Of a stretch of 64,000 bases of DNA, positions 1 to 64,000 are shown piece by piece. The notes beneath the pieces were generated by a model that did no database searches, had not been told where the DNA came from, and saw only the letters and a list, made by a program, of their open reading frames with translations. Numbering within the stretch: the stretch's first letter is position 1; each line of letters opens with the position of its first letter. Both the position numbers and the translations under genes were made by a program. The DNA is from an uncultured Spirochaetota bacterium (lineage in GTDB: Bacteria; Spirochaetota; Spirochaetia; SZUA-6; Fen-1364): NCBI GenBank assembly GCA_963734545.1, contig CAVTHO010000006.1, positions 256,001 through 320,000 on the forward strand. Direction: 5' to 3'.

Positions 1-817
1 CCTCGACCTTCAGCACGACGTGTGGATCGGCCGGGGTCTGGAAGGACTCCCGGTAGTGTTCTTCCGCGAGCTCGTGGCCGACCATGAGCTTCTCTATTTT
101 CCTGACCTCCGCCTCGCCGCGGTCCATCTCGGCCATCCGTTCGCCGTCCTTGAGCACCACGATCCTGTCGGAGAGCATGACGACCTCCTCCAGGCGGTGA
201 GAGATGAAGATGATCGACGCCCGCAGCTTGAGCTTCTCCAGGATGTCGAAAAGGATCTTCGCCTCCTGTTCTTGCAGCACGGTGGTCGGCTCATCGAGGA
301 TCAGGATGGGGTTTGTCACCCCGTACAGCTCGGAAAGCCACAGAAGCCTTGCGATCTCGGTCATCTGCTTCTGCGCGGCGGAAAGGTCCGCCATGATGGT
401 CTTCGGGTTGAGCGCGCGCAGTCCCACCGCTTCCAGCTCACGGCGGGCCGTGCGGACCATGGCCTTTGCCCAGATGAGGCCGAACTTCCGGAACCCTTCC
501 TCGTGGCAGAGGAACATGTTCTCCATGACGGAAAGGTTCGGGATCATGCTGCCGTCCTGGAACACCATTCCGATCCCGTTCCTGATCGCGCTGTCGGGAC
601 CGTCGATCCGTGCGGTCTCTCCCTTCAGGAGGATCTCTCCCTCGTCGGGCTTCTGCAGGCCGATCATGATCTTCATCAGGGTGGATTTGCCGGCACCGTT
701 CTCCCCCACGATCCCGAGGATCTCATTGGCGCGCAGCGAGAGGTCGACCTTTTTCAGCGCGACAACGCCGGGAAACAGCTTCGTGATGCCCTTCATCTCG
801 AGCACGGTGGTATTCAT
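1..817 (-). CDS. Sugar ABC transporter ATP-binding protein (runs off window edge)
   Basis: Minus-strand translation MNTTVLEMKGITKLFPGVVALKKVDL...GENGAGKSTLMKI (Walker A); RbsA/MglA-like; follows permease and SBP genes. Confidence 0.9.
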   Translation of the reverse strand, partial: MNTTVLEMKGITKLFPGVVALKKVDLSLRANEILGIVGENGAGKSTLMKIMIGLQKPDEGEILLKGETARIDGPDSAIRNGIGMVFQDGSMIPNLSVMENMFLCHEEGFRKFGLIWAKAMVRTARRELEAVGLRALNPKTIMADLSAAQKQMTEIARLLWLSELYGVTNPILILDEPTTVLQEQEAKILFDILEKLKLRASIIFISHRLEEVVMLSDRIVVLKDGERMAEMDRGEAEVRKIEKLMVGHELAEEHYRESFQTPADPHVVLKVE

Positions 818-834
818 CGTGCGGTGCCCCCCTC

Positions 835-1855
835 CTACTTGATGATGCCGATCTTTTTGCGGTCGATCGTGAGGGTGACCGCGCCGATGAGGACGATTCC
901 ATTTACTGCACTTTGGATGTAAGGGCTGATCTTCATCAGGACCATCCCATTGTTCAGCGCGGTGACGATCAAAGTCCCGAACAGGGCGTTGAGCACCCCT
1001 CCCACCCCTCCCGAGAGGGAGACGCCGCCCACGGCGACCGCGGTCATTGCGGGGAACAGGAGGCCATTGCCCGGTGCGAGGGTTGGAGCTGGCCACGCGC
1101 GCGAGGAGGAGAATGGCGGCGATGGCGTACAGACAGCCGGTGATGGTGAACACGATGATCTTGATCCTGTCCACCTTGATCCCCGCCTGGCGGGCAAGCT
1201 GCTCGTCCCCGCCGATGGCGTACATGTACTTGCCCAGCTTGGTCATTCTCTGGACCACCAGCAGGATGGCGAAGACGACCAGGGCCAGGAGAATCGTGTT
1301 CGGAATGCCCAGGATGTCCCCGTTGGCAAAGTTCTGGAAGCGCTGGTCGAGCATTTTCACCGCGTTCCCTCTGCCGATGATGACCGAGAGACCCTGGGCA
1401 GCCCACCACATGCCGAGTGTGGCGATGAAGGACGGCATCTTCACCTTCGTGTTGAGGATGCCGCTCAGGAACCCGGTGACGCCGCCGATGACAAAGGCGA
1501 TCGGCACCACCCAGAACCCGATGTCGTAGTGCGTGAAATTATTCTTGATGAGGAAGCCGGAAATGACGGCACAGAGGGAAATGACCCCCTCCGTGGAGAG
1601 GTCCATGGCGCCGATCAGCACCACCTGGTGCATGGCGAGGCAGATGATCATGGGGATACCGGCCAGGCTCAGGATGGTCAGGATGTTCTTCAGAGAGAGG
1701 GAGAACCCCCCTGTCCCGGCGGCGAAGATGACCAGCACGATCGCAAGGGCGACGATCTGTCCGACGACACCCCGGGAGATGAAAGCAAGAGCCCTTCTCC
1801 CCGCTCCCTGTATCGAAAAGCCTTCTTTCCCCGGCGCCGCCGCTTGTCCGCTCAT
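835..1855 (-). CDS. Sugar ABC transporter permease (frameshifted)
   Basis: C-terminal ORF 835-1197 ends AVAVGGVSLSGGVGGV...SPYIQ...; the upstream frame has hydrophobic helices with DLS.G and GRYMYAIGG motifs. Confidence 0.85.
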
Positions 1856-1887
1856 CTGGTGAATCTCCGTGAGGCTATTCTAAGACT

Positions 1888-1922
1888 GCCCGTCACGCGA
1901 GGGAAGAGCCTGCGTGACGGGC
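1888..1922. terminator. 11-bp stem-loop between SBP and permease genes (terminator or mRNA-stabilising hairpin)
   Basis: GCCCGTCACGC ... GCGTGACGGGC inverted repeat. Confidence 0.55.
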
Positions 1923-1954
1923 GTGCAGAAAGATCGAACAGATACTCTTACGCT

Positions 1955-2990
1955 TTAGGGCATTGGTCGGAGATAGTTCGCGTACAGATCATTCCAGTCG
2001 TACTTGGGAGTTCCGGTGACGTGCTCGGCGATGACCTTCTTGATGTTGTCCTGGTCAATGTAGATGGCCTCCGTAAAGTACTGCCGTTTCTCCTTGGGAG
2101 TTGTCTTCAGGTTGATCTTGCCGGTTTTGGCCGCAAAGGCAAGTGACAGCCCGATCCCGCCCTGCCAGAAGGAATCGTTCAGCACCGTGGCCGCCGCCTC
2201 TCCCTTGTCGATCGCGTACAGCATCTCGGTGATACCGTCGGCTCCGGTGACCAGCACCTTTCCGGCAAGCCCGGCAGCGCGGATGGCTTCCAGGGCACCC
2301 AGGGCCATGTTGTCATTGGCGCACCAGACTCCGCCGACATCCGGATTGGCCACAAGGAAGCTCTTCATCTTGTCGAATGCCTTCGTGCGGTCCCATTCGC
2401 CGGTATCCTGGGCAACCAGCTCGACGTCAGGGTTCTTTGCCAGCACGTTCTGCAAGTCCCTTGTAGCGGTCTATTGCCGTGGTGTTCGCCAGCATGCCCT
2501 GGATGGCGACGATCTTGCCTTTGCCGCCCATGCTCTTGATCAGCGCTTTGGCCGTGAACTCGCCGGTGGAGATGCCGTCAAAGGCGATGTGAGCCACCCA
2601 GTGGGGATAGTTCCATGCCTTGATGTTGTCCGGCTTGTTCCACCATGTCACGTAGTAGATGCCGGCAGCCTCGAGCGCCTTGGCGATGGGAATGACGTTG
2701 GGCGATTCGTTCGGGTCGATGCAGAACACCGCGTTCTTGCCTGCCTTCGCGATGAGGGCCTTGATGTCATTGACCTGCTTTTCGCTGGAGCCTTCGCACG
2801 TCTGGACAACGTGAACTCCCGCGACCGAATCCGCGAATGCCTGCCCGCCACGCGCCCACACCAGGTGGTACGGGTTCTCCAGGGACCGGATCGCTGTGCC
2901 CATGAAGACCCCGCTCTGCCCGAAGGCAGACCCAACCGCGACCAGGGTCAGGAGCGCAGCAATACAGAGGAACAGGGGAAGCTTTTTCAT
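1955..2990 (-). CDS. Sugar ABC transporter substrate-binding protein (frameshift near 2455)
   Basis: Signal peptide, LENPYH, WCANDNMALGA and VTGADG motifs of the RbsB-like family, spread over ORFs 2427-2990 and 1955-2455. Confidence 0.9.
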
Positions 2991-3257
2991 CCTTCACCTC
3001 CATTTTGGAACTTACGTTTCCGGCCGATATGCCAGAATCCCTAACAGGCTACCATATTTTTTGTATTTGTCAATTGTTTTCTAACGTCTTTTTCTAACCA
3101 TGATTTTTGCCCGGGGCAAGTTTCTGTTCTGACATCGTCTCGCCGGACGGAGCGCATACCCCCAGACCGTCGACTCCACGCAAACGGCGGCACAATAAAG
3201 ATGTCACGGATCTCCCGGCCTTGGCGCAGGCAAGCTCCGCTGCCACATCGCTGTGCG

Positions 3258-3280
3258 TACCCTAGGAAGAGACTAGGGTA
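3258..3280. promoter_or_regulatory. Candidate operator, TACCCTAG-N7-CTAGGGTA
   Basis: Perfect 8-bp inverted repeat in the divergent intergenic region. Confidence 0.4.
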
Positions 3281-3361
3281 TTCTGCTACTATTTCTGGTA
3301 TTTATCTGTGCAGGATTCTGGTGGATACTACCGTTGAAAATCCCTCAAAGGAGTGTGAACC

Positions 3362-4603
3362 ATGAGTGCGAATGACCCGGTTTTCCAGCCGATCAAGATC
3401 GGCAATCTGACCGCTCAGAACAGGTTCGTGATCAATGCCATGGAATGCTGCGACTCGGATGAGGAGGGCAACCCCACGGACCGGACTCTTCGGAGGTACA
3501 AAAACCTCTTCCAGGGCGGCGCAGGGCTGATCGATCTCGAGGCTATCACCGTGCAGTACGAGTCGAGGGGCAGGCAGTTCCAGCTCTCCGTCATGCCCCG
3601 CAACCTGAAGGCGCTCACCAAGTTCGTGGCCGAGCTGCGCAAGGTCAACGACAAGCCGCTCCTGGTCGTGCAGCTCACCCATTCCGGAGAGCTGAGCCAT
3701 CCCGACTTTGCGCGTCGGGTCTGCGTGAAGCCCCTTGCCGGCTTTGGCGGCGACGTGATCGACGAGGCGTATATCGAGAATGCCATCGAGCAGTTCGTCA
3801 CCGCGGCGAAGATCGCGCATGACTGCGGGGCGGATGGGATCGACTTCAAGAACTGCCACGGCTACCTGGACTCCCAGATCCTGCGTCCCTACAACGACAG
3901 GAAATGGAAATACGGCGGGCCGTGGGAGAACAGGACCCGGTTCACCTACACGATCTATGAGCGGATCCAGAAAGAGATCAACGACCCGAAGTTCATCATG
4001 GGGTCGAAGGTTTCAATCTGGGAAGGATTCCCCGGCGGCCAGGGAACCGCTGGACCGGATTCCCCCATCATGGACCTGCGCGAGTCGCTGGACCTCGTGA
4101 AGGGCATGGAGGCGCGCGGGGCCAAGTTCATCATCGTGTCTGCGGGCAGCCCTTCCATCACGCTCGCCCTCTCGCAGCCGGACAAAAAAGTGCCGGATGA
4201 CTGCTACCTCCACTTCACCTTCCAGAAAGCCGTCCGTGATGCGCTGAAGCCCGAGACCGTCGTGATCGGCTCCGCTTACTCCGTCCTGAACAACGGCAAG
4301 AACGAGCTGCAGGCGCGTAAGAAGGAAGAGAATACGCTCTGGTTCTGGGCCAACAAGAACATCAAGGACCATGTGACCGACATGGTGGCAATCGGCAGAC
4401 AGTCCCTTGCCGACGGCCAGCTTCCGAGGAAGTTCGCCGAAGGCAGGGAATCCGAGATCAGGTGGTGCAATGCGTGCGATAATTGCATCGAGCTCCTGAT
4501 CCGGCAGAAACCGGTGGGATGCACGACACATGACAAGGAGTACAACAAGGCGCTCAAAGCCATCAGGGATGCGGAAGGCGCCTTGAAAGCGAAGAGAACA
4601 TGA
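3362..4603 (+). CDS. NADH:flavin oxidoreductase (old yellow enzyme family)
   Basis: NRFVINAME, QLTHSG, GADGIDFKNCHGYL, YGGPWENRTRF; C-terminal CxxCxxC. Confidence 0.9.
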   Translation: MSANDPVFQPIKIGNLTAQNRFVINAMECCDSDEEGNPTDRTLRRYKNLFQGGAGLIDLEAITVQYESRGRQFQLSVMPRNLKALTKFVAELRKVNDKPLLVVQLTHSGELSHPDFARRVCVKPLAGFGGDVIDEAYIENAIEQFVTAAKIAHDCGADGIDFKNCHGYLDSQILRPYNDRKWKYGGPWENRTRFTYTIYERIQKEINDPKFIMGSKVSIWEGFPGGQGTAGPDSPIMDLRESLDLVKGMEARGAKFIIVSAGSPSITLALSQPDKKVPDDCYLHFTFQKAVRDALKPETVVIGSAYSVLNNGKNELQARKKEENTLWFWANKNIKDHVTDMVAIGRQSLADGQLPRKFAEGRESEIRWCNACDNCIELLIRQKPVGCTTHDKEYNKALKAIRDAEGALKAKRT

Positions 4604-4914
4604 AGGTACTGCACGACGTGTATTTCACATTGAACGATCCCGTGCCCGAAAACATCGAATCCCTCATACGGGAGGGGTTCACGTACCTCAAGGGGCACCC
4701 GGGCATGGAGTCGTTTGCAGCGGGGGTCCGGGCCGAGGAGATGCGCCGGGACGTCAACGACACCGGATGGCACGTCTCGATGCATTCCGTGTTCGTGGAC
4801 AAGGCCGCTCACGACGCCTACCAGACCACGGCGCCGCGTCACAAGGAGTTTGCGGCACGGAACAAGGCCGGATGGAAGCAGGTGCGGGTCTTCGACACGT
4901 ACCTTCGGCCATAG
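4600..4914 (+). CDS. Dabb family (stress-responsive A/B barrel) protein
   Basis: LHDVYFTL...VFVDKAAHDAYQT...HKEF...VRVFD pattern; ATGA overlap with the upstream gene. Confidence 0.75.
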   Translation: MKVLHDVYFTLNDPVPENIESLIREGFTYLKGHPGMESFAAGVRAEEMRRDVNDTGWHVSMHSVFVDKAAHDAYQTTAPRHKEFAARNKAGWKQVRVFDTYLRP

Positions 4915-4917
4915 CGC

Positions 4918-4934
4918 ACCGCCCGAAGGGCGGT
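4918..4934. terminator. Hairpin between convergent genes
   Basis: ACCGCCC-GAA-GGGCGGT; reads as a cUUCGg-capped stem on the minus strand. Confidence 0.5.
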
Positions 4935-4988
4935 ATCCACGCGTGGGCGCGGCTGTCCTTCGCTTGCCATTGCCCGACACGCGCCTAG

Positions 4989-6180
4989 TCACTTCCCTGC
5001 GGGAGTGGATGCTGCCGCCCCCGCAGCTCTTTCCTCGCCAAGGCGTCCCCTGATCATCCTGCCGCTCAGCAGGAGGATGACAAGGCCGGTGACGCCCAGA
5101 ACCGGGAAAATTCCCAACGACAGCTGGAAAGACCACGCGCGGGTCGCCATGGAGAGCGCGAAGGGGATGACGATCCCGCCGATCGGGACGCCCAGCTTGA
5201 CGATGCCGAGCGCCGTTCCCGACATATCCCTGTAAAGCCTGCCGCGCCATGGTGATCAGGAGCGGGAACAGCGAGGAGACCGCCATGCCCATGAGCACGA
5301 GCATGAAGGCGGTTGCCGCGAAGGGCAGCCTCACGAAAAGCAGGACCGACGAGCAGGCCGCCGCCGCGGCGAAAAGCGCGGTCACCATTGCCTGGAGAGA
5401 CGCCCTGCCGGAGACGAAACCGAGGACCACGCGCCCCGCCGCCACTCCTGCCAGGAACAGCACGAGCCCGACCTTCGAGGCGACCTGGTCGTAGCCGCGC
5501 AGCTCCATCAGGAACCCGGTGAGCAGCCCGGTGAGCCCGAGCTCGATGCCGCACGCGAATACGGCCAGCGCGAGAAGCACGGCGAGCACGCCCTGCGTTT
5601 TCAGAAAAGCAATCCGGTCGCGCAGCGTGGTCGTATCCGCCGCCCCCCTGCCGGCCCGGGAGAAGAGGAAAAGAACGGCCAGGGCGAGCACCACGACGGC
5701 TGACTGCACCATGGAGCGGCGCCAGTCCATTCGCAGAAAGATCAGGTACAGCGTGGTTGCCAGGCATCCGAACGTGACAAAAAAATGGTTCACGCTGACG
5801 TGCAGCCCCTGGCGCCTGCGGTGAAGGCCCAGGAGCATGGCGTCCGCGGTCCCTTCATAGGTGCCGATGCCCACCCCGATGAAAGCCATGATCGCCAGGT
5901 TCAGGGCATAGGCCGGCCAGAGATAATAGAAGAAAAAAGAGACGGCGAGGATGAGGCTGCCCGCGGACATGAGACGCGCCTTGTCCGTGCTGTCCGCGAG
6001 CGCGCCGGCGACCAGGACCGCGCACATGAACCCGACGTTCTGCGCGGAGACGAGCAGCCCGGTCTGGTACGGGCTCAGTCCAATGCTGCCCGCCGCGGCC
6101 CCGATGATGACGGTGCCGACACCGAGGAAGAACATTGACGCATACGATGAGCCGGTGAGAACGCCCTTGTGTCTGATCAC
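4989..6180 (-). CDS. MFS transporter (frameshift near 5240)
   Basis: About 12 hydrophobic segments, GALADSTDK motif A; C-terminus in ORF 4989-5225. Confidence 0.85.
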
Positions 6181-6186
6181 CCGGGG

Positions 6187-7302
6187 TTATTTCACAACGG
6201 GCAATTCGACTCTCTTGCCGCCCTTCATCGCGGATTCGTGCGCGCAAATTCCGGCCATGGTCCAGTTTGCCGCCCGGCGCGCGTCCACCGCTGACTCCCT
6301 CTCCTCCACGATGGCCCTGATGAACTCGTGCGCGAGGTGCGGGTGCGACCCGCCGTGGCCGGCGCCCTGGATGAAGGACGTGTGCTCGTGCTGCTCGTCA
6401 TAGACGCCGTGAATGGTGTACGGGGCGATCTCCTTGGGCAGTCGATGCCCGAAGTCCGGCACGTCCACCCTCTTTGCGTCCTCGAAACCCGAGTACAGCA
6501 CGGGCTTCTCCCCGGCGAGCTGCTCCCACTCGAAAGAAAGCTTCGTGCCGTACACGTCGAAGCTCTCGCGGTACTGGCGTATGGTGTCGAACAGCGAGCG
6601 GGTCACCTCGCAGGCGAGGTCCGAGTCCCGCAGCCTCATGAGCGCCGTCTCGATGGCGAAGGGCGAGCCGTACTTCTTCGCGTACTCTTCCCGGATGGTG
6701 CCGGAGCCGAATGCCACCACGGACTCCACGTCCTTGCCGGCAAGCCAGAGCAGCGGGCTGACCGCATGGGTGGCGTAGTGCATGGGGGGGAATCCGTACC
6801 AGTAGTCGGGCCACCCGGGCAGGCTCATGTTCTGCTGATGGGATCCGCGCAGGAACTGGATCCTGCCCAGCTCCCCCTTGTCCGCCATTTCCTTGACGTA
6901 GAGAAACTCCCGGGTGTAGACGGCTGTCTCCATCATCATGTAGACCTTGCCGGATTTCCGCCGCGCCTCGGCCACCTGCAGGCATTCCTTGACCGTCGTT
7001 GCCATCGGGACCGTGCTGCACGCGTGCTTGCCCGCCTGCAGGGCCGCGACGCACATCGGGGCATGCGCGGCAATGGGTGTCACCACGTGTATGGCGTCGA
7101 TCTCTTTGACTTTCAGGAGGTCCTCGAACCTGGTGAACCTGCGCTCGACCTTGAACATGTCTCCGACCTGGTTGAGCTTCTTCTCGTCCCTCTGGCAGAT
7201 GGCGTAGCATTCCGCGTCAGGATGCTTCTGGTACAGCGGCACGAACTCGGCGCCGAAGCCGAGCCCCACGACGGCGACCTTCACCTTCTTTCCCGATGCC
7301 AT
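6187..7302 (-). CDS. Gfo/Idh/MocA family oxidoreductase
   Basis: VAVVGLGFG Rossmann fold, AGKHACSTVPMA, HYATHA. Confidence 0.9.
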   Translation of the reverse strand: MASGKKVKVAVVGLGFGAEFVPLYQKHPDAECYAICQRDEKKLNQVGDMFKVERRFTRFEDLLKVKEIDAIHVVTPIAAHAPMCVAALQAGKHACSTVPMATTVKECLQVAEARRKSGKVYMMMETAVYTREFLYVKEMADKGELGRIQFLRGSHQQNMSLPGWPDYWYGFPPMHYATHAVSPLLWLAGKDVESVVAFGSGTIREEYAKKYGSPFAIETALMRLRDSDLACEVTRSLFDTIRQYRESFDVYGTKLSFEWEQLAGEKPVLYSGFEDAKRVDVPDFGHRLPKEIAPYTIHGVYDEQHEHTSFIQGAGHGGSHPHLAHEFIRAIVEERESAVDARRAANWTMAGICAHESAMKGGKRVELPVVK

Positions 7303-7499
7303 ACGGAACCTCCTTGGGGTGTGCAGAGTGGGCATATTATCCTACGAGAAAGGTTTCCGATCAAGCCGTGCACGCGCGTGCATGCGCGCGGGGCGCCGGG
7401 AGGACGGGGCCGCCGTGCGGGGGGGCGCTCGCGGGACACGCCGAAAGATCTCAGCGCCTTCCCTTGACCTGTAGACTGCCGGTTCCCATACTGATTTGC

Positions 7500-7877
7500 A
7501 TGAGCCAGGAACAGACCCCTGAACCGCGAAATGAAGATCCGCACTCTCCACGTGCTGCGTGGATTGCCGGAAGCATCCTGATCCTTCTGGGCGTCATTTT
7601 CATAATACGGAACGTTGCCGGTCTCTCCCTGGGCAACTGGTGGGCGTTGTTCATCCTGATACCCGCGCTGGGATCGCTGATGACCGCTTTCAGAATGTAC
7701 GAGCGCAACGGCCGTCGGTTCACCTCCGCGTCCCGCGGGCCCCTGATCGGCGGTCTCGTGCTTCTGGCGGTATCCGCCGTTTTTCTCTTCAACCTGGACT
7801 GGGGCAAGGTGTGGCCGCTGATCCTGATCCTCGGGGGGCTGGGCCTGCTCCTCACTTCATTCGAACGGAGACCCTGA
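7500..7877 (+). CDS. LiaF/DUF5668-like small membrane protein
   Basis: Four TM segments with WWALFILIP and VWPLILILGG repeats. Confidence 0.65.
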   Translation: MSQEQTPEPRNEDPHSPRAAWIAGSILILLGVIFIIRNVAGLSLGNWWALFILIPALGSLMTAFRMYERNGRRFTSASRGPLIGGLVLLAVSAVFLFNLDWGKVWPLILILGGLGLLLTSFERRP

Positions 7878-7880
7878 CTC

Positions 7881-8678
7881 TCAGAAGCTCAGGTTGTACA
7901 CCACTCCGACTGAGACCACCCAGGTGGAGAAATAGACCGGGTCATACGGCAGGCCGCCGTTGGCCGCGAACCCCGGGTCCTTGGAAGTGCTCCACGCAAT
8001 GGTCTTGTACGCCCCGCTCAGCTCGATGCCGAGGTCAGGGGTCGCATGCCACAGCACGGTCAGGTAGGGATAGCTCTGGTAGATCGTGGTGTCCCCGAAG
8101 TTCAGGGGGAAGTACATCTCATAGCTCAGGGACACATTCAGGATGGGGACCCTGTCCTGGATCCAGAACCAGGTGAGCGCAGGCTCCGCAAGGATCGACA
8201 TCTGGTTCTGGAACGTGTTGTAGATGTAGCGGCCCTTGAGCATGAGCACCCAGTTCCTGCCCGGCAGGAAATCCAGCAGGAACCGGGGGCTCGCATCCAG
8301 CATGAGAAGGTGCTCCAGCCGGGTATTGGTGTCGTTCCAGCCCCATATCCACCCGGGCGGGGCCGCGACGGTCTGATGCGTCCAGTCATTGTCATGGTGC
8401 GCTCCTGCCTGCAGCCGGTAAAACGCCCCCACTTTCAGGTTCTTCAAGACCCGGTAGTACCCGCCAAGGGTCAATGATTCGAAGGATTGGAGCGTCGGGT
8501 CCACGTACTCGGTCCTCCCCAGTCCCTCCAGCAGAAGATCCACGGCGCCGAAGTTGGCGATGACCTGGGTGCGGCCCTGAAACTCGACCAGGCCCTTCGG
8601 AGCGACGGGAACATACGCCTGGGCAAAGACTCCCGTGGAGGCGAGCGCGAAAACGGCGAACACCGCCACCCTCTTCAT
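7881..8678 (-). CDS. Exported protein, probable outer-membrane beta-barrel
   Basis: Signal peptide, amphipathic aromatic strands, C-terminal YNLSF. Confidence 0.55.
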   Translation of the reverse strand: MKRVAVFAVFALASTGVFAQAYVPVAPKGLVEFQGRTQVIANFGAVDLLLEGLGRTEYVDPTLQSFESLTLGGYYRVLKNLKVGAFYRLQAGAHHDNDWTHQTVAAPPGWIWGWNDTNTRLEHLLMLDASPRFLLDFLPGRNWVLMLKGRYIYNTFQNQMSILAEPALTWFWIQDRVPILNVSLSYEMYFPLNFGDTTIYQSYPYLTVLWHATPDLGIELSGAYKTIAWSTSKDPGFAANGGLPYDPVYFSTWVVSVGVVYNLSF

Positions 8679-8693
8679 GGGGCTCTCCTTCTA

Positions 8694-9356
8694 TCAGTGA
8701 TAGTCCTGATTGAGCAGATCGCTGTATGCCTCATCCAGGTTCGTCGTGTCGACGACCTTGCCGCCCGCCGCGTCCATGTTCCAGTTGAGCCTGCGCGTCC
8801 AGGGGTAATTGCGCGGCGTGGTGAGCTTGGTGCCCGCCACTATGTTGATGCCGAACCCCTGTTTGACCACGACAGTCTGGCCGGTCTGGGGGAGGGATAC
8901 ATCCACGGCGCCGGAGTTGACGCAGAGCCACACATCCGGCAGCGCATCGATTGTCCGGCCGTATGCGATGAAGAACTCGGTCCCGCGGACTCCCGCCACC
9001 GTGGTGGCGGTGCGCACGGAGAACCGGCCCGTGAGCTTTTTCAGCACGTGGGTGAACACCCCCCCGGCATTCAGGGTCACCGATGTCGATTCCCCGATGG
9101 AGTCGATTGCCAGCGAGGTCTTTTCCCTGAGCTTCAGGGTGGTTGAATTGGCCAGGTCGATCACGGCAAGAGACTCCGCCCCGGTGGAGATGACGTCCCC
9201 CGGGTTGAGCGGCTCGCCCAGGACCGCGTCATGCGCCTGGGACCCGCTGCGGATCGAGACATCGCCTTCCGTGTAGGCTACCTGGCCGCTCAGCGCGAAA
9301 AGCGCGGCGGGCAGAACACAGGCCAGAAAGACGCACGTCAGTATTGAAATCCGCAT
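8694..9356 (-). CDS. FecR domain protein
   Basis: Signal peptide; GDVISTG, VRTATTVAGVRGTEF motifs. Confidence 0.85.
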   Translation of the reverse strand: MRISILTCVFLACVLPAALFALSGQVAYTEGDVSIRSGSQAHDAVLGEPLNPGDVISTGAESLAVIDLANSTTLKLREKTSLAIDSIGESTSVTLNAGGVFTHVLKKLTGRFSVRTATTVAGVRGTEFFIAYGRTIDALPDVWLCVNSGAVDVSLPQTGQTVVVKQGFGINIVAGTKLTTPRNYPWTRRLNWNMDAAGGKVVDTTNLDEAYSDLLNQDYH

Positions 9357-9391
9357 CCTGCAAAAGTATGCACAAAGCGGGGCCCGGGCAA

Positions 9392-10865
9392 CTACAACAG
9401 GTAGCCCCAGGTCTGGAGGAGGTCTCCGTCACGGTGCCAGCGCTCGCCGATGTCCGTGCGGTAGAACATGTTGGGGATGATGATGTTCTTCACGCGGTTG
9501 TAGGCCTCGCGGCGCGCATCGTCCATGGTGGATCCCGATCCCGTGACCACCATGACATAGCCCGAGTTCCCCGTCAGGCGCCAGTCACCGTCCACCAGGC
9601 GGATGTCGCAGGGGTGGATACCCTCGTTCATCGGCTTGCGGAAGATGACCACCGCGTCCTCGCTGAACTTTCGGAATGCGTCCGAATCCAGGAAGGGGAA
9701 CGGCGGAACGGCAATCACGACGCAGATCTGGAAGCCTTTCTTGGCCCGCATGGTCACGGGCTGCCCGCGCGCCATGGCGCCCAGGAGATCCGACCACCGG
9801 GAGAGCACCCCCTCGATCTGCAGGTTGATGGTCGGGTAGCCGAACCTGCAGGTGAACTCCAGCGGGTAGATGCCCCGCGAATTGGCGATGCAGTTGATGT
9901 CGATGTACCCGGTGTAGTGAACGGCGGCCAGCCGGTCCTTCATCCTGAGGAGGGTCTGCTGGAACAGCGTGCTGTTTCCGTGCCAGAAGCCGGAGGTCCC
10001 CATCTCCCCTGTCTGGGGGCCGATGTCCTCATTGAACATGCGCTTGTGCTCGAAATTGACGAATACCGGATGCAGGAAATCCCTGCCGTCGAAAAACCCC
10101 CCGACGGCCACCTCGACCCCCGACGCGTATTTCTGAAGCTGGAAGCGCTTGATCTTCTTGCCCCAGCCCGTCTTGTAGTGCTCCAGCATCGTCAGGACGT
10201 CCAGGCCGTCCTCTTCCTGGCCGACAAAGGAAAGGACCTTCTCGTTCTGCGCGGCCGCCGCTCGGCTTGACCACGTAGCGCCCCGGCGTGGCCTTGATGA
10301 ACGCGATGGCGGCGTCGAAGGAGTCGAACTCCCACCGCGGCAGGATGGTCAGGCCGGCCGCCCGCATCTCTTCCTGGCCGAACTCGCGGTCCATCTCCAG
10401 CCGGTCCGTATAGGGGGTGCCCCCCACCACGGCCTTGCCCTCGGCCCGAAGCCTGTCCGCAAGCGCGCCGAACTCGCAGTCGTCGAATACGATGACGTCG
10501 GCCCAATCCTTGCTCTCCTCCCAGCGATCCACTTTTTCCACGAAACCCTCGGCAACGTCACGCTCCGATTTCATCATGATGTGGTAGCGGACTTCATGGC
10601 CCTCTTTCCTGACTTCCCAGGCCAGGTCATGGATGAGGCCCCACTTGGAGATGAAGAGGAACCGTTGAGGCCTCGGACCTGGGAGGGGGGGAATCTGAAC
10701 CAATGTGCTGGCTGTGAGCGGCTGCGCTTCGAGACCGGGGGGCTGAGGGCCTGGTGGCACCTCGGGAGAGTCAGGCGGCGATTCCGGCGCGGCAGGGGGT
10801 GGGGAGCCGGCGGAGGGACCATTGGTCCCGTTTTTTTTCCCCGCGCTCTTGTCCTCACCCGACAT
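9392..10865 (-). CDS. PurD-like phosphoribosylamine-glycine ligase (ATP-grasp), frameshift near 10255
   Basis: DRLEMDR, YVVKPSG, EHKRMF..DIGPQTGEMG, LEFTCRFGYP, YRTDIG. Confidence 0.8.
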
Positions 10866-10913
10866 CGTGAAGGGAACATATCAGAATGGCGGGCTGGCGG
10901 CAAGTGATTCTTT

Positions 10914-11591
10914 GTGTATATTGGGCGGGTGCCAGCCGCCGGCCCGGAAAAGCTCACGTCGACGCGTGTCACGGCGAATCAGGAGATCGCGCCGGGGATC
11001 TTCATGCTCTCCTTCCCCCGTGAGTTCCACTTCGTTCCCGGGCAGTCGGTCTGGCTCACGACGGACAAGGAGGTTCCACCGCGTCTCTACAGCATCGCCA
11101 GCGGCACCGGCGAGCCGCTTGTGGAGATCCTGTACGACCTGGTGCCCGACGGCCTGCTGACACCGCGGCTGGCCGGGCTGCGCGAAGGCCACACGCTTCT
11201 CGTCTCATCCGCCTTCGGCCCCTTCAGGGACGAGGAAGGCTCCTCGTGCTGGGTCGCGGCAGGCACCGGGGTAGCGCCGTTCGCATCGATGATCCGGTCA
11301 GGGCTCGTGGCCGAGAAGACGCTGATCCATGGCAGCCGGACGATTGCCGGACTGCTGCATCGCGGGCTTTTCACCGACGCTCTCGGAGACCGGTACATGC
11401 CGTGCTGCTCGCGAGAGGCGGCCGCGGGCGTCTTCCACGGACGCCCGACCGAATGGCTGACATTGCAGCGGCTTCCCGCCGCGTCGCGCTATCTCCTGTG
11501 CGGCGGCAGCCGAATGGTCGTGGACTGCCGTGACATCATCATTGCAAAAGGGGTTCCCTTCGAGAGCGTGATAGGAGAGATATACTTCTGA
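10914..11591 (+). CDS. FNR-like FAD/NAD(P)-binding oxidoreductase
   Basis: RLYSIAS, AGTGVAPF, LLCGG, terminal EIYF. Confidence 0.85.
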   Translation: MYIGRVPAAGPEKLTSTRVTANQEIAPGIFMLSFPREFHFVPGQSVWLTTDKEVPPRLYSIASGTGEPLVEILYDLVPDGLLTPRLAGLREGHTLLVSSAFGPFRDEEGSSCWVAAGTGVAPFASMIRSGLVAEKTLIHGSRTIAGLLHRGLFTDALGDRYMPCCSREAAAGVFHGRPTEWLTLQRLPAASRYLLCGGSRMVVDCRDIIIAKGVPFESVIGEIYF

Positions 11592-12640
11592 TGTCCGCGA
11601 TGAAGGAAAACCTGTTCGGCATGACCATTGCGCAGCTCGGGAAGGTGGCGGAAGCGGCGGGGATTCCCGCATACGGCGCCCGACAGATCAGCGACTGGCT
11701 CTACCGAAAGAACGCGGGGACCTTCTCCGCGATGTCCAACCTGCCGCGCACCGCGAGGGAGAGCCTTGCCGCCCGCTACGCCATCGACCTGACGCCTCCG
11801 GTCAAGGTGACCGAATCCACCGACGGCACCCGCAAGTATCTGTTTGCCGCTGAAAAGGGCGGATTCGTGGAGGCCGCGTGGATTCCCGAGGCTCGTCGCA
11901 GCACCCTCTGCCTGTCCGTGCAGGTGGGGTGCAAGATGGGGTGCCTTTTCTGCATGACAGGGAAGCAGGGTTTTCAGGGTCAGCTCTCCTCGGCTGAGAT
12001 TCTCAACCAGTACCAGAGCCTCCCGGAGCGCGACACGGTGACGAACATCGTCTACATGGGCATGGGCGAGCCGCTGGACAACCTGCCCAACGTGCTGGAC
12101 AGCCTGGAGGTCCTCTGCGCCGACTACGGTTTCGGGCTCAGCCCGACACGAATCACCGTGTCGACGGTCGGCCTCGTTCCCGCCATGCGCACGTTCCTGG
12201 AGCGGACCCGCTGCCACCTCGCGGTGAGCCTGCACACGCCGTTCGAAGAAGAGCGGCGGCGGCTCATGCCGGTGGAAAACGTGTACCCGCTGAAGGAAGT
12301 GCTTTCCGAGCTCCGCCGGAGCGCGGTCCACGGACAGCGACGGGTCTCTTTCGAATACATCCTGTTCGACCGGCTCAATGACACGCCGCGGCACGCGCGG
12401 GAGCTTGCCCGGATCCTCAACGGGATCCGCTGCCGGGTCAACCTCATCGCCTTCCATCCGATCCCCGGCACGCCGCTGGCTCCGAGCTCCCGGGACACCA
12501 TGGTCCAGTTCGAGGCGCATCTCCGGGAGCACGGAATCATGACCACCATCCGGCATTCACGGGGTCAGGACATCTCCGCGGCCTGCGGCATGCTCTCCAC
12601 TCGGGAGCTGGTCAGGATGAAAGACGAAGCGGATCGATGA
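11591..12640 (+). CDS. rlmN: Dual-specificity RNA methyltransferase RlmN (radical SAM)
   Basis: CLSVQVGCKMGCLFC, MGMGEPL, DISAACGML. Confidence 0.93.
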   Translation: MSAMKENLFGMTIAQLGKVAEAAGIPAYGARQISDWLYRKNAGTFSAMSNLPRTARESLAARYAIDLTPPVKVTESTDGTRKYLFAAEKGGFVEAAWIPEARRSTLCLSVQVGCKMGCLFCMTGKQGFQGQLSSAEILNQYQSLPERDTVTNIVYMGMGEPLDNLPNVLDSLEVLCADYGFGLSPTRITVSTVGLVPAMRTFLERTRCHLAVSLHTPFEEERRRLMPVENVYPLKEVLSELRRSAVHGQRRVSFEYILFDRLNDTPRHARELARILNGIRCRVNLIAFHPIPGTPLAPSSRDTMVQFEAHLREHGIMTTIRHSRGQDISAACGMLSTRELVRMKDEADR

Positions 12641-12671
12641 GGACCCACCGGCGCCTGTACGTGCCCCCGGC

Positions 12672-13421
12672 TCAGAACAGGAGAGGGATCACCCGCTTAC
12701 GTGCCTTCGGGTAGTCGGGGAACTTCTCAATGTACCAGGCCCGGTTGGCATACGCCCTCGGAACGAGATTGGCCACGGTGAACAGGGCGAAACCCAGCCC
12801 GGGGATCGACCACGCGGCGAGCGCCCAGCCGACCCACTCGATGATCTCGCCGAAATAGTTCGGGTTGGACACGTATTCGAAGAGCCCGCCGCGAGGGACC
12901 TTGTAGCCTCCCTCTCCCGGCGCGCGCAGATTGCGCAGGTTGTGGTCCGCCCACACGTGGATGAGGAAACCCGCCGCGAAGAGCCCGATCCCGATACACA
13001 GCCTGACGCGCGGGAAGAGGCCGTCGGCGGGGAAGGGCGACGCATGGGCGAGGAACGTGCCGTTCGCATATCCGTTCAGGCTGTTGAAGATGGCGGCGAA
13101 AGCAATGAGCACGATGGGGAAACGCTTGCCGTTCTGCCTCATGAGGAAGGGAAAAAGGCACGCGCGGTACAGGTAGTGGATCTCCCAGAGTCCCAGGAGC
13201 AGAAGCGCGATCGGGCTGACGTTCTGCCCGCTGAAAAGCACCGTGGCCCCGATGACCAGGAGCGCAGGCAGCTCCATGAGGATCCAGCCCGCGCGCGGCG
13301 AGACTGAAGGCCCCCACCCCTGGCGGTAGTGCCTGCCATAGGGCGCCGTGAAAAAGAAGAGCGTCGCAAAAACGAACGGCGCTGATGCGAAAATAACAAG
13401 AATGGCGATAGAGTACAGCAT
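12672..13421 (-). CDS. 3-oxo-5-alpha-steroid 4-dehydrogenase family membrane reductase
   Basis: APYGRH, WILMELP, GYKVPRGGLFEYVSNPNYFGEIIEW. Confidence 0.88.
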   Translation of the reverse strand: MLYSIAILVIFASAPFVFATLFFFTAPYGRHYRQGWGPSVSPRAGWILMELPALLVIGATVLFSGQNVSPIALLLLGLWEIHYLYRACLFPFLMRQNGKRFPIVLIAFAAIFNSLNGYANGTFLAHASPFPADGLFPRVRLCIGIGLFAAGFLIHVWADHNLRNLRAPGEGGYKVPRGGLFEYVSNPNYFGEIIEWVGWALAAWSIPGLGFALFTVANLVPRAYANRAWYIEKFPDYPKARKRVIPLLF

Positions 13422-13623
13422 AGGTGTCCTATGTACTGTACCAGATTATGCATAGGGTGGCAACCGCGCCCAGTTGGTCCGGGCGGCGGGGCGACTTGGA
13501 CGGGGCAACTTCGTGGACATTGCGTTTTCGACGGAATTTGCACTTAAGGTTCAAAATTCATCGATTTCATGAGGGTTGAGGACTATGATCCGGAAAAGCC
13601 GAGCGCGCCGAGGGCGGGTCGGC

Positions 13624-16067
13624 TCAGAACAGCCCGAGCTGTCCGCCGGGGGCAAATATGCTTTCCGTGCGCAGCCCGATATAGGGAGCGAGCGATTCGA
13701 CAATCGGCCTGATCTGCTTCTGCACGTAGTGCTCATAGTCGGGGCGTGCGGTGAGCCTGCTCTCCGGCTGGGGACCCTCGGTTGTCCACACGTACCGGAT
13801 GATGCCCGGACCGCTCTTCAGGGGGGAGAAGCGCCGCCGCGCGCGCGTGCGGCGGGGATGATTTGGTATACGCCTCCACCGGCTTTCGCAGAGACTTGCG
13901 GTAGGCGAGCTTCCCGTCCAACTTGCCCGCGCGCAGGTCCCGCAGAAGGGCGCGCAGCCGCTCTTCGATCTCCTCCGCACCTGCATCATGAAACACGCGG
14001 TCGAGAAGCTCGCGCTGCAACTCCTGCGCGAGCGTGGTCCAGTCATGCCGCACCGCCTCGAGGCCGACAATCTCCAGCACCTGCGTTTCAGCCCCCCCTG
14101 CGCCGGCGGCGACCCGCAGGCCCGCATACCCCTTTGCCCTGCCCCTGCCTTCGAAATCCTCCTCCGTATCGTCGCCGGCCGGGCCGGCGTTCCTCATGGG
14201 CGGCAGGAAGAACTGCCGGTAGATGGCCTCGAACTCCAGCTCCAGGCGCGAGGAGACGGCATAGGTGGATTGCAGGTAGTCCGCGAGTCGGGCGTTTATA
14301 GAGAGAGCCAGCTCCGCGCCGACACGGGTCATTTCCTCCACCGGCGCATCCTTGTCCGCGCCGCTCAGCACGAACAGCGAGTCCGTGTCACCGTAGATGA
14401 CCTCGAAGCCCCTGGCCGCCACCTGGTCCCGGGCCCAGTAGAGGATATGCTGGCCCATGGTCGTGATGGCTCCTGCCAGCGCGGAGGCGGCAAACCTGCA
14501 TCCCGGAGTGCCGAGGACCCCATAGAACGAGTTCATCACGATCTTGTAGGCGTAGACGGCGCGCCGATCTCCCCGCTGCCGCGCCGCCTCGCGGCTCTCG
14601 AAAAACCTGTCCAGGATGCCGGGGAGGATGCCCGGCTCCCGCCGGAAGGATGCGCCGTTGGGCGCGGTGATGAGCTCCGCGGGGTCGGTCTTCCCCGCCG
14701 CCGCGCGCACCCGTGTCAGAGGATCGATATTGAACGTGCGCATGATCGAGGGGTAGAGGCTCTTGAAATCGAACGCAAGGACGTTGCGGCAGAGCCCGGC
14801 CCGGGGCGTGATGATGCCGCCGCCGGGCGCGCGGTCGAGAGTGTCCTGATCGACGCCGAGCGTGGGAGCGACTATTCCCCGCTCGTGCAGGTGCTCCGTG
14901 TAAAGGAACTCGAACGAGGCCACGCTCATCGAGGTCTGTTCCAGGGAGGTCCCGATGAGAAGCGACTTGTGGAGGGCGAGCTCGAGCAGACCTTCCTTCT
15001 GCAGTATCTCGAACGCGAGCCGCGTGTCCTCCAGGCAGTACGCGCAGAGGTTGTCCGGCTCCTGCCGGTACAGCCGCTCCACCGCGGCCGTGCGCGTCTC
15101 TCCGGGAAGCTCGTCGATCCTCTTGCCGCGGCCCAGGACGCTCTGCGCGACGGTCTCCAGGCGATAGTCCTCCAGCCCCATCCCCGCCATGCGCACGAGC
15201 CACAGCCCGTCGAGCACCTGCCGGCCCGGGCACGATCGCCTTGCTGCGGTTCCAGCGCGTGATCCCGTCGGTGTCCACACGGTCGAGAAAGCTCGCGGCC
15301 GAATCCGAGCGGCCGATGTCGAAAGGTACCCCGCACGCGGCAAATCGCCGGGCAAGCACGCGGAAGTCGAAATCGACCACGTTCCAGCCGGTGATGATGT
15401 CCGGGTCCATCTCGACGATCCGGGCGCGGAGCGCGCCCAGCATGGCCTCTTCCGTGGGGAAGCATCGGGCGGACGCGGCGCCGGGCCCGTTCAACAGGAC
15501 CTCGCCGCTCGTCGTGCCGCTCGCGGGATCGAAAAAGGCGAGACCCACCGCGTAGACCACCGCCGCGCGCGCGTCCGTCTCTATGTCGAGGGAGAGCACG
15601 GAAAGACGCGGCTCTGTCCGTATGGGCTCGACTTTCGGGTTCTCGTAGATCCGGCCGACCCGTCTCCCTTTCCGCCACTCGCCCTCGACCGCGACGCTGC
15701 CGTGCACGTGGCGGTCCATCAGGAACTGGGTGGACAGCTTCACATCCGCCTCGTACGTCCTGACCCCGGCCTGATGAAGCGCATCCCGCAGCCTCTGGCT
15801 CGCCGCGGTCGTGGGAGTCTCCACGCGGCGCACCGCGGCCCCGTCCATGGTCGTGTGATCCGAAGGAATGAAGGTGGCCGTGCCCGGGCTCCCCGCGGCA
15901 ACCGACTGGGCAAGGGAAAAGTCTCCGTCCCGCACGTAGAAGAAGGGCGTCATCCTCCTCTCCATTATCGCGAAGGTCTCCCCGCACTCCAGCCGGCCCA
16001 CGAGGTGGATCTCGGTGCGCCCGGCGCGCGTGCGCTCTGTCGATTGGAGAATGAAGCCTTTATCCAC
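13624..16067 (-). CDS. polB: DNA polymerase II (family B), two frameshifts
   Basis: Exonuclease LDIET and GWNVVDFD; polymerase FDFKSLYPSI, KIVMNSFYG, YGDTDS; C-terminal DYEHYVQKQI. Confidence 0.92.
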
Positions 16068-16079
16068 GATTCGACTCTA

Positions 16080-16592
16080 TCATGGAGGAGACAGGCAGCC
16101 GAGTATCAGGGCAAGGCACCGGGCCGGGTCCTGGTCCGTATCGACGGTCAGGAAGGGATGGGCGATGGGCTCGAAGCGCACACGCGTCTCGTGGTACAGC
16201 CTCTCCCCCCGATCTCCCGCCGGGTGCGCCCCGCGGTCCCGCGCAATGCGGTCCAGCGCCGTCTTCTCGGCGCAGACGCACTCGATGATGCGGATCTCCG
16301 CGCCGCCGGATTCCGCGGCACGCACGAACTGCTCCACGCGGCGGGCGGAGGAGAGCGCCATGCCGTCGATCACCACGTCACGCTGCCGCCGCAGGAGCAG
16401 CTCCGCCATGGACACGATCAGGTCGTCGACGAGGTTCTTTTCGTCCGCCTCGAACGTGGGCTGAGGGAATATGCTTGCGCGGAGAATGTCGCGGCTCAGG
16501 ACGAGGAGCCCCGGTCTTTCCCTGACGAGGGCGGAGACCAGATGCGATTTACCCGTGCCCGGCAGGCCCCTGAAAACAACGAGCATCGACAT
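16080..16592 (-). CDS. AAA_33-type P-loop kinase
   Basis: GLPGTGKS Walker A, SRDILR, VVIDG. Confidence 0.8.
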   Translation of the reverse strand: MSMLVVFRGLPGTGKSHLVSALVRERPGLLVLSRDILRASIFPQPTFEADEKNLVDDLIVSMAELLLRRQRDVVIDGMALSSARRVEQFVRAAESGGAEIRIIECVCAEKTALDRIARDRGAHPAGDRGERLYHETRVRFEPIAHPFLTVDTDQDPARCLALILGCLSPP

Positions 16593-16593
16593 G

Positions 16594-17958
16594 TCATTTC
16601 GCGGCGGGGCTCGGCTTCTCCAGGTCCATGACCAGACCGCCGCCCTTGAAGAGAGACACGCTGCCGGTGGACTGGGACACCACTACCGCGATGCTCGCCG
16701 TGATCTGGGAAAGCGCCGCGGCCGCCGCGTGCCGGGAGCCGAGACCCGACGCGAGGTTCACCGCCGCCTTCTCGGGCCGCAGGAATGTACCGGCGGACAT
16801 GATCACCCCGTCCCCGCGTATGATGAAGGCGCCGTCGATCGTGGAGAACTCCTTGACCGTCTCTTCCAGGCTCGGGTCAAGGATGCTCTTCTCCTCCTCC
16901 CGGTAGCCTCGGAAGGGATTGATGACCATCTGCCGGCAGTACTGCACGACCCGGTCGTAGTCTCCGACCACGAAAGTGGTCCCCACCGGCCGGCCCTCGC
17001 GGCCCTCCCGGGCGATATCCGTCGCGAGCTGCAGGATCTTCTCCAGCACCTGGGGCTCGATGTCGCCGAGCGGGGTTGCGCCGGCCTTCGAGAAGACGGT
17101 GGGGAACTCCCGGCCCACGTCAATGACCAGCAGGGTGTCCAGGAAGCCCGAGGAGGGAACACCGGACAGGCTGACCACCATGTCCCCGCGCGCGAGCAGG
17201 CCACGGGAGACCGCGAAGAGCAGGCCGAGCTCCACCTGGTCCGACCTGTTCAGCGTGGGAAAGGGCACCTGCACGACGTGGGAGACCGGGGCGTGATCCG
17301 TGACAATGTCCGCTTTCGCGGAGGTGATGAGGATGAGCTGGATCTGCGAGGGTATGTCTTCAATGAAGCGGAGACTGCCCACCGCGTCGCCGTGCAGCAC
17401 CACGGCGCTGGCCTTGACCTCCTCTGCCACCGAGAGCGCGTGCGCGAACAGCATGCGGGAAAGCCTCACCTTCGCGGACGTGGCGGGCTTGCCCTCCTGG
17501 TCCCCGTAGCCGCGCGTGATCAGCAGCCGCCAGGTCTCCGCCGCCGTGCGCGCGGTCAGGATGAGCGGCACGAGGGCGCGATCGCGCAGCGTGCGCGCGA
17601 TTTCCGCGAGGAGAAGCACGTGCTGGTCAGGGTCGTCGACGCCGCTCACGATGAGGAAGACGAGGTTGACGGGGTTTCCGTCGCTGGAATCCCAGCCCAC
17701 GCCCCTGCGGCTCCTGCCCACCGCCACTTCGATTCCCTCCCATTCGGGGAGGCGCGCGTGCGGGATGGCGATACCGGGGCCGATCCAGGAGCTGACGATT
17801 CTTTCCCTGTCCTGGATCGCCTTGATGACGATCTCGGCATCCACCTGCCTGTCCGCCAGCGGAAGCGTTCCCGTCAGCTCACGGATTGCCGCCTCCTTGG
17901 AGCGGGCTCTCAAGGTCACGATGCGGGTCGGCGAAAGGTAGCGGGCAAGCAGGGCCAT
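16594..17958 (-). CDS. PTS EIIA domain fused to a DacZ/CdaZ-type diadenylate cyclase
   Basis: N-terminal GIAIPHARL (EIIA His); C-terminal EGREGRPVG, IDGAF, GLGSRHAAA (DisA_N motifs). Confidence 0.85.
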   Translation of the reverse strand: MALLARYLSPTRIVTLRARSKEAAIRELTGTLPLADRQVDAEIVIKAIQDRERIVSSWIGPGIAIPHARLPEWEGIEVAVGRSRRGVGWDSSDGNPVNLVFLIVSGVDDPDQHVLLLAEIARTLRDRALVPLILTARTAAETWRLLITRGYGDQEGKPATSAKVRLSRMLFAHALSVAEEVKASAVVLHGDAVGSLRFIEDIPSQIQLILITSAKADIVTDHAPVSHVVQVPFPTLNRSDQVELGLLFAVSRGLLARGDMVVSLSGVPSSGFLDTLLVIDVGREFPTVFSKAGATPLGDIEPQVLEKILQLATDIAREGREGRPVGTTFVVGDYDRVVQYCRQMVINPFRGYREEEKSILDPSLEETVKEFSTIDGAFIIRGDGVIMSAGTFLRPEKAAVNLASGLGSRHAAAAALSQITASIAVVVSQSTGSVSLFKGGGLVMDLEKPSPAAK

Positions 17959-18074
17959 GGCATACTCTTGGTGAGAGTATAATCGTAATGAACCGCTATT
18001 GCCACGTTCTGTGCGGATGCCGCGTTGAAAGGATACCCCCGGCCGGGGTATTATAGAGTAAGGAGTATCGATAC

Positions 18075-18398
18075 ATGCCCGCTGCGCGCGACCCGGCCGG
18101 GATCTTCCAGGAGGATGCCGGCGTACAGCAGAAGACCCGTCTTCAGGAGCCGAAGCTCTACCGGGTCATCCTGCACAACGACCACTACACCACGATGGAT
18201 TTTGTCGTGAAGGTCATCGTCACCGTTTTCCACAAGCCCGCCGCCGAGGCCACGAAGATCATGCTGGACGTGCACAAGAAGGGCAGGGGGATCGTGGGCG
18301 TGTTCAGCTACGATATCGCGGCGACAAAGGTCTCCCAGGTGCACGAGATGGCGCGGCAGAGCGAGTTCCCGCTCCGGGCGAGCTGTGAAGAGGCCTGA
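18075..18398 (+). CDS. clpS: ATP-dependent Clp protease adaptor ClpS
   Basis: [29 protein letters not shown]. Confidence 0.95.
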
Positions 18399-20687
18399 AT
18401 GGACATTTCCGCCGAATTGAACGAGATCATCGTGGCGGCCTACCGGGAGGCGGAGTCCCGCGGCCACGAGTACCTCACACCCGAGCACGTTCTGTACGCG
18501 TCCCTGTTCTTCGACCGGGGAAGGGAGATCATCCTTGCCTGCGGGGGAAACGTGGAGAGCACTCGCCAAGGATCTCGAGGGCTTCTTTCTCACCCGCATT
18601 CCGGTGGCGGAGAACTCGAAGCCCATCCAGTCCGCGGGCTTCCAGTCCGTCATGGAGAACGCCATCCTCCACACCGTTTCCTCGGAAAAGGGATCCGTCG
18701 AGATCGACGACATACTTGCCTCCATCCTGGAGGAGAAGGAATCCTTCGCGGCTCATTTTCTCACCCAGCAGGGCATCGACCGGCTGGCGCTTCTCTCCTA
18801 CATCTCGCACGGCGTCACCGCTCTACCCGGAATCGGGGGAGGAGCAGCGCGAGGCGGAGGACGCGGACGGGGAGGTCGGGGAAGAGGTCGCAGAGCCGCG
18901 GGAAAGGCCGAAGGCAGGCCGCGCGCTGCAGGCGTACGCCGTGGACCTGACCGAGAAGGCGCGCGCGGGAGGGATCGATCCGCTGATCGGCCGGGACGAT
19001 ATCCTCCAGCGCACGATCCAGGTGCTGTGCCGAAGGCTGAAGAACAATCCCCTCCACGTGGGTGAGGCCGGGCGTGGGGAAGACCGCGATCACGGAAGGG
19101 CTTGCCCAGATGATCGTGGCGGCCAAGGTGCCGAAGGCGCTCCGCGACTACCGCATCTACGCGCTGGACATGGGCTCGCTGCTGGCCGGCACGAAGTTCC
19201 GCGGGGACTTCGAGGAGCGGATGAAGAAGGTGATCAAGGAGCTGGAGAAGCAGGAAAAGGCCATCCTCTTCATCGACGAGATCCACACCGTGGTCGGCGC
19301 CGGCTCCGTGTCCGGCGGATCCATGGACGCGTCCAACATCCTCAAGCCGGTTCTCACCTCGGGGAAGGTGCGCTGCATCGGCTCCACCACCTACGAGGAC
19401 TACCGCAAGTTCTTCGACAAGGACCGGGCGCTCTCGCGACGGTTCCAGAAGATCGAGGTACCCGAGCCCACGACGGACGAGAGCCGTACAGGATCCTCCT
19501 GGGCCTGCGGGAGAAATACGAGAGCTACCACGAGGTGCGATTCACCGAGGAAGCGCTGAAGGCGGCCGCGGAGCTTTCCGCGAAGTTCATCAACGACCGC
19601 CACCTTCCCGACAAGGCCATCGACGTGCTGGACGAGGCCGGCGCGTGGGTGCGGGTCTATGGCCCGGAGGCCACGTCCGACGAGGACGGCGGCGCACGGG
19701 AGGTCTCCGCAAAAGTCGTGGAGCAGGTGGTGGCGCGGATCGCCAAGATCCCCGAGGCCAGCGTCTCCTCCGACGAGCGGGAGAAGCTGAAGAACCTCGA
19801 GTTCGAGCTGAAGCGCAGGGTCTTCGGCCAGGACCACGCGGTGGAGCTCGTGGTGCGCGCCATCCGCAAGTCGCGGGCCGGCTTCGGCGAGCGGGACAAG
19901 CCGGTGGCGTCCCTGCTGTTCGCCGGGCCCACCGGTGTGGGCAAGACCGAGCTGGCCCGGCAGCTTGCCGAGCTCCTGGGTGTCGGCCTCCTGCGGTTCG
20001 ACATGAGCGAGTACCAGGAGAGGCACACCGTGTCGCGTCTGATCGGCGCGCCTCCCGGATACGTCGGCTACGACGACGGCGGCCTGCTCACCGACGCGGT
20101 GCGCAAGACCCCGCACGCGGTCCTGCTCCTGGACGAGATCGAGAAGGCCCACCAGGACATCTACAACATGCTCCTGCAGATCATGGACTACGCCACTCTC
20201 ACGGACAACAATGGAAAGAAGGCCGACTTCCGCAACGTCGATTCTCATCATGACCTCCAACGCCGGCGCGCGTGAGCTGGGCAAGCCGCTCGTGGGATTC
20301 GGCGACAGGTCCGTCCGCGACGACGCGGTGTTCGACGCGGTGGAGCGGATCTTCTCCCCCGAGTTCAGCAACCGGCTGGACGCGGTGGTCAAGTTCAACG
20401 GCCTGGACCACGCGGTGGTGCTCCAGGTGGTGGGGAAGGCCGTTCGCGAGTTCCAGGACGAGCTCGCGGCGAAGAACGTCTCCCTGGAGGTCACCCCCGC
20501 CTGCATGGAGTGGCTTGCCCGCAAGGGGTACTCGACGGAGTTCGGCGCGCGCGAGATCGCGCGCCTGGTGTCCACGAAGCTGAAGGACTTTTTCGTGGAC
20601 GAAATCCTCTTCGGACGGCTCACCGGCGGAGGCCGGGCAAAGGCCGACGTCGACGGCGACGAGGTAGCCTTGAGCGTTCTCACGTAG
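18399..20687 (+). CDS. clpA: Clp protease ATP-binding subunit ClpA (several frameshifts)
   Basis: [43 protein letters not shown]; directly follows clpS. Confidence 0.93.
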
Positions 20688-20703
20688 CGAGGGAGGCCGA
20701 CGG

Positions 20704-21411
20704 ATGGACACGATTGCGAGCTTCCTCGGACAAACCTCCGTTGACCTGCCGGTCACTCTCTTCCGGCTCTTCATGAGCTTCATCCTCGGAGGGCTCATTG
20801 GCCTGGAAAGAGAATGGCATCGGCAATCTGCCGGGCTTCGCACCCACATCCTCATCTGCCTCGGCGCGACACTGCTGACACTGCTCTCGATCTACATCCC
20901 GCAGACGCACAGGAATTTTCAGGGTGGAGACCCGGGCAGGATCGCGGCGCAGGTGATTACGGGCATCGGCTTCCTGGGCGGCGGGGCAATCTTCCGGCTC
21001 GGGGCGAACGTGCGCGGGCTCACCACGGCGGCCTCCATCTGGATCGTGGCCGGCATCGGAATGACGGTGGGCGCCGGAATGTACGCGGCGGCCCTCGTGG
21101 GCACGGGGCTGGTGCTCTTCGCGCTGTTCTTCATGGTCCGTTTCGAGAGGAAGATGTTTCCCGCCCGATCTCTCCGCAAGCTGGAGATCGTCATGCGGGG
21201 AGAGAAAGTGAAAACGGATGGGATTTTCCCGCTCCTGAAAGAGCACAGTATCGACATCAAGTCAGTGGGTATCTCGCAGTCTTACCAGGCAAAAACGATT
21301 CACGTGAAGCTGACCGTGCAGGTGCCTGAGGGCATTGAATGGAACCGGTTCTATCGCGAGGCGGGGGAAATGGAAGGTATTTCCAAAATCACCCTGGACG
21401 AGAAGATCTAA
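20704..21411 (+). CDS. MgtC/SapB family membrane protein
   Basis: GLERE..AGLRTH, DPGRIAAQVITGIGFLGGG, GLTTAASIW. Confidence 0.92.
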   Translation: MDTIASFLGQTSVDLPVTLFRLFMSFILGGLIGLEREWHRQSAGLRTHILICLGATLLTLLSIYIPQTHRNFQGGDPGRIAAQVITGIGFLGGGAIFRLGANVRGLTTAASIWIVAGIGMTVGAGMYAAALVGTGLVLFALFFMVRFERKMFPARSLRKLEIVMRGEKVKTDGIFPLLKEHSIDIKSVGISQSYQAKTIHVKLTVQVPEGIEWNRFYREAGEMEGISKITLDEKI

Positions 21412-21510
21412 ATCCGCGGACTACCGCGGCGCCATGAATCCGCGGATTACCGCGGCGCCATAAATCCGCGGACTACCGCGGCGCCATGAATCCGCGGATT
21501 ACCGCGGCGC
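21411..21510. repeat. Tandem array of four 26-bp palindromic units AATCCGCGGA(C/T)TACCGCGGCGCCAT(G/A); last unit truncated
   Basis: Units start at 21411, 21437, 21463 and 21489; variants alternate to give a 52-bp higher-order repeat. Confidence 0.95.
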
Positions 21511-22149
21511 GAATTGCGTTTTTGTGTCCACCGCTTCCCGCAGCCGCTGAAGGTATTCGCTGCGCGATATTTCCACCGCGCCCATCGAGCGCAGGTGTTC
21601 CGTCATCATCTGCACATCGAAGAGGGTGTACCCGCACTGCCGCAGCTTTTCCTCCATGGCGAACAGGGCGATCTTCGATGCATTCTCCTCTTCTGAGAAC
21701 ATCGACTCCCCGGCAAAAAAACCTCCGATGGAGACGCCATACAGACCTCCCACCAGGCGCTCCTCTCTCCAGACTTCCACCGAGTGGGCGTGTCCCAGCT
21801 CGTGCAGCCGGGTATAGGCAGTGATGAACTGACGGCTGATCCAGGTCTCCTTGCGCTTGGGGCGCGGCGCGGCGCAGCCTTCCATGACCCGGCGGAAGGC
21901 CTGATCGAAGCTGATGACAAAAGGGGACGAGCGGATGAGCTTGCGCAGGCTGCGGGAAATGTGCAGGCCTCCCATCGGGATGATGGCCCGGGGATCGGGA
22001 GACCACCAGGTAATGGGATGCGTGGTCCAGGGGAATATGCCGTTGCCGTACGCGAGAAGGAGGGTGCCGGGCTTCAGATCGCCCCCCACGGCCAGGAAGC
22101 CGTCCTCATCGCTGCTGCTCGCATGAGGGAACCTGAAGCGCGTGGTCAG
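21499..22149 (-). CDS. aat: Leucyl/phenylalanyl-tRNA-protein transferase (start uncertain)
   Basis: FLAVGGDL, AY..GIFPW, WWSPDPR, AHSVEVW, GESMF, NASKIA. Confidence 0.92.
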   Translation of the reverse strand: MTTRFRFPHASSSDEDGFLAVGGDLKPGTLLLAYGNGIFPWTTHPITWWSPDPRAIIPMGGLHISRSLRKLIRSSPFVISFDQAFRRVMEGCAAPRPKRKETWISRQFITAYTRLHELGHAHSVEVWREERLVGGLYGVSIGGFFAGESMFSEEENASKIALFAMEEKLRQCGYTLFDVQMMTEHLRSMGAVEISRSEYLQRLREAVDTKTQFAPR

Positions 22150-22158
22150 CTCGTCGGC

Positions 22159-22217
22159 AGACTCGCAGAGTCCCGTTGAGACTCGCGGAGTCCCGTTGAG
22201 ACTCTTTAGAGTCCCGC
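22159..22217. repeat. Three ~20-bp tandem units, each carrying a GACTC-N3/4-GAGTC hairpin
   Basis: AGACTCGCAGAGTCCCGTTG, AGACTCGCGGAGTCCCGTTG, AGACTCTTTAGAGTCCCGC. Confidence 0.9.
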
Positions 22218-23009
22218 TTTTCGGATGGCATCCTCGGCGCTCATACCTTCGTGGATCACGGCCTTGAAAGCCCTCACATTGGCCGTCACGTTGTCGAAGC
22301 CCCAGATATTGCGTCCGATCGTGGCCCCTGCCGCGCCGCTCCGCACGACGTCAGCCATCATCGCGAGCGCCCCGCGCATATCATGCGCCTTTGGCCCCCC
22401 CGCGGCCACCAGCCGCACCGGGCTCTCCGCCACGATCTGCCTGTACGCAGCCACATCCCCGCAGTAGGGAACCTTGATCACGTCCACACCGAGCTCAGCC
22501 GCGCATCGCGCCGCCCAGGCAATGTCCTCCGGCGTGAAGGAGACCTGCGCGGTCCCACCGGCAAAGGTCCGGGGATAGACATGGCAGATCACGGGCATCT
22601 CGAAACGATCCGCTTCGCGCACCGCCTCTGCCACTGCCTGCATGTAGCGCCATTCGGTGGGCCCCCGCACGAAGCAAACGATGGCGAAGGCGTCCGCACC
22701 CACGCGGACCGCGTCCTCGGGAGTAGCTGCCTGTCCCATCGCGGAGTCATCGTACCTCACCAGCGAGCTCTGCAGGATCAGCGGCACAAGCCCCGCGTGA
22801 TTCTGCCAGAGGGTTTTTGCCATCCCGATCTGCATGGTGACGGCATCGGGTTTCCCTTTTACGATCGCTTTCAACGCCGTGGCCATGTCACGCAGACCTG
22901 CCGGCAGGCCATCCGGGTAGATCACGAAATGATCGACCGCCACGGAGCAGAGCCGGCCGCTTGCGTGGGCAAAAAGCCTGTTGAGGCGCACGAGCTTTCC
23001 TGTATTCAT
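22206..23009 (-). CDS. DhnA/LsrF-type class I aldolase
   Basis: VAVDH, GVDVIKVPY (Schiff-base Lys), AAGGPK, GATIGRNIW. Confidence 0.88.
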   Translation of the reverse strand: MNTGKLVRLNRLFAHASGRLCSVAVDHFVIYPDGLPAGLRDMATALKAIVKGKPDAVTMQIGMAKTLWQNHAGLVPLILQSSLVRYDDSAMGQAATPEDAVRVGADAFAIVCFVRGPTEWRYMQAVAEAVREADRFEMPVICHVYPRTFAGGTAQVSFTPEDIAWAARCAAELGVDVIKVPYCGDVAAYRQIVAESPVRLVAAGGPKAHDMRGALAMMADVVRSGAAGATIGRNIWGFDNVTANVRAFKAVIHEGMSAEDAIRKAGL

Positions 23010-23109
23010 ATGGCAGTCATGATAGTCCGAACAGGAGCAAGGGACAAGGACGCGCCGATTGCGACGCGCCCCCTTGCCCCGAACGGCCGCGATCGTTACG
23101 GTTTCGCAC

Positions 23110-24036
23110 ATGCCCCGCACGGCTTCGGTCTTCGCCAACGACTCCCTGCTCCTCCTCACGGCCGCGATCTGGGGGCTGGCGTTCGTGGCGCAAAGGGCCG
23201 GTATGGAGCACGTCGGGCCTTTCACCTACAATGCCCTCAGATTCGCGCTCGGCGCTCTTTCACTCGTACCGATCATCCTGATCCGCGGCGCCCCTGCCGC
23301 GCCCCCGCAGCACCCCGCGAGCGTACCTGCCCGCGCGGGGCGCGCGATCCCTGCGGGGCTGCTCGCCGGCGTGGTGCTTTTTTTCGGCGCATCCCTGCAG
23401 CAGTCGGGGATCGTGTGGACGACAGCCGGCAAGGCGGGATTCATTACAGGGCTGTATGTCGTGCTCGTCCCCCTTGCCGGACTCCTCTGGGGCCAGCGGG
23501 CAGGGGCAAGCGCGTGGGTCGGGGCGTTCCTTTGCGTTGCCGGGCTCTTCCTTCTCAGTGTGACCGACAGTCTCACGATCGAGCGCGGGGACCTCCTCGT
23601 GCTCATCAGTGCGTTCCTCTGGGCGGCGCATGTCCAGGTTCTGGGATGGCTGTCGCCGCGGGTCGACCCATTTCGCCTCTCCTGCGTCCAGTTCACCGTC
23701 TGCTCGCTGCTGTGCGCCGGCGGCGCGCTCCTCTTCGAGCGGCCTGCCCTCGACGGCATCCGTGCCGCCGCCTGGCCGATCCTCTACGGCGGGGTCGTGT
23801 CCGCCGGCATTGCCTACACTCTGCAGGTCGTAGCGCAGCGCAGCGCGCCGCCGGCGCATGCGGCGATCCTGCTCAGCCTCGAAAGCGTGTTCGCGGCAAT
23901 CGGCGGCAGCGTGGTTCTCGGCGAGCGCCTCGGGACGCGCGGGGTGAGCGGCTGTGCGATCATGTTCCTGGGCATGCTCGTATCCCAGATCCCGCTTGTC
24001 ACGGCTTCCCTGGCGCCCCGCTGGCGGCGCAGGTAG
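23110..24036 (+). CDS. EamA/DMT family transporter
   Basis: IWGLAFVAQR, TAGKAGFITGLYV, AYTLQVVAQ, LSLESVFA. Confidence 0.9.
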   Translation: MPRTASVFANDSLLLLTAAIWGLAFVAQRAGMEHVGPFTYNALRFALGALSLVPIILIRGAPAAPPQHPASVPARAGRAIPAGLLAGVVLFFGASLQQSGIVWTTAGKAGFITGLYVVLVPLAGLLWGQRAGASAWVGAFLCVAGLFLLSVTDSLTIERGDLLVLISAFLWAAHVQVLGWLSPRVDPFRLSCVQFTVCSLLCAGGALLFERPALDGIRAAAWPILYGGVVSAGIAYTLQVVAQRSAPPAHAAILLSLESVFAAIGGSVVLGERLGTRGVSGCAIMFLGMLVSQIPLVTASLAPRWRRR

Positions 24037-24164
24037 GGGGGCTGCGGCAGACCAGGGGTACCGGCCGAGCTGTTGACCCCCCAGGAGCGCCGTCCCTTCC
24101 CCCCCGAACGGCGCGTCGACGCCTTGAAGAGAGCCCCCTATTGGCGCTATTTTAATGGCCAGCC

Positions 24165-25357
24165 ATGAAGAAGAAGCCTGCCACGGTGAAAAAGGCCGCC
24201 ATGAAGAAAAAGCCTGCAGCGAAGAAACGGCCGCTCCTGAAGAAAAAGCCAGTTGCAGTAAAGAAAGCCGCCGTGAAGAAGGCGCCCGTCACGGTCAAGA
24301 AGCCCGTGGCGAAGAAGGCGTCGGCAGCGAAGAAGGGGCCGGCGGCGAAGAAGGGCGGAGGCCTGCTCAGGCGAAAAGCACGTCGCAAAAGGAGCAGAAG
24401 ATCGCCCTCCTGGGCAAGGCTTCGCTCTTCAGGCAGCTCAGCCCGGAGGAGCTCGGTACCATTGCGCGATACAGCGGGTATCGGACCTGCGCCGCGGGAG
24501 AGGTGATCTTCGAGCAAGGGAGCCACCGGGAAGAGCTGTATCTCATCAAGGAAGGCACCGTGGCCATCCGCCGCCATGCGGAGGACGGCGAAGACAAGGA
24601 GATCGCGGAGTTCGTTGGGGGCGAGGTTTTCGGCGAGATGGACCTCCTGGACACGGCGCCGCGCAGCGCATCGGCAGTCGCGGAGGGTCCTGCGACACTT
24701 CTCGTGTTTCCGGACGGCCTCGAGTTCAGCGGGCTGCTTGAAAAGCACCCTGACGTGTTTGCCCGGGTACTGAGGAAGCTTCTCGGAGAGATCGCGGGAA
24801 GGATACGCGTCATCGACAAGCTGATATCCGAAAAGACCCCGTGGATCGAGGAGCTGAAAAAACAGCTTCTTCGGGATCGACTGACCGGCCTTTACAATCG
24901 GGCATTTCTCGAAGAGGAGCTTCCGGGGATCGTGGCCGCTCATCGCCGTACGAGTCTCCTCGTGGTGAAGCCGGACAATTTCAAGGTCATCAATGACACC
25001 TTCGGTCACGAGGCGGGGGACAAGACGCTGATGCTTCTTGCCGAGGCGGTCAAATCCCGGCTGAAGGACGGGGACATTGGCGCGCGCTTCCGCGGTGACG
25101 AATACTGCGTGATCCTGCCGGGTCGGAGCGCCCGGGACGCGGCGGACGCCGCCGAAGCGCTGCGCGTCGCGGTAAGGGCCATCGATCTGCGGCAGGTCAC
25201 CGGCAGCGACGCGGTCTCCCTCACGGGGAGCGTGGGCGCCTCCGCGCATCCCGCTCCCGCTTCTGATGCAAAGAGCCTCGTGGGGCGCGCATTCGAGCGG
25301 ATGTGGGAAGCGCGCAACGAGGGAGGGGACCGGGTGCGCGTGGAGGGTGACGCATGA
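24165..25357 (+). CDS. cNMP-binding plus GGDEF-domain protein with a Lys/Ala-rich N-terminal tail (frameshift near 24360)
   Basis: FGEMDLL..APRSASA (cNMP), DRLTGLYNR, FKVINDTFGHEAGD, variant active site RFRGDEY; K/A/P tail in ORF 24165-24506. Confidence 0.8.
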
Positions 25358-27509
25358 AGCGGCAGTCACCGGAGCTGCTGGCAAAAGTCGGGAGTCTTCT
25401 CGCTCCTGTCCCGGGAGGAGATCGATCAGGTTGCGGCGCACCTCGCCACTGTCAATCTCACGGCCGGCCAGACCCTTTTCCACGAGGGCGACCAGGGCAA
25501 CGATCTGTACATCATTGCGGACGGCGCGGCGGCAGTGAGCATCAGGCTCCCCGACGGCGGGGACAAGGAGATCGCGCGGTTCGCCCCGGGAGATTTCTTC
25601 GGGGAGATGTCCATCTTCGACAACGCTCCCCGTTCGGCGAGCTGCCGTGCGCTGGAAAAGAGCGTCCTGTACAGCCTCTCCAAGGACGCCTTCACCGACA
25701 TCATCACCGACAACCCCGAGCTCGCCCTCAAGCTCATGTACCGCATGCTGAAGGTGACCACGCAGCGTCTGCGCGGCACGAGCGAGTTCGTCTCCGAGAT
25801 GGTGCTCTGGGGCGAAGGCGCGCGCAAGCGCGCCGTGACCGACGAGCTGACAGGGGTGTACAACAGGCGCTTTCTCGAAGACTCCCTCGGCAACTACGTG
25901 GCGGAGGCGCGGGAGAAGGGGGAGCCGCTCTCCCTCGTGATGGTCGACCTGGACCACTTCCGCCAGATCAATGAGCTGTACGGCCATCCGAAAGGGGATG
26001 CCACGGTCCGCAGCGCGGCCCAGCTTTTCCGCTCCCTCCTGCGGGAAACGGACGTGATTGCCCGCTACGGCGGGGACGAGTTCGTCATCATCATGCCGCA
26101 CACGGACCCGGCCCTCGCAACGGAGCTCATGTCCCGGGTGTGCGCGGAGGTGGCACGGCTGGAGATCCTCAAGGACATGAAGGGCGCCATCACCACGGTG
26201 ACCTCGAGCATGGGCGTGGCGGGGTTCCCCCTGCACGCGTCTGATCTCTCCGGGCTGCGCGCGGCGGCCGATGCCGCGCTCTACAGGGCCAAGGAGGAGG
26301 GAAGGAACCGCGCCGTGTGCGCGCCCCTCCCGGCGCAGGACCCGGCGGCCCGCGAAGACCGCGATCCGGAGCATCAAGGAGAAGAACACGATCATCGCCC
26401 GGATCATCGAGGCCATCGTCGAGCGGCACCATTTCCTGGTGCTCGGGCACCAGAGCCCCGATGACGACTGCATTTCCTCCATGATCTCATTCGCCCTCCT
26501 GCTCCACATGTTCTACAAGGACGTGGCCCTGTATCTCGGCCCCCAGGTGCACGAGCGTTTCAAGTACCTGCTCGACATCTGCCGCTACAACTCCATCCGG
26601 CTTCTCTCTCCCGAAGATGCTCCCGCGGCGGGAACGGACACGGTGGTGCTCTGCGACACGCCCAAGCCCTCGATGATCGAGGCGAGTCCCTCCGTGAACG
26701 CGATCCTGCACGCGCCGGGGGTGCTGCGAATCGAGATCGATCATCATCTGGGCGCGGACAGCGAGCATTTCGGCGACGAGGGCTACCGCCTCGTCACCGA
26801 GGCATCCTCCGCGAGCGAGCTGATCGGGCACATACTGTTGAAGCTCGAGGGACGCCCGGACCTGCTCGAGCGCCACCAGGTGGGGGAGCTTTTTCCCCGC
26901 AATCTCGTGCTCGCCATCCTCACCGGCATCATCGGGGACTCGAACATGGGCCAGTACCTGAAGTCCCGCAGGGAGAAGAGGTACTACCAGATCTTCTCCG
27001 GCATGTTCAATGAAATGCTCTCCCGGCGCACCACGAAGAAGACGAACTTTTCGACGATGGACCAGGTGTTCACCGAGCTGCAGAAGCTTTCCAACCGCGA
27101 GGAGGACTGCTTCAGCTACATGATGAGCCGCAAACGGCTTTCCGGCTCGCTCGCCGTCGTGGCGCTGACGCTGGAAGACATGGCGCCGCTGTTCGCCAAG
27201 TGCGACGATGACACCATCGTGTCCAGCGCGCGCGTGATTGCCGACCGTCTGGCCGAGGAGAGCGGCAAGCTCGGGCTCGTGGCCTATTTCGACAATCCCG
27301 AGCACGGGGACCTCGTGCAGTTCAGACTGCGCCGCTCCAGCAGTTGGAAGCTCTACGATCTGCGCAAGCTTCTCGAGCGCTTTTCCATTGCGAACGGGGG
27401 AGGCCACGAGGGAGCAATCGGATTCAGGGTCCCGCGCTCCGAGATCGGCGACTTTCCCGGGTACATAACGACGCTGGTAGAAGGGATCGAGGCAGCCATC
27501 AGCGAGTAG
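25354..27509 (+). CDS. cNMP-GGDEF protein probably fused to a DHH/DHHA1 phosphoesterase (frameshifts near 25400 and 26345)
   Basis: FFGEMSIF..APRSAS; DLDHFRQINELYGH, RYGGDEF; GHQSPDDD, IDHH, GIIGDS, GGGHEGA. Confidence 0.78.
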
Positions 27510-27510
27510 G

Positions 27511-27543
27511 CGCGGCGCCACATCCGCGGACTACCGCGGCGCG
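27511..27543. repeat. Dispersed copy of the 26-bp CCGCGG repeat unit
   Basis: CGCGGCGCCACATCCGCGGACTACCGCGGCGCG matches the 21411-21510 array; also between convergent genes. Confidence 0.85.
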
Positions 27544-27556
27544 CAACGGCACGCGG

Positions 27557-28802
27557 TCAGGACCGGACCCGCAGCCCGTATACATCTGCCAGCAGCCGCG
27601 TTGCCGCCTCCAGATTCGCCTCGCAGGCGGAAGGCATCGACACGAGCTTTTCCGCGGCCCCTGTATCCTTGAATCCCGTGCCTGTCAGGAGCACCACCAC
27701 CCGGGATTCCGGATCCACCTTGTGACGGTCCTTGAGGAATCCGGCCCACGCGGCCGCGGAAGAGGGCTCCACGAACAGGCCTGCCTCCCGGCAGAGCTCC
27801 GCCTGGGCGCTGCTGATCTCCGCGTCACTCACCTCCACCGCCCTGCCCCCCGTCTGCCGGAGAAAAGCAAGGGCCATGTGCCCGCTGGCCGGCCGGCACA
27901 CGGCAAGTGAATCCGCGATGGTCGAGGTACGAGGGAGAACGGTCTCGCGGGCATCCCTCCAGCTCTGCGCAAGGGCGTTGCTCCCCTCTGCCTGCACCGC
28001 GACCATGACAGGCATCCTGATCCGTGCAGCCCGCCTCCACGAGGTCTGCGAATCCCTTGCACGCGCCGGAGAATATGACTCCGTCCCCCGTTGGCACGTA
28101 CACCACATCCGGCACGCGGCACCCGAGCTGATTGTACAGCTCGAGGGAGACGGTCTTTTTTCCTTCCACGGTGAATGGGTTGTACGCGGTATTGCGGTTG
28201 ATGCCGCCGTATTCCCTCGTATAGGCCATGGACAGGGAAAAGGCGTCGTCATACGTGCCTTTCACGGGCACGACCCGGGCGCCGTAGAGAAGAGACTGCA
28301 GGAGCTTGGCGCGCGGCGCGGAGCCGGGCACGAAGAGCACCACGTCGAGGCCGAAGGCCGCGCCCGCGCCTGCCATGGAAGCGCCGGCATTGCCCGTGGA
28401 GGCGAGCGCCACGCGCTTTTCCCCGTGCACCCATGCCTGCGCTGCCACCAGGAGGGAGGCTCGATCCTTGAGGGATCCGGACGGATTCAGCGTGTCGTTC
28501 TTGAAAGAGAGGCGGGGAAACCCGGTTTTCTTCTGCAGAATTGCCGGGTATACCAGCGGGGTATTGCCTGCCGGATAGCTGGGAAGGTCACGGATGGGAA
28601 ACGGCAGGAACTGGAGCGGATCCACCGGGCTGCCCGGCGCCATCCTGGCTCCCGGGCGCCATACCACGGACAGGTATCCCCTGCTGAACCCCTCGGCCGG
28701 GCCATCCTTCTTCGCGGCGGCCGCGCACCAGGGGCATTCGTAGACGATCTCTTCCGACTCGAGCGTGCGGTGGCACGTCACGCACGCGTAGCGAATCTTC
28801 AC
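27557..28802 (-). CDS. Threonine synthase-like PLP enzyme (frameshift near 28020)
   Basis: N-terminal CxxC..CPxC, GNTPL, NPSGSLKDRAS, ASTGNAG, PTGDG, VEPSSAA, LLTGTGFKD. Confidence 0.85.
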
Positions 28803-30265
28803 CTTGCGGTTCCCGCCTCCCGGTTGAAGTCCTCGATCAGCTCGTCGATCCGGGGCGCCTGCTCCTGCAGCGCCGTCCAATAGCGGGCATCGGCCCACTG
28901 CGCGTTCAGCTCGTCTATCTTCTTTCCCTGCTGCTCCACCCACGTGTAGTACTTGAGATTGTGGATGCGCCTCTTCTCGGGTTGGGTGAGCTCCAGGACG
29001 TTGTCCGTGCGCTGCCCGGCAAGGCTCTCCCGATATATGCCGTTGGCCTGCGCCGCATCCAGGTCCCCGTCCTTCTTCGCGAGCTCCTGCACGCGCGAGC
29101 CGTAGAGCTCCATGGAATCCGTCAGGATGGTGACCACGACATCGTCCTCCGCGAGCTCATACCACTTGGCGAGCTTGATCGAGGCCAGGACATTCGCGAT
29201 GCCCGAGATTCCGAGCAGCGGGAGACTCTCGATGAACTTGTCCTCTGCTCCCTGGCGCGCCAGAAGCGCCTTTCCCGGTTTCTCGTTGAACAGCCGCAGG
29301 AGTCCCATGCAGTCCCGGTCATCCACGGCGATCACCGCGTCCGTGTTTCTGACGTTGTGGATCCAGGGCACGTGCTTGTCCCCGATTCCTTCGATCCGGT
29401 GCGCGCCGAAGCCGTTGCAGAGCAGCGTGGGGCACTGCAGCGCCTCGGCCGCGGCGATCTTCATCCCGGGGTGTTTCTTCTTGAGGAAATCCCCGGCCGC
29501 GATCGTTCCGGCAGACCCGGTGGAAGACACAAAGCCCTTGAGCGCGCCCTTGCCGCCCAGCACCTCCTGGAACACCCTGTCCACGGCCGCACCGGTCACC
29601 TCGTAGTGCCAGAGATAGTTTCCGAACTCTTCGAACTGGTTGAAGATCACGATATCGTCACCCCGGTCCCGGGCAAGCTCGTGGCACTTGTCGAAGATCT
29701 CCTTCACGTTGCTCTCGCTTCCCGGCGTGGTGATGACTTCCCCCGCGATCTTCGAGAGCCATTCGAATCTTTCCCTGCTCATTCCCTCGGGGAGTATGGC
29801 GATGGATTGGCAGCCCAGCAGGGCTGAATTGAAGGCGCCTCCCCGGCAGTAGTTGCCCGTGGAAGGCCAGGCAGCCTTCTGCCGGGTCGAGTCAAATGCG
29901 CCTGTCACCAGCGCCGGCGCCAGGCATCCATAGGTGGCGCCCACCTTGTGGGCGCCGGTCGGAAACCATTTTCCCACCAGCGCCACGATCCTGGCCGGTA
30001 TGCCGGTCAGCGCACGGGGTATCTCCAGGTAGTTGACCTCACCGAACAGCCCGCCGCTGGCCTGCGGCTGGTTCCGCCACGTGATGCGCTGAAGATTCAG
30101 CGGGTTCACATCCCAGAGACCCACTTTCCGCAGCGCTTCCTGGAGACTGCGCGAAACCCGGCCCGGCTCTTTCATCCCGGCGAACGTGGGCAGCACGATC
30201 CCTCTCTCCCTGCAGCGCTGGATGTTGCGCGCCCGGATATCCTTGTTGACGGTGAGGCTGATCAT
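28799..30265 (-). CDS. PLP-dependent (fold type II) cysteine synthase-like protein of ygfK/ssnA clusters
   Basis: FPTGAHKVGA, PSTGNYCRGG, STGSAGT, HRIEGIGDKH, IHNLKYYTWVEQQG. Confidence 0.8.
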   Translation of the reverse strand: MISLTVNKDIRARNIQRCRERGIVLPTFAGMKEPGRVSRSLQEALRKVGLWDVNPLNLQRITWRNQPQASGGLFGEVNYLEIPRALTGIPARIVALVGKWFPTGAHKVGATYGCLAPALVTGAFDSTRQKAAWPSTGNYCRGGAFNSALLGCQSIAILPEGMSRERFEWLSKIAGEVITTPGSESNVKEIFDKCHELARDRGDDIVIFNQFEEFGNYLWHYEVTGAAVDRVFQEVLGGKGALKGFVSSTGSAGTIAAGDFLKKKHPGMKIAAAEALQCPTLLCNGFGAHRIEGIGDKHVPWIHNVRNTDAVIAVDDRDCMGLLRLFNEKPGKALLARQGAEDKFIESLPLLGISGIANVLASIKLAKWYELAEDDVVVTILTDSMELYGSRVQELAKKDGDLDAAQANGIYRESLAGQRTDNVLELTQPEKRRIHNLKYYTWVEQQGKKIDELNAQWADARYWTALQEQAPRIDELIEDFNREAGTAR

Positions 30266-30355
30266 GTATCGATGGAATCCCGGGCAGAGCCGGATGTCAA
30301 GATTGCCGCCCGGGACGACTCCAGGAGACCATTGCTTCGCTGCGGCGGTCGGTGG

Positions 30356-30820
30356 CTATTTCACCCCGTACACTGCCACGCGTGCTTTACCCTCCTGCCA
30401 TGTGCCCACGGTCTTGTACGTGAACTGGATGGACCTGATTTTGCGCTCTCGTCCGTTCAGGTCGATCAGCCGGGATCGCGAGCCTTCATTGAATACAAGC
30501 CGCGTGTTCACTACCTGCTTTTCGCCATTCCCGAAGTCGATCACAAGGTTGAAGAGCTCGATGTCGTTCTTCTCTACGACGAAGTAGAGAGCCCTGAAAG
30601 ATCCCTCGTGGTTGCGGACGGCGATCGTGTCGTGATCGACTCTGTAGTCCACCTCCTGCTCCCCCAGCATGACAGAATCCCTTGGGGGTGCAGGCCTTTC
30701 CGAGCGGGGCGGCCTGTCCGAATGGCCGCTCCTATCCGAAGAGGCGGTAACGACCCAGGGTGCGCCCGCACATGCCGCTACCGACAGCGCAACGGCTGCA
30801 AGAAAAAGGATTTTTCTCAT
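30356..30820 (-). CDS. Lipoprotein, DUF2541/YaaI-like (paralog 1)
   Basis: Lipobox VAAC; LGEQEVDYRVDHDTI...GSRSRLIDLNG. Confidence 0.7.
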   Translation of the reverse strand: MRKILFLAAVALSVAACAGAPWVVTASSDRSGHSDRPPRSERPAPPRDSVMLGEQEVDYRVDHDTIAVRNHEGSFRALYFVVEKNDIELFNLVIDFGNGEKQVVNTRLVFNEGSRSRLIDLNGRERKIRSIQFTYKTVGTWQEGKARVAVYGVK

Positions 30821-30891
30821 ATGTCCTCCGGGACAAGAATAAGAAAAGCGGGCCTCACCGTCTGTGCGCCAGCGCACGCGCTGGCGGCCGG

Positions 30892-31350
30892 CTATTTCAC
30901 CCCGTATACCACCACGCGCGCCTTGCCGTCCTGCCAGTTGCCCACTGTCTTGTAGGTGAACTGGATCGTCTTGATTCTGCGCTTTCCCCCGCTGAAATCG
31001 ATCTGCCGGGAGCGCGAGCCCTCCTTGAATATGAGCCGGGTCTGGAGCTGCTGCTTCTCGCCGTTGCTGTAGGCAATGACGAGGTTGAAGAGCTCCACGT
31101 CATTCTTTTCCACCCTGAAGAAGAGAGACCGGAACGATCCCTCATAGTTGCCGACGGCGATTGTGTCGTGATCGGCCTTGAAGTCCACAGACCGCTCTCC
31201 CAGCAGGACGGAATCCCTCGGCGCCCCAGGGGCGGAGGCCCTGCCCGGAGGGGCGCTGCTCCGGCCCGGAGGAGCAGGCTTGCCCGGAGGGACGGTCGCG
31301 CATGAGCTCACCAGCAGCACAACGGCCGCGAAAAGGAGTAAATTTCTCAT
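30892..31350 (-). CDS. Lipoprotein, DUF2541/YaaI-like (paralog 2)
   Basis: Lipobox VSSC; LGERSVDFKADHDTI...GSRSRQIDFSG; C-terminus nearly identical to paralog 1. Confidence 0.7.
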   Translation of the reverse strand: MRNLLLFAAVVLLVSSCATVPPGKPAPPGRSSAPPGRASAPGAPRDSVLLGERSVDFKADHDTIAVGNYEGSFRSLFFRVEKNDVELFNLVIAYSNGEKQQLQTRLIFKEGSRSRQIDFSGGKRRIKTIQFTYKTVGNWQDGKARVVVYGVK

Positions 31351-31429
31351 ACTGCCTCCTCGGCCATGATTATATCCCGCTCCCGATGGAATTGGACAGC
31401 AGGAGTTTTTAGGGGTAAGATCGTTCCCC

Positions 31430-34400
31430 ATGAGCGATCGCATGCGCCTCGTGCCCTTCCGGGAGCTTTTTCTCAGGGCACTGGCGGAGTTCCGGGCAAA
31501 GGGATCGATATTCGACCTCCCTCTTGCGCACTTCTGGCAGTCCGCCGGCACCCGGGCCGCCCCGATATTCACCTCGCACGCCGCCAATCCCGTGGGGCCG
31601 GCTGCGGGCCCGCACACCCAGCTCAGCCAGAATATCCTCGCTGCCTGGCTGGCAGGGGGGCGCTACATCGAGCTGAAGACAGTGCAGAAGCTCGATTCGC
31701 TCACCGTCGCCAAGCCCTGCATCGACGCCGCGGACGAAGGCTACAACGTCGAGTGGTCCACCGAGCTCAGCCTCGACGAGGCCTACGACGAGTACCTCAA
31801 GGCATGGCTGCTCGTGCACTCCTTCCATACGCTCATGGGCGCGGAGCCGCGCGAACCGGAAACGCTTTTCAACATGAGCGTCGGTTACGATCTCGACGGC
31901 ATCAAGACGGAGAAGATGAACCGGATCATCGACCGGCTGATCGACTCCTCGTCCGAGCCCCTCTTCACGCGCTACCGGGAGGAGCTTGCCGCGCTGGCCG
32001 CGGACTCGCGCCTTCTGCAGGGCACGCCATGGGTTGCGCGGGCACCTTTTCTTCGCGAGCTTCCCTCCCGCATCCCTGCCCGGATCTGCGCCTCGGTCAC
32101 TCTCTCCACGATGCATGGCTGTCCCCCCGGTGAGATCGAATCGATCTGCGCGTACCTGCTTCGGGAGAAGAAGCTGGACACGCTCGTGAAGCTCAACCCC
32201 ACCCTGTTGGGGCACGAGCGCGCCAAAGAGATACTCTCCGGCCTGGGCTTCGGCTACGTGAGCCTGAACCCGGAAGGCTTTCGCAAGGACCTGCAGTACG
32301 CCGACGCGGTCCCGATGCTGACCCGGCTTCTCGGCCTGGGCAGGCAGGAAGGCAGGCACTTTGGCGCCAAGCTTTCCAATACCCTTGCGGCGGCCAACAG
32401 CAGGGGCGTGCTGCCGGGAGACGAGATGTACATGTCCGGCAGGGCGCTCTACCCGCTGACGATCACTCTCGCCGCGAGCCTTGCAGCCGATTTCAAGGGA
32501 GCGCTGCCGCTCTCGTTTTCCGGCGGTGTGTCCGCCTGGAATATCGGCGAGGTGCTGGAGGCGGGCATACGGCCCATCACGCTTGCCACGGACCTGCTGA
32601 AGCCCGGCGGATACGGAAGGCTGAAAGAGCTTGCGGAAACGGCGGAGAAACACGCGGCGGCATGGGGCACACGGCGCGTGGATGCCCGGGGGCTTGGACG
32701 CGCAGCGGAAGCCGTGCGCGGCGCCCCGTCACGCTCAGAAAGGACTTCCGCGGCGCCGGCGAAGGTCCACGTCGAGGGACCGCTTCCCCTGTTCGATTGT
32801 TTCGTCGCGCCGTGCATGCATGCCTGCCCGATCTGCCAGGATGTTCCCGAGTACGTGCACCTGGCCGGCGCAGGCAGGTTCGAGGAAGCATTCGAGGTCA
32901 TCTACAGGCGCAACCCGCTCCCCTTCATGACAGGCTATCTCTGCGACCATCAGTGCACGCAGAACTGCACGCGCATGGACTGGGAAGGGTCTGTCCGGAT
33001 ACGGGAAGTCAAACGGGTCGCCGCGGAGAGAGGCTACGACGCCTATCGGTCCAGCGGCAGGCTGGCCGCGCGGAAGGCGGCGCCGAGGGGAGTGAAAGCA
33101 GCCGTCGTCGGCGCCGGTCCGGCGGGGCTGGCCGCCGCGTCTTTCCTGGCGCGCGAGGGCTTCGAGGCGCACGTGTTCGAGCGGGAGAGCGAGCCGGGAG
33201 GGATCGTGCGCTGGCTCCTGCCCGGGTTTCCGCCTGCCCGCCGCCTCTGTGGAGAAGGACGTGTCCCTGCTGACGGACCTGGGGGTCCGGTTCCACTTCG
33301 GCGTGAAGGAAAAGCCGCGCGTCGGGCAGCTGAATGCGGAAGGCTTCCGTTACGTGCTTGCCGGTATCGGCGCGGAAGCGGACAAGAGATCGGCATCGAG
33401 GGGGCGCGCGAGGCGTTCGCGTTCCTCCGCGCAGTTCAGGAAGGACCCGTCCTCCCTGCGTCTCGGACGTTCCGTCGTGGTCGTCGGGGCGGGAGACACC
33501 GCAATGGATGCGGCGCGCGCCGCAAAGCGCTGCAAGGGCGTGAAGGTCGTGCGGATCGTCTATCGCAGGTCGGAGCGCGAAATGCCTGCCTCCGCGGAAG
33601 AGTACGCCTCCGCGCGGGAGGAGGGGATCCTGTTTCATTTCCTGCGCGCGCCGGAGCGCTGGTCGGCGGAGGCCGGCCTCGTCTGCCGCGTGATGGAGCT
33701 GGGCCCTGAAGATCAGACCGGCCGCTCCCGTCCGGTGCCCACGGAAGCGCGCGAGACCCTGCCGGCCGACACCCTCATCACCGCGCTGGGCGCCGAGGTG
33801 GACAGCAGGGGGCTCGAGAGTCTCGGGCTGCCTCCCGACAAGGCCGCGATAGACGCGCGCACCCAGGAAACCGGAGTGCCCGGATTGTTTCTCATCGGGG
33901 ACGCGGCGGCCGGGGCAGAGACCATCGTAAAGGCGATTGCCTCGGCGCGAAGGGCGGTGGATGCAGTCTGCGCGCAGGAATCCGGGCGCACGGCACCCCC
34001 TCGCGCGCCGGAGAGCGCGGGCGCCGGCAGGGCGCCTGCCTGGGATGTGCCTGCGGAAGATACCACCCGGCTGCGCACCCTGCGTGACCGGCTGATACCG
34101 GTGTCTGCCGCGGGCGCCGATGATGACGAGGTCAGGGACACGGAATCGCGGCGCTGTCTCGGCTGCAGGGCGCTGTGTCTCAAGTGCGTCGAGGTCTGTC
34201 CGAACAGGGCCAACACGTTCATACGCGTGGAGGGCTTCAGCGACGAGGCGCAGATCGTTCACCTCGATGCGTTCTGCAACGAATGCGGGAACTGCGCCAC
34301 CTTCTGCCCGTGGGAGGGACGGCCATACAGGGACAAGCTCACCGTCTTCGAAAATGAAGCGGACTTCCGTGACAGCACCAATCCCGGCTTCTTCCTCCGA

Positions 34401-34556
34401 AGGGGCAGGGGCATGGTCCGGATGGACGGCCGGGTCCGGGACCTGCTGGTGGACGCGGCGGGAAACGTGACGGAAGGCATGGACAAGGGCTCCGCAAAAG
34501 CGGTGGTGAGCGCGATTGTGCGCGACTACCCCTACCTTCTCGGAGAACAGCAATGA
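31430..34556 (+). CDS. ygfK: YgfK family Fe-S flavo-oxidoreductase (frameshifted)
   Basis: GPAAGPHTQLSQNI, KPCIDA.DEGYNVEWSTEL, GAGPAG, C-terminal CVEVCPNRAN and CNECGNC. Confidence 0.9.
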
Positions 34557-35875
34557 TCGTATTGAAAAATGCCACGCTCGTGCACCTGCACCCCGCCGAG
34601 GTGACTCCCGGCGTCGATGTCGTGATCGACGGAACAGAGATACGGACGGTGGGGCGGGCCGCCTCGGAAGCGTTGAAGGCGGAAAGGACCATCGACCTGG
34701 CGGGCCGCATCGTCATGCCGGGCCTCGTGTGCAGTCATGACCATTTCTACTCCGGTCTTTCCCGCGGCATCATGGCACGGATCGCGGCGAGCACCGACTT
34801 TGTTTCCACGCTGCAGAACCTCTGGTGGCGCCTGGACAAGGCGCTGGACGCCGACGCGCTGCAGTCCAGCGGCATGGTCTGCGCGATGGACGCGGTCAAG
34901 GCGGGCTGCACGGCCGTTATCGATCATCACGCATCCCCTTCCTTCATCACCGGCTCCCTGGAAATGCTGAAGGGATGCTTCGAGAAGGTGGGGCTCCGCG
35001 GGGTCCTCTGTTACGAGACCACGGACCGGAACGGTCCGGAAGGCTTGAAGCGGGGGGTGGAAGAGAACCGCAGCTTTGCCGGGCTGGTGGAGGAGGAGAA
35101 GAAAAGCCGGGGCGGGCAGCGGCTGGTGGAAGCGATGATCGGCGGACATGCCCCCTTCACACTTTCCAATGACGGTCTTGCGGCGCTTGCGGATGTCGTG
35201 TCGGCCACCGGACGCGGATTCCACGTGCACGCCGCGGAGGATGCGTTCGACGTTTCCTTTTCCCACGGCGCGTACGGCAAGGATCCTTTGCGCAGGCTGG
35301 ACGAGTTCGGCCTTCTCTCCGACAAGTCCCTGGTGGCGCACGGCCTGTACCTCACCGCCGCGGACCGGGAGATCCTCAACGTGCGCGGGGCATTTCTCGC
35401 CCACAACTGCCGCTCGAACATGAACAACCACGTCGGCTACAACGCCGAGCTGCCCCGGGTGAAGAACGTGGCGCTGGGCACCGACGGGATCGGCTCCGAC
35501 ATGCTCCTGGAGACCAAGTTCGCCTATTTCCGCCACCGTGACGCGGGAGGCCCTCTCACGCCGGGCGCCTTCATGCGTTTCCTCCAGAGCGGAAACGAGA
35601 TCCTGCATCGCTGCTTTGGTGAGAGCTTCGGCAGGGTGGAGGAGGGCTACAAGGCGGACCTCGTCATCCTGGACTACGACGCGCCGACCCCTCTCGTGCG
35701 CGAGAATGTCGCCGGTCATGCGATCTTCGGCATGGGAAGCAGGGACGTGGACACGGTGATCGTGAACGGCAGGATCATCATGGAGAGCAGGTCGTTCCGA
35801 TGGGACACGGCGCCCGTCTATGCGGCGGCCCAGGCAGCCGCGAGATCGCTCTGGCAGAAAATGGACCAGGCCTGA
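34553..35875 (+). CDS. ssnA: SsnA family amidohydrolase
   Basis: SHDHFYSGL, LWWRLD, IDHHAS, HAPFTL, HVHAAE, SNMNNHVGY, LGTDG. Confidence 0.9.
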   Translation: MIVLKNATLVHLHPAEVTPGVDVVIDGTEIRTVGRAASEALKAERTIDLAGRIVMPGLVCSHDHFYSGLSRGIMARIAASTDFVSTLQNLWWRLDKALDADALQSSGMVCAMDAVKAGCTAVIDHHASPSFITGSLEMLKGCFEKVGLRGVLCYETTDRNGPEGLKRGVEENRSFAGLVEEEKKSRGGQRLVEAMIGGHAPFTLSNDGLAALADVVSATGRGFHVHAAEDAFDVSFSHGAYGKDPLRRLDEFGLLSDKSLVAHGLYLTAADREILNVRGAFLAHNCRSNMNNHVGYNAELPRVKNVALGTDGIGSDMLLETKFAYFRHRDAGGPLTPGAFMRFLQSGNEILHRCFGESFGRVEEGYKADLVILDYDAPTPLVRENVAGHAIFGMGSRDVDTVIVNGRIIMESRSFRWDTAPVYAAAQAAARSLWQKMDQA

Positions 35876-35971
35876 TCACGCAGACCCCGTGTCCGCGCAG
35901 GCCGGGCTGTTGACAGACCCGCGCGTCTGGATCATCCTGTCGCAGCTTATTTCGAGAATTAGGAGGACGGA

Positions 35972-36037
35972 ATGTCAGCTCTTGCGAGCATTGTGGTGGA
36001 AAGGTCCTGCTGCGTTTTCCGGAGCTCGCGGAGGTAA
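35972..36037 (+). CDS. Putative 21-aa leader peptide MSALASIVVERSCCVFRSSRR
   Basis: AGGAGG at 35961-35966, ATG at 35972, TAA at 36035; downstream of TTGACA (35910)-N17-CATCCT. Confidence 0.5.
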   Translation: MSALASIVVERSCCVFRSSRR

Positions 36038-36168
36038 TCGAACCGTTCCAGTGAGAGAATGAGAGCGGTCGGTTCCTTCGCGCAGTGAGCCGCGGTACCG
36101 CGTTCGCGCGGAACGCGTATTCGCGTATTCCGCGGCGGTTTGTATATCTCACGCGGAGGAATTGATCC

Positions 36169-36540
36169 TTGTCGAGATTCCAGAGCCCGGCCGCCCAGGC
36201 GGCCGACCAGCCTTTCCATTGCATCAATTGCAGCCAGCTCGTTCTGATCGCGTCCGCCGGGACGGACCAGAGAAATCATTGCCCCCACTGCCTGTGGAGC
36301 CTGCACGTCGACTTCCAGAATGGCGACAGGCGCTCCGCCTGCAGATCCCCCATGGAGCCCATCTCGGTGTGGGTGAAGCACAATGGCGAGTGGGCGGTGG
36401 TGCATCGCTGCAGGGAATGCGGCGCCCTGCGCGCAAACAGGATTGCGGGAGACGATAACGAGGTAATCCTCTTGTCCCTCGCTCTCAAGCCGCTTGCCCG
36501 GCCGGCGTTCCCCCTGGAGCGCCTGCGGCTGCCTACGTGA
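36169..36540 (+). CDS. RNHCP domain protein
   Basis: FHCINC, QRNHCPHCLWSLHVD, HRCRECG, NRIAGDDN. Confidence 0.92.
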   Translation: MSRFQSPAAQAADQPFHCINCSQLVLIASAGTDQRNHCPHCLWSLHVDFQNGDRRSACRSPMEPISVWVKHNGEWAVVHRCRECGALRANRIAGDDNEVILLSLALKPLARPAFPLERLRLPT

Positions 36541-36616
36541 ACTGTTCATTGCGGGCCCTCCCACAGGAGGGCTCGCCTTTTTCCGCCGGACAAATGAATG
36601 ACTTGTCCGGTTCGCG

Positions 36617-37261
36617 TCATTCGTTCTGCGGCGGTGGTGCCCTGCGGCGTGCCCTCGAGTCCAGCCTCTCGTCGCGCTGGCGGAATCGGAGCCACCTCTT
36701 CAGCCCTCTTTCGATCAGCATCATGACGTCGTCGGTGAGATCTTCCGTGTAGGGCCCGGGTATGTTGAGCGGAAGGGTCGTGAAGATCGCGATGAGCATC
36801 CTTTTCGGATTGCGGAAAAGGCTGGTGCGGAACACTCCTCTGCGCGTACCCTCTGCCAGGATCTCCTCAATGAGCTCTTCGATGCGCCCGAAGAGCGTGC
36901 TCCCGCTGCTCACCCTGTCCTCCAGCCCCGGATAGATGTACCGCCTCTCCCCGGTGTAGATGCCCCGCAGGATCTGGTTGCTGCGCAGGCTGAGGGTCGC
37001 ATAGCGAAAGAGCGCTTTCAGCCGGAAGAGGGGGGAGTGGAGGCTGTTCACGTGCTTTTCCATGTCGCGGATTCCGCGCTGCTCGATCGTGTCCAGGATG
37101 GCGGAGTAGAAGGCCTCCTTGCTGGGGAAGTAGGTATAGAAGCTGCCCATGCCGAGCCCCGCCGCATCCGTGATGTCCCTGATGCTGACATCGCGGTAGC
37201 CGTGCTGGGCAAAGAGCCGCTCGCCGATCCGGAGCAGGGTGTCCGTGCGGTTTCTTTCCAT
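36617..37261 (-). CDS. TetR/AcrR family transcriptional regulator
   Basis: LFAQHGY..VSIRDIT.AAGLGMGSFYTYFPSKE HTH. Confidence 0.92.
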   Translation of the reverse strand: MERNRTDTLLRIGERLFAQHGYRDVSIRDITDAAGLGMGSFYTYFPSKEAFYSAILDTIEQRGIRDMEKHVNSLHSPLFRLKALFRYATLSLRSNQILRGIYTGERRYIYPGLEDRVSSGSTLFGRIEELIEEILAEGTRRGVFRTSLFRNPKRMLIAIFTTLPLNIPGPYTEDLTDDVMMLIERGLKRWLRFRQRDERLDSRARRRAPPPQNE

Positions 37262-37439
37262 GAATCTCCCCTGGTGACGGACCGGATGCCGCGGTCAAAT
37301 ATCCGGCTTCTTCCCGTTTTCGACGGCCTCCGGCATGCGGCGGCGCGCCGGAGCCTCGTGAAACCCGCGTTTTTGGCACATCCGGCGCCGCGGGCGTTGA
37401 CACTACCCCGCGTGGAAAACAGTCTCGTGTGGGGAGAGT

Positions 37440-38765
37440 ATGAAAGCGCTGGAAAAAAGACAAGCAACCGAACCCCACTACGTGCTGGCGTGTCCCGTCT
37501 GCGGCGGGACGTACGAAGACTCTCCCGATGAGTTTCTTCTCTCCTGTCCCGCGCCGCATCCCCCGGCCCTGCTGCGCGCGGTCTACCGGGAAAAGAAGCT
37601 CAAGGCGCATCCCGAGCATTCAGGGGTCTTCCGGTTTTTCGACTGGCTCCCCATCAGGCGGCGGCTCCCCGGTGCCGCGGGCCCGGCCGTGTACCGCAGC
37701 ACCGGTCTGGGTCCGCTCCTGGGGCTGAACAACCTGTTCGTCGTATTCAACGGCTGGTGGCCCGAGAAGGGCGCCCGGATGGAAACCTGTACGTTCAAGG
37801 AGCTGGAGGCCCAGGCGGTGTGCGGCAGGATCATGGACGGCTGGGAGTCCGCCCTTGTCGTATCCTCCGCGGGCAACACGGCGCGCGCTTTCCACCACGC
37901 CTGCAGCCGCTACGACGTGCCGGCGCTGATCGTGGTTCCCCGCCGCGGCATGTCGATGCTCTGGGGCACCGGCGCGCGCCGCCCGGAATGTGCGCCTGGC
38001 GGTGATCGACGGGGGCGCCGACTACGCCGACGCCGTCGAGCTGGGCAACGGGATTGCCGGCACCGAGGGCTACTACTCGGAGGGCGGCGCGCGCAATGCG
38101 GCGCGGCGGGACGGCATGGGCACGACGGTGCTCTCCGCCGTGGAAGCTGCCGGAGTGATTCCCGATCACTACTTCCAGGCGGTCGGCAGCGGGACGGGCG
38201 CCATCGCGGCATGGGAGATGAACCTGAGGCTGCTGGAGGACGGACGTTTCGGCAGCAGGAAGATGAGGCTGCACCTTTCGCAGAACGCGCCCTTCACCCC
38301 GATGACGGATGCGTGGGAGGCAGGCTCCCGCACGCTTGCCGTCGAGCCGTCACCGAGGCGCGGGCCCGGTCCCACGCCATCCGCGCGCAGGTCCTGGGCA
38401 ACAGGAACCCGCCGTATTCCGTGACGGGCGGTCTCTATGACGCGCTTCGCGACACGGACGGCTGCATGTACCGGGTGACGAACGAGGAAGCGCGCAACGC
38501 GGGCCTGCTCTTCGAGGAGTGCGAAGGCAGCGATATCGATCCTGCCGCGGAAGTGGCCGTGGCGTCGCTGCTGGAGGCCGCGCGCGGGGGACGCATCCGG
38601 CCCCGGGACGCCGTTCTGCTCAACATCACGGGGGGCGGGCGGCGCAGGCTCCTTGCCTCGCGCAGAACGGCGGCGCTGCGGGAAGACGCCACATTCACGA
38701 TCGAGGAGCTGCGCACGGACGGCCCCGCGCGCGGCCTGCGGCTGCTCCGGGAGGCCCTCGCGTGA
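37440..38765 (+). CDS. Cysteate synthase (two frameshifts)
   Basis: FNGWWPEKGARMETCTFKELEA (PLP Lys), SAGNTARAF, EGGARNAARRDGMGT, YFQAVGSGTG, SQNAPF, LLNITGGG. Confidence 0.85.
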   Translation: MKALEKRQATEPHYVLACPVCGGTYEDSPDEFLLSCPAPHPPALLRAVYREKKLKAHPEHSGVFRFFDWLPIRRRLPGAAGPAVYRSTGLGPLLGLNNLFVVFNGWWPEKGARMETCTFKELEAQAVCGRIMDGWESALVVSSAGNTARAFHHACSRYDVPALIVVPRRGMSMLWGTGARRPECAPGGDRRGRRLRRRRRAGQRDCRHRGLLLGGRRAQCGAAGRHGHDGALRRGSCRSDSRSLLPGGRQRDGRHRGMGDEPEAAGGRTFRQQEDEAAPFAERALHPDDGCVGGRLPHACRRAVTEARARSHAIRAQVLGNRNPPYSVTGGLYDALRDTDGCMYRVTNEEARNAGLLFEECEGSDIDPAAEVAVASLLEAARGGRIRPRDAVLLNITGGGRRRLLASRRTAALREDATFTIEELRTDGPARGLRLLREALA

Positions 38766-40007
38766 ACGATATTTTCGAGAAGACCCGGACCGACGGCGGC
38801 TACTTCGGCGATTTCCGCGCCGCCGGGGACATGTACTTCTCCCAGCCGATCCTCGACGGCGACCCGGGACCCCGGATGAAGTTCCAGGGCAAGGACGTCA
38901 TCGTCTGGGCCATCAACAACTATCTCGGCATCTCCGGGCAGGCCGGAGCTCACTGCCGCGGCCGCGGAGGCCGTAAAGCGCTACGGGCCCAGCGCCCCCA
39001 TGGGCTCGCGCCTGCTCACCGGCAACACGCGGGAGCACATCGAGCTGGAGAGGAAGCTGGCCGCGTTCTGCCGCAAGCCTGCCTCGATCGTGTTCAACTA
39101 CGGCTACCTCGGCGTGCTGGGCACCGTCTCGGCGCTGGTGGGCCCCGAGGACATCATCGTCATCGACTCTCTCTCCCACGCCTCCATGATCGACGCCACG
39201 CTGCTCGCCTCGGCCGGCCGGCGCTTTCGGCCGTACAAGCACAACAACATGGAGGACCTGGAGTCGCACCTGCAGGCCGCGGCAAAGGACCGCAAGGGCG
39301 GGATCCTCGTCGTGACCGAGGGCGTGTTCGGGATGAAGGGCAACTGCGCCCGGCTCGCCGATATCTGCGCGCTCAAGGAGCGCTACGGCGCGCGCCTGTT
39401 CGTGGACGACGCGCACGGGTTCGGCGTCATGGGCGCGGAGGGCCGCGGAACGGGTGAGCACTTCGGCGTGCAGGACAAGATCGATCTGTACTTCGGCACG
39501 TTCGCCAAGGCGTTTGCCGCAATCGGCGGGGTGACGGCGGGTGACTCCGACGTGGTGGAGTGGGTGCGCTACAATGCGCGGACAAACGTGTTTGCCAAGG
39601 CCCTGCCCATGGTGTACGTGAAGACCGTGGAAAAAGCGCTCTCCATCGTCGAAGGGGAACCGGAGCTGCGCAAAAAGATGTGGCACATCGCGCGCATGCT
39701 GCAATCAGGGCTGGTGGACCTGGGGTTCGACATCGGGGAACCCGAGTCCCCGATCACGCCGGTGTACGTGGTGGCGGGCGACGAGAAGACGGGCATGGCG
39801 CTCATGACCATGCTGCGCGAGGATTACGGCATATTCGTGTCCGGTGTGACATACCCGGTCGTGCCCCACGGCGTGTTTCTCTGCCGCATGATCCCCACCG
39901 CCGCGCATACCGAGGAAGACGTGCAGAAAACGCTCGACGCGTTCCGCCAGATGCGGGACCGGATGAAGCTGGATCTGTCGACAAAGCCGTCCCGGCAGAA
40001 CGGATAG
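38762..40007 (+). CDS. Alpha-oxoamine synthase, probable cysteate C-acyltransferase (CapB/SulA-like); frameshift near 38940
   Basis: DIFEK..GYFG..YFSQP.L.G..GPRMKF.GK.VIVWAINNYLG N-terminus; SHASMID, VDDAHG, GTFAKAF; GTGA overlap with cysteate synthase. Confidence 0.75.
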
Positions 40008-40040
40008 GGGCGCCGCTCCTGCCGATCGGCGGTCCTGCCG

Positions 40041-40069
40041 TTGACACTGCCTGCCGATACGTGTACATT
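40041..40069 (+). promoter_or_regulatory. Sigma70-type promoter of the DEAD-box helicase gene, long 5' UTR
   Basis: TTGACA-N17-TACATT about 170 nt upstream of the ATG. Confidence 0.6.
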
Positions 40070-40237
40070 CATCTCATATCAGAGCGCCGTGTCACGGTGC
40101 CTGAGGACATTCAACGAGTGAACAGGGCCTTACTAGTCCTCGCGGCGGCCTCACCGGCGATCCCACCGATTTCACACTCAAACAAGCCGGATATGTAACC
40201 GGACCTCTTCGTAAGAATTCCCGGTAGAAGGATCTCA

Positions 40238-41431
40238 ATGTATTTCTCAGATTTTTCCCTCGCAAAGGAGCTTCAGGCCGCTGCGCGGCGCATGGGCTTC
40301 GAACAGCCCACGCCCATCCAGGAGACGGCCATTCCGGCCGGCCTGTCGGGACGTGACGTCCTGGCCAGCGCGGAGACGGGCAGCGGCAAGACCGCCGCCT
40401 TCCTGCTTCCGATCATGCACAAGCTTCTGCCCATGCAGCGCGGCGCCACTCGCGCGCTCGTTGTCGCGCCCACGCGGGAGCTTGCCGCGCAGATCGCCGA
40501 TCACTTCCGCGAGCTTGCCGCCGGCACCCGCCTGACCTGCGCCGCCGTACACGGCGGAGTGGCAATGGGCGCGCAGGAGCGCGCGTTCCGCAAGGGCGTG
40601 GACATGGTCGTCGCCTGCCCCGGCAGGCTCCTGGACCACATGCGCAACAGCTACGTGGACCTGTCCGGCATCCAGTTCCTCGTCATCGACGAGGCTGACA
40701 GGATGCTCGACATGGGCTTCCTGCCGGACATCAAGCGCGTTCTCGCCGCGGTGCCCAGGAACAGGCAGACGTTCTTCTTCTCCGCCACGCTCCCCCCGGC
40801 CATCGTCACGCTGTCCCGTGAGCTGCTTCGAAGGACCCGGCCAGGCTGAACATCGACAGGAAGCCGGCGCCTGCCACCGGCATCACCCACTCGGTGTTTC
40901 CCGTGCCTTCAGACCGAAAGTCCAACCTGTTCCTCGAGCTGCTGGGCAAGGGGATCACGGGAAGCGTTCTCGTGTTCACCCGCACGAAGCACCGGGCGAA
41001 CAGGCTCGCCGATTTCCTGGACCAGCAACGGCGTGCGGTGCGCGCGGATCCACGGGAACCGCAGCCAGTCACAGCGCACCGCGGCGCTTGCCGGCTTCAA
41101 GCAGGGCAAGTTCCAGGTCCTCGTGGCCACGGACATCGCCGCGCGCGGCATCGACGTGGAGGCGCTGGGCTCGGTGGTGAACTTCGACGTTCCCCACCAG
41201 CCCGAGGACTACATCCACAGGGTCGGCCGCACGGCGCGGGCCCAGCTCACCGGTGACGCGCTGACCCTCGTTTCTCCCGAGGAGGAGAGGGATTTCGGCG
41301 CCATCGAGCGCGCGCTGGGCAGGCGCCTGCCCCGGCAGAAAGTGGAAGGTTTCGACTACACGTCGAAGCCGACGGTGACGCAGAGGCCTGCCCCCCGCCG
41401 GCAGAGGCAGGCGCCGCGCCGCGCGCGCTGA
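40238..41431 (+). CDS. rhlE: DEAD-box RNA helicase, RhlE-like (frameshifts)
   Basis: PTPIQ, AETGSGKT, PTRELA, DEADRMLDMGF, SAT, ARGID, YIHRVGRTAR. Confidence 0.88.
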
Positions 41432-41432
41432 T

Positions 41433-42377
41433 TCAGGTGTAGCGGATCCGGGGATTCAGCACCGCGTACAGCAGATCCGCCAGCAGGTTGGAGACGCTGA
41501 ACACGATGACGAGCAGGAGCGTGATTGCCTGCAGCAGGGGGATGTCCCTGCGCTGGATGGCGAACAGCAGGAGCCGGCCCAGGCCGGGGTAGCTGAAGAG
41601 TGACTCGGTCACGATCAGCCCGCCGATGAGCCAGCCGATCCCGATTGCGATCACCGTCACGGTGGGCAGGAGCGAGTTGCGGAGCACGTGCGTGAAGAGC
41701 ACGCGCGCCGGATGGAGTCCCTTCAGGTACGCGCTGCGCACGTAGTCCGTCGACAGGACCTCCGCGGTGGCGGACCGGGTCATGCGGGTGATATAGGCGA
41801 GACTCACCAGGGAGACGGTGATGCCCGGCAGGATGAGACGGGGAAGCGCTTCCAGGAGTCCCGCATCCGGGGTGATTGCCGAGCTCGCCGGGAGCCAGTT
41901 CAGCTTGAGGGCGAAAACCGCGATCAGCACGACCCCTGTGACGAACTCGGGAAGCCCGATGAACGCGAGGGACGTGATCGAGATGATCTGGTCGGCCACC
42001 TTGTTCCGGCGCAGCGCGGCGAGCAGGCCGAGCAGGATCCCCAGCGGCACGTACATGACGAACGCGACAAGGGCGAGCATGCCGGAGTTCCGCAGCCGGC
42101 CCGCCACGAGGTTCAGGACCGGCTCGCCCGTGCTCAACGACACGCCCCAGTCACCCTGCACGTAGTGCACCAGCCAGCTTCCGTATTGCATCGGCAGGGA
42201 CCGGTCGAGCCCGAGCTTTGCCCGCAATGCCTGGAGCGCCTCCGGGGTGGCAAACCGTCCGAGTATCGCTTTTGCCACGTCCCCCGGCAGGATCTGCGTC
42301 ACGATGAATATCAGCACGGATGAAATCAGCAGCGTCAGGAGGACAAGGCCGAGACGCCGCGCGATATAGGAGATCAT
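41433..42377 (-). CDS. Peptide/nickel ABC permease (DppB-like)
   Basis: LPGD, RMTRS..EVL..DYVRSAYLKGL, FSYPGLG, LNPRIRY. Confidence 0.92.
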   Translation of the reverse strand: MISYIARRLGLVLLTLLISSVLIFIVTQILPGDVAKAILGRFATPEALQALRAKLGLDRSLPMQYGSWLVHYVQGDWGVSLSTGEPVLNLVAGRLRNSGMLALVAFVMYVPLGILLGLLAALRRNKVADQIISITSLAFIGLPEFVTGVVLIAVFALKLNWLPASSAITPDAGLLEALPRLILPGITVSLVSLAYITRMTRSATAEVLSTDYVRSAYLKGLHPARVLFTHVLRNSLLPTVTVIAIGIGWLIGGLIVTESLFSYPGLGRLLLFAIQRRDIPLLQAITLLLVIVFSVSNLLADLLYAVLNPRIRYT

Positions 42378-44425
42378 CCTGGTTTCTCCGCCTGCAGCCG
42401 GGCGAGCTCGTCCAGGGGAATGTGGCAGTAGATCCGGTGGTTGTTCCTTCCCTCGCGCCAGGGCGGGGTCTGGGTCTCGCAGATTTTGCCCAGCTTGCGC
42501 GGGCATCGCGTGTGGAACCGGCAGCCCGCGGGCACGTTCAGCGCGCTCGGTACGCTGCCTTCCAGGCGAAGGGGACGCTGCACGACGTCAGGGTCAGCCA
42601 CGGGGATGGCCGAGAGAAGGGCCTCCGTGTACGGGTGATAGGGCGGCGCGAAGACGTCCGAGGCATCGCCCCACTCCATCAGGGCGCCGAGATACATGAC
42701 CGCGATCCAATGGGAAAGGTGCTGCACGGCGGCCAGGTCGTGGGAAATGAAAAGGTAGGAGACGCCGTTCTTCTCCTGGAGCTCGGTGAGGAGATTGACG
42801 AGGGAAGCCTGGACGGACACGTCGAGCGACGAAAGCGGCTCGTCCAGGAGTATCAGCTCGGGTTCAGCGGCAAACGCACGCGCGATAGCCACCCTTTGTT
42901 TCTCGCCCCCGCTCAGCTCCTCGGGAAGACGATGAGAATAGCTCTCTGACAGGTTGACCGCCCGGAGGAGAGCGAGGACCCTGCTCTTGAGCTCCCCGCG
43001 CGGAACAGAGGAAAGAAGCAGGAGGGGGCGCCGGATGGCCCGGCCCACCGTGTGGCGCGGATTCAGGGAAGCCTCGGGATTCTGAAAGACCATCTGCAGC
43101 TTTTTCAGGATTGCCCTGGGGCGCTGCGCCACGCCGGCTTCGAGGCTCACACCGCCCAGCGTGATCTCCCCGCTGCTCTTCGGCGCAAGCCCGATGACGG
43201 CGCGCAGCATCGTGGTCTTTCCGCACCCGCTTTCCCCCACGACGCCGAGCGTGTTTCCCTGCCTGACCCAGAGCGTCACGCCGTCCACGGCTTTCACCGT
43301 CTTCTGCGCGCCCCCCGGGACTCCGAAGAGCCTTTCCGCGGCTGGATAGCTTTTTTTCAGGTCGTGGATCCGGAGCACCTCGCGCCGTTCTTCAGGATGC
43401 GGCGGGATGACCTGGGCGGCCCGGGCGTATTCCGCCGCCGTGGGCAGCTCGTTCCAGCGGAGACACGCGCTGAAATGGCCGGGCTGCACCTCGACCAGCG
43501 GCGGCCGCCGCAGCGTGCATTCCTCGCGGACAAAGGCGCATCGCGGGGCAAAGACGCATCCCCGGGGAAGCTCGTCCAGCCGCGGGATCATGCCGGGTAT
43601 GCTGGTGAGCAGGCGCTTTCCCGCATCGCGCTCGAAGCGCGGGACGCAGCCCAGCAGGCTCAGCGTGTAGGGATGAAGGGGGCGCGTGTAGAGGGTGCGC
43701 ATCTCCGCCTGCTCGCAGAACTCCCCCGCGTACATGACACCCACCCGGTCGCAGAGCTTGGAGACCACGGCAAGGTCATGGGTGATGTACAGTATCGAGG
43801 AATCGAACTGCTTCTTGAGACGCTGAACGAGGTCGAGGACGACAGCCTGCGTGGTCACGTCCAGCGCGGTTGTCGGCTCGTCCAGGATGAGGAGCTCCGG
43901 CTCGGTGATCAGCGCCATGGCGATGACGGAGCGCTGCAGCATGCCGCCGGAAAGCTGGTGAGGGTAGCGGCGGAGGACAGACTCGGGATCAGGCATCGCC
44001 ACCCGGGCCAGCATGTCCCGTGCCTTCCTGCCGGCCTCCTCCCGTGACAGCCCGAGGTGCCGCCGGGCCACTTCCGCAAGCTGCGCGCCGATCCTCATCG
44101 AAGGATTGAGCGCCGTGGACGGGTTCTGGTAGACCATGCCGATGCGGCTTCCCCAGATCCTCCGCATCCGCCGCCGGGACAATCCGGTGAGCTGCTCGTC
44201 CCGCAGCCGGGAGAAGCCCGCGGTGACCCGTCCGTTGCCGCTCAGGTAGCCGATGGCCCCCATGGCAAGCGTGGTCTTTCCCGATCCCGATTCACCGACG
44301 AGCCCGAAGCATTCTTTCTCCGCAATGGTCAGGGTCGCATCCCGCACAGCCCCCAGGAGCCCGGATTCCGTTTCGTACCCGATCGAGAGTCCCTGGGTGT
44401 GAAAAACAGGCGGGCGATCTGCCAC
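42374..44425 (-). CDS. Fused dual-NBD peptide ABC ATPase (DppD/F-like)
   Basis: Two Walker A motifs (GESGSGKT, GESGCGKT), LSGG signatures, HPYT and oligo_HPY Cys tails. Confidence 0.92.
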   Translation of the reverse strand: MADRPPVFHTQGLSIGYETESGLLGAVRDATLTIAEKECFGLVGESGSGKTTLAMGAIGYLSGNGRVTAGFSRLRDEQLTGLSRRRMRRIWGSRIGMVYQNPSTALNPSMRIGAQLAEVARRHLGLSREEAGRKARDMLARVAMPDPESVLRRYPHQLSGGMLQRSVIAMALITEPELLILDEPTTALDVTTQAVVLDLVQRLKKQFDSSILYITHDLAVVSKLCDRVGVMYAGEFCEQAEMRTLYTRPLHPYTLSLLGCVPRFERDAGKRLLTSIPGMIPRLDELPRGCVFAPRCAFVREECTLRRPPLVEVQPGHFSACLRWNELPTAAEYARAAQVIPPHPEERREVLRIHDLKKSYPAAERLFGVPGGAQKTVKAVDGVTLWVRQGNTLGVVGESGCGKTTMLRAVIGLAPKSSGEITLGGVSLEAGVAQRPRAILKKLQMVFQNPEASLNPRHTVGRAIRRPLLLLSSVPRGELKSRVLALLRAVNLSESYSHRLPEELSGGEKQRVAIARAFAAEPELILLDEPLSSLDVSVQASLVNLLTELQEKNGVSYLFISHDLAAVQHLSHWIAVMYLGALMEWGDASDVFAPPYHPYTEALLSAIPVADPDVVQRPLRLEGSVPSALNVPAGCRFHTRCPRKLGKICETQTPPWREGRNNHRIYCHIPLDELARLQAEKPG

Positions 44426-44430
44426 GACCG

Positions 44431-45297
44431 CTACCTCCCCGTTCCCGGCTGCAGGACCTGGCGCAGCCCGTCCGTCATCAGGTTGGTGGCCACCACGAGC
44501 AGGGATATGGCCCCGGCAGGAAAGAGAAGGATCCACGGCGCGGTGGAGAAGTAGCTTCGGGCCTCGTTGATCTGCAGGCCCCAGTCCGGGGACGGCGGCT
44601 GGACCCCCAGGCCGAGGAAGCCGAGCGAGGCCACGAGAAAGATCGAATAGGAGAAACGCACCGACATTTCCACCAGGAGAGGCGCCATTGCATTGGGGAG
44701 TATCTCCCGGAAGAGTATGACCGAGTCCCGCTCACCCCGGATCCTGGCCGCCTCCACGAACTCCTTTGTCTTGAGATCCAGCACCATGCTGCGCGCCAGG
44801 CGCGCGAGCATGGGCACGTAGAGGACCGTCACCACGAGGAGCAGGTTCAACACGGACGGGCCCACCGTGGCGAGCAGGAGCAGCGCGAAGAGCAGGGGCG
44901 GGAAGGAGAGCAGGACGTCCAGGATCCTCATGAGCGCTTCATCCCAGAGCCGCCCGTAGTAGCCGGACAGCAGGCCGATGCTCACGCCGATCAGGGCGGC
45001 GAGCAGGGTCCCGGTGCCGCTCAGAAGGAAAATGGTGCGGCTTCCTGCCAGGACCCGGCTGAAGATATCCCTTCCGTACTGGTCCGTGCCGAAGAGGTGC
45101 GCGGCGCCCGGCGGCATGAGCCGGGAGGCGATGTCCTGGGCCTGGAACTGGTACGGGGCCACCAGGCTCCCGAAAATCGCCATGAGGAGAAAGAAGAGAA
45201 ACACGATTGTCCCGGCGAGCGCGGCGGGGTTCCGTCGGAGCCTCTCCCAGGAGCGGAGGAGCACGCGGACCCGGCGGGAGCTTTCAGAGACTTTCAT
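44431..45297 (-). CDS. Peptide/nickel ABC permease (DppC-like)
   Basis: HLFGTDQYGRDIFSR, EFVEAAR, LGFLGLGVQPPSPDWG. Confidence 0.92.
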   Translation of the reverse strand: MKVSESSRRVRVLLRSWERLRRNPAALAGTIVFLFFLLMAIFGSLVAPYQFQAQDIASRLMPPGAAHLFGTDQYGRDIFSRVLAGSRTIFLLSGTGTLLAALIGVSIGLLSGYYGRLWDEALMRILDVLLSFPPLLFALLLLATVGPSVLNLLLVVTVLYVPMLARLARSMVLDLKTKEFVEAARIRGERDSVILFREILPNAMAPLLVEMSVRFSYSIFLVASLGFLGLGVQPPSPDWGLQINEARSYFSTAPWILLFPAGAISLLVVATNLMTDGLRQVLQPGTGR

Positions 45298-45298
45298 T

Positions 45299-45328
45299 GG
45301 AATACCCCCGACGGACCGGGGGTATTCC
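45299..45328. terminator. 12-bp stem-loop after the SBP gene
   Basis: GGAATACCCCCG-N6-CGGGGGTATTCC. Confidence 0.55.
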
Positions 45329-45351
45329 GATTCCACACGACCGGCAAACCG

Positions 45352-46878
45352 CTATTTCTTGAAGTATGCGTTCGTGAACCGGGTCCTGGCCCAGTCCGAT
45401 GCAAGGACGACGCCCTCGAGATTGGCGCTGAGCCCCGCCACCGCGTTCTCAAAATAGGTCACGATGATCGGCCCCCGGTCGATCAGGATCTGCTGCGCCT
45501 GCTTGTACAGCGCGGCGCGCTTTGCCTTGTTCATCTCCTTGTCCACCTTGGCAGTGAGCGCGTCGAACTCCGCATCCGACCAGTGGCTTTCGTTCCACTG
45601 ACTCTCGCTCGTGTAGGCGAGCTTGAAGTAGGTGACGGGCGTGGCCCGGGTGCCCCAGTCGGTGATGCCGAAATCGGCCTTCAGCCAGCTCTGGTCCCCT
45701 TCCCCGTAGTACACGTCGGAGGGAACGACCTGGATGTCGACATCCACGCCGATCTTCGCCATCTGTTCCTTCCACACCGTGGCCACGGGAACGACGTCAA
45801 GCGCGTTCTGCGCGGCCAGTGAGATCTTCAGCCCGTCCGGGTATCCGGCATCGGCAAGAAGCTTCTTCGCCTTTGCGAGGTCGAGCTTCGGGGGCTTGTT
45901 GAGGTAGTAGTCGGTGAACCCCGGCCCGACCGGCGTGAAGCCATTGCCCACGGACGCGAGGCCCGGGCGCACCGCGTTGATCAGCGCCTGGTGGTCCGTG
46001 GCCAGCTTCAGGGCCTGGCGCACGCGATTGTCCGCCGCGGGGTGGCCCGCATCCGAGCGCATGTGCAGGACCCAGTGCATATTGGAGTTGTTGGTGATGA
46101 TCTTCGTGCCGCTGTCCGCCTTCACGGCGTCCGCGAACTGCGTGCTCAAGCCGGGCACGTAGTTGAGCTGGTTCCCGCGCAGGGCTTCCACCTGTCCGCC
46201 CAGGTCAGGGGAGAAGATCATGTCGATCTCATCCAGGTAGGGCAGGGCGATTCCGTTCGCGTCCTTCTGCCTGAAGTAGGGGTTCTTTTTCAGCACGAGC
46301 CTGTCTTCGGGAGAATAGGAGGCGATCATGAACGCCCCGCTTCCCACCCTCTCTTTGCCGGGCTCCGTGCTGCCGCTGGGAATGATGCACGCATGATAGT
46401 CCCCCACGTCGCTGGCGAACTCGGGATTTGTGTCCGCAAGGGTGAACTGCACGCGTGTTGCGTCGAGGCCCTTGATATCCTGGATGCCCTTGAAGAGGCT
46501 TGCCGCGGGGCTGCCCACCTTGGGGTCCCGCAGACGGTTGAAGCTGAAGATCACGTCATCCACGGTGACAGGCTTCCCGTTGTTGAATCGGGCGCCGCTC
46601 TGCAGGGTGAAGATCCACACCTTGCCGTCGGCCGACTGCCACTTTGTGGCGAGGTCCGGCACCGGCCTGTTATTCGGATCGATGAATGTCAGGTGCTGGT
46701 ACACCTGCTCCAGGACCGTGATATCGGCGATGGACGTCGCGAAGTGCGGGTCCAGGTTGCCGATGGGCTGGCTTCCCACCTTCAGGATGCCCCCGGGCAC
46801 CGCGGGCGCGGCCCAGAGGGAGGTCACCGAGAAGAGGAGAACCGTGATCAAGAATCCGGGAAATACCTTCCGTGCCAT
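45352..46878 (-). CDS. Peptide/nickel ABC substrate-binding protein (family 5)
   Basis: Signal peptide, LDPH, PDLATKW, DDVIFSFNR, KAKKLLADAGYPDG. Confidence 0.92.
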   Translation of the reverse strand: MARKVFPGFLITVLLFSVTSLWAAPAVPGGILKVGSQPIGNLDPHFATSIADITVLEQVYQHLTFIDPNNRPVPDLATKWQSADGKVWIFTLQSGARFNNGKPVTVDDVIFSFNRLRDPKVGSPAASLFKGIQDIKGLDATRVQFTLADTNPEFASDVGDYHACIIPSGSTEPGKERVGSGAFMIASYSPEDRLVLKKNPYFRQKDANGIALPYLDEIDMIFSPDLGGQVEALRGNQLNYVPGLSTQFADAVKADSGTKIITNNSNMHWVLHMRSDAGHPAADNRVRQALKLATDHQALINAVRPGLASVGNGFTPVGPGFTDYYLNKPPKLDLAKAKKLLADAGYPDGLKISLAAQNALDVVPVATVWKEQMAKIGVDVDIQVVPSDVYYGEGDQSWLKADFGITDWGTRATPVTYFKLAYTSESQWNESHWSDAEFDALTAKVDKEMNKAKRAALYKQAQQILIDRGPIIVTYFENAVAGLSANLEGVVLASDWARTRFTNAYFKK

Positions 46879-47004
46879 GAAGACGCCTCCTTCTTTGCCA
46901 CAATAGTAGCCATGAACACTTTCCTAATGCAAGGGAAAGCGCCGCGAGGAGGCCCGAGTGACTCATCCGCCCATGCAGTGATAGAATGAAGGAAAGGGGA
47001 TATC

Positions 47005-49157
47005 GTGCCGGAGGACGCAAGGATCGTATCGGGGCACTGCGGACTCTGCCCGTCCGGGTGCGCCGTCCGGATTTCGGTGGAAGGCAACCGGATCGGCAAA
47101 GTCGTGCCGCAGAAGCGCCGCCCGGATGCGGTGAGCTGCGCCCGGGTCAGCCATGCGGCCGACATCGTGCATGCGCCGGACCGGCTCCTGTATCCGCTGA
47201 AAAGGGCGGGCGCCCGGGGGAAAACCGTTTCGTGCGGATAAGCTGGGCAGAGGCCCTCGACACGATTGCCGTCGGGCTTCAGGATGTTGCGCGCCGGCAG
47301 GGCCCGCAGGCGGTCTGCATGTACACGGGCCGCGGAACATTCGAGAGGTCGCTCTGGGAGATGCTTGCCCCTGCCGGTGTGCGTGAAACGAGCGCCTGGA
47401 GCCTGCTCTTTCCGTTCGGCTCGCCCAACACGACCGGGGCCGGTTCCAACTGCTACGTGAGCCACGCGGTCCTCGCCCCTGCCGTCACGTTCGGCGTCTG
47501 GTGGGCGGACACGCTGCCTGATCTGGAAAACTCCCGGCTCATCGTGGTCTGGGGCACGAACCCCGCCAATGCCTCCCCTCCCGTGCTGATGCGCCGGATC
47601 GAAAAGGCCGTGCAGCGGGGGGCCAGGGTCGTGGTGATCGATCATCGACGCACCGAAACCGCCCGGCGCACCGGCGCGCAGTGGCTCGCAATCCGGCCCG
47701 GCACGGACGGCGCGCTGGCGCTTTCCATGATCCACGTGCTCATTGAAGAGGGGCTGCACGATCGGGAGTTCGCGGAGCGCTGGACCGTGGGCTTCGACGA
47801 GCTTCGAGCTTATGTCGCCGGCTTTCCGCCTGAAAAGGCCGAAGAGATGACCGGCATTCCTGCAGAGACCATCCGCGAGACGGCAAGGGCCATTGCGGCC
47901 TCCGGCGGCGCCGCCCTTCTTTCCTATACCGGGCTGGAATACACGAACAGCGGCGTGCAGAACATACGCGCGGTCAAGATACTCTGGAGCCTGTCAGGCA
48001 ACCTCGATGTCCCGGGCGGGAATCTCATCAAGATGCCGGACACTGATTTCAAGGTGAATACCGGCCATCGCCTCGAGCCGCCATCCGGCGTCGATCCGAT
48101 CGGGAAGAGCAAGTATCCCCTCTACCATCTTTTCAGAAAAGAAGCCCATGCAATGGAGCTGCCCACGGGCAATCCTCCACGATGACCCGTACCCGGTGCG
48201 CGCAATGCTGGTGTGGGGCGCGTCGATCATCACCGGCTATCCCAACCCCGGCCTGTGGCGGCGCGCTTTCTCCGCGCTCGACTTTCTTCTCGTGGTGGAC
48301 CGTTTTCCCACAGAGGACTCGCGCTACGCGGACATCATCCTGCCCGCTGCCACGTCCTTCGAGGAGGATTCCTACCTCATCTCGGGCCGCCGCGTGGAGC
48401 TGCGCCGCAAGGTCATCGAGCCGCAGGGGGAATCGCGGAGCGACTGGGACATCGTCGCGGCGATTGCCGGCAGGCTCGGATACGGTCACCTCTTCCCGCG
48501 CTCGTCCCGGGAAATGCTGCGCTGGGCGTTCGAGGGAACAGAGATCGACCTGGAGGAGCTGGAGAAGACCGGAGAGGTATCGCTCCCGGTTTCTCCCATG
48601 CGCTACCGCAAGTGGGAATCCGGACTCCTGCGCCGGGACGGGAAGCCCGGGTTCGACACGCCGTCCGGCAAGCTCGAGATTGCCTCGAGCATCCTGAAAG
48701 AAAACGGATACGACCCCCTGCCCGGTCTATGCACCGCCCCGGGAAGGGCCTTCGGCGGCCCCCGGGCTTTCCCGGGAGTTTCCCCTCGTGTTCAATTCAG
48801 GCTCGCGCAACAAGACTTTCTTCAACTCCCAGCACCACAACATCGCGCGCCTCGCCGCGCAGAGACCCAATCCCCAGGCGTGGATGAATCCGCGCGATGC
48901 GCGCCCTCGCGGCATTGCGAGCGGCGATGCCGTGGACGTGGTGACCCCGAGAGGCCGTGTCCGATTCGAGGCTTTTGTCACGGAGGATATCGCTCCGGGA
49001 GCCGTGGAGGTGGACGCATCCGGCGGCGGCCCGCTGGGACCCCGGTCCTGGAGGGAAGCCAATGTGAACGAGCTGACGGACAGCGAGAATCGGGACCCGC
49101 TCTCCGGTTTCCCGGTTTACAAAGCGCTGCTCTGCGACGTGCGCAAATCCAGTCTAG
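47005..49157 (+). CDS. Mo/W-bisPGD oxidoreductase catalytic subunit (frameshifts; end approximate)
   Basis: CGLCPSGC..C Fe-S motif, DRLLYPLKR, WGTNP, IRPGTDGAL, ADIILPAAT, TPSGKLE, DPLSGFP; no Tat signal seen. Confidence 0.85.
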
Positions 49158-50572
49158 AGCCCGAGCACCTTTTCCACTTCCCGGGCCATCTTGTCCGGGA
49201 GGGGCGTGCCCGGGTGGCTGTCCATGAGGGCCAGCGTCTTGTCCCTCACCCTGGCGTGAAGGTCTTTCGAGCCCGAGGATTGCCAGCCGTCAAAACGCTG
49301 CCGGTCGAAAAGCGTCGGCTGCCAGAACTCACGGAAATGATTCAGCGTGTGATCCTCGCCCAGAAAGTTTCCTCCCGGGCCCACGGCGTGCACGACATCC
49401 AGGGCAAGGGACTCCTCATCGATGGAGAACCCGCGGGCGAAATGCCTCATCATGCCGATCATGTCCGCCGTGAATACCATCATCTCCGGCGAGGTGATGA
49501 GCCCCGCCTCCAGGTATCCCACGTCATGGACGAGGTTCGTTCCGCCCAGCATGGCGGTCTGGACCGAAAAGACGGCGTCCGCCGCGGCCTGCTCGTCGAA
49601 CAGGATTCCGTCCGTGTGCCCCGCATAGCCCCAGCTCGGCAGGCCGTAGTACCGGCCCATGCACGCCACCGCGACCCGCGCAAGCTGGAACTCGGGAGCC
49701 CCGTACACGCTGATGGACGTTTTCATGTCCAGGTGGTGCAGACCGCTTCCATAGAGAAAGGGCGCGCCGGCGCGTTTCATCTGCTGAATGACCAGGCTGC
49801 TCAGCACTTCGGCGTTTCCCAGGGCGAGCCCTCCCGCGAGCGTCACGGGCGCCGTGCTGCCCATCATGGGGGCAGGTGAATGCACGACGGGCAGGCCCTG
49901 CTCCGCCATGTAGAGGAGCTTCTCGGTGGCGGTGCGGCTGTGCTGCAGCGGCGTGGTGGGCTCCGAGTACAGCAGCAGCGTGGGGTTGAGCCTCAGCTTC
50001 TCCATCCCGCCTGCCACCATGGCCGCGGCCTCCGCAATGGCGCGGCAGTCCGACTCGTCGTCGCACACGAAGACAACGGGTTTCACGCTGTTCTCTATGA
50101 GGGTGGCATACTGCCTGCGGTAGGTGCGGCCGGTGAAATCCCGCGGTATGCCCATGGACATGAGGAATGAAAGCTCGGGAAGAGCGTCGACCAGGCGCGC
50201 GCAGGCCTTCAGGTCCGCGAGGGTGAACGGCCGCCGCTCCCCGGTGCGGGGATCCAGGTAGTTGGGACAATCGGAACCGGGACCAAAGCTCGTCTCACCG
50301 GGGCGCAGCGCCACGGTGGCCCTGTCCGTGCCGCGCTCACAGAGGGCGATCTCGGAGGGGGCCTGCTTCAGGGCCCACTCGGCAAGTCCGGGTGGAATGC
50401 GCACCAGGTTGCCGTCGGTCACGGGGCAGCCGGAGTCGCGAAGCAGCGCAAGTGCTTCCTCGTGGTGCACCCGGACACCAGTCCGTCTCAAGATCTCGAG
50501 GGAGGCGTGGTGAATCATGTCGCACTGGGCCCGGTCCATGAGCTGAAGGGAGGGAATTGCGCGTGAAGTCAT
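49154..50572 (-). CDS. MttB superfamily (non-pyrrolysine) corrinoid methyltransferase
   Basis: IHHASLEIL, APVTLAG, GAPEFQ, DEQA, GYLEAG, VGPGGNFL...HT; no in-frame TAG. Confidence 0.88.
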   Translation of the reverse strand: MTSRAIPSLQLMDRAQCDMIHHASLEILRRTGVRVHHEEALALLRDSGCPVTDGNLVRIPPGLAEWALKQAPSEIALCERGTDRATVALRPGETSFGPGSDCPNYLDPRTGERRPFTLADLKACARLVDALPELSFLMSMGIPRDFTGRTYRRQYATLIENSVKPVVFVCDDESDCRAIAEAAAMVAGGMEKLRLNPTLLLYSEPTTPLQHSRTATEKLLYMAEQGLPVVHSPAPMMGSTAPVTLAGGLALGNAEVLSSLVIQQMKRAGAPFLYGSGLHHLDMKTSISVYGAPEFQLARVAVACMGRYYGLPSWGYAGHTDGILFDEQAAADAVFSVQTAMLGGTNLVHDVGYLEAGLITSPEMMVFTADMIGMMRHFARGFSIDEESLALDVVHAVGPGGNFLGEDHTLNHFREFWQPTLFDRQRFDGWQSSGSKDLHARVRDKTLALMDSHPGTPLPDKMAREVEKVLGL

Positions 50573-50647
50573 GCCTTACGTATAGGCCGCGCGCCGCCCG
50601 CTGTCAAGAAAATGGCATGGGGGGTAGTGTCCTGACTTGAAAAGTCT

Positions 50648-51277
50648 TCAGGAATTCCTGTAGTCGATTGGATCCAGGCAATCATCATATTGCGCTCGGC
50701 TGATCTTGATCCAGTCAGTCCCGTCGATGCCTCTTGAGTTTTGCGTCCCCGGTCCGACCGGATATGCGCAAGCTGTCCCGATCCATTGGCCTTGCATCTT
50801 TGAAATGGTTTTCACTTCTTTGACAGCTTCGCTCAGATCTTGGTCTTGGCTAAATATAAGAGCAACATCATATGCATTGGCCAGAGCCAAGCGCACGATG
50901 TCCAGAGCAATTCGAACATCTACGCCCTTCTCTTGGCCAATGCGAGCCACCGTTGTACTGCCATCGGGCAAGAGGATTGTCCTTGGACGGTATCTAAGTG
51001 GGCGAGTGAATGAACGAATGCCCCGAGTGCCCATAACCGCAAGCTTCTTTGACCAAAACTTATGCCAATCAGGTTTTTCAACGGACCCAGGAATCCCGGT
51101 GTAGAAATAGATGCCTGATATCGTCCAGCCCTTTGCCTTGCACACTAGTTCCGTTAGCAGCTTTGGGTCATAGTTTGGGAAAGCGTACCCAAATGCTTCC
51201 TTTGCCTGATAGAAAAGGTTTTGGCCGTCAAAAAAGGCAACAACTCTTTTTATTGTTGGTTCGGTTGGCACTCTCAA
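50648..51277 (-). CDS. NYN domain (LabA/DUF88, PIN-fold) ribonuclease; low GC; probable GTG start at 51271
   Basis: FFDGQNL, QEKGVDVRIALD, FSQDQDL acidic catalytic motifs. Confidence 0.9.
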   Translation of the reverse strand: MRVPTEPTIKRVVAFFDGQNLFYQAKEAFGYAFPNYDPKLLTELVCKAKGWTISGIYFYTGIPGSVEKPDWHKFWSKKLAVMGTRGIRSFTRPLRYRPRTILLPDGSTTVARIGQEKGVDVRIALDIVRLALANAYDVALIFSQDQDLSEAVKEVKTISKMQGQWIGTACAYPVGPGTQNSRGIDGTDWIKISRAQYDDCLDPIDYRNS

Positions 51278-51285
51278 TACCTTTG

Positions 51286-51350
51286 AAAATAAAAAACCCC
51301 ACCGGAGGCCCGAAGGCTGATCCAGCGGGGATCAGATTCCTAACGAATCT
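51286..51350 (-). ncRNA. Structured leader or small RNA ending in an intrinsic terminator upstream of the NYN gene
   Basis: AGAUUC-GUUAG-GAAUCU hairpin, then CCCCGCUGGA..GCC(UUCG)GGC..UCCGGUGGGG-U6; alternative stem CUGAUCC/GGAUCAG. Confidence 0.6.
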
Positions 51351-51356
51351 ATTGGT

Positions 51357-51385
51357 ACTTTAGCTCCATAGAATCCCGGTGTCAA
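51357..51385 (-). promoter_or_regulatory. Sigma70-type promoter for the leader RNA and NYN gene
   Basis: TTGACA-N17-TAAAGT on the minus strand. Confidence 0.75.
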
Positions 51386-51582
51386 CAAAAAGATCGGAAA
51401 ATCTACGAAAAGAATCAATACTAGAAATATTTAATATCTCTATTATGAATCAGCCTTCCCAAACAGGCGTTCCCTTATAGTGCTCGTCAATATGAACGGA
51501 GCGAAGCCAGGGGCCGCGGGACGACCTACTTGACCGCCGCACGGCGAAGGTTATTTTAGTGTCTGGAAGAAGGAGAGCGAAA

Positions 51583-52573
51583 ATGAAGCCGGTCGTCTGG
51601 GGCATACTTTCCGTATCAACGCACTACAGGCTGCGCGTGCACACGTTTCTGAAGAAATCTCCGCTCGTGGATATCCGCGGCATCGCCTCACGCTCGAGGG
51701 AAAGGGCAAGCGAGGCGGCACGCGATCTCGGGCTCCAGAAGGCGTATGGGTCCTACGAGGAGCTGCTGGCGGATCGGGAGATCGAGGCCGTCTATATCCC
51801 GCTTCCCAACCACATGCACGCGGAGTGGGTGAAAAAGGCGGCGGACGCGGGCAAGCACGTCCTCTGCGAGAAGCCCTTTGCCATGGACGCGAAGGAAGCG
51901 GAACAGGCCATCCGGCACGCCGAGCGCAAGGGAGTGCTCGTGATGGAGGCTTTCATGTACCGGTTCCATCCCCAGTGGAAGAGGGCGCGGGAGATCGTCC
52001 GGGCCGGTGAGATCGGGGAAGTGCAATCGGTGAACACGATCTTCTCCTACATGCTGACAGATCCGTCCAACATCAGGAACGTCCTTGCCGCGGGCGGCGG
52101 AGCCATCCCTGACATCGGCTGCTATGCCGTCTCCAGCGCGCGCTTCCTGGTGGGCCGGGAGCCTGTCCGGGTGGTCAGCCTCGTGCATCGCGACCCGAAG
52201 CTCAAGACCGACATCCTCACCTCCGGGATCCTGGATTTCGGCAAGGCGCGCTGTGTCTTCACGATCGGCACGCAGAGCTTCCCCTGGCAGCGCGTGGATG
52301 TCCTGGGCTCCGGCGGCGAGCTTTCCGTGCATCATCCCCTTCAATGCCTTCCCCGACGTGCCCATGCAGGTGAGCGTCACCACGGGGGTCGGCCCGAGGA
52401 ACTACCTCTCTCCCCCGTCCGATCAGTACGTGGAAATGTTCGAGCCTTTCTCCCGTGCAGTACGGGAAGGCGGTCCCGCGCCCACGCCGCCGCAGGATGC
52501 GATTGACAACATGAAGGTGCTGGACGCGTTGTTCCGCTCGGAGAAATCCGGGACCTGGGAGCAGGTAGGGTAG
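51583..52573 (+). CDS. Gfo/Idh/MocA family oxidoreductase (frameshift near 52335)
   Basis: YIPLPNHMH, GKHVLCEKP, EAFMYRFHPQW, DIGCY. Confidence 0.9.
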
Positions 52574-52581
52574 GCCGCGCA

Positions 52582-53444
52582 GTGGATACCACGGGAAGAA
52601 GCGTTGTCGTCACGGGGGTTTCCACCGGCATCGGCAATGGAATAACCCGCGTGCTGGTCCGGCAGGGCGTCCATGTCTTCGGAAGCGTGCGCAGGCGGGA
52701 GGACGCCGCGCGCCTCTCCGCGGAGCTCGGCAGCGGGTTCACCCCGCTGCTGTTCGACGTGACGGACACGCGCGCCATTGCGGCAGCCGTCGACCTCGTC
52801 CGAAAGAGCCTTTCCGGTGCCACCCTCATGGGCCTGGTCAACAATGCCGGCATCTCCGTGTTCGGGCCCCTGATGTACGTGCCCCTTGATGAGTTCCGCC
52901 GGCAGCTCGAGGTGAACCTCGTGTCCGTGCTCGCCGTGACCCAGGCGTTCCTCCCGCTGCTCGGCGCCGACCGGTCCCTGAGCCGGTGCCCCGGGGAGAA
53001 TCGTCAACATGGGTTCGGTGGGCGGGAAAATCGCGGCGCCGTTTCTCGGACCATATGCCGCTTCGAAGTTCGCCCTGGAGGGCCTGTCGGAGAGCCTGCG
53101 CCGCGAGCTGATGCTTTTCGGGATAGACGTCATCGTGATCGGCCCGGGAGCGGTGGCCACGCCGATCTGGGACAAGGCCGAGCGTGAAGACACCAGCTCG
53201 ATTCGAAGGCACCGAATATGCCGCCCCGCTTCGAAAGTTCGGGGCCTACTTTCTGAAGGAAGGCAAGGCGGGCTATCCGCCGGAGCGCGTCGGTGCGGTC
53301 GTGTGGCGCGCGCTTTCCCGCGCCCGTCCCCGGGTCCGCTATGCGGTTGTTCCTCACGTGCTGCGGGGCTGGATCATTCCTCGACTTCTTCCCAAGCGCC
53401 TCATTGATCGAATCATCGGAAGGAGCACCGGCCTCAGCACCTGA
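52582..53444 (+). CDS. SDR family oxidoreductase (frameshifts)
   Basis: TGVSTGIG, LVNNAG, YAASKFALEGLSESLRREL. Confidence 0.88.
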
Positions 53445-53548
53445 GCGGCACGGTTCACGGTTCACGGTTCACAGGTCGATCAGGCCGCCATCCCCGCTGG
53501 GCCGCCATCCCTGTCGGAATTTTTTTCTTGACTTTTCCAGTTAGCTAT

Positions 53549-53564
53549 ATAACTATTTAGTTAT
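53549..53564. promoter_or_regulatory. Probable ArsR operator ATAACTA-TT-TAGTTAT
   Basis: Perfect 7-2-7 palindrome overlapping the promoter and ATG of the ArsR gene. Confidence 0.7.
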
Positions 53565-53926
53565 GCAACAGGCATTGGCTCCTGACAAATCACTGGACTG
53601 CGGTATTCGCTGCCCTGGCTGACCCTACCCGCAGAGCCATTGTCGAAAGGCTCGCGCGGGGCAGCGCATCCGTAATGGAGCTTTCAGAGCCTTTCAAACT
53701 GAGCCAACCCGCAATCTCCAAGCACCTGAAGGTGCTGGAGCGCGCCGGCCTGATTTCCCAGGGAAGGGACGCGCAGCGCCGGCCGCGCCAGATCGAGCCC
53801 CAGCGGATCAAGCAGCTGTCGGAATGGATAGAGAAGTATCGCCAAGTACTCGAGGAGAGCTACACGCGCCTCGAAAATTACCTGCAGTCATTGCAGGCCA
53901 AGGAGGATCCCCATGACCACCTCTAA
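53563..53926 (+). CDS. ArsR/SmtB family regulator (frameshift near 53600)
   Basis: VFAALADPTRRAI in the upstream part of the main frame; SQPAISKHLKVLERAGLI. Confidence 0.85.
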
Positions 53927-54398
53927 GCTCGAGGTGATTGCCCCGGCCAGCGAGCCGGTCATCATAACGCATCGTTTCATCAAGGCATCGCCCGCTTTGA
54001 TCTTCAAGGCGTGGACGACACCGGAGTACCTGAAGCAGTGGCTCGGGCCCCGTGAGCTCGAGATGATCTCCTGCGAGATCGATCTGCGCGTCGGCGGCCG
54101 GTACCGCTACGTGCACAGGTCTCCCGATGGCCAGGAGTACGGCTTCGGAGGCACGTACCTGGAGATCGACGCGCCGCACCGGATGGTGTGCACGTCTGTC
54201 TTCGAGATGATGCCCCAGTTCGAGGCCGTCGAGACCCTCACCCTGGAGGAGAAGGACGGCGGGACGCTGATCACCACCCACACCCGGCATGGCTCCGTCG
54301 AAGCCCGGGACGCGCACCTCTCCGGAGGCGGGATGGAGGCCGGCATGACGGACGGATACGATCGGCTGGAAGCACTCGTGCAGAGGAACTTCAAATGA
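53913..54398 (+). CDS. SRPBCC/AHSA1 domain protein
   Basis: FKAWTTPE..KQWLGP, IDLRVGG.YRY, GMEAG..DGYDRL. Confidence 0.88.
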   Translation: MTTSKLEVIAPASEPVIITHRFIKASPALIFKAWTTPEYLKQWLGPRELEMISCEIDLRVGGRYRYVHRSPDGQEYGFGGTYLEIDAPHRMVCTSVFEMMPQFEAVETLTLEEKDGGTLITTHTRHGSVEARDAHLSGGGMEAGMTDGYDRLEALVQRNFK

Positions 54399-54859
54399 TC
54401 GACACGCCGAAGATCGTGAAGAGCGCCGAGCAGCTCACTGCCGTGGTCCATCTCACCGTTCCACGCTCCGAGATCCAGAACGTCATGGGGCCGGGCCTCA
54501 GCGAGGTGCAGGCTGCCGTTGCCGCCCAGGGCATTGCCGTCACCGGGCCCTGGTTCACGCACCATTTGAAGATGGATCCAAAAGTCTTCGATTTCGAGAT
54601 CTGCCTGCCGGTGAAAAAGCAGGTCAGCGCAACGGGCCGGGTCCGGCCGGGCCGCATGCCGGCCCGCAGGGTGGTCCGCACCGTCTTCCATGGCGACTAC
54701 GAGGGCCTCGCGGGTGCCTGGGGAGAGCTCACGAGCTGGATCGAGTCCGAAGGGCTCACGCCTGCCGAGGATCTCTATGAAATCTACACCAAGGGACCCG
54801 AAGCCAGCTCCGATCCGTCTGCCTGGCGCACGGAGCTGAATCAGCCGCTCAAGGAGTAA
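54395..54859 (+). CDS. GyrI-like small-molecule-binding protein
   Basis: FEICLPV, HGDYEGLAGAW, YEIY..GPE, WRTEL. Confidence 0.85.
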   Translation: MIDTPKIVKSAEQLTAVVHLTVPRSEIQNVMGPGLSEVQAAVAAQGIAVTGPWFTHHLKMDPKVFDFEICLPVKKQVSATGRVRPGRMPARRVVRTVFHGDYEGLAGAWGELTSWIESEGLTPAEDLYEIYTKGPEASSDPSAWRTELNQPLKE

Positions 54860-54888
54860 TGATGCACAGGGGGGCCGTGGAGGCCCCC

Positions 54889-56409
54889 CTACGATCGCAG
54901 GGCTTCTTCCATTGAAATGCCGGCCATCATCAGGCCGATCTGCTCCACGCTGCCCTGGCCGCGCGCAAGCACGCCGGTGATCCGGCCCTCGTACATGACC
55001 GCGATCCGGTCCGAGAGGGCCTGGATCTCGTCCAGGTCTTCAGAGATGAGAAGGATTCCGATGCCTGACTCCCGCTGGGCGAGCAGGCGCTCGTGGATAT
55101 AGCCTGTCGCGCTGATATCCACGCCGCGCGTCGGCTGCGCGGCGATCAGGACGGATGGCCGCCGGGAGAGCTCGCGGGCCATGATCAGCTTCTGAATGTT
55201 TCCCCCGGAGAGGTTTTTCAACGGCGTGTCGAGGCCGGGGGTTTTCACGGCATATTCCTTCACCAGCGCGGCGGCGTGCGCGCGCATCCGCGCCAGGCTG
55301 AGGAAAATGCCGCGGGCGTACGGCGGCGAGGAGTGGTCGTGGAGAAACACATTGTCCTGCACGGAGAACTCCCGGATGGCGCCGTCCCGCATGCGCTCCT
55401 CGGGGATATAGGCCATGCCGGCATCCACCCTCTGGTTGAGAGTGGCCTGGGTGATGTCGCGGCCATCGATCGTGACTGATCCCGCTGCCGGCCTGCGCAT
55501 GCCGGCCAGGCACTCGGCAAGCTCGCGCTGCCCGTTGCCGGACACCCCCGCGAGCCCCACGATTTCTCCTCCCCGTATGGTGAGATCGATGCCGCGCAGC
55601 GCCTCGGTGCCCCTGTCACCCTGGGCGCGGAGTCCCTGGATATGCAGCCGCGTCTGTCCGGGCTCGCGGGGCCGGGGGGCAAGCTCCTTGAGCTCGCGCC
55701 CCACCATCATGGTGACCAGCTCGGCGCGGCTGACCGATTTCGTGGGCCGGCAGCCGATCACCTTGCCGTCCCGCAGGACCGTCACCCTGTCACTGATGTC
55801 CATGACCTCGTGCAGCTTGTGGGAGATGAAGACGAGCGAATGGCCCTCCACGACCATGCGCCGCAGGGTGGCGAACAGGTCGTTGACCTCCTGGGGGGTC
55901 AGCACGGCAGTCGGCTCATCCAGGATGATCAGCCGGGCGCCGCGGTACAGAGCCTTCATGATCTCCACGCGCTGCTGCTCGCCCACGGAAAGCTGCCAGA
56001 CATACGCGTGCGGATCCATGGCAAGCCCGTATTCCTCGGAAAGCGCGCGGATCCGGGCAGTGACTTTTTTCAGGTCCAGGAGCGGCTCGCGGGAAGAGCG
56101 CTGGCCGAGGGCCACATTCTGCGCCACGGTCATGGTCGGCACGAGCATGAAGTGCTGGTGGATCATTCCAATGCCCGCGCGGATTGCGTCTGCAGGAGAG
56201 TGAAACAGGAGCTTCCTGCCGTCGATGAAGATCTCACCTTCATCCGGCTGGTACAGGCCGTAGAGCTGCCGCATCAGGGTGCTCTTTCCCGCGCCGTTCT
56301 CACCGAGGAGGGCGTGCACCTCTCCGGGCTCCACGTCGAAACAGACCCGTGAATTGGCCACCACGCCGGGGAAGCACTTCACTATGTCGACCATCTCCGC
56401 GTGACGCAT
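54889..56409 (-). CDS. Nucleoside ABC transporter ATPase (dual NBD)
   Basis: GENGAGKST, IGMIHQHF, AGVSGNGQ, LSGGNIQK, QPTRGVD. Confidence 0.92.
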   Translation of the reverse strand: MRHAEMVDIVKCFPGVVANSRVCFDVEPGEVHALLGENGAGKSTLMRQLYGLYQPDEGEIFIDGRKLLFHSPADAIRAGIGMIHQHFMLVPTMTVAQNVALGQRSSREPLLDLKKVTARIRALSEEYGLAMDPHAYVWQLSVGEQQRVEIMKALYRGARLIILDEPTAVLTPQEVNDLFATLRRMVVEGHSLVFISHKLHEVMDISDRVTVLRDGKVIGCRPTKSVSRAELVTMMVGRELKELAPRPREPGQTRLHIQGLRAQGDRGTEALRGIDLTIRGGEIVGLAGVSGNGQRELAECLAGMRRPAAGSVTIDGRDITQATLNQRVDAGMAYIPEERMRDGAIREFSVQDNVFLHDHSSPPYARGIFLSLARMRAHAAALVKEYAVKTPGLDTPLKNLSGGNIQKLIMARELSRRPSVLIAAQPTRGVDISATGYIHERLLAQRESGIGILLISEDLDEIQALSDRIAVMYEGRITGVLARGQGSVEQIGLMMAGISMEEALRS

Positions 56410-56532
56410 CCTGCTCCGCTCTTCAGCGAAGGTCCGGCCTACGGGCGTCGTGCACCGTATCGGCGCCCAACTGCTATCCGTTGCTACGGAGCGCCTCCGC
56501 CATCCATGCCCTCGGCGCGCCTCGCATCCTGT

Positions 56533-57504
56533 CTACGGCTGTACCTTGATCGTGCCCTTGGTGATGCCCTGGATGCTTGCGTCACCAGCCGACTTGGCGC
56601 TTGCCGGGAGCTTGTAGGACGGGTTGTACGCGATCTTCAGGCCGCCGTTTGCCAGCGTGAGCGTGTACTGGGTGCCGCCCAGGACGCCTGCCTTGTGCTT
56701 GGTGATCATGTCACGCAGCATTCCCGTCCAATCGTACACCTGGCTTGCCACGACCAGCGCGGAGGCAAGCGCAGCCTGATCCGACTGGGTGCCGAACCAC
56801 AGAACGCTTCCCTTGTCCCTGGCAGCGCCGATGGAGCCGACCACTGACTGCGAGGATCCTGTCAGCACGTCCGCCCCGCTTGCGATGTGGGTCTTTGCTG
56901 CTGCGGTCATGAGCGCGACATCGGAGAACGAGCCGGTCCACGTCTTGGAAATCGTGATGCTCTTGTCCACCGACTGCACACCCTGCAGGAACCCATCGAT
57001 GTACGTCTTGGCATCACCGACCTCGACCGGACCAGTGACACCGATCTTCCTGCTCTTTGTCATCCTGGCCGCGATGACGCCGTTCACATAGCCGCCCTGT
57101 TCCGCGGCGGCAGTGTAGGCGTAGACGTTCGGAAGCCCGAACGTGTTGACGTCAGTGCCCCAGGCGAATGTCACATCGGGAAAGTCCTTCGCGATCTCCT
57201 GCACGGACGAGCCGTACTGCGATCCGTGGGCAATGACGATGTCAAAGCCCTGGCTTGCATAGTCGCGCACAGCCGCCGCCGCATCCGGCACCTTGAACAT
57301 GTTCTCGGAGTACTTGAGCTCGAGGGCGGAGGCGCCCCCCATCTCTTTCTGGATGGACTGCAGCGCGCTCCACATGGACTGGCTGAACGCCATGTCCGTG
57401 GTCGCGCTGGGCATCACCACGGCGATGCGAAACGGCGCGGCGGTGACGCTCGCGGCGATCAGGACCCCCAGCACCACTGCGATGAAAAGGCTTCTCCTCG
57501 TCAT
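56533..57504 (-). CDS. BMP family nucleoside-binding protein
   Basis: DMAFSQS, YASQGFDIVIAHGSQY, GYVNG..AA, GSFSD. Confidence 0.88.
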   Translation of the reverse strand: MTRRSLFIAVVLGVLIAASVTAAPFRIAVVMPSATTDMAFSQSMWSALQSIQKEMGGASALELKYSENMFKVPDAAAAVRDYASQGFDIVIAHGSQYGSSVQEIAKDFPDVTFAWGTDVNTFGLPNVYAYTAAAEQGGYVNGVIAARMTKSRKIGVTGPVEVGDAKTYIDGFLQGVQSVDKSITISKTWTGSFSDVALMTAAAKTHIASGADVLTGSSQSVVGSIGAARDKGSVLWFGTQSDQAALASALVVASQVYDWTGMLRDMITKHKAGVLGGTQYTLTLANGGLKIAYNPSYKLPASAKSAGDASIQGITKGTIKVQP

Positions 57505-57569
57505 TCCGATTCTCCTTTCAGAATCCGCACACACACCCGGGCGGCCAACGGCCGCTTTTCTTTTCGCTC

Positions 57570-58503
57570 CTAATTCTCCCCTCTCTCAAAGGGCTTGTTC
57601 AAGGCGGCAGGCTGGCGCATCCGGTTGACCGTAACGGTCAGTGCCGCGATTGTCAGCAGGTAGGGCAGCATCACCGCGACGCTGGAGGGAATCTTCACCC
57701 CCAGGACCTGCATCCAGAGCTGCAGTGAATTGACCACGCTGAAAAGCAGGGCGCCGCCCATCACGCCCACCGGGTTCCAGCCGCCGAAGTAGACGAGCGC
57801 CACGGCAATGAAGCCCTGGCCGGCGGTCAGGTCATCCTGGAAGAGATTCAGCAGGCTGATGGAGAGCGAGGCGCCCGCGATCCCCGCCAGGGTGGATCCG
57901 ATGCAGACGCTGAGGTACCGGATGCGGTCCACGCTGATGCCCAGCGAGTCTGCCGCGGCAGGGTTCTGTCCTACCGACTTGATCCGGAGCCCCAGGGTTG
58001 TCTTTTCCAGCATCCACCAGACCAGGGGCACGAGCAGGAACGCCCCGTAGACGGGCAGGCTGTTGCGGAAAAGGATGGGTCCGATGATCGGGATGTCCCC
58101 CAGGAGCGGAATGGCAACCGGCGGAAAGCCCTGCACCGTCTTCACCGTTCCGATCAGGATCTTGAAGAGCAGGCTCGACATTCCCAGGCCGAACATGTAG
58201 AGCCCGATGCCGCTCACACCCTGCTCGGCCTTGAGGGTCACGCTCACAAATGACATCAGGAGCCCCATCAAGCAGCCCGACGATCGCGGCGGCCAGGAGA
58301 CCCAGCCACAGGCTCCCCGTGGTCAAGGCGACGTAGAAGGCCGCGAAAGCGCTGAGCAGCATGATTCCGTCCACGCCGAGGTTCACCACGCCGGAGCTCT
58401 GCGCAATCGTCTCTCCAAGGGCCGCATACAGAAAAGGAGTGGCAAGGCTGACCATTGTATTGAGGATTCCCGACACGACGGTGAGGGAGAAGAGGTTCTT
58501 CAT
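57570..58503 (-). CDS. Nucleoside ABC permease (frameshift near 58270)
   Basis: SGVVNLGVDG, GQGFIAVALV.FGGW, MLPYLLT, PAALNKPF. Confidence 0.88.
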
Positions 58504-59617
58504 GCGTCCTCGACCTTCCTCTGCCGGGCCGCCCACTTCCGCGACCAGAGCGCCGAGCCGGAGACGAACAGCACGACAAGGCCGAGAAGCGCGACCACCA
58601 GATGAGGACGGGACCTGGACCGCGCGCTGCATGGTGTCCGCGCCCACGAGCAGTCCGCCGAAGAGAATCGAGGCCGGGATCAGGCCCAGCGGATGCAGGC
58701 TGCCGAGCAGGGCAGCCACGATCCCGGTGAATCCGTAGCCGCTGGTAAGCCCCTCCAGCAATCGGTGCTGCACACCGATCACCTCCAGCACCCCGGCGAG
58801 CCCGGCGAATCCTCCTGCCAGCGTCAGGGAGAGCGCCTGGTAGGTGGGCACGTTGATGCCGGCGTACCGGGAGGCGTTGGGGATTCAGGCCTACTGCACG
58901 GATATTGTACCCGATGGTTGTTCGCCAGAGAAAAATGTAGACGACCACGGCAAGCACGACCGCGACTATCGCGCCCGCGTGAAGGAGCGTACGGGGCACC
59001 AGCCGCGGAAGCCAGACCTGCGCCGGCAATTGCGCCGACTGCGCCAGGAATGTCCTTGCCTTGACACCCGCCGGATCCATGAGCGGGCCCTGCAGGAGCA
59101 GGTTCATGAGCTGCAGCGCGATGGAGTTCATCATTATCGTGCTGAGGATTTCATTCACCCGCAGCCGCGCCTTGAGGAACCCGGGGACAAATCCCCATAT
59201 GGACCCGGCCAGGAAGCCGACGATCATGGTGGACGGTATGAGCAGCCACCCGGGCCAGGAGGGAAACGTCAGCGGGAACCACGCCGCCATCAGCGCGCCG
59301 GCAATGATCTGTCCTTCACCGCCGATGTTGATCACGTTGGCGCGGAAGGCAATGCAGATTCCCAGGCCGACAAGCAGGAGAGGGGTGGCTTTGACCAGGG
59401 TTTGCGTCAAGCCGAACCGGGAGCCGACCGCGCCCCTGACAAGGGCCGCATAGGCGGCGATTGGATCCGCCTTGAGGACCACCAGCATGATGGCGCCCAT
59501 GGCCAGCGCCACGACCACCCCTGCCATGGGCAGGAGGACCTTCAGGGCCAGGCCGCTCCAGTCGGTCGCGGGCCGTCGCGATTGCTGCAGGTCTGCGGAT
59601 GAAGATGCGGGCGGCAC
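58500..59617 (-). CDS. Nucleoside ABC permease (frameshifts)
   Basis: ATPLLL.GL, NIGGEGQ, VNEILST, GYGFTGIVAALLG. Confidence 0.88.
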
Positions 59618-59665
59618 GTGACACGATACACTCACGAGAGTATTCTGCGCAACAGGATTTCCGGA

Positions 59666-62344
59666 ATGATTCAATTCACATTGAATGGCGACATTGTCGA
59701 GGCGGAAGGTGAGGGGACGCTCCTTTCCTACCTGCGCGGGGTGGCTCTCCTTACCGGGGCAAAGAACGCCTGCGGCGAGGGGACCTGCGGCGCCTGCTCG
59801 GTTATCGTGGACGGGTCCCTGGTCACATCCTGCACAATTCCCCGGTCGAGAAGATGGCCGGCAAATCGATCATCACTGTGGAAGGAATCCAGAAAGCCGA
59901 GATGGACGCCTACGTGCGCGCCTTTGCCGACGCAGGGGCGGTCCAGTGCGGGTTCTGCACGCCGGGCATGGTGATTGCCGCAAAAGCCCTGCTCGACAGG
60001 AACCCGAGCCCCACGGAGGCCCAGGTACGCACCGGCCTGCGACGGAACCTCTGCCGCTGCACGGGCTACGGGAAGATCGTGGCAGGTGTGCTTCTTGCGG
60101 CGCGCTACAGGGCTTCTGCCTCGGGGCATGTTGACGCTGCGGCCGCAGCGGGCGCCGCGGCGCCGGCAGCTGCACCGTCCGCGGCCGCCGGCATCGGGGC
60201 GCGGGTGCGCCGCGTGGACGCCGCGGCCAAGGCGCGCGGAAGCGCAATGTACGTGGACGATTTTTCCGAGCCGGGCATGCTCTTCGGCGCCGCGCTCAGG
60301 ACTCCTCATCCGCGCGCCCGCCTGGTTTCGCTGGATGTCTCCGCGGCGCGCGCGCTTCGCCGGTGTGGCCGCGGTTGCGACGTGGAAAGAGATCCCCGGC
60401 AACCGGTTCACCGGGCACGTTGTTGCTGACTGGCCGACGCTTGTGGCCGTGGGAGAAGCTGACCCGGTACGTGGGAGATGCGGTGGCCCTTGTTGCCGCG
60501 GAGTCCCCCGAGGTTGCCAGGGCGGCCTTATCGCTCATCAGGGCGGAATACGAGATTCTCGAGCCGATGCGATCACCCGAAGCCGCGCTTGCACCCGGGG
60601 CCCCGGCAATTCATCCAAAGGGAAATGTGCTCACCCGGCTCGCGCTCAAACGAGGGGACGCGGAAAAGGCAATTGCATCTGCCGCGCATGTCGTGCATGC
60701 CAGCTTCGAGACGCCGTTCACCGACCACGCATTCATGGAGCCGGAAAGCGCCCTCGCGTATCCCCCTGACCGGGACGGAGTGGTCCTGGTTCTCACGGGG
60801 GAGCAGAACGTGTACGACGGCCGGAGGTACGTGGCGGATACGCTCGGCCTTCCCCCGGAGAAAGTGCGCGTGATCTCGGCATACGTGGGAGGAGGGTTCG
60901 GCGGAAAAGAAGACCAGACGGTTCAGCACCACGCCGCTCTCCTTGCCTGGCTTTCCCACCGGCCGGTCAAGTGCACGCTGGGCAGGGCGGAGAGCATGCG
61001 CGTGCACGTCAAGCGGCACCCGATGTCCATCAACCTGAGCATGGGCTGCGATGCGGAAGGCAGGCTGGTCGGGTATCAGGCGCGCATCGTGGCGGACACC
61101 GGCGCATATGCCTCCCTCGGCGGACCGGTCCTTCACCGCGCGGTTGCTCACGCGGGCGGCCCGTACGCCTACGGAAACATCGACGTCGAGGGAATGGCCG
61201 TTTTCACGAACAATCCGCCTGCCGGCGCCTTCAGGGGATTCGGCGTGCCCCAGGTCAATTTCGCATTCGAGAGCGCCCTCGATCTTCTGGCGGAGAAGGC
61301 CGGTCTCTCCCCCTGGGAGATACGATTTCGCAACGCGGTCCGTCCGGGAGACATGCTTCCCAACGGACAGATCGCAGGTCCGGACACTGCCCTGGAAGAA
61401 TGCCTCCTTGCTGTGAAGCTCGATTTCGACGCAGCGCCCGGCCGCGCGGGAGTGGCGTGCGGCTTCAAGAACACCGGGCTCGGCATGGGACACAAGGACG
61501 TGGGACGCTGCGTGCTGAAGGTCGAGCCCGATCACGTCGAGGTCCGCACCGGCGCGGCCTGCATCGGCCAGGGGCTTGCCACGGTTCTCACGCAGATCGC
61601 CTGCGATGTACTCTCACTCGATCCCGCGCGGGTGCGCGTCGCGCTTCCCGACACCTTCAACACCCCGGACTCGGGCACGACAACCGCATCCCGCCAGACG
61701 CTGGTGACAGGAGAGGCCTGTCGGCGCGCGTGCATTGCAGCGCGCGAGGCGCTGGAGGGGGCGGGGGTAGGGGCGGGCGGCGAACGGGCAGGCGCCTTCC
61801 CGCTGGCGGTGCTGGCCGGCAGGGAGTTCCGCGGCGAGTATGAGGTGATTACCGATCCTTTCGAGACAGACAAGACCAATCCAATCCGGCATGTAGCGTA
61901 CAGCTATGCCTGCCAGTTGGTGGTCCTCGGTGAGGACGGCCGGATCGAGCGCGTCGTAGCGGCCCATGACTCAGGCGTGGTGGTGAACCCTCTCGCATTC
62001 GAAGGCCAGGTCGAGGGAGGGGTTGTCATGGGGCTCGGGTTCGCTCTCACCGAGCGCTTTCCGCTTGTCGACTGCGTTCCCACTGCCAAATTCGGACAGC
62101 TCGGACTGCTCCGGGCCACGGACGTGCCGCCCGGTGAGACGATCATCATCAGGAAGGCTCAGGCGGCGGGCGCGGCCGGCGTGGGCGCTGAACGGCTGCG
62201 GCAACCGGCGCCGCATACGGCGCCAAGGGCATCGGCGAGATCAGCTCGATCCCTACGGCCGCCGCGGTGGCCGGTGCGTACTTCGCGCGGGACGGCAAGC
62301 TCAGGACCAGCCTTCCTCTGGACGGAACGCCGTACAGCAGGTGA
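59666..62344 (+). CDS. Xanthine dehydrogenase family, 2Fe-2S plus Mo-binding fusion (Se-dependent Xdh-like); frameshifts
   Basis: CGEGTCGAC, QCGFCTPG, LCRCTGY, GGGFGGK, AFRGFG, GQVEGG, GAKGIGE; TGA at 62342-62344. Confidence 0.88.
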
Positions 62345-62400
62345 GGACAATCGATTGATCGGGACACGACCGTCCTTGTTTCCACGAGGGAGGTGTGCCG

Positions 62401-63955
62401 TTAACGGTTCGAGTCCGACAGGGGGAGCCAGAACTGGACAGGTCGTCTCAGACGAGGCGGCCTGTTTTTTTGTGTCTTGGTGGTGCGCCGCGCCTCTTGG
62501 GCGATCCGGTGGATGATGTCGAACGGTGGCTTGAAGGCCGGGACCACCTGGTCCTGGTCGAGCGTCGAGCCCGGGCAGGATGAAGCCCAGGAGCGCCGCG
62601 CGCTCCGCTTGGCCGTGGGTCCGGAAGAACTCCTGGGCGTTCCGCGCGATCTCCAAGAGCCGGATCCCCTGCTCGATGTAGTTCTGGTCCGCCTTCTCGT
62701 GGCGTTCGATCCGGGCCCGGATCTGGGCTTGCTCCTCACGCCACGCGGAGACGTTGCGGCGGTAGAACGCTTCCTCGATCTCCCCGTCCAGCTTGTCCAG
62801 GTAGATCTGGTCGATGCGGTTCTGGAGCTTGGCGTACTGGGCGTTCAGCTTCTCGATGGCGCGGCGGTGGAACTCCGCCTTCTCCTTCTGGCTCTGGCGC
62901 AGCGCCTCCCGCATCCAGTCGAGCAGGGCCTCGGAGAACTGAAGCTCCCCGAGGATGTCCTCAAACTGCCGCTCCAGCTCCTCCTCCCGCACGTACAGCC
63001 CGCCGCAGGTGCCCTTGTCGAAGGTGCAGTGGTAGTAGATGTAGCGGTCCTTCTTGATCTCGGCGGTGATGGCGCAGCCGCAGGCGGCGCACTTCAGGAG
63101 GCCGGTGTAGGGGAAGCGGTGGGCCGTGGCCCGGGTGTCGTTTCTCTGCGCGGCGACGGCCTGGGCGCGGTCAAACAGCGCCTTGTCGATGAGCGGCGGG
63201 TGCTTGCCCTGGTAGCGCTTGCCGTTCCAGAGGAAGGCTCCCGTGTAGAAGGGGTTCTTCAGAATCTGGGCCACCGAGCTGCGACTCACGCGGCGGCCTT
63301 TGCGGGTGGTCAGCCCCTGCCGCGCGGCCAGCACCTCAAGCCTGCGGATGGAGAACTTGCCCGTGGCGTACTGCTCGAACATCTGGCGGATGATCGGGGC
63401 GCGCTGCGGGTCCAGCTCGATGGTCTTGTTGGTCTTGTCGTGCAGGTAGCCCAACGGCGCGTAGGCGGGAAACTCTCCCTCTTCCGCCTTCTCCTGCATG
63501 CCCTTTCGGGTCTCCTCGGAGAGGTTGTCGATGTAGTTCTTGGCCATCAGCACCTTGATGCCGTGGATGAACTTCTCATGGGACCGGGAGTCCTTGTTCA
63601 GCACCGAGCCTTCCTTGACGAAGATCAGCGTCACGTCCAGCTCGTCGATGGTCACGTAGTCCTTGAAGTTGCGGTACAGGCGGTCGGTCTTCTCACAGAG
63701 CAGGATTCGCACCTGGGGGTGCTCCTCCAGAAAGCGGATCATCTCGGTGAAGTGGGTGCGGCCGGACTGCTTGGCGGTCTCAACGTCGATGAACTCGCGG
63801 ACGACCTGGTAGTCGTGGCGGCGGGCGTAGGAGCGAAGCAGCTTGCACTGGGCGGGGATGGAGTAGCCGTCCCGCTCCTGCTCCTTGGAGGAGACTCTGG
63901 CGTAGAGAACGGCTTTGCTGGAAAGAAGCCCGTTCGGCTGCATCTCCTCCCTCAT
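62401..63955 (-). CDS. Large serine recombinase (integrase), frameshift near 62570
   Basis: YARVSS catalytic Ser, DRLYRN, APLGY, LKNPFYTG, zinc ribbon CAAC..YYHC; C-terminus WLPLSDSNR encoded antisense to the tRNA fragment. Confidence 0.92.
62405..62430 (+). mobile_element. Probable att junction: tRNA 3'-end fragment (tRNA-Asn-like)
   Basis: CGGTTCGAGTCCGACAGGGGGAGCCA = T-loop, acceptor strand and CCA; no tRNA 5' half upstream. Confidence 0.75.
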
Positions 63956-64000
63956 GCGGTCAGCTTCAGCCTCCTACGGTCCCCGCCTACCGTCCCTGGT

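Follow-up and report, generated by a model that had tools for sequence, protein, structure and literature searches.

A probable sulfonolipid operon outside Bacteroidota: overlapping genes for an archaeal-type cysteate synthase and a SulA/CapB-like acyltransferase in a spirochaete

Sulfonolipids are chemotaxonomic and metabolite markers of Bacteroidota, including Alistipes, Odoribacter and the Cytophaga-Flavobacteria group, and reviews still place them in this phylum. They have been linked to gliding, choanoflagellate development and TLR4-linked immune modulation, as reported in PMC11525784 and PMC9304779. According to PMC10191378, the combination of an archaeal-type cysteate synthase with the acyltransferase SulA was already described for Alistipes and Odoribacter. 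In the gut survey of PMC11525784, one of 9633 prioritised genomes is reported from outside Bacteroidota, in Firmicutes_A. A single lysine, Lys280 in CapB and Lys281 in SulA, is described as distinguishing the cysteate enzymes from SPT, and its role is discussed in PMC9304779 and PMC13692747; the latter also provides the list of pocket residues used here to compare cysteate C-fatty-acyltransferases (CFATs) with SPT.

In this work, we analyzed a window of 64,000 nucleotides, the whole stretch of DNA taken from one contig of an uncultured bacterium. A preliminary description had proposed that a cysteate synthase gene is translationally coupled to an alpha-oxoamine synthase gene, with a TetR gene divergent from the pair, in an organism that is apparently not a member of Bacteroidota. 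Each of these elements lies where it had been placed (Table 1), and the contig is assigned to a Spirochaetota MAG, from a wetland, on the basis of its closest relatives. The coupling site is a 4-nt overlap, GTGA, read directly from the sequence and composed of the acyltransferase start GTG and the synthase stop TGA; ATGA occupies the same place in the two related loci L001 and L002. Judging from sequence comparisons, we consider it likely that the two genes constitute a regulated operon that supplies the head-group half of a capnine-type sulfonolipid, and sulfonolipids are probably made in Spirochaetota too.

Table 1. Features of the locus, in window coordinates
Feature	Position	Strand	Basis
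TetR-family regulator	36617..37261	-	Pfam TetR_N, 52.9 bits
TetR-synthase intergenic region, presumed promoter/operator	37262..37439		position between divergent genes
Archaeal-type (threonine-synthase-like) cysteate synthase	37440..38765	+	TIGR03844, three frame pieces
Synthase frame pieces	37440-~37983, ~37987-38346, ~38347-38765	+	translations
GTGA start/stop overlap (translational coupling)	38762..38765	+	sequence
CFAT/SulA/CapB-like alpha-oxoamine synthase, cysteate C-fatty-acyltransferase candidate	38762..40007	+	PF00155, PDB matches, tree
Acyltransferase frame pieces	38762-38938, 38940-40007	+	translations
PLP (Schiff-base) lysine codon	39507..39509	+	aligns with CapB Lys250 / SulA Lys251
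Codon of the CapB Lys280 / SulA Lys281 equivalent	39597..39599	+	alignment to 28eh and 7u7h

The cysteate synthase had been recognized as methanogen-type by the motifs TCTFKELEA and RRDGMGT. Both motifs are present in the translations, and all three pieces of the gene match the NCBIfam model TIGR03844, with 162.7, 166.0 and 122.8 bits over model positions 1-158, 163-279 and 285-390 of 398. The curated cut-off of this model is 324.9 bits, and each piece alone falls below it; the intact orthologue in L001, which is 88-95% identical to the three pieces, scores 485.4 bits. An intact synthase above the cut-off was found in 16 of 20 genomes of the same genus. The cut-off was also exceeded in 3 of the 41 Bacteroidales genomes sampled, and Methanosarcina acetivorans was the sole control genome to exceed it (1 of 14). 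The same core spirochaete clade was recovered in the synthase tree and in the acyltransferase tree.

The acyltransferase pieces of 59 and 355 aa add up to 414 aa, a length typical of its best homologues. The protein matches Pfam PF00155 with 149 bits, and its thumb domain is present. Among solved structures (phmmer against PDB), the highest scores were obtained for CapB (28eh, 351.2 bits over residues 61-402) and SulA (7u7h, 328.8 bits), followed by SPT (3a2b, 248.8 bits), Kbl (205.7 bits) and BioF (at most 167 bits); identity to CapB and SulA, estimated from the alignments, is about 50%. No NCBIfam equivalog cut-off for Kbl, SPT, BioF or ALAS was reached: the scores were 299.7 versus 460 (NF005394) and 254 versus 493 (TIGR01822) for Kbl, 286.8 versus 426.45 for BioF (TIGR00858), and 297.7 versus 640 (NF047600), 272.9 versus 500 (NF047599) and 205.9 versus 670 (NF047603) for SPT, and the full-length L001 protein also remained below the SPT cut-off (314 versus 640).

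The preliminary description had likened the N-terminal motif, which is indeed present in the translation, to that of Bacteroidota CFATs rather than to BioF or Kbl, and the phylogeny bears this out. In a careful maximum-likelihood tree of 61 rows, which included eight SPT equivalogs (all of them above the cut-off of NF047600), a Kbl clade with E. coli Kbl, and E. coli BioF, the CFAT-like proteins formed a clade of 41 rows with 100/100 support. The Bacteroidota clade is anchored by the L052 protein (502 bits to SulA and 500 to CapB); the characterised CFATs themselves are not among the 61 rows. The window acyltransferase belongs to a Spirochaetota/Bacillota clade that is sister (99/98) to the Bacteroidota clade and not nested within it. 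Comparison of signature residues with SulA and CapB gave the same picture. The Schiff-base lysine is invariant in all 61 rows. All 41 CFAT-like rows have Lys at the Lys280 position, versus none of the 20 SPT, Kbl and BioF rows, which carry Ala (8 of 8 SPT), Asn (11 of 11 Kbl) or Thr (E. coli BioF). The window enzyme further has the CFAT-type residues Tyr113-Gly114-Tyr115, Val at the position of the SPT Asn117, Glu187, Phe245, Ala249 and Lys250, in addition to Lys280; the corresponding residues of the SPT rows are T-G-F, Asn, Asp, Met and Ser. Three pocket residues of CapB, Ala82, Cys141 and Met277, are not kept and are replaced by Ser, Ser and Val in the window and in all 13 core spirochaete rows; these replacements are unlike Bacteroidota CFATs and resemble SPT or vary. 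The CapB C141A variant is reported in PMC13692747 to retain roughly 19-48% of activity. By its sequence, the acyltransferase is thus classified as a CFAT/SulA/CapB-type enzyme and not as BioF, Kbl or SPT. Most of the listed homologues are named 'glycine C-acetyltransferase' by JGI, and the NCBI names are generic.

The gene pair is conserved beyond the window. Among the 23 closest loci (L001-L023), which span Spirochaetota, two Bacillota and one unplaced bacterium, 17 have the synthase gene directly upstream of the acyltransferase gene, versus none of 57 Bacteroidota-like loci (L024-L080, some of them short), and this adjacency is therefore not due to chance. In several relatives the pair is extended by further genes. 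A PAPS reductase gene precedes the pair in L014, and the order cysD-cysNC-synthase-acyltransferase-cysH was found in L020 and L023. Genes for short-chain dehydrogenases (SDRs) follow the pair in L017 (Sporobacter) and the acyltransferase gene in L015. Downstream of the operon, L023 has a gene for a 1123-aa fusion of branched-chain keto-acid dehydrogenase domains and a FabH domain, a composition that would suggest provision of primers for branched fatty acids. Eleven of the 23 closest loci have a gene for a TetR homologue (44-95% identity) next to the pair; it is divergent and upstream in L001-L003, L005 and L006, and downstream in L007-L010, L012 and L013. The TetR protein of the window reached no NCBIfam equivalog cut-off, the top model being AcuR (45.9 versus 247 bits). 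A consensus scan of positions 37262-37439 detected no sigma-70-like site; an 8-nt inverted repeat, GCGCCGGA/TCCGGCGC, occurs once in this intergenic region, at 37345-37352 and 37381-37388.

In the proposed pathway, the synthase would make cysteate and the acyltransferase would join it to a fatty acid. From the clade, the signature residues and the gene coupling, we infer that the CFAT/SulA-like PLP enzyme forms an external aldimine with cysteate, which would condense with a long-chain acyl thioester (acyl-ACP or acyl-CoA) with loss of CO2. The predicted product is a 3-keto sulfonated long-chain base resembling 3-ketocapnine; its ketone would be reduced by an unlinked short-chain dehydrogenase, and a putative N-acyltransferase could acylate the product. 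Our guess for the divergent TetR protein is that it would act as a repressor of both genes, with a lipid-like compound as its ligand.

No SDR gene adjoins the pair in the window. The SDR at 52582-53444, previously put forward as a weak reductase candidate, keeps that standing; only parts of it match the SDRs that accompany the operon in L017 and L015 (28-44%). Across the genome, the protein most similar to these SDRs is 40% identical and is encoded at C9:143636-144436, with PTPS and glycosyltransferase genes as neighbours; for Bacteroidota, several unlinked SDRs are described as KCRs (PMC11211663). For the sulfite source, the 89%-complete genome yielded no match to PF01507 (PAPS reductase/CysD family) or PF01077 (sulfite reductase), and tblastn searches of it with the cysD, cysH and PAPS reductase sequences of relatives found nothing. 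Separate Kbl-like paralogues are encoded elsewhere in the genome, e.g. at C9:168861-169871.

The synthase gene lacks one uninterrupted frame, being broken twice relative to L001 and L002, by an extra base at ~37984-37986 and a missing base at 38347, and the acyltransferase gene has an extra base at ~38935-38938. The three frame breaks lie within 2.6 kb, and together with the failure to find a PAPS-reductase-family or sulfite-reductase gene in the genome they could be read as signs of a decaying pair of pseudogenes, with genuine frameshifts and a pathway no longer present in this organism, perhaps for want of sulfite; none of the sequencing runs found contains half or more of the words of the stretch. 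We regard this reading as unlikely. Breaks of the same kind occur in unrelated neighbours: the DEAD-box helicase gene (two extra bases at ~40826-40831 and one at 41025), the ygfK region (three indels at 33229-33430) and the SDR gene at 52582-53444, which is split over three frames. The assembly comprises only 10 contigs for 5.1 Mb, which we read as the product of long reads. Moreover, orthologues of the pair at 91-96% identity are intact, as is the synthase in most genomes of the genus, and with the frames restored the overall dN/dS against L001 and L002 spans 0.07-0.31. It is 0.073-0.17 for the synthase, 0.073-0.077 for its middle piece, which would be out of frame in a pseudogene, and 0.069-0.085 for the C-terminal acyltransferase piece. 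The indels are missing from the public contigs of close relatives at cleanly spanned sites, with the exception of one X1 contig at 38346. An error-prone assembly is the most likely source of the three frameshifts, and the genes are therefore taken as functional in the organism.

It is about equally improbable that the acyltransferase joins cysteate, or another small acidic amino acid, to a short or unusual acyl donor and yields, instead of a membrane lipid, a soluble amino-ketone with a sulfonate group, for example a signal, an osmolyte precursor or a natural product. The sequence does not reveal the acyl-chain specificity, the clade is distinct from the characterised one of Bacteroidota, and TetR control together with the absence of a linked N-acyltransferase would fit a small-molecule pathway; other alpha-oxoamine synthases do make signals, e.g. 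the CAI-1 synthase, which scores 79 bits to the window enzyme. Against this, the acyltransferase of L017 (Bacillota) matches CapB over its whole length, residues 1 to 400, and the window enzyme shares the thumb domain. The SDRs linked to the pair or its acyltransferase in L017 and L015 resemble 3-ketodihydrosphingosine reductase (139-169 bits, below the model cut-off of 400), and the fusion protein of L023, with its suggested role in branched fatty-acid priming, also points to a lipid. That the enzyme is an ordinary SPT, Kbl or BioF and the adjoining synthase serves another use, e.g. coenzyme M or a taurine-type sulfonate, is very improbable in spite of the JGI naming and of Ser82 and Ser141 as in SPT, given the scores below all equivalog cut-offs, the separation at 100/100, the CFAT-like Lys280, Glu187, Phe245 and Ala249, the genome's own Kbl-like paralogues and the adjacency with the synthase.

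With the sulfonolipid operon as the preferred reading, we lean somewhat toward a broader one, in which a sister clade of cysteate acyltransferases outside Bacteroidota, each with an archaeal-type synthase, makes sulfonated sphingoid lipids widespread in anoxic wetlands, peat and mats. If so, the clade would span environmental Spirochaetota and Bacillota (Anaerofustis- and Sporobacter-labelled MAGs), and some of its lineages would possess a self-contained operon leading from sulfate to sulfonolipid (cysD-cysNC-synthase-acyltransferase-cysH). The lipids would then be a membrane or signalling component and not a marker of Bacteroidota. The Bacillota concerned are assumed to have no outer membrane, and in them the role of the lipids would be unrelated to outer membranes or gliding. 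A selected, conserved operon in environmental spirochaetes and some Bacillota would change the reading of sulfonolipid signals in environmental lipidomics, and its compact forms would couple sulfate activation to lipid head-group synthesis. The 'glycine C-acetyltransferase' annotation of most listed homologues would be corrected as well. The prediction is open to routine lipidomics in a cultured organism, as NCBI names Salinispira pacifica (WP_455382366.1, 69% identity) as a carrier.

Among known systems, SPT (Sphingobacterium multivorum 3A2B; NF047600) shares with the window enzyme the fold-type I alpha-oxoamine synthase scaffold and the predicted chemistry, i.e. an external aldimine, a decarboxylative Claisen-type condensation and a long-chain acyl donor. 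It differs in its lower score (248.8 bits to 3A2B), in Ala at the Lys280 position, in Asn117, Asp187, Met245 and Ser249, and in its separate clade. The archaeal cysteate synthase of the methanogen coenzyme M pathway belongs to the same equivalog family, TIGR03844, as the window synthase. In the synthase tree, however, the archaeal enzyme of a Methanocomedens MAG (599.7 bits) falls apart from the bacterial sequences, and the gene coupled to the window synthase encodes a lipid-type acyltransferase and does not belong to the coenzyme M pathway.

The best solved relative of the window acyltransferase is CapB of Capnocytophaga ochracea (28EH/28FA; PMC13692747). Both enzymes have Asn52, Gly81, Gly114, Tyr115, His139, Glu187, Asp216, His219, Phe245, Thr247, Ala249, Lys250, Phe278 and Lys280, while Phe113 of CapB is changed to Tyr, as in most Bacteroidota rows, besides the changes Ala82 to Ser, Cys141 to Ser and Met277 to Val. 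In C. ochracea, cysteate is reportedly made by CapA, a relative of cystathionine beta-synthase. The pathway of Alistipes finegoldii and Odoribacter (SulA 7u7h) has both enzyme types in common with the window, Lys281 of SulA is conserved in the window enzyme, and the reductase is unlinked in both systems, as far as described in PMC11211663. The two differ in phylum, Spirochaetota versus Bacteroidota, and in the match to SulA, 329 bits for the window enzyme versus 502 bits for a Rikenellaceae orthologue. They also differ in gene arrangement: the window genes overlap, whereas no synthase was found within ~8 kb of the acyltransferase in the 57 Bacteroidota-like loci, and no acyltransferase within 1.5 kb of the synthase in three Bacteroidales loci. 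Since the enzyme combination is known from Alistipes and Odoribacter, the novelty of the locus lies in its phylum and in its operon form: the pathway was already known, and the phylum is new to it.

The preliminary description had reported a TetR gene divergent from a cysteate synthase that is translationally coupled to an alpha-oxoamine synthase. Domain and profile matches, together with a reading of the sequence, confirmed this arrangement, and all of the sequence motifs quoted there were found. The three synthase pieces score 162.7, 166.0 and 122.8 bits on TIGR03844, covering positions 1-158, 163-279 and 285-390 of the 398 in the model. The GTG start codon of the acyltransferase (38762) overlaps the TGA stop codon of the synthase (38763-38765), and ATGA stands at this position in L001 and L002, the two nearest of the related acyltransferase loci (L001-L080). 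A promoter/operator scan of 37262-37439 yielded nothing except one 8-nt inverted repeat.

Features of the window, of other contigs (C3, C9) of its genome and of related loci (L numbers); locations without prefix are window positions
Feature	Location	Strand	Remarks
CysK/CBS-like PLP enzyme, 488 residues	28799-30265	minus	N-terminal extension; reaches no equivalog cut-off (CysK 107 bits vs 351); some 7 kb away from the pair
Putative selenium-metabolism pair (YgfK, SsnA)	31430-35875		just upstream of the operon; SsnA 552 bits on TIGR03314, above cut-off
ygfK-like gene	31430-34556		two ORFs; 753 bits on TIGR03315, below the cut-off of 835, probably because the gene is broken
RNHCP-domain protein	36169-36540		after the YgfK/SsnA pair
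TetR-family regulator	36617-37261	minus	TetR_N 52.9 bits
Cysteate synthase	37440-38765	plus	three frame pieces, each matching NCBIfam TIGR03844
Alpha-oxoamine synthase (acyltransferase)	38762-40007	plus	read in two frames (59 and 355 residues); PF00155 149 bits
DEAD-box helicase	40238-41431		split between three frames
Molybdopterin oxidoreductase	46986-49227		split between two frames, possibly a selenocysteine TGA instead
MttB-family methyltransferase	49154-50572	minus	one open frame; TIGR02369 380 bits, below the cut-off of 525
Short-chain dehydrogenase/reductase (SDR)	52582-53444		split between three frames
SelA (selenocysteine synthase) plus SelB (GTPase plus winged helix)	L102:2707-5889 (on C3)	minus	single 1060-residue frame; either a fusion or an assembly artefact
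Glyoxalase/VOC-fold protein	C3:166117-167166 (L102:7112-8170)		unlinked to the pair
Glyoxalase/VOC-fold protein	L017:9906-10982		
Glyoxalase/VOC-fold protein	L015:1958-3067		
SDR	C9:143636-144436		
ApbA/PanE-type reductase homologue	C9:188854-189870		
ApbA/PanE-type 2-keto reductase	L007:9742-10761	minus	flanks the acyltransferase; spirochaete locus
ApbA/PanE-type 2-keto reductase	L022:6620-7666	minus	flanks the acyltransferase; spirochaete locus
Fusion protein, 1123 residues	L023:10438-13809		directly downstream of the operon (Oceanispirochaeta MAG)
Kbl-like paralogue	L012, upstream of 7824		about 1.6 kb upstream of the acyltransferase (Spirochaetales MAG)

In a sequence search against solved structures, the best matches of the acyltransferase were two cysteate C-fatty-acyltransferases (CFATs), CapB of Capnocytophaga ochracea (28eh, 351.2 bits) and SulA of Alistipes finegoldii (7u7h, 328.8 bits), ahead of serine palmitoyltransferase (SPT, 248.8 bits), Kbl (205.7) and BioF (at most 167). 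An identity of about 50% to the two CFAT structures, as read from the alignments, fixes its fold. The protein stays below every NCBIfam equivalog cut-off, among them those for Kbl (299.7 bits vs 460), SPT (297.7 vs 640) and BioF (286.8 vs 426), with comparable shortfalls for the full-length L001 enzyme. A maximum-likelihood tree was built with a careful search from 61 proteins, including the window protein (its two pieces joined by X), all 23 closest loci (L001-L023), a subset of 17 from the 57 Bacteroidota-like loci (40 were omitted to keep the tree small), 8 SPTs above the NF047600 cut-off, Kbl-like paralogues, and the Kbl and BioF of E. coli. Since none of five Bacteroidota genomes carrying a CFAT-like gene had an SPT above cut-off, the SPT references were drawn from a broader set of 41 genomes in that order, 11 of which had one. 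The resulting CFAT-like clade (41 rows, support 100/100) comprises a Bacteroidota clade (17 rows, 100/100), a Chlamydiota/unplaced group (3 rows, 100/100) and a Spirochaetota-plus-Bacillota clade that contains the window protein (21 rows, 99/98); the SPT (8 rows, 100/100) and Kbl (11 rows, 100/97) groups were likewise recovered. The characterised enzymes, such as the six CFATs of PMC13692747, are not among its rows; what anchors the Bacteroidota clade is a Rikenellaceae sequence with scores of 502 bits against SulA and 500 against CapB. Judged from its sequence, the window enzyme is a member of the CFAT-like superclade, on a sister branch apart from the characterised CFATs; the tree and the equivalog scores both set it apart from BioF, Kbl and SPT, in agreement with the earlier view that it resembles Bacteroidota CFATs more than BioF or Kbl. 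Close acyltransferase copies also occur in MAGs titled Dehalococcoidales (L011), Methanocomedens (L048, a 2-kb contig) and Dadabacteria (L076); because they are nested within the spirochaete or Bacteroidota clades, the tree suggests mis-binned contigs rather than transfer.

The active site was compared through an alignment to CapB and SulA and through the 61-row alignment (CapB numbering). Passages of Radka et al. 2022 (PMC9304779) name Lys281 as the single residue by which the active site of SulA clearly departs from that of SPT, which has Ala there, report the K281A mutant as inactive, and give m/z 362.2 with a fragment at 80.9 for the product of SulA with 16:0-ACP; passages of Pang et al. 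2026 (PMC13692747) describe CapB solved with the PLP-cysteate aldimine and list its pocket residues. At the corresponding CapB position 280 the window has Lys (codon 39597-39599) and the SPT rows have Ala; this Lys is present in 41/41 CFAT-like rows and in 0/20 of the remaining rows. The PLP lysine at position 250 (codon 39507-39509) is shared with the SPT rows. The window further reads Tyr-Gly-Tyr at 113-115 (SPT rows Thr-Gly-Phe), Val at the position of SPT Asn117 (Asn), Glu at 187 (Asp), Phe at 245 (Met) and Ala at 249 (Ser), so the Lys281 equivalent and other CFAT-type residues are kept. The window differs from the Bacteroidota CFATs at three positions, with Ser in place of both Ala82 and Cys141 and Val in place of Met277. 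In the alanine scan of CapB, the Cys141 mutant retains about 19-48% activity, and Ala82 and Met277 are not among the scanned positions in those passages of the paper (PMC13692747).

The intact synthase of L001 scores 485.4 bits on TIGR03844 (cut-off 324.9). Synthases above this cut-off were found in 20 of 41 genomes of the window's order, including 16 of 20 in its genus, and among 14 control genomes only in Methanosarcina acetivorans. The gene lies directly upstream of the acyltransferase in 17/23 closest loci (L001-L011, L013, L014, L016 from Anaerofustis, L017 from Sporobacter, L020, and L023 from Oceanispirochaeta). For four of the other six (L012, L015, L018, L019, L021 and L022) the genomes were searched: that of L022 encodes a synthase elsewhere (524 bits), and those of L015, L018 and L021 yielded no copy. 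Within the core spirochaete clade, L012 alone shows no synthase beside the acyltransferase. None of the 57 Bacteroidota-like loci, some of them short, contains a synthase, and TIGR03844 had no match at E <= 1e-40 in the five CFAT-carrying Bacteroidota genomes, which are presumably incomplete or rely on a different type of synthase. A synthase tree (23 rows, quick search) agrees with the acyltransferase tree on the core spirochaete clade; three Bacteroidales synthases fall among the bacterial sequences, and an archaeal one, from a Methanocomedens MAG, falls outside. Because the two trees match, the synthase and the acyltransferase seem to travel as a unit.

Gene contexts in the relatives are as expected for a capnine-type pathway, and this evidence is independent of the residue and tree arguments. 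L014 carries a PAPS/APS reductase, the synthase and the acyltransferase on one strand; L020 and L023 combine cysD, a cysN-cysC fusion, the synthase, the acyltransferase and cysH, an operon that would hold all that is needed to convert sulfate via sulfite and cysteate to the keto-base. In L007 a PAPS reductase is divergent from the pair and is followed by a TetR gene and an ApbA/PanE-type reductase. The order in L017 is synthase, acyltransferase, SDR and glyoxalase-fold protein, and in L015 it is TetR, glyoxalase-fold protein, acyltransferase and SDR; the two linked SDRs score 139 and 169 bits on the 3-ketodihydrosphingosine reductase model (cut-off 400). The fusion protein next to the L023 operon contains branched-chain keto-acid dehydrogenase (E1), transketolase-like, lipoyl and FabH (KAS III) domains and may supply branched-chain fatty-acid primers. 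The glyoxalase/VOC-fold protein, which has two domains and about 355 residues, adjoins the acyltransferase in both Bacillota loci and matches no NCBIfam model; it may have an accessory role in the pathway, and its homologue in the window's genome is 48% identical.

Searches of that genome (89% complete) revealed neither a protein of the PAPS-reductase family nor a sulfite reductase domain. Two candidates connected with sulfite were not accepted: the TPP enzyme that neighbours the glyoxalase-like gene of C3 is an acetolactate synthase of the biosynthetic type (TIGR00118, 642 bits vs 538) and not a sulfoacetaldehyde acetyltransferase, and the molybdopterin oxidoreductase could not be assigned, its best scores being 154 bits (Fdh-alpha) and 136 (PhsA), both far below cut-off. 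No reductase is linked to the pair in this genome. The SDR in the window had been called only a weak candidate, and this assessment holds, with only partial matches of 28-44% to the linked SDRs of L017 and L015. The best match to those in the whole genome (40%) is the SDR on C9, which is disfavoured as keto-reductase because its neighbours, a class-III aminotransferase, PTPS and glycosyltransferases, make a different pathway our guess. The ApbA/PanE-type reductases are alternative candidates for keto-reduction, and the C9 homologue is 32-34% identical to those of L007 and L022. The absence of a linked reductase is not a strong objection, since passages of PMC11211663 report that several unlinked SDRs of Chryseobacterium gleum and A. 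finegoldii each have 3-ketocapnine reductase activity. The N-acylating enzyme goes unnamed in the passages of the literature searched.

Relative to L001 and L002, which served as syntenic references (86-90% nucleotide identity across aligned blocks) and in which both genes are single open frames, the pair carries an extra base at about 37984-37986, a missing base at 38347 and an extra base at about 38935-38938. These three single-base indels read as assembly errors on four grounds: broken neighbours, assembly type, dN/dS and the contigs of relatives. The unrelated DEAD-box helicase is likewise broken (+2 at about 40826-40831, +1 at 41025), the ygfK region has three indels at 33229-33430, and the splitting of unrelated genes between frames points to error-prone assembly across the window. 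With 5.1 Mb in 10 contigs, the genome looks like a long-read assembly. In the restored frames, dN/dS against L001 and L002 is 0.07-0.31 across all five pieces, and 0.073-0.077 for the middle piece of the synthase, which real shifts would put out of frame. The indels were also checked in contigs of four public wetland-metagenome runs (X1-X4), which, being 90-99% alike, come from relatives rather than from the source. None of the four shows the extra base near 37982-37985; the base behind 38346 is present in two of the three runs covering the site, the X1 contig being without it; at 38934 X4, the sole run with a clean call, lacks the extra base, and the X1 and X2 contigs begin at 38935 with 11 unaligned letters. 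Near-identical words occur in runs from wetland, peat and sediment metagenomes, and none of the 24 compared holds at least half of the words of the stretch (best 0.35); therefore a very recent inactivation of the pair in this genome retains a slim chance.

As had been supposed, the contig is not from Bacteroidota: the best 80 related loci in species-representative genomes are headed by MAGs whose titles read Spirochaetota, Spirochaetaceae, Spirochaetales or Spirochaetia, with protein identities of 96% for L001 and 94% for L002. The genome search likewise places the genome in a phylum whose family structure is spirochaete-like. Of 301 Spirochaetota genomes sampled evenly, 23, the window's own among them, have an acyltransferase match at E <= 1e-100; in one family 15 of the 17 genomes have it, and several large families have none (0/45, 0/38 and 0/28). 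The acyltransferase trait is patchy within the phylum. Most of the best 120 homologues in protein collections are 413-414 residues long, and most are named glycine C-acetyltransferase by JGI, with generic names from NCBI; one of them (WP_455382366.1, 69% identity), on a contig of 4363 bases, belongs to a named species, Salinispira pacifica.

Scores, tree, residues and the contexts in relatives support the interpretation, made in the preliminary description, of a CFAT-type pair outside Bacteroidota. Its most likely function, on sequence evidence, is the synthesis of a 3-ketocapnine-like sulfonated long-chain base, which we consider quite probable; production of full sulfonolipids is less certain. 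The sulfonolipid pathway is already known under the names CapA/CapB/CapC and Cys/CFAT/KCR. Passages of a review (PMC10191378) state that synthesis appears limited to Bacteroidota, and passages of a gut-genome survey report 9633 prioritised genomes, 9632 of them Bacteroidota and one Firmicutes_A (PMC11525784). The 2026 CFAT paper mentions homologues in "multiple bacterial lineages", only Bacteroidota groups being named in the parts of its text consulted (PMC13692747), and the ceramide sulfonates described in passages of PMC11052126 are from P. gingivalis, P. brevis and C. albicans, with no spirochaete among these. Our literature search, which covered titles, abstracts and text passages, found no paper on a spirochaete sulfonolipid pathway. 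The combination of an archaeal-type synthase with SulA has already been described in Alistipes and Odoribacter (passages of PMC10191378). By this comparison, the pathway is therefore a known one, and what is distinctive is its operon form and the unassayed sister branch of the enzyme family.
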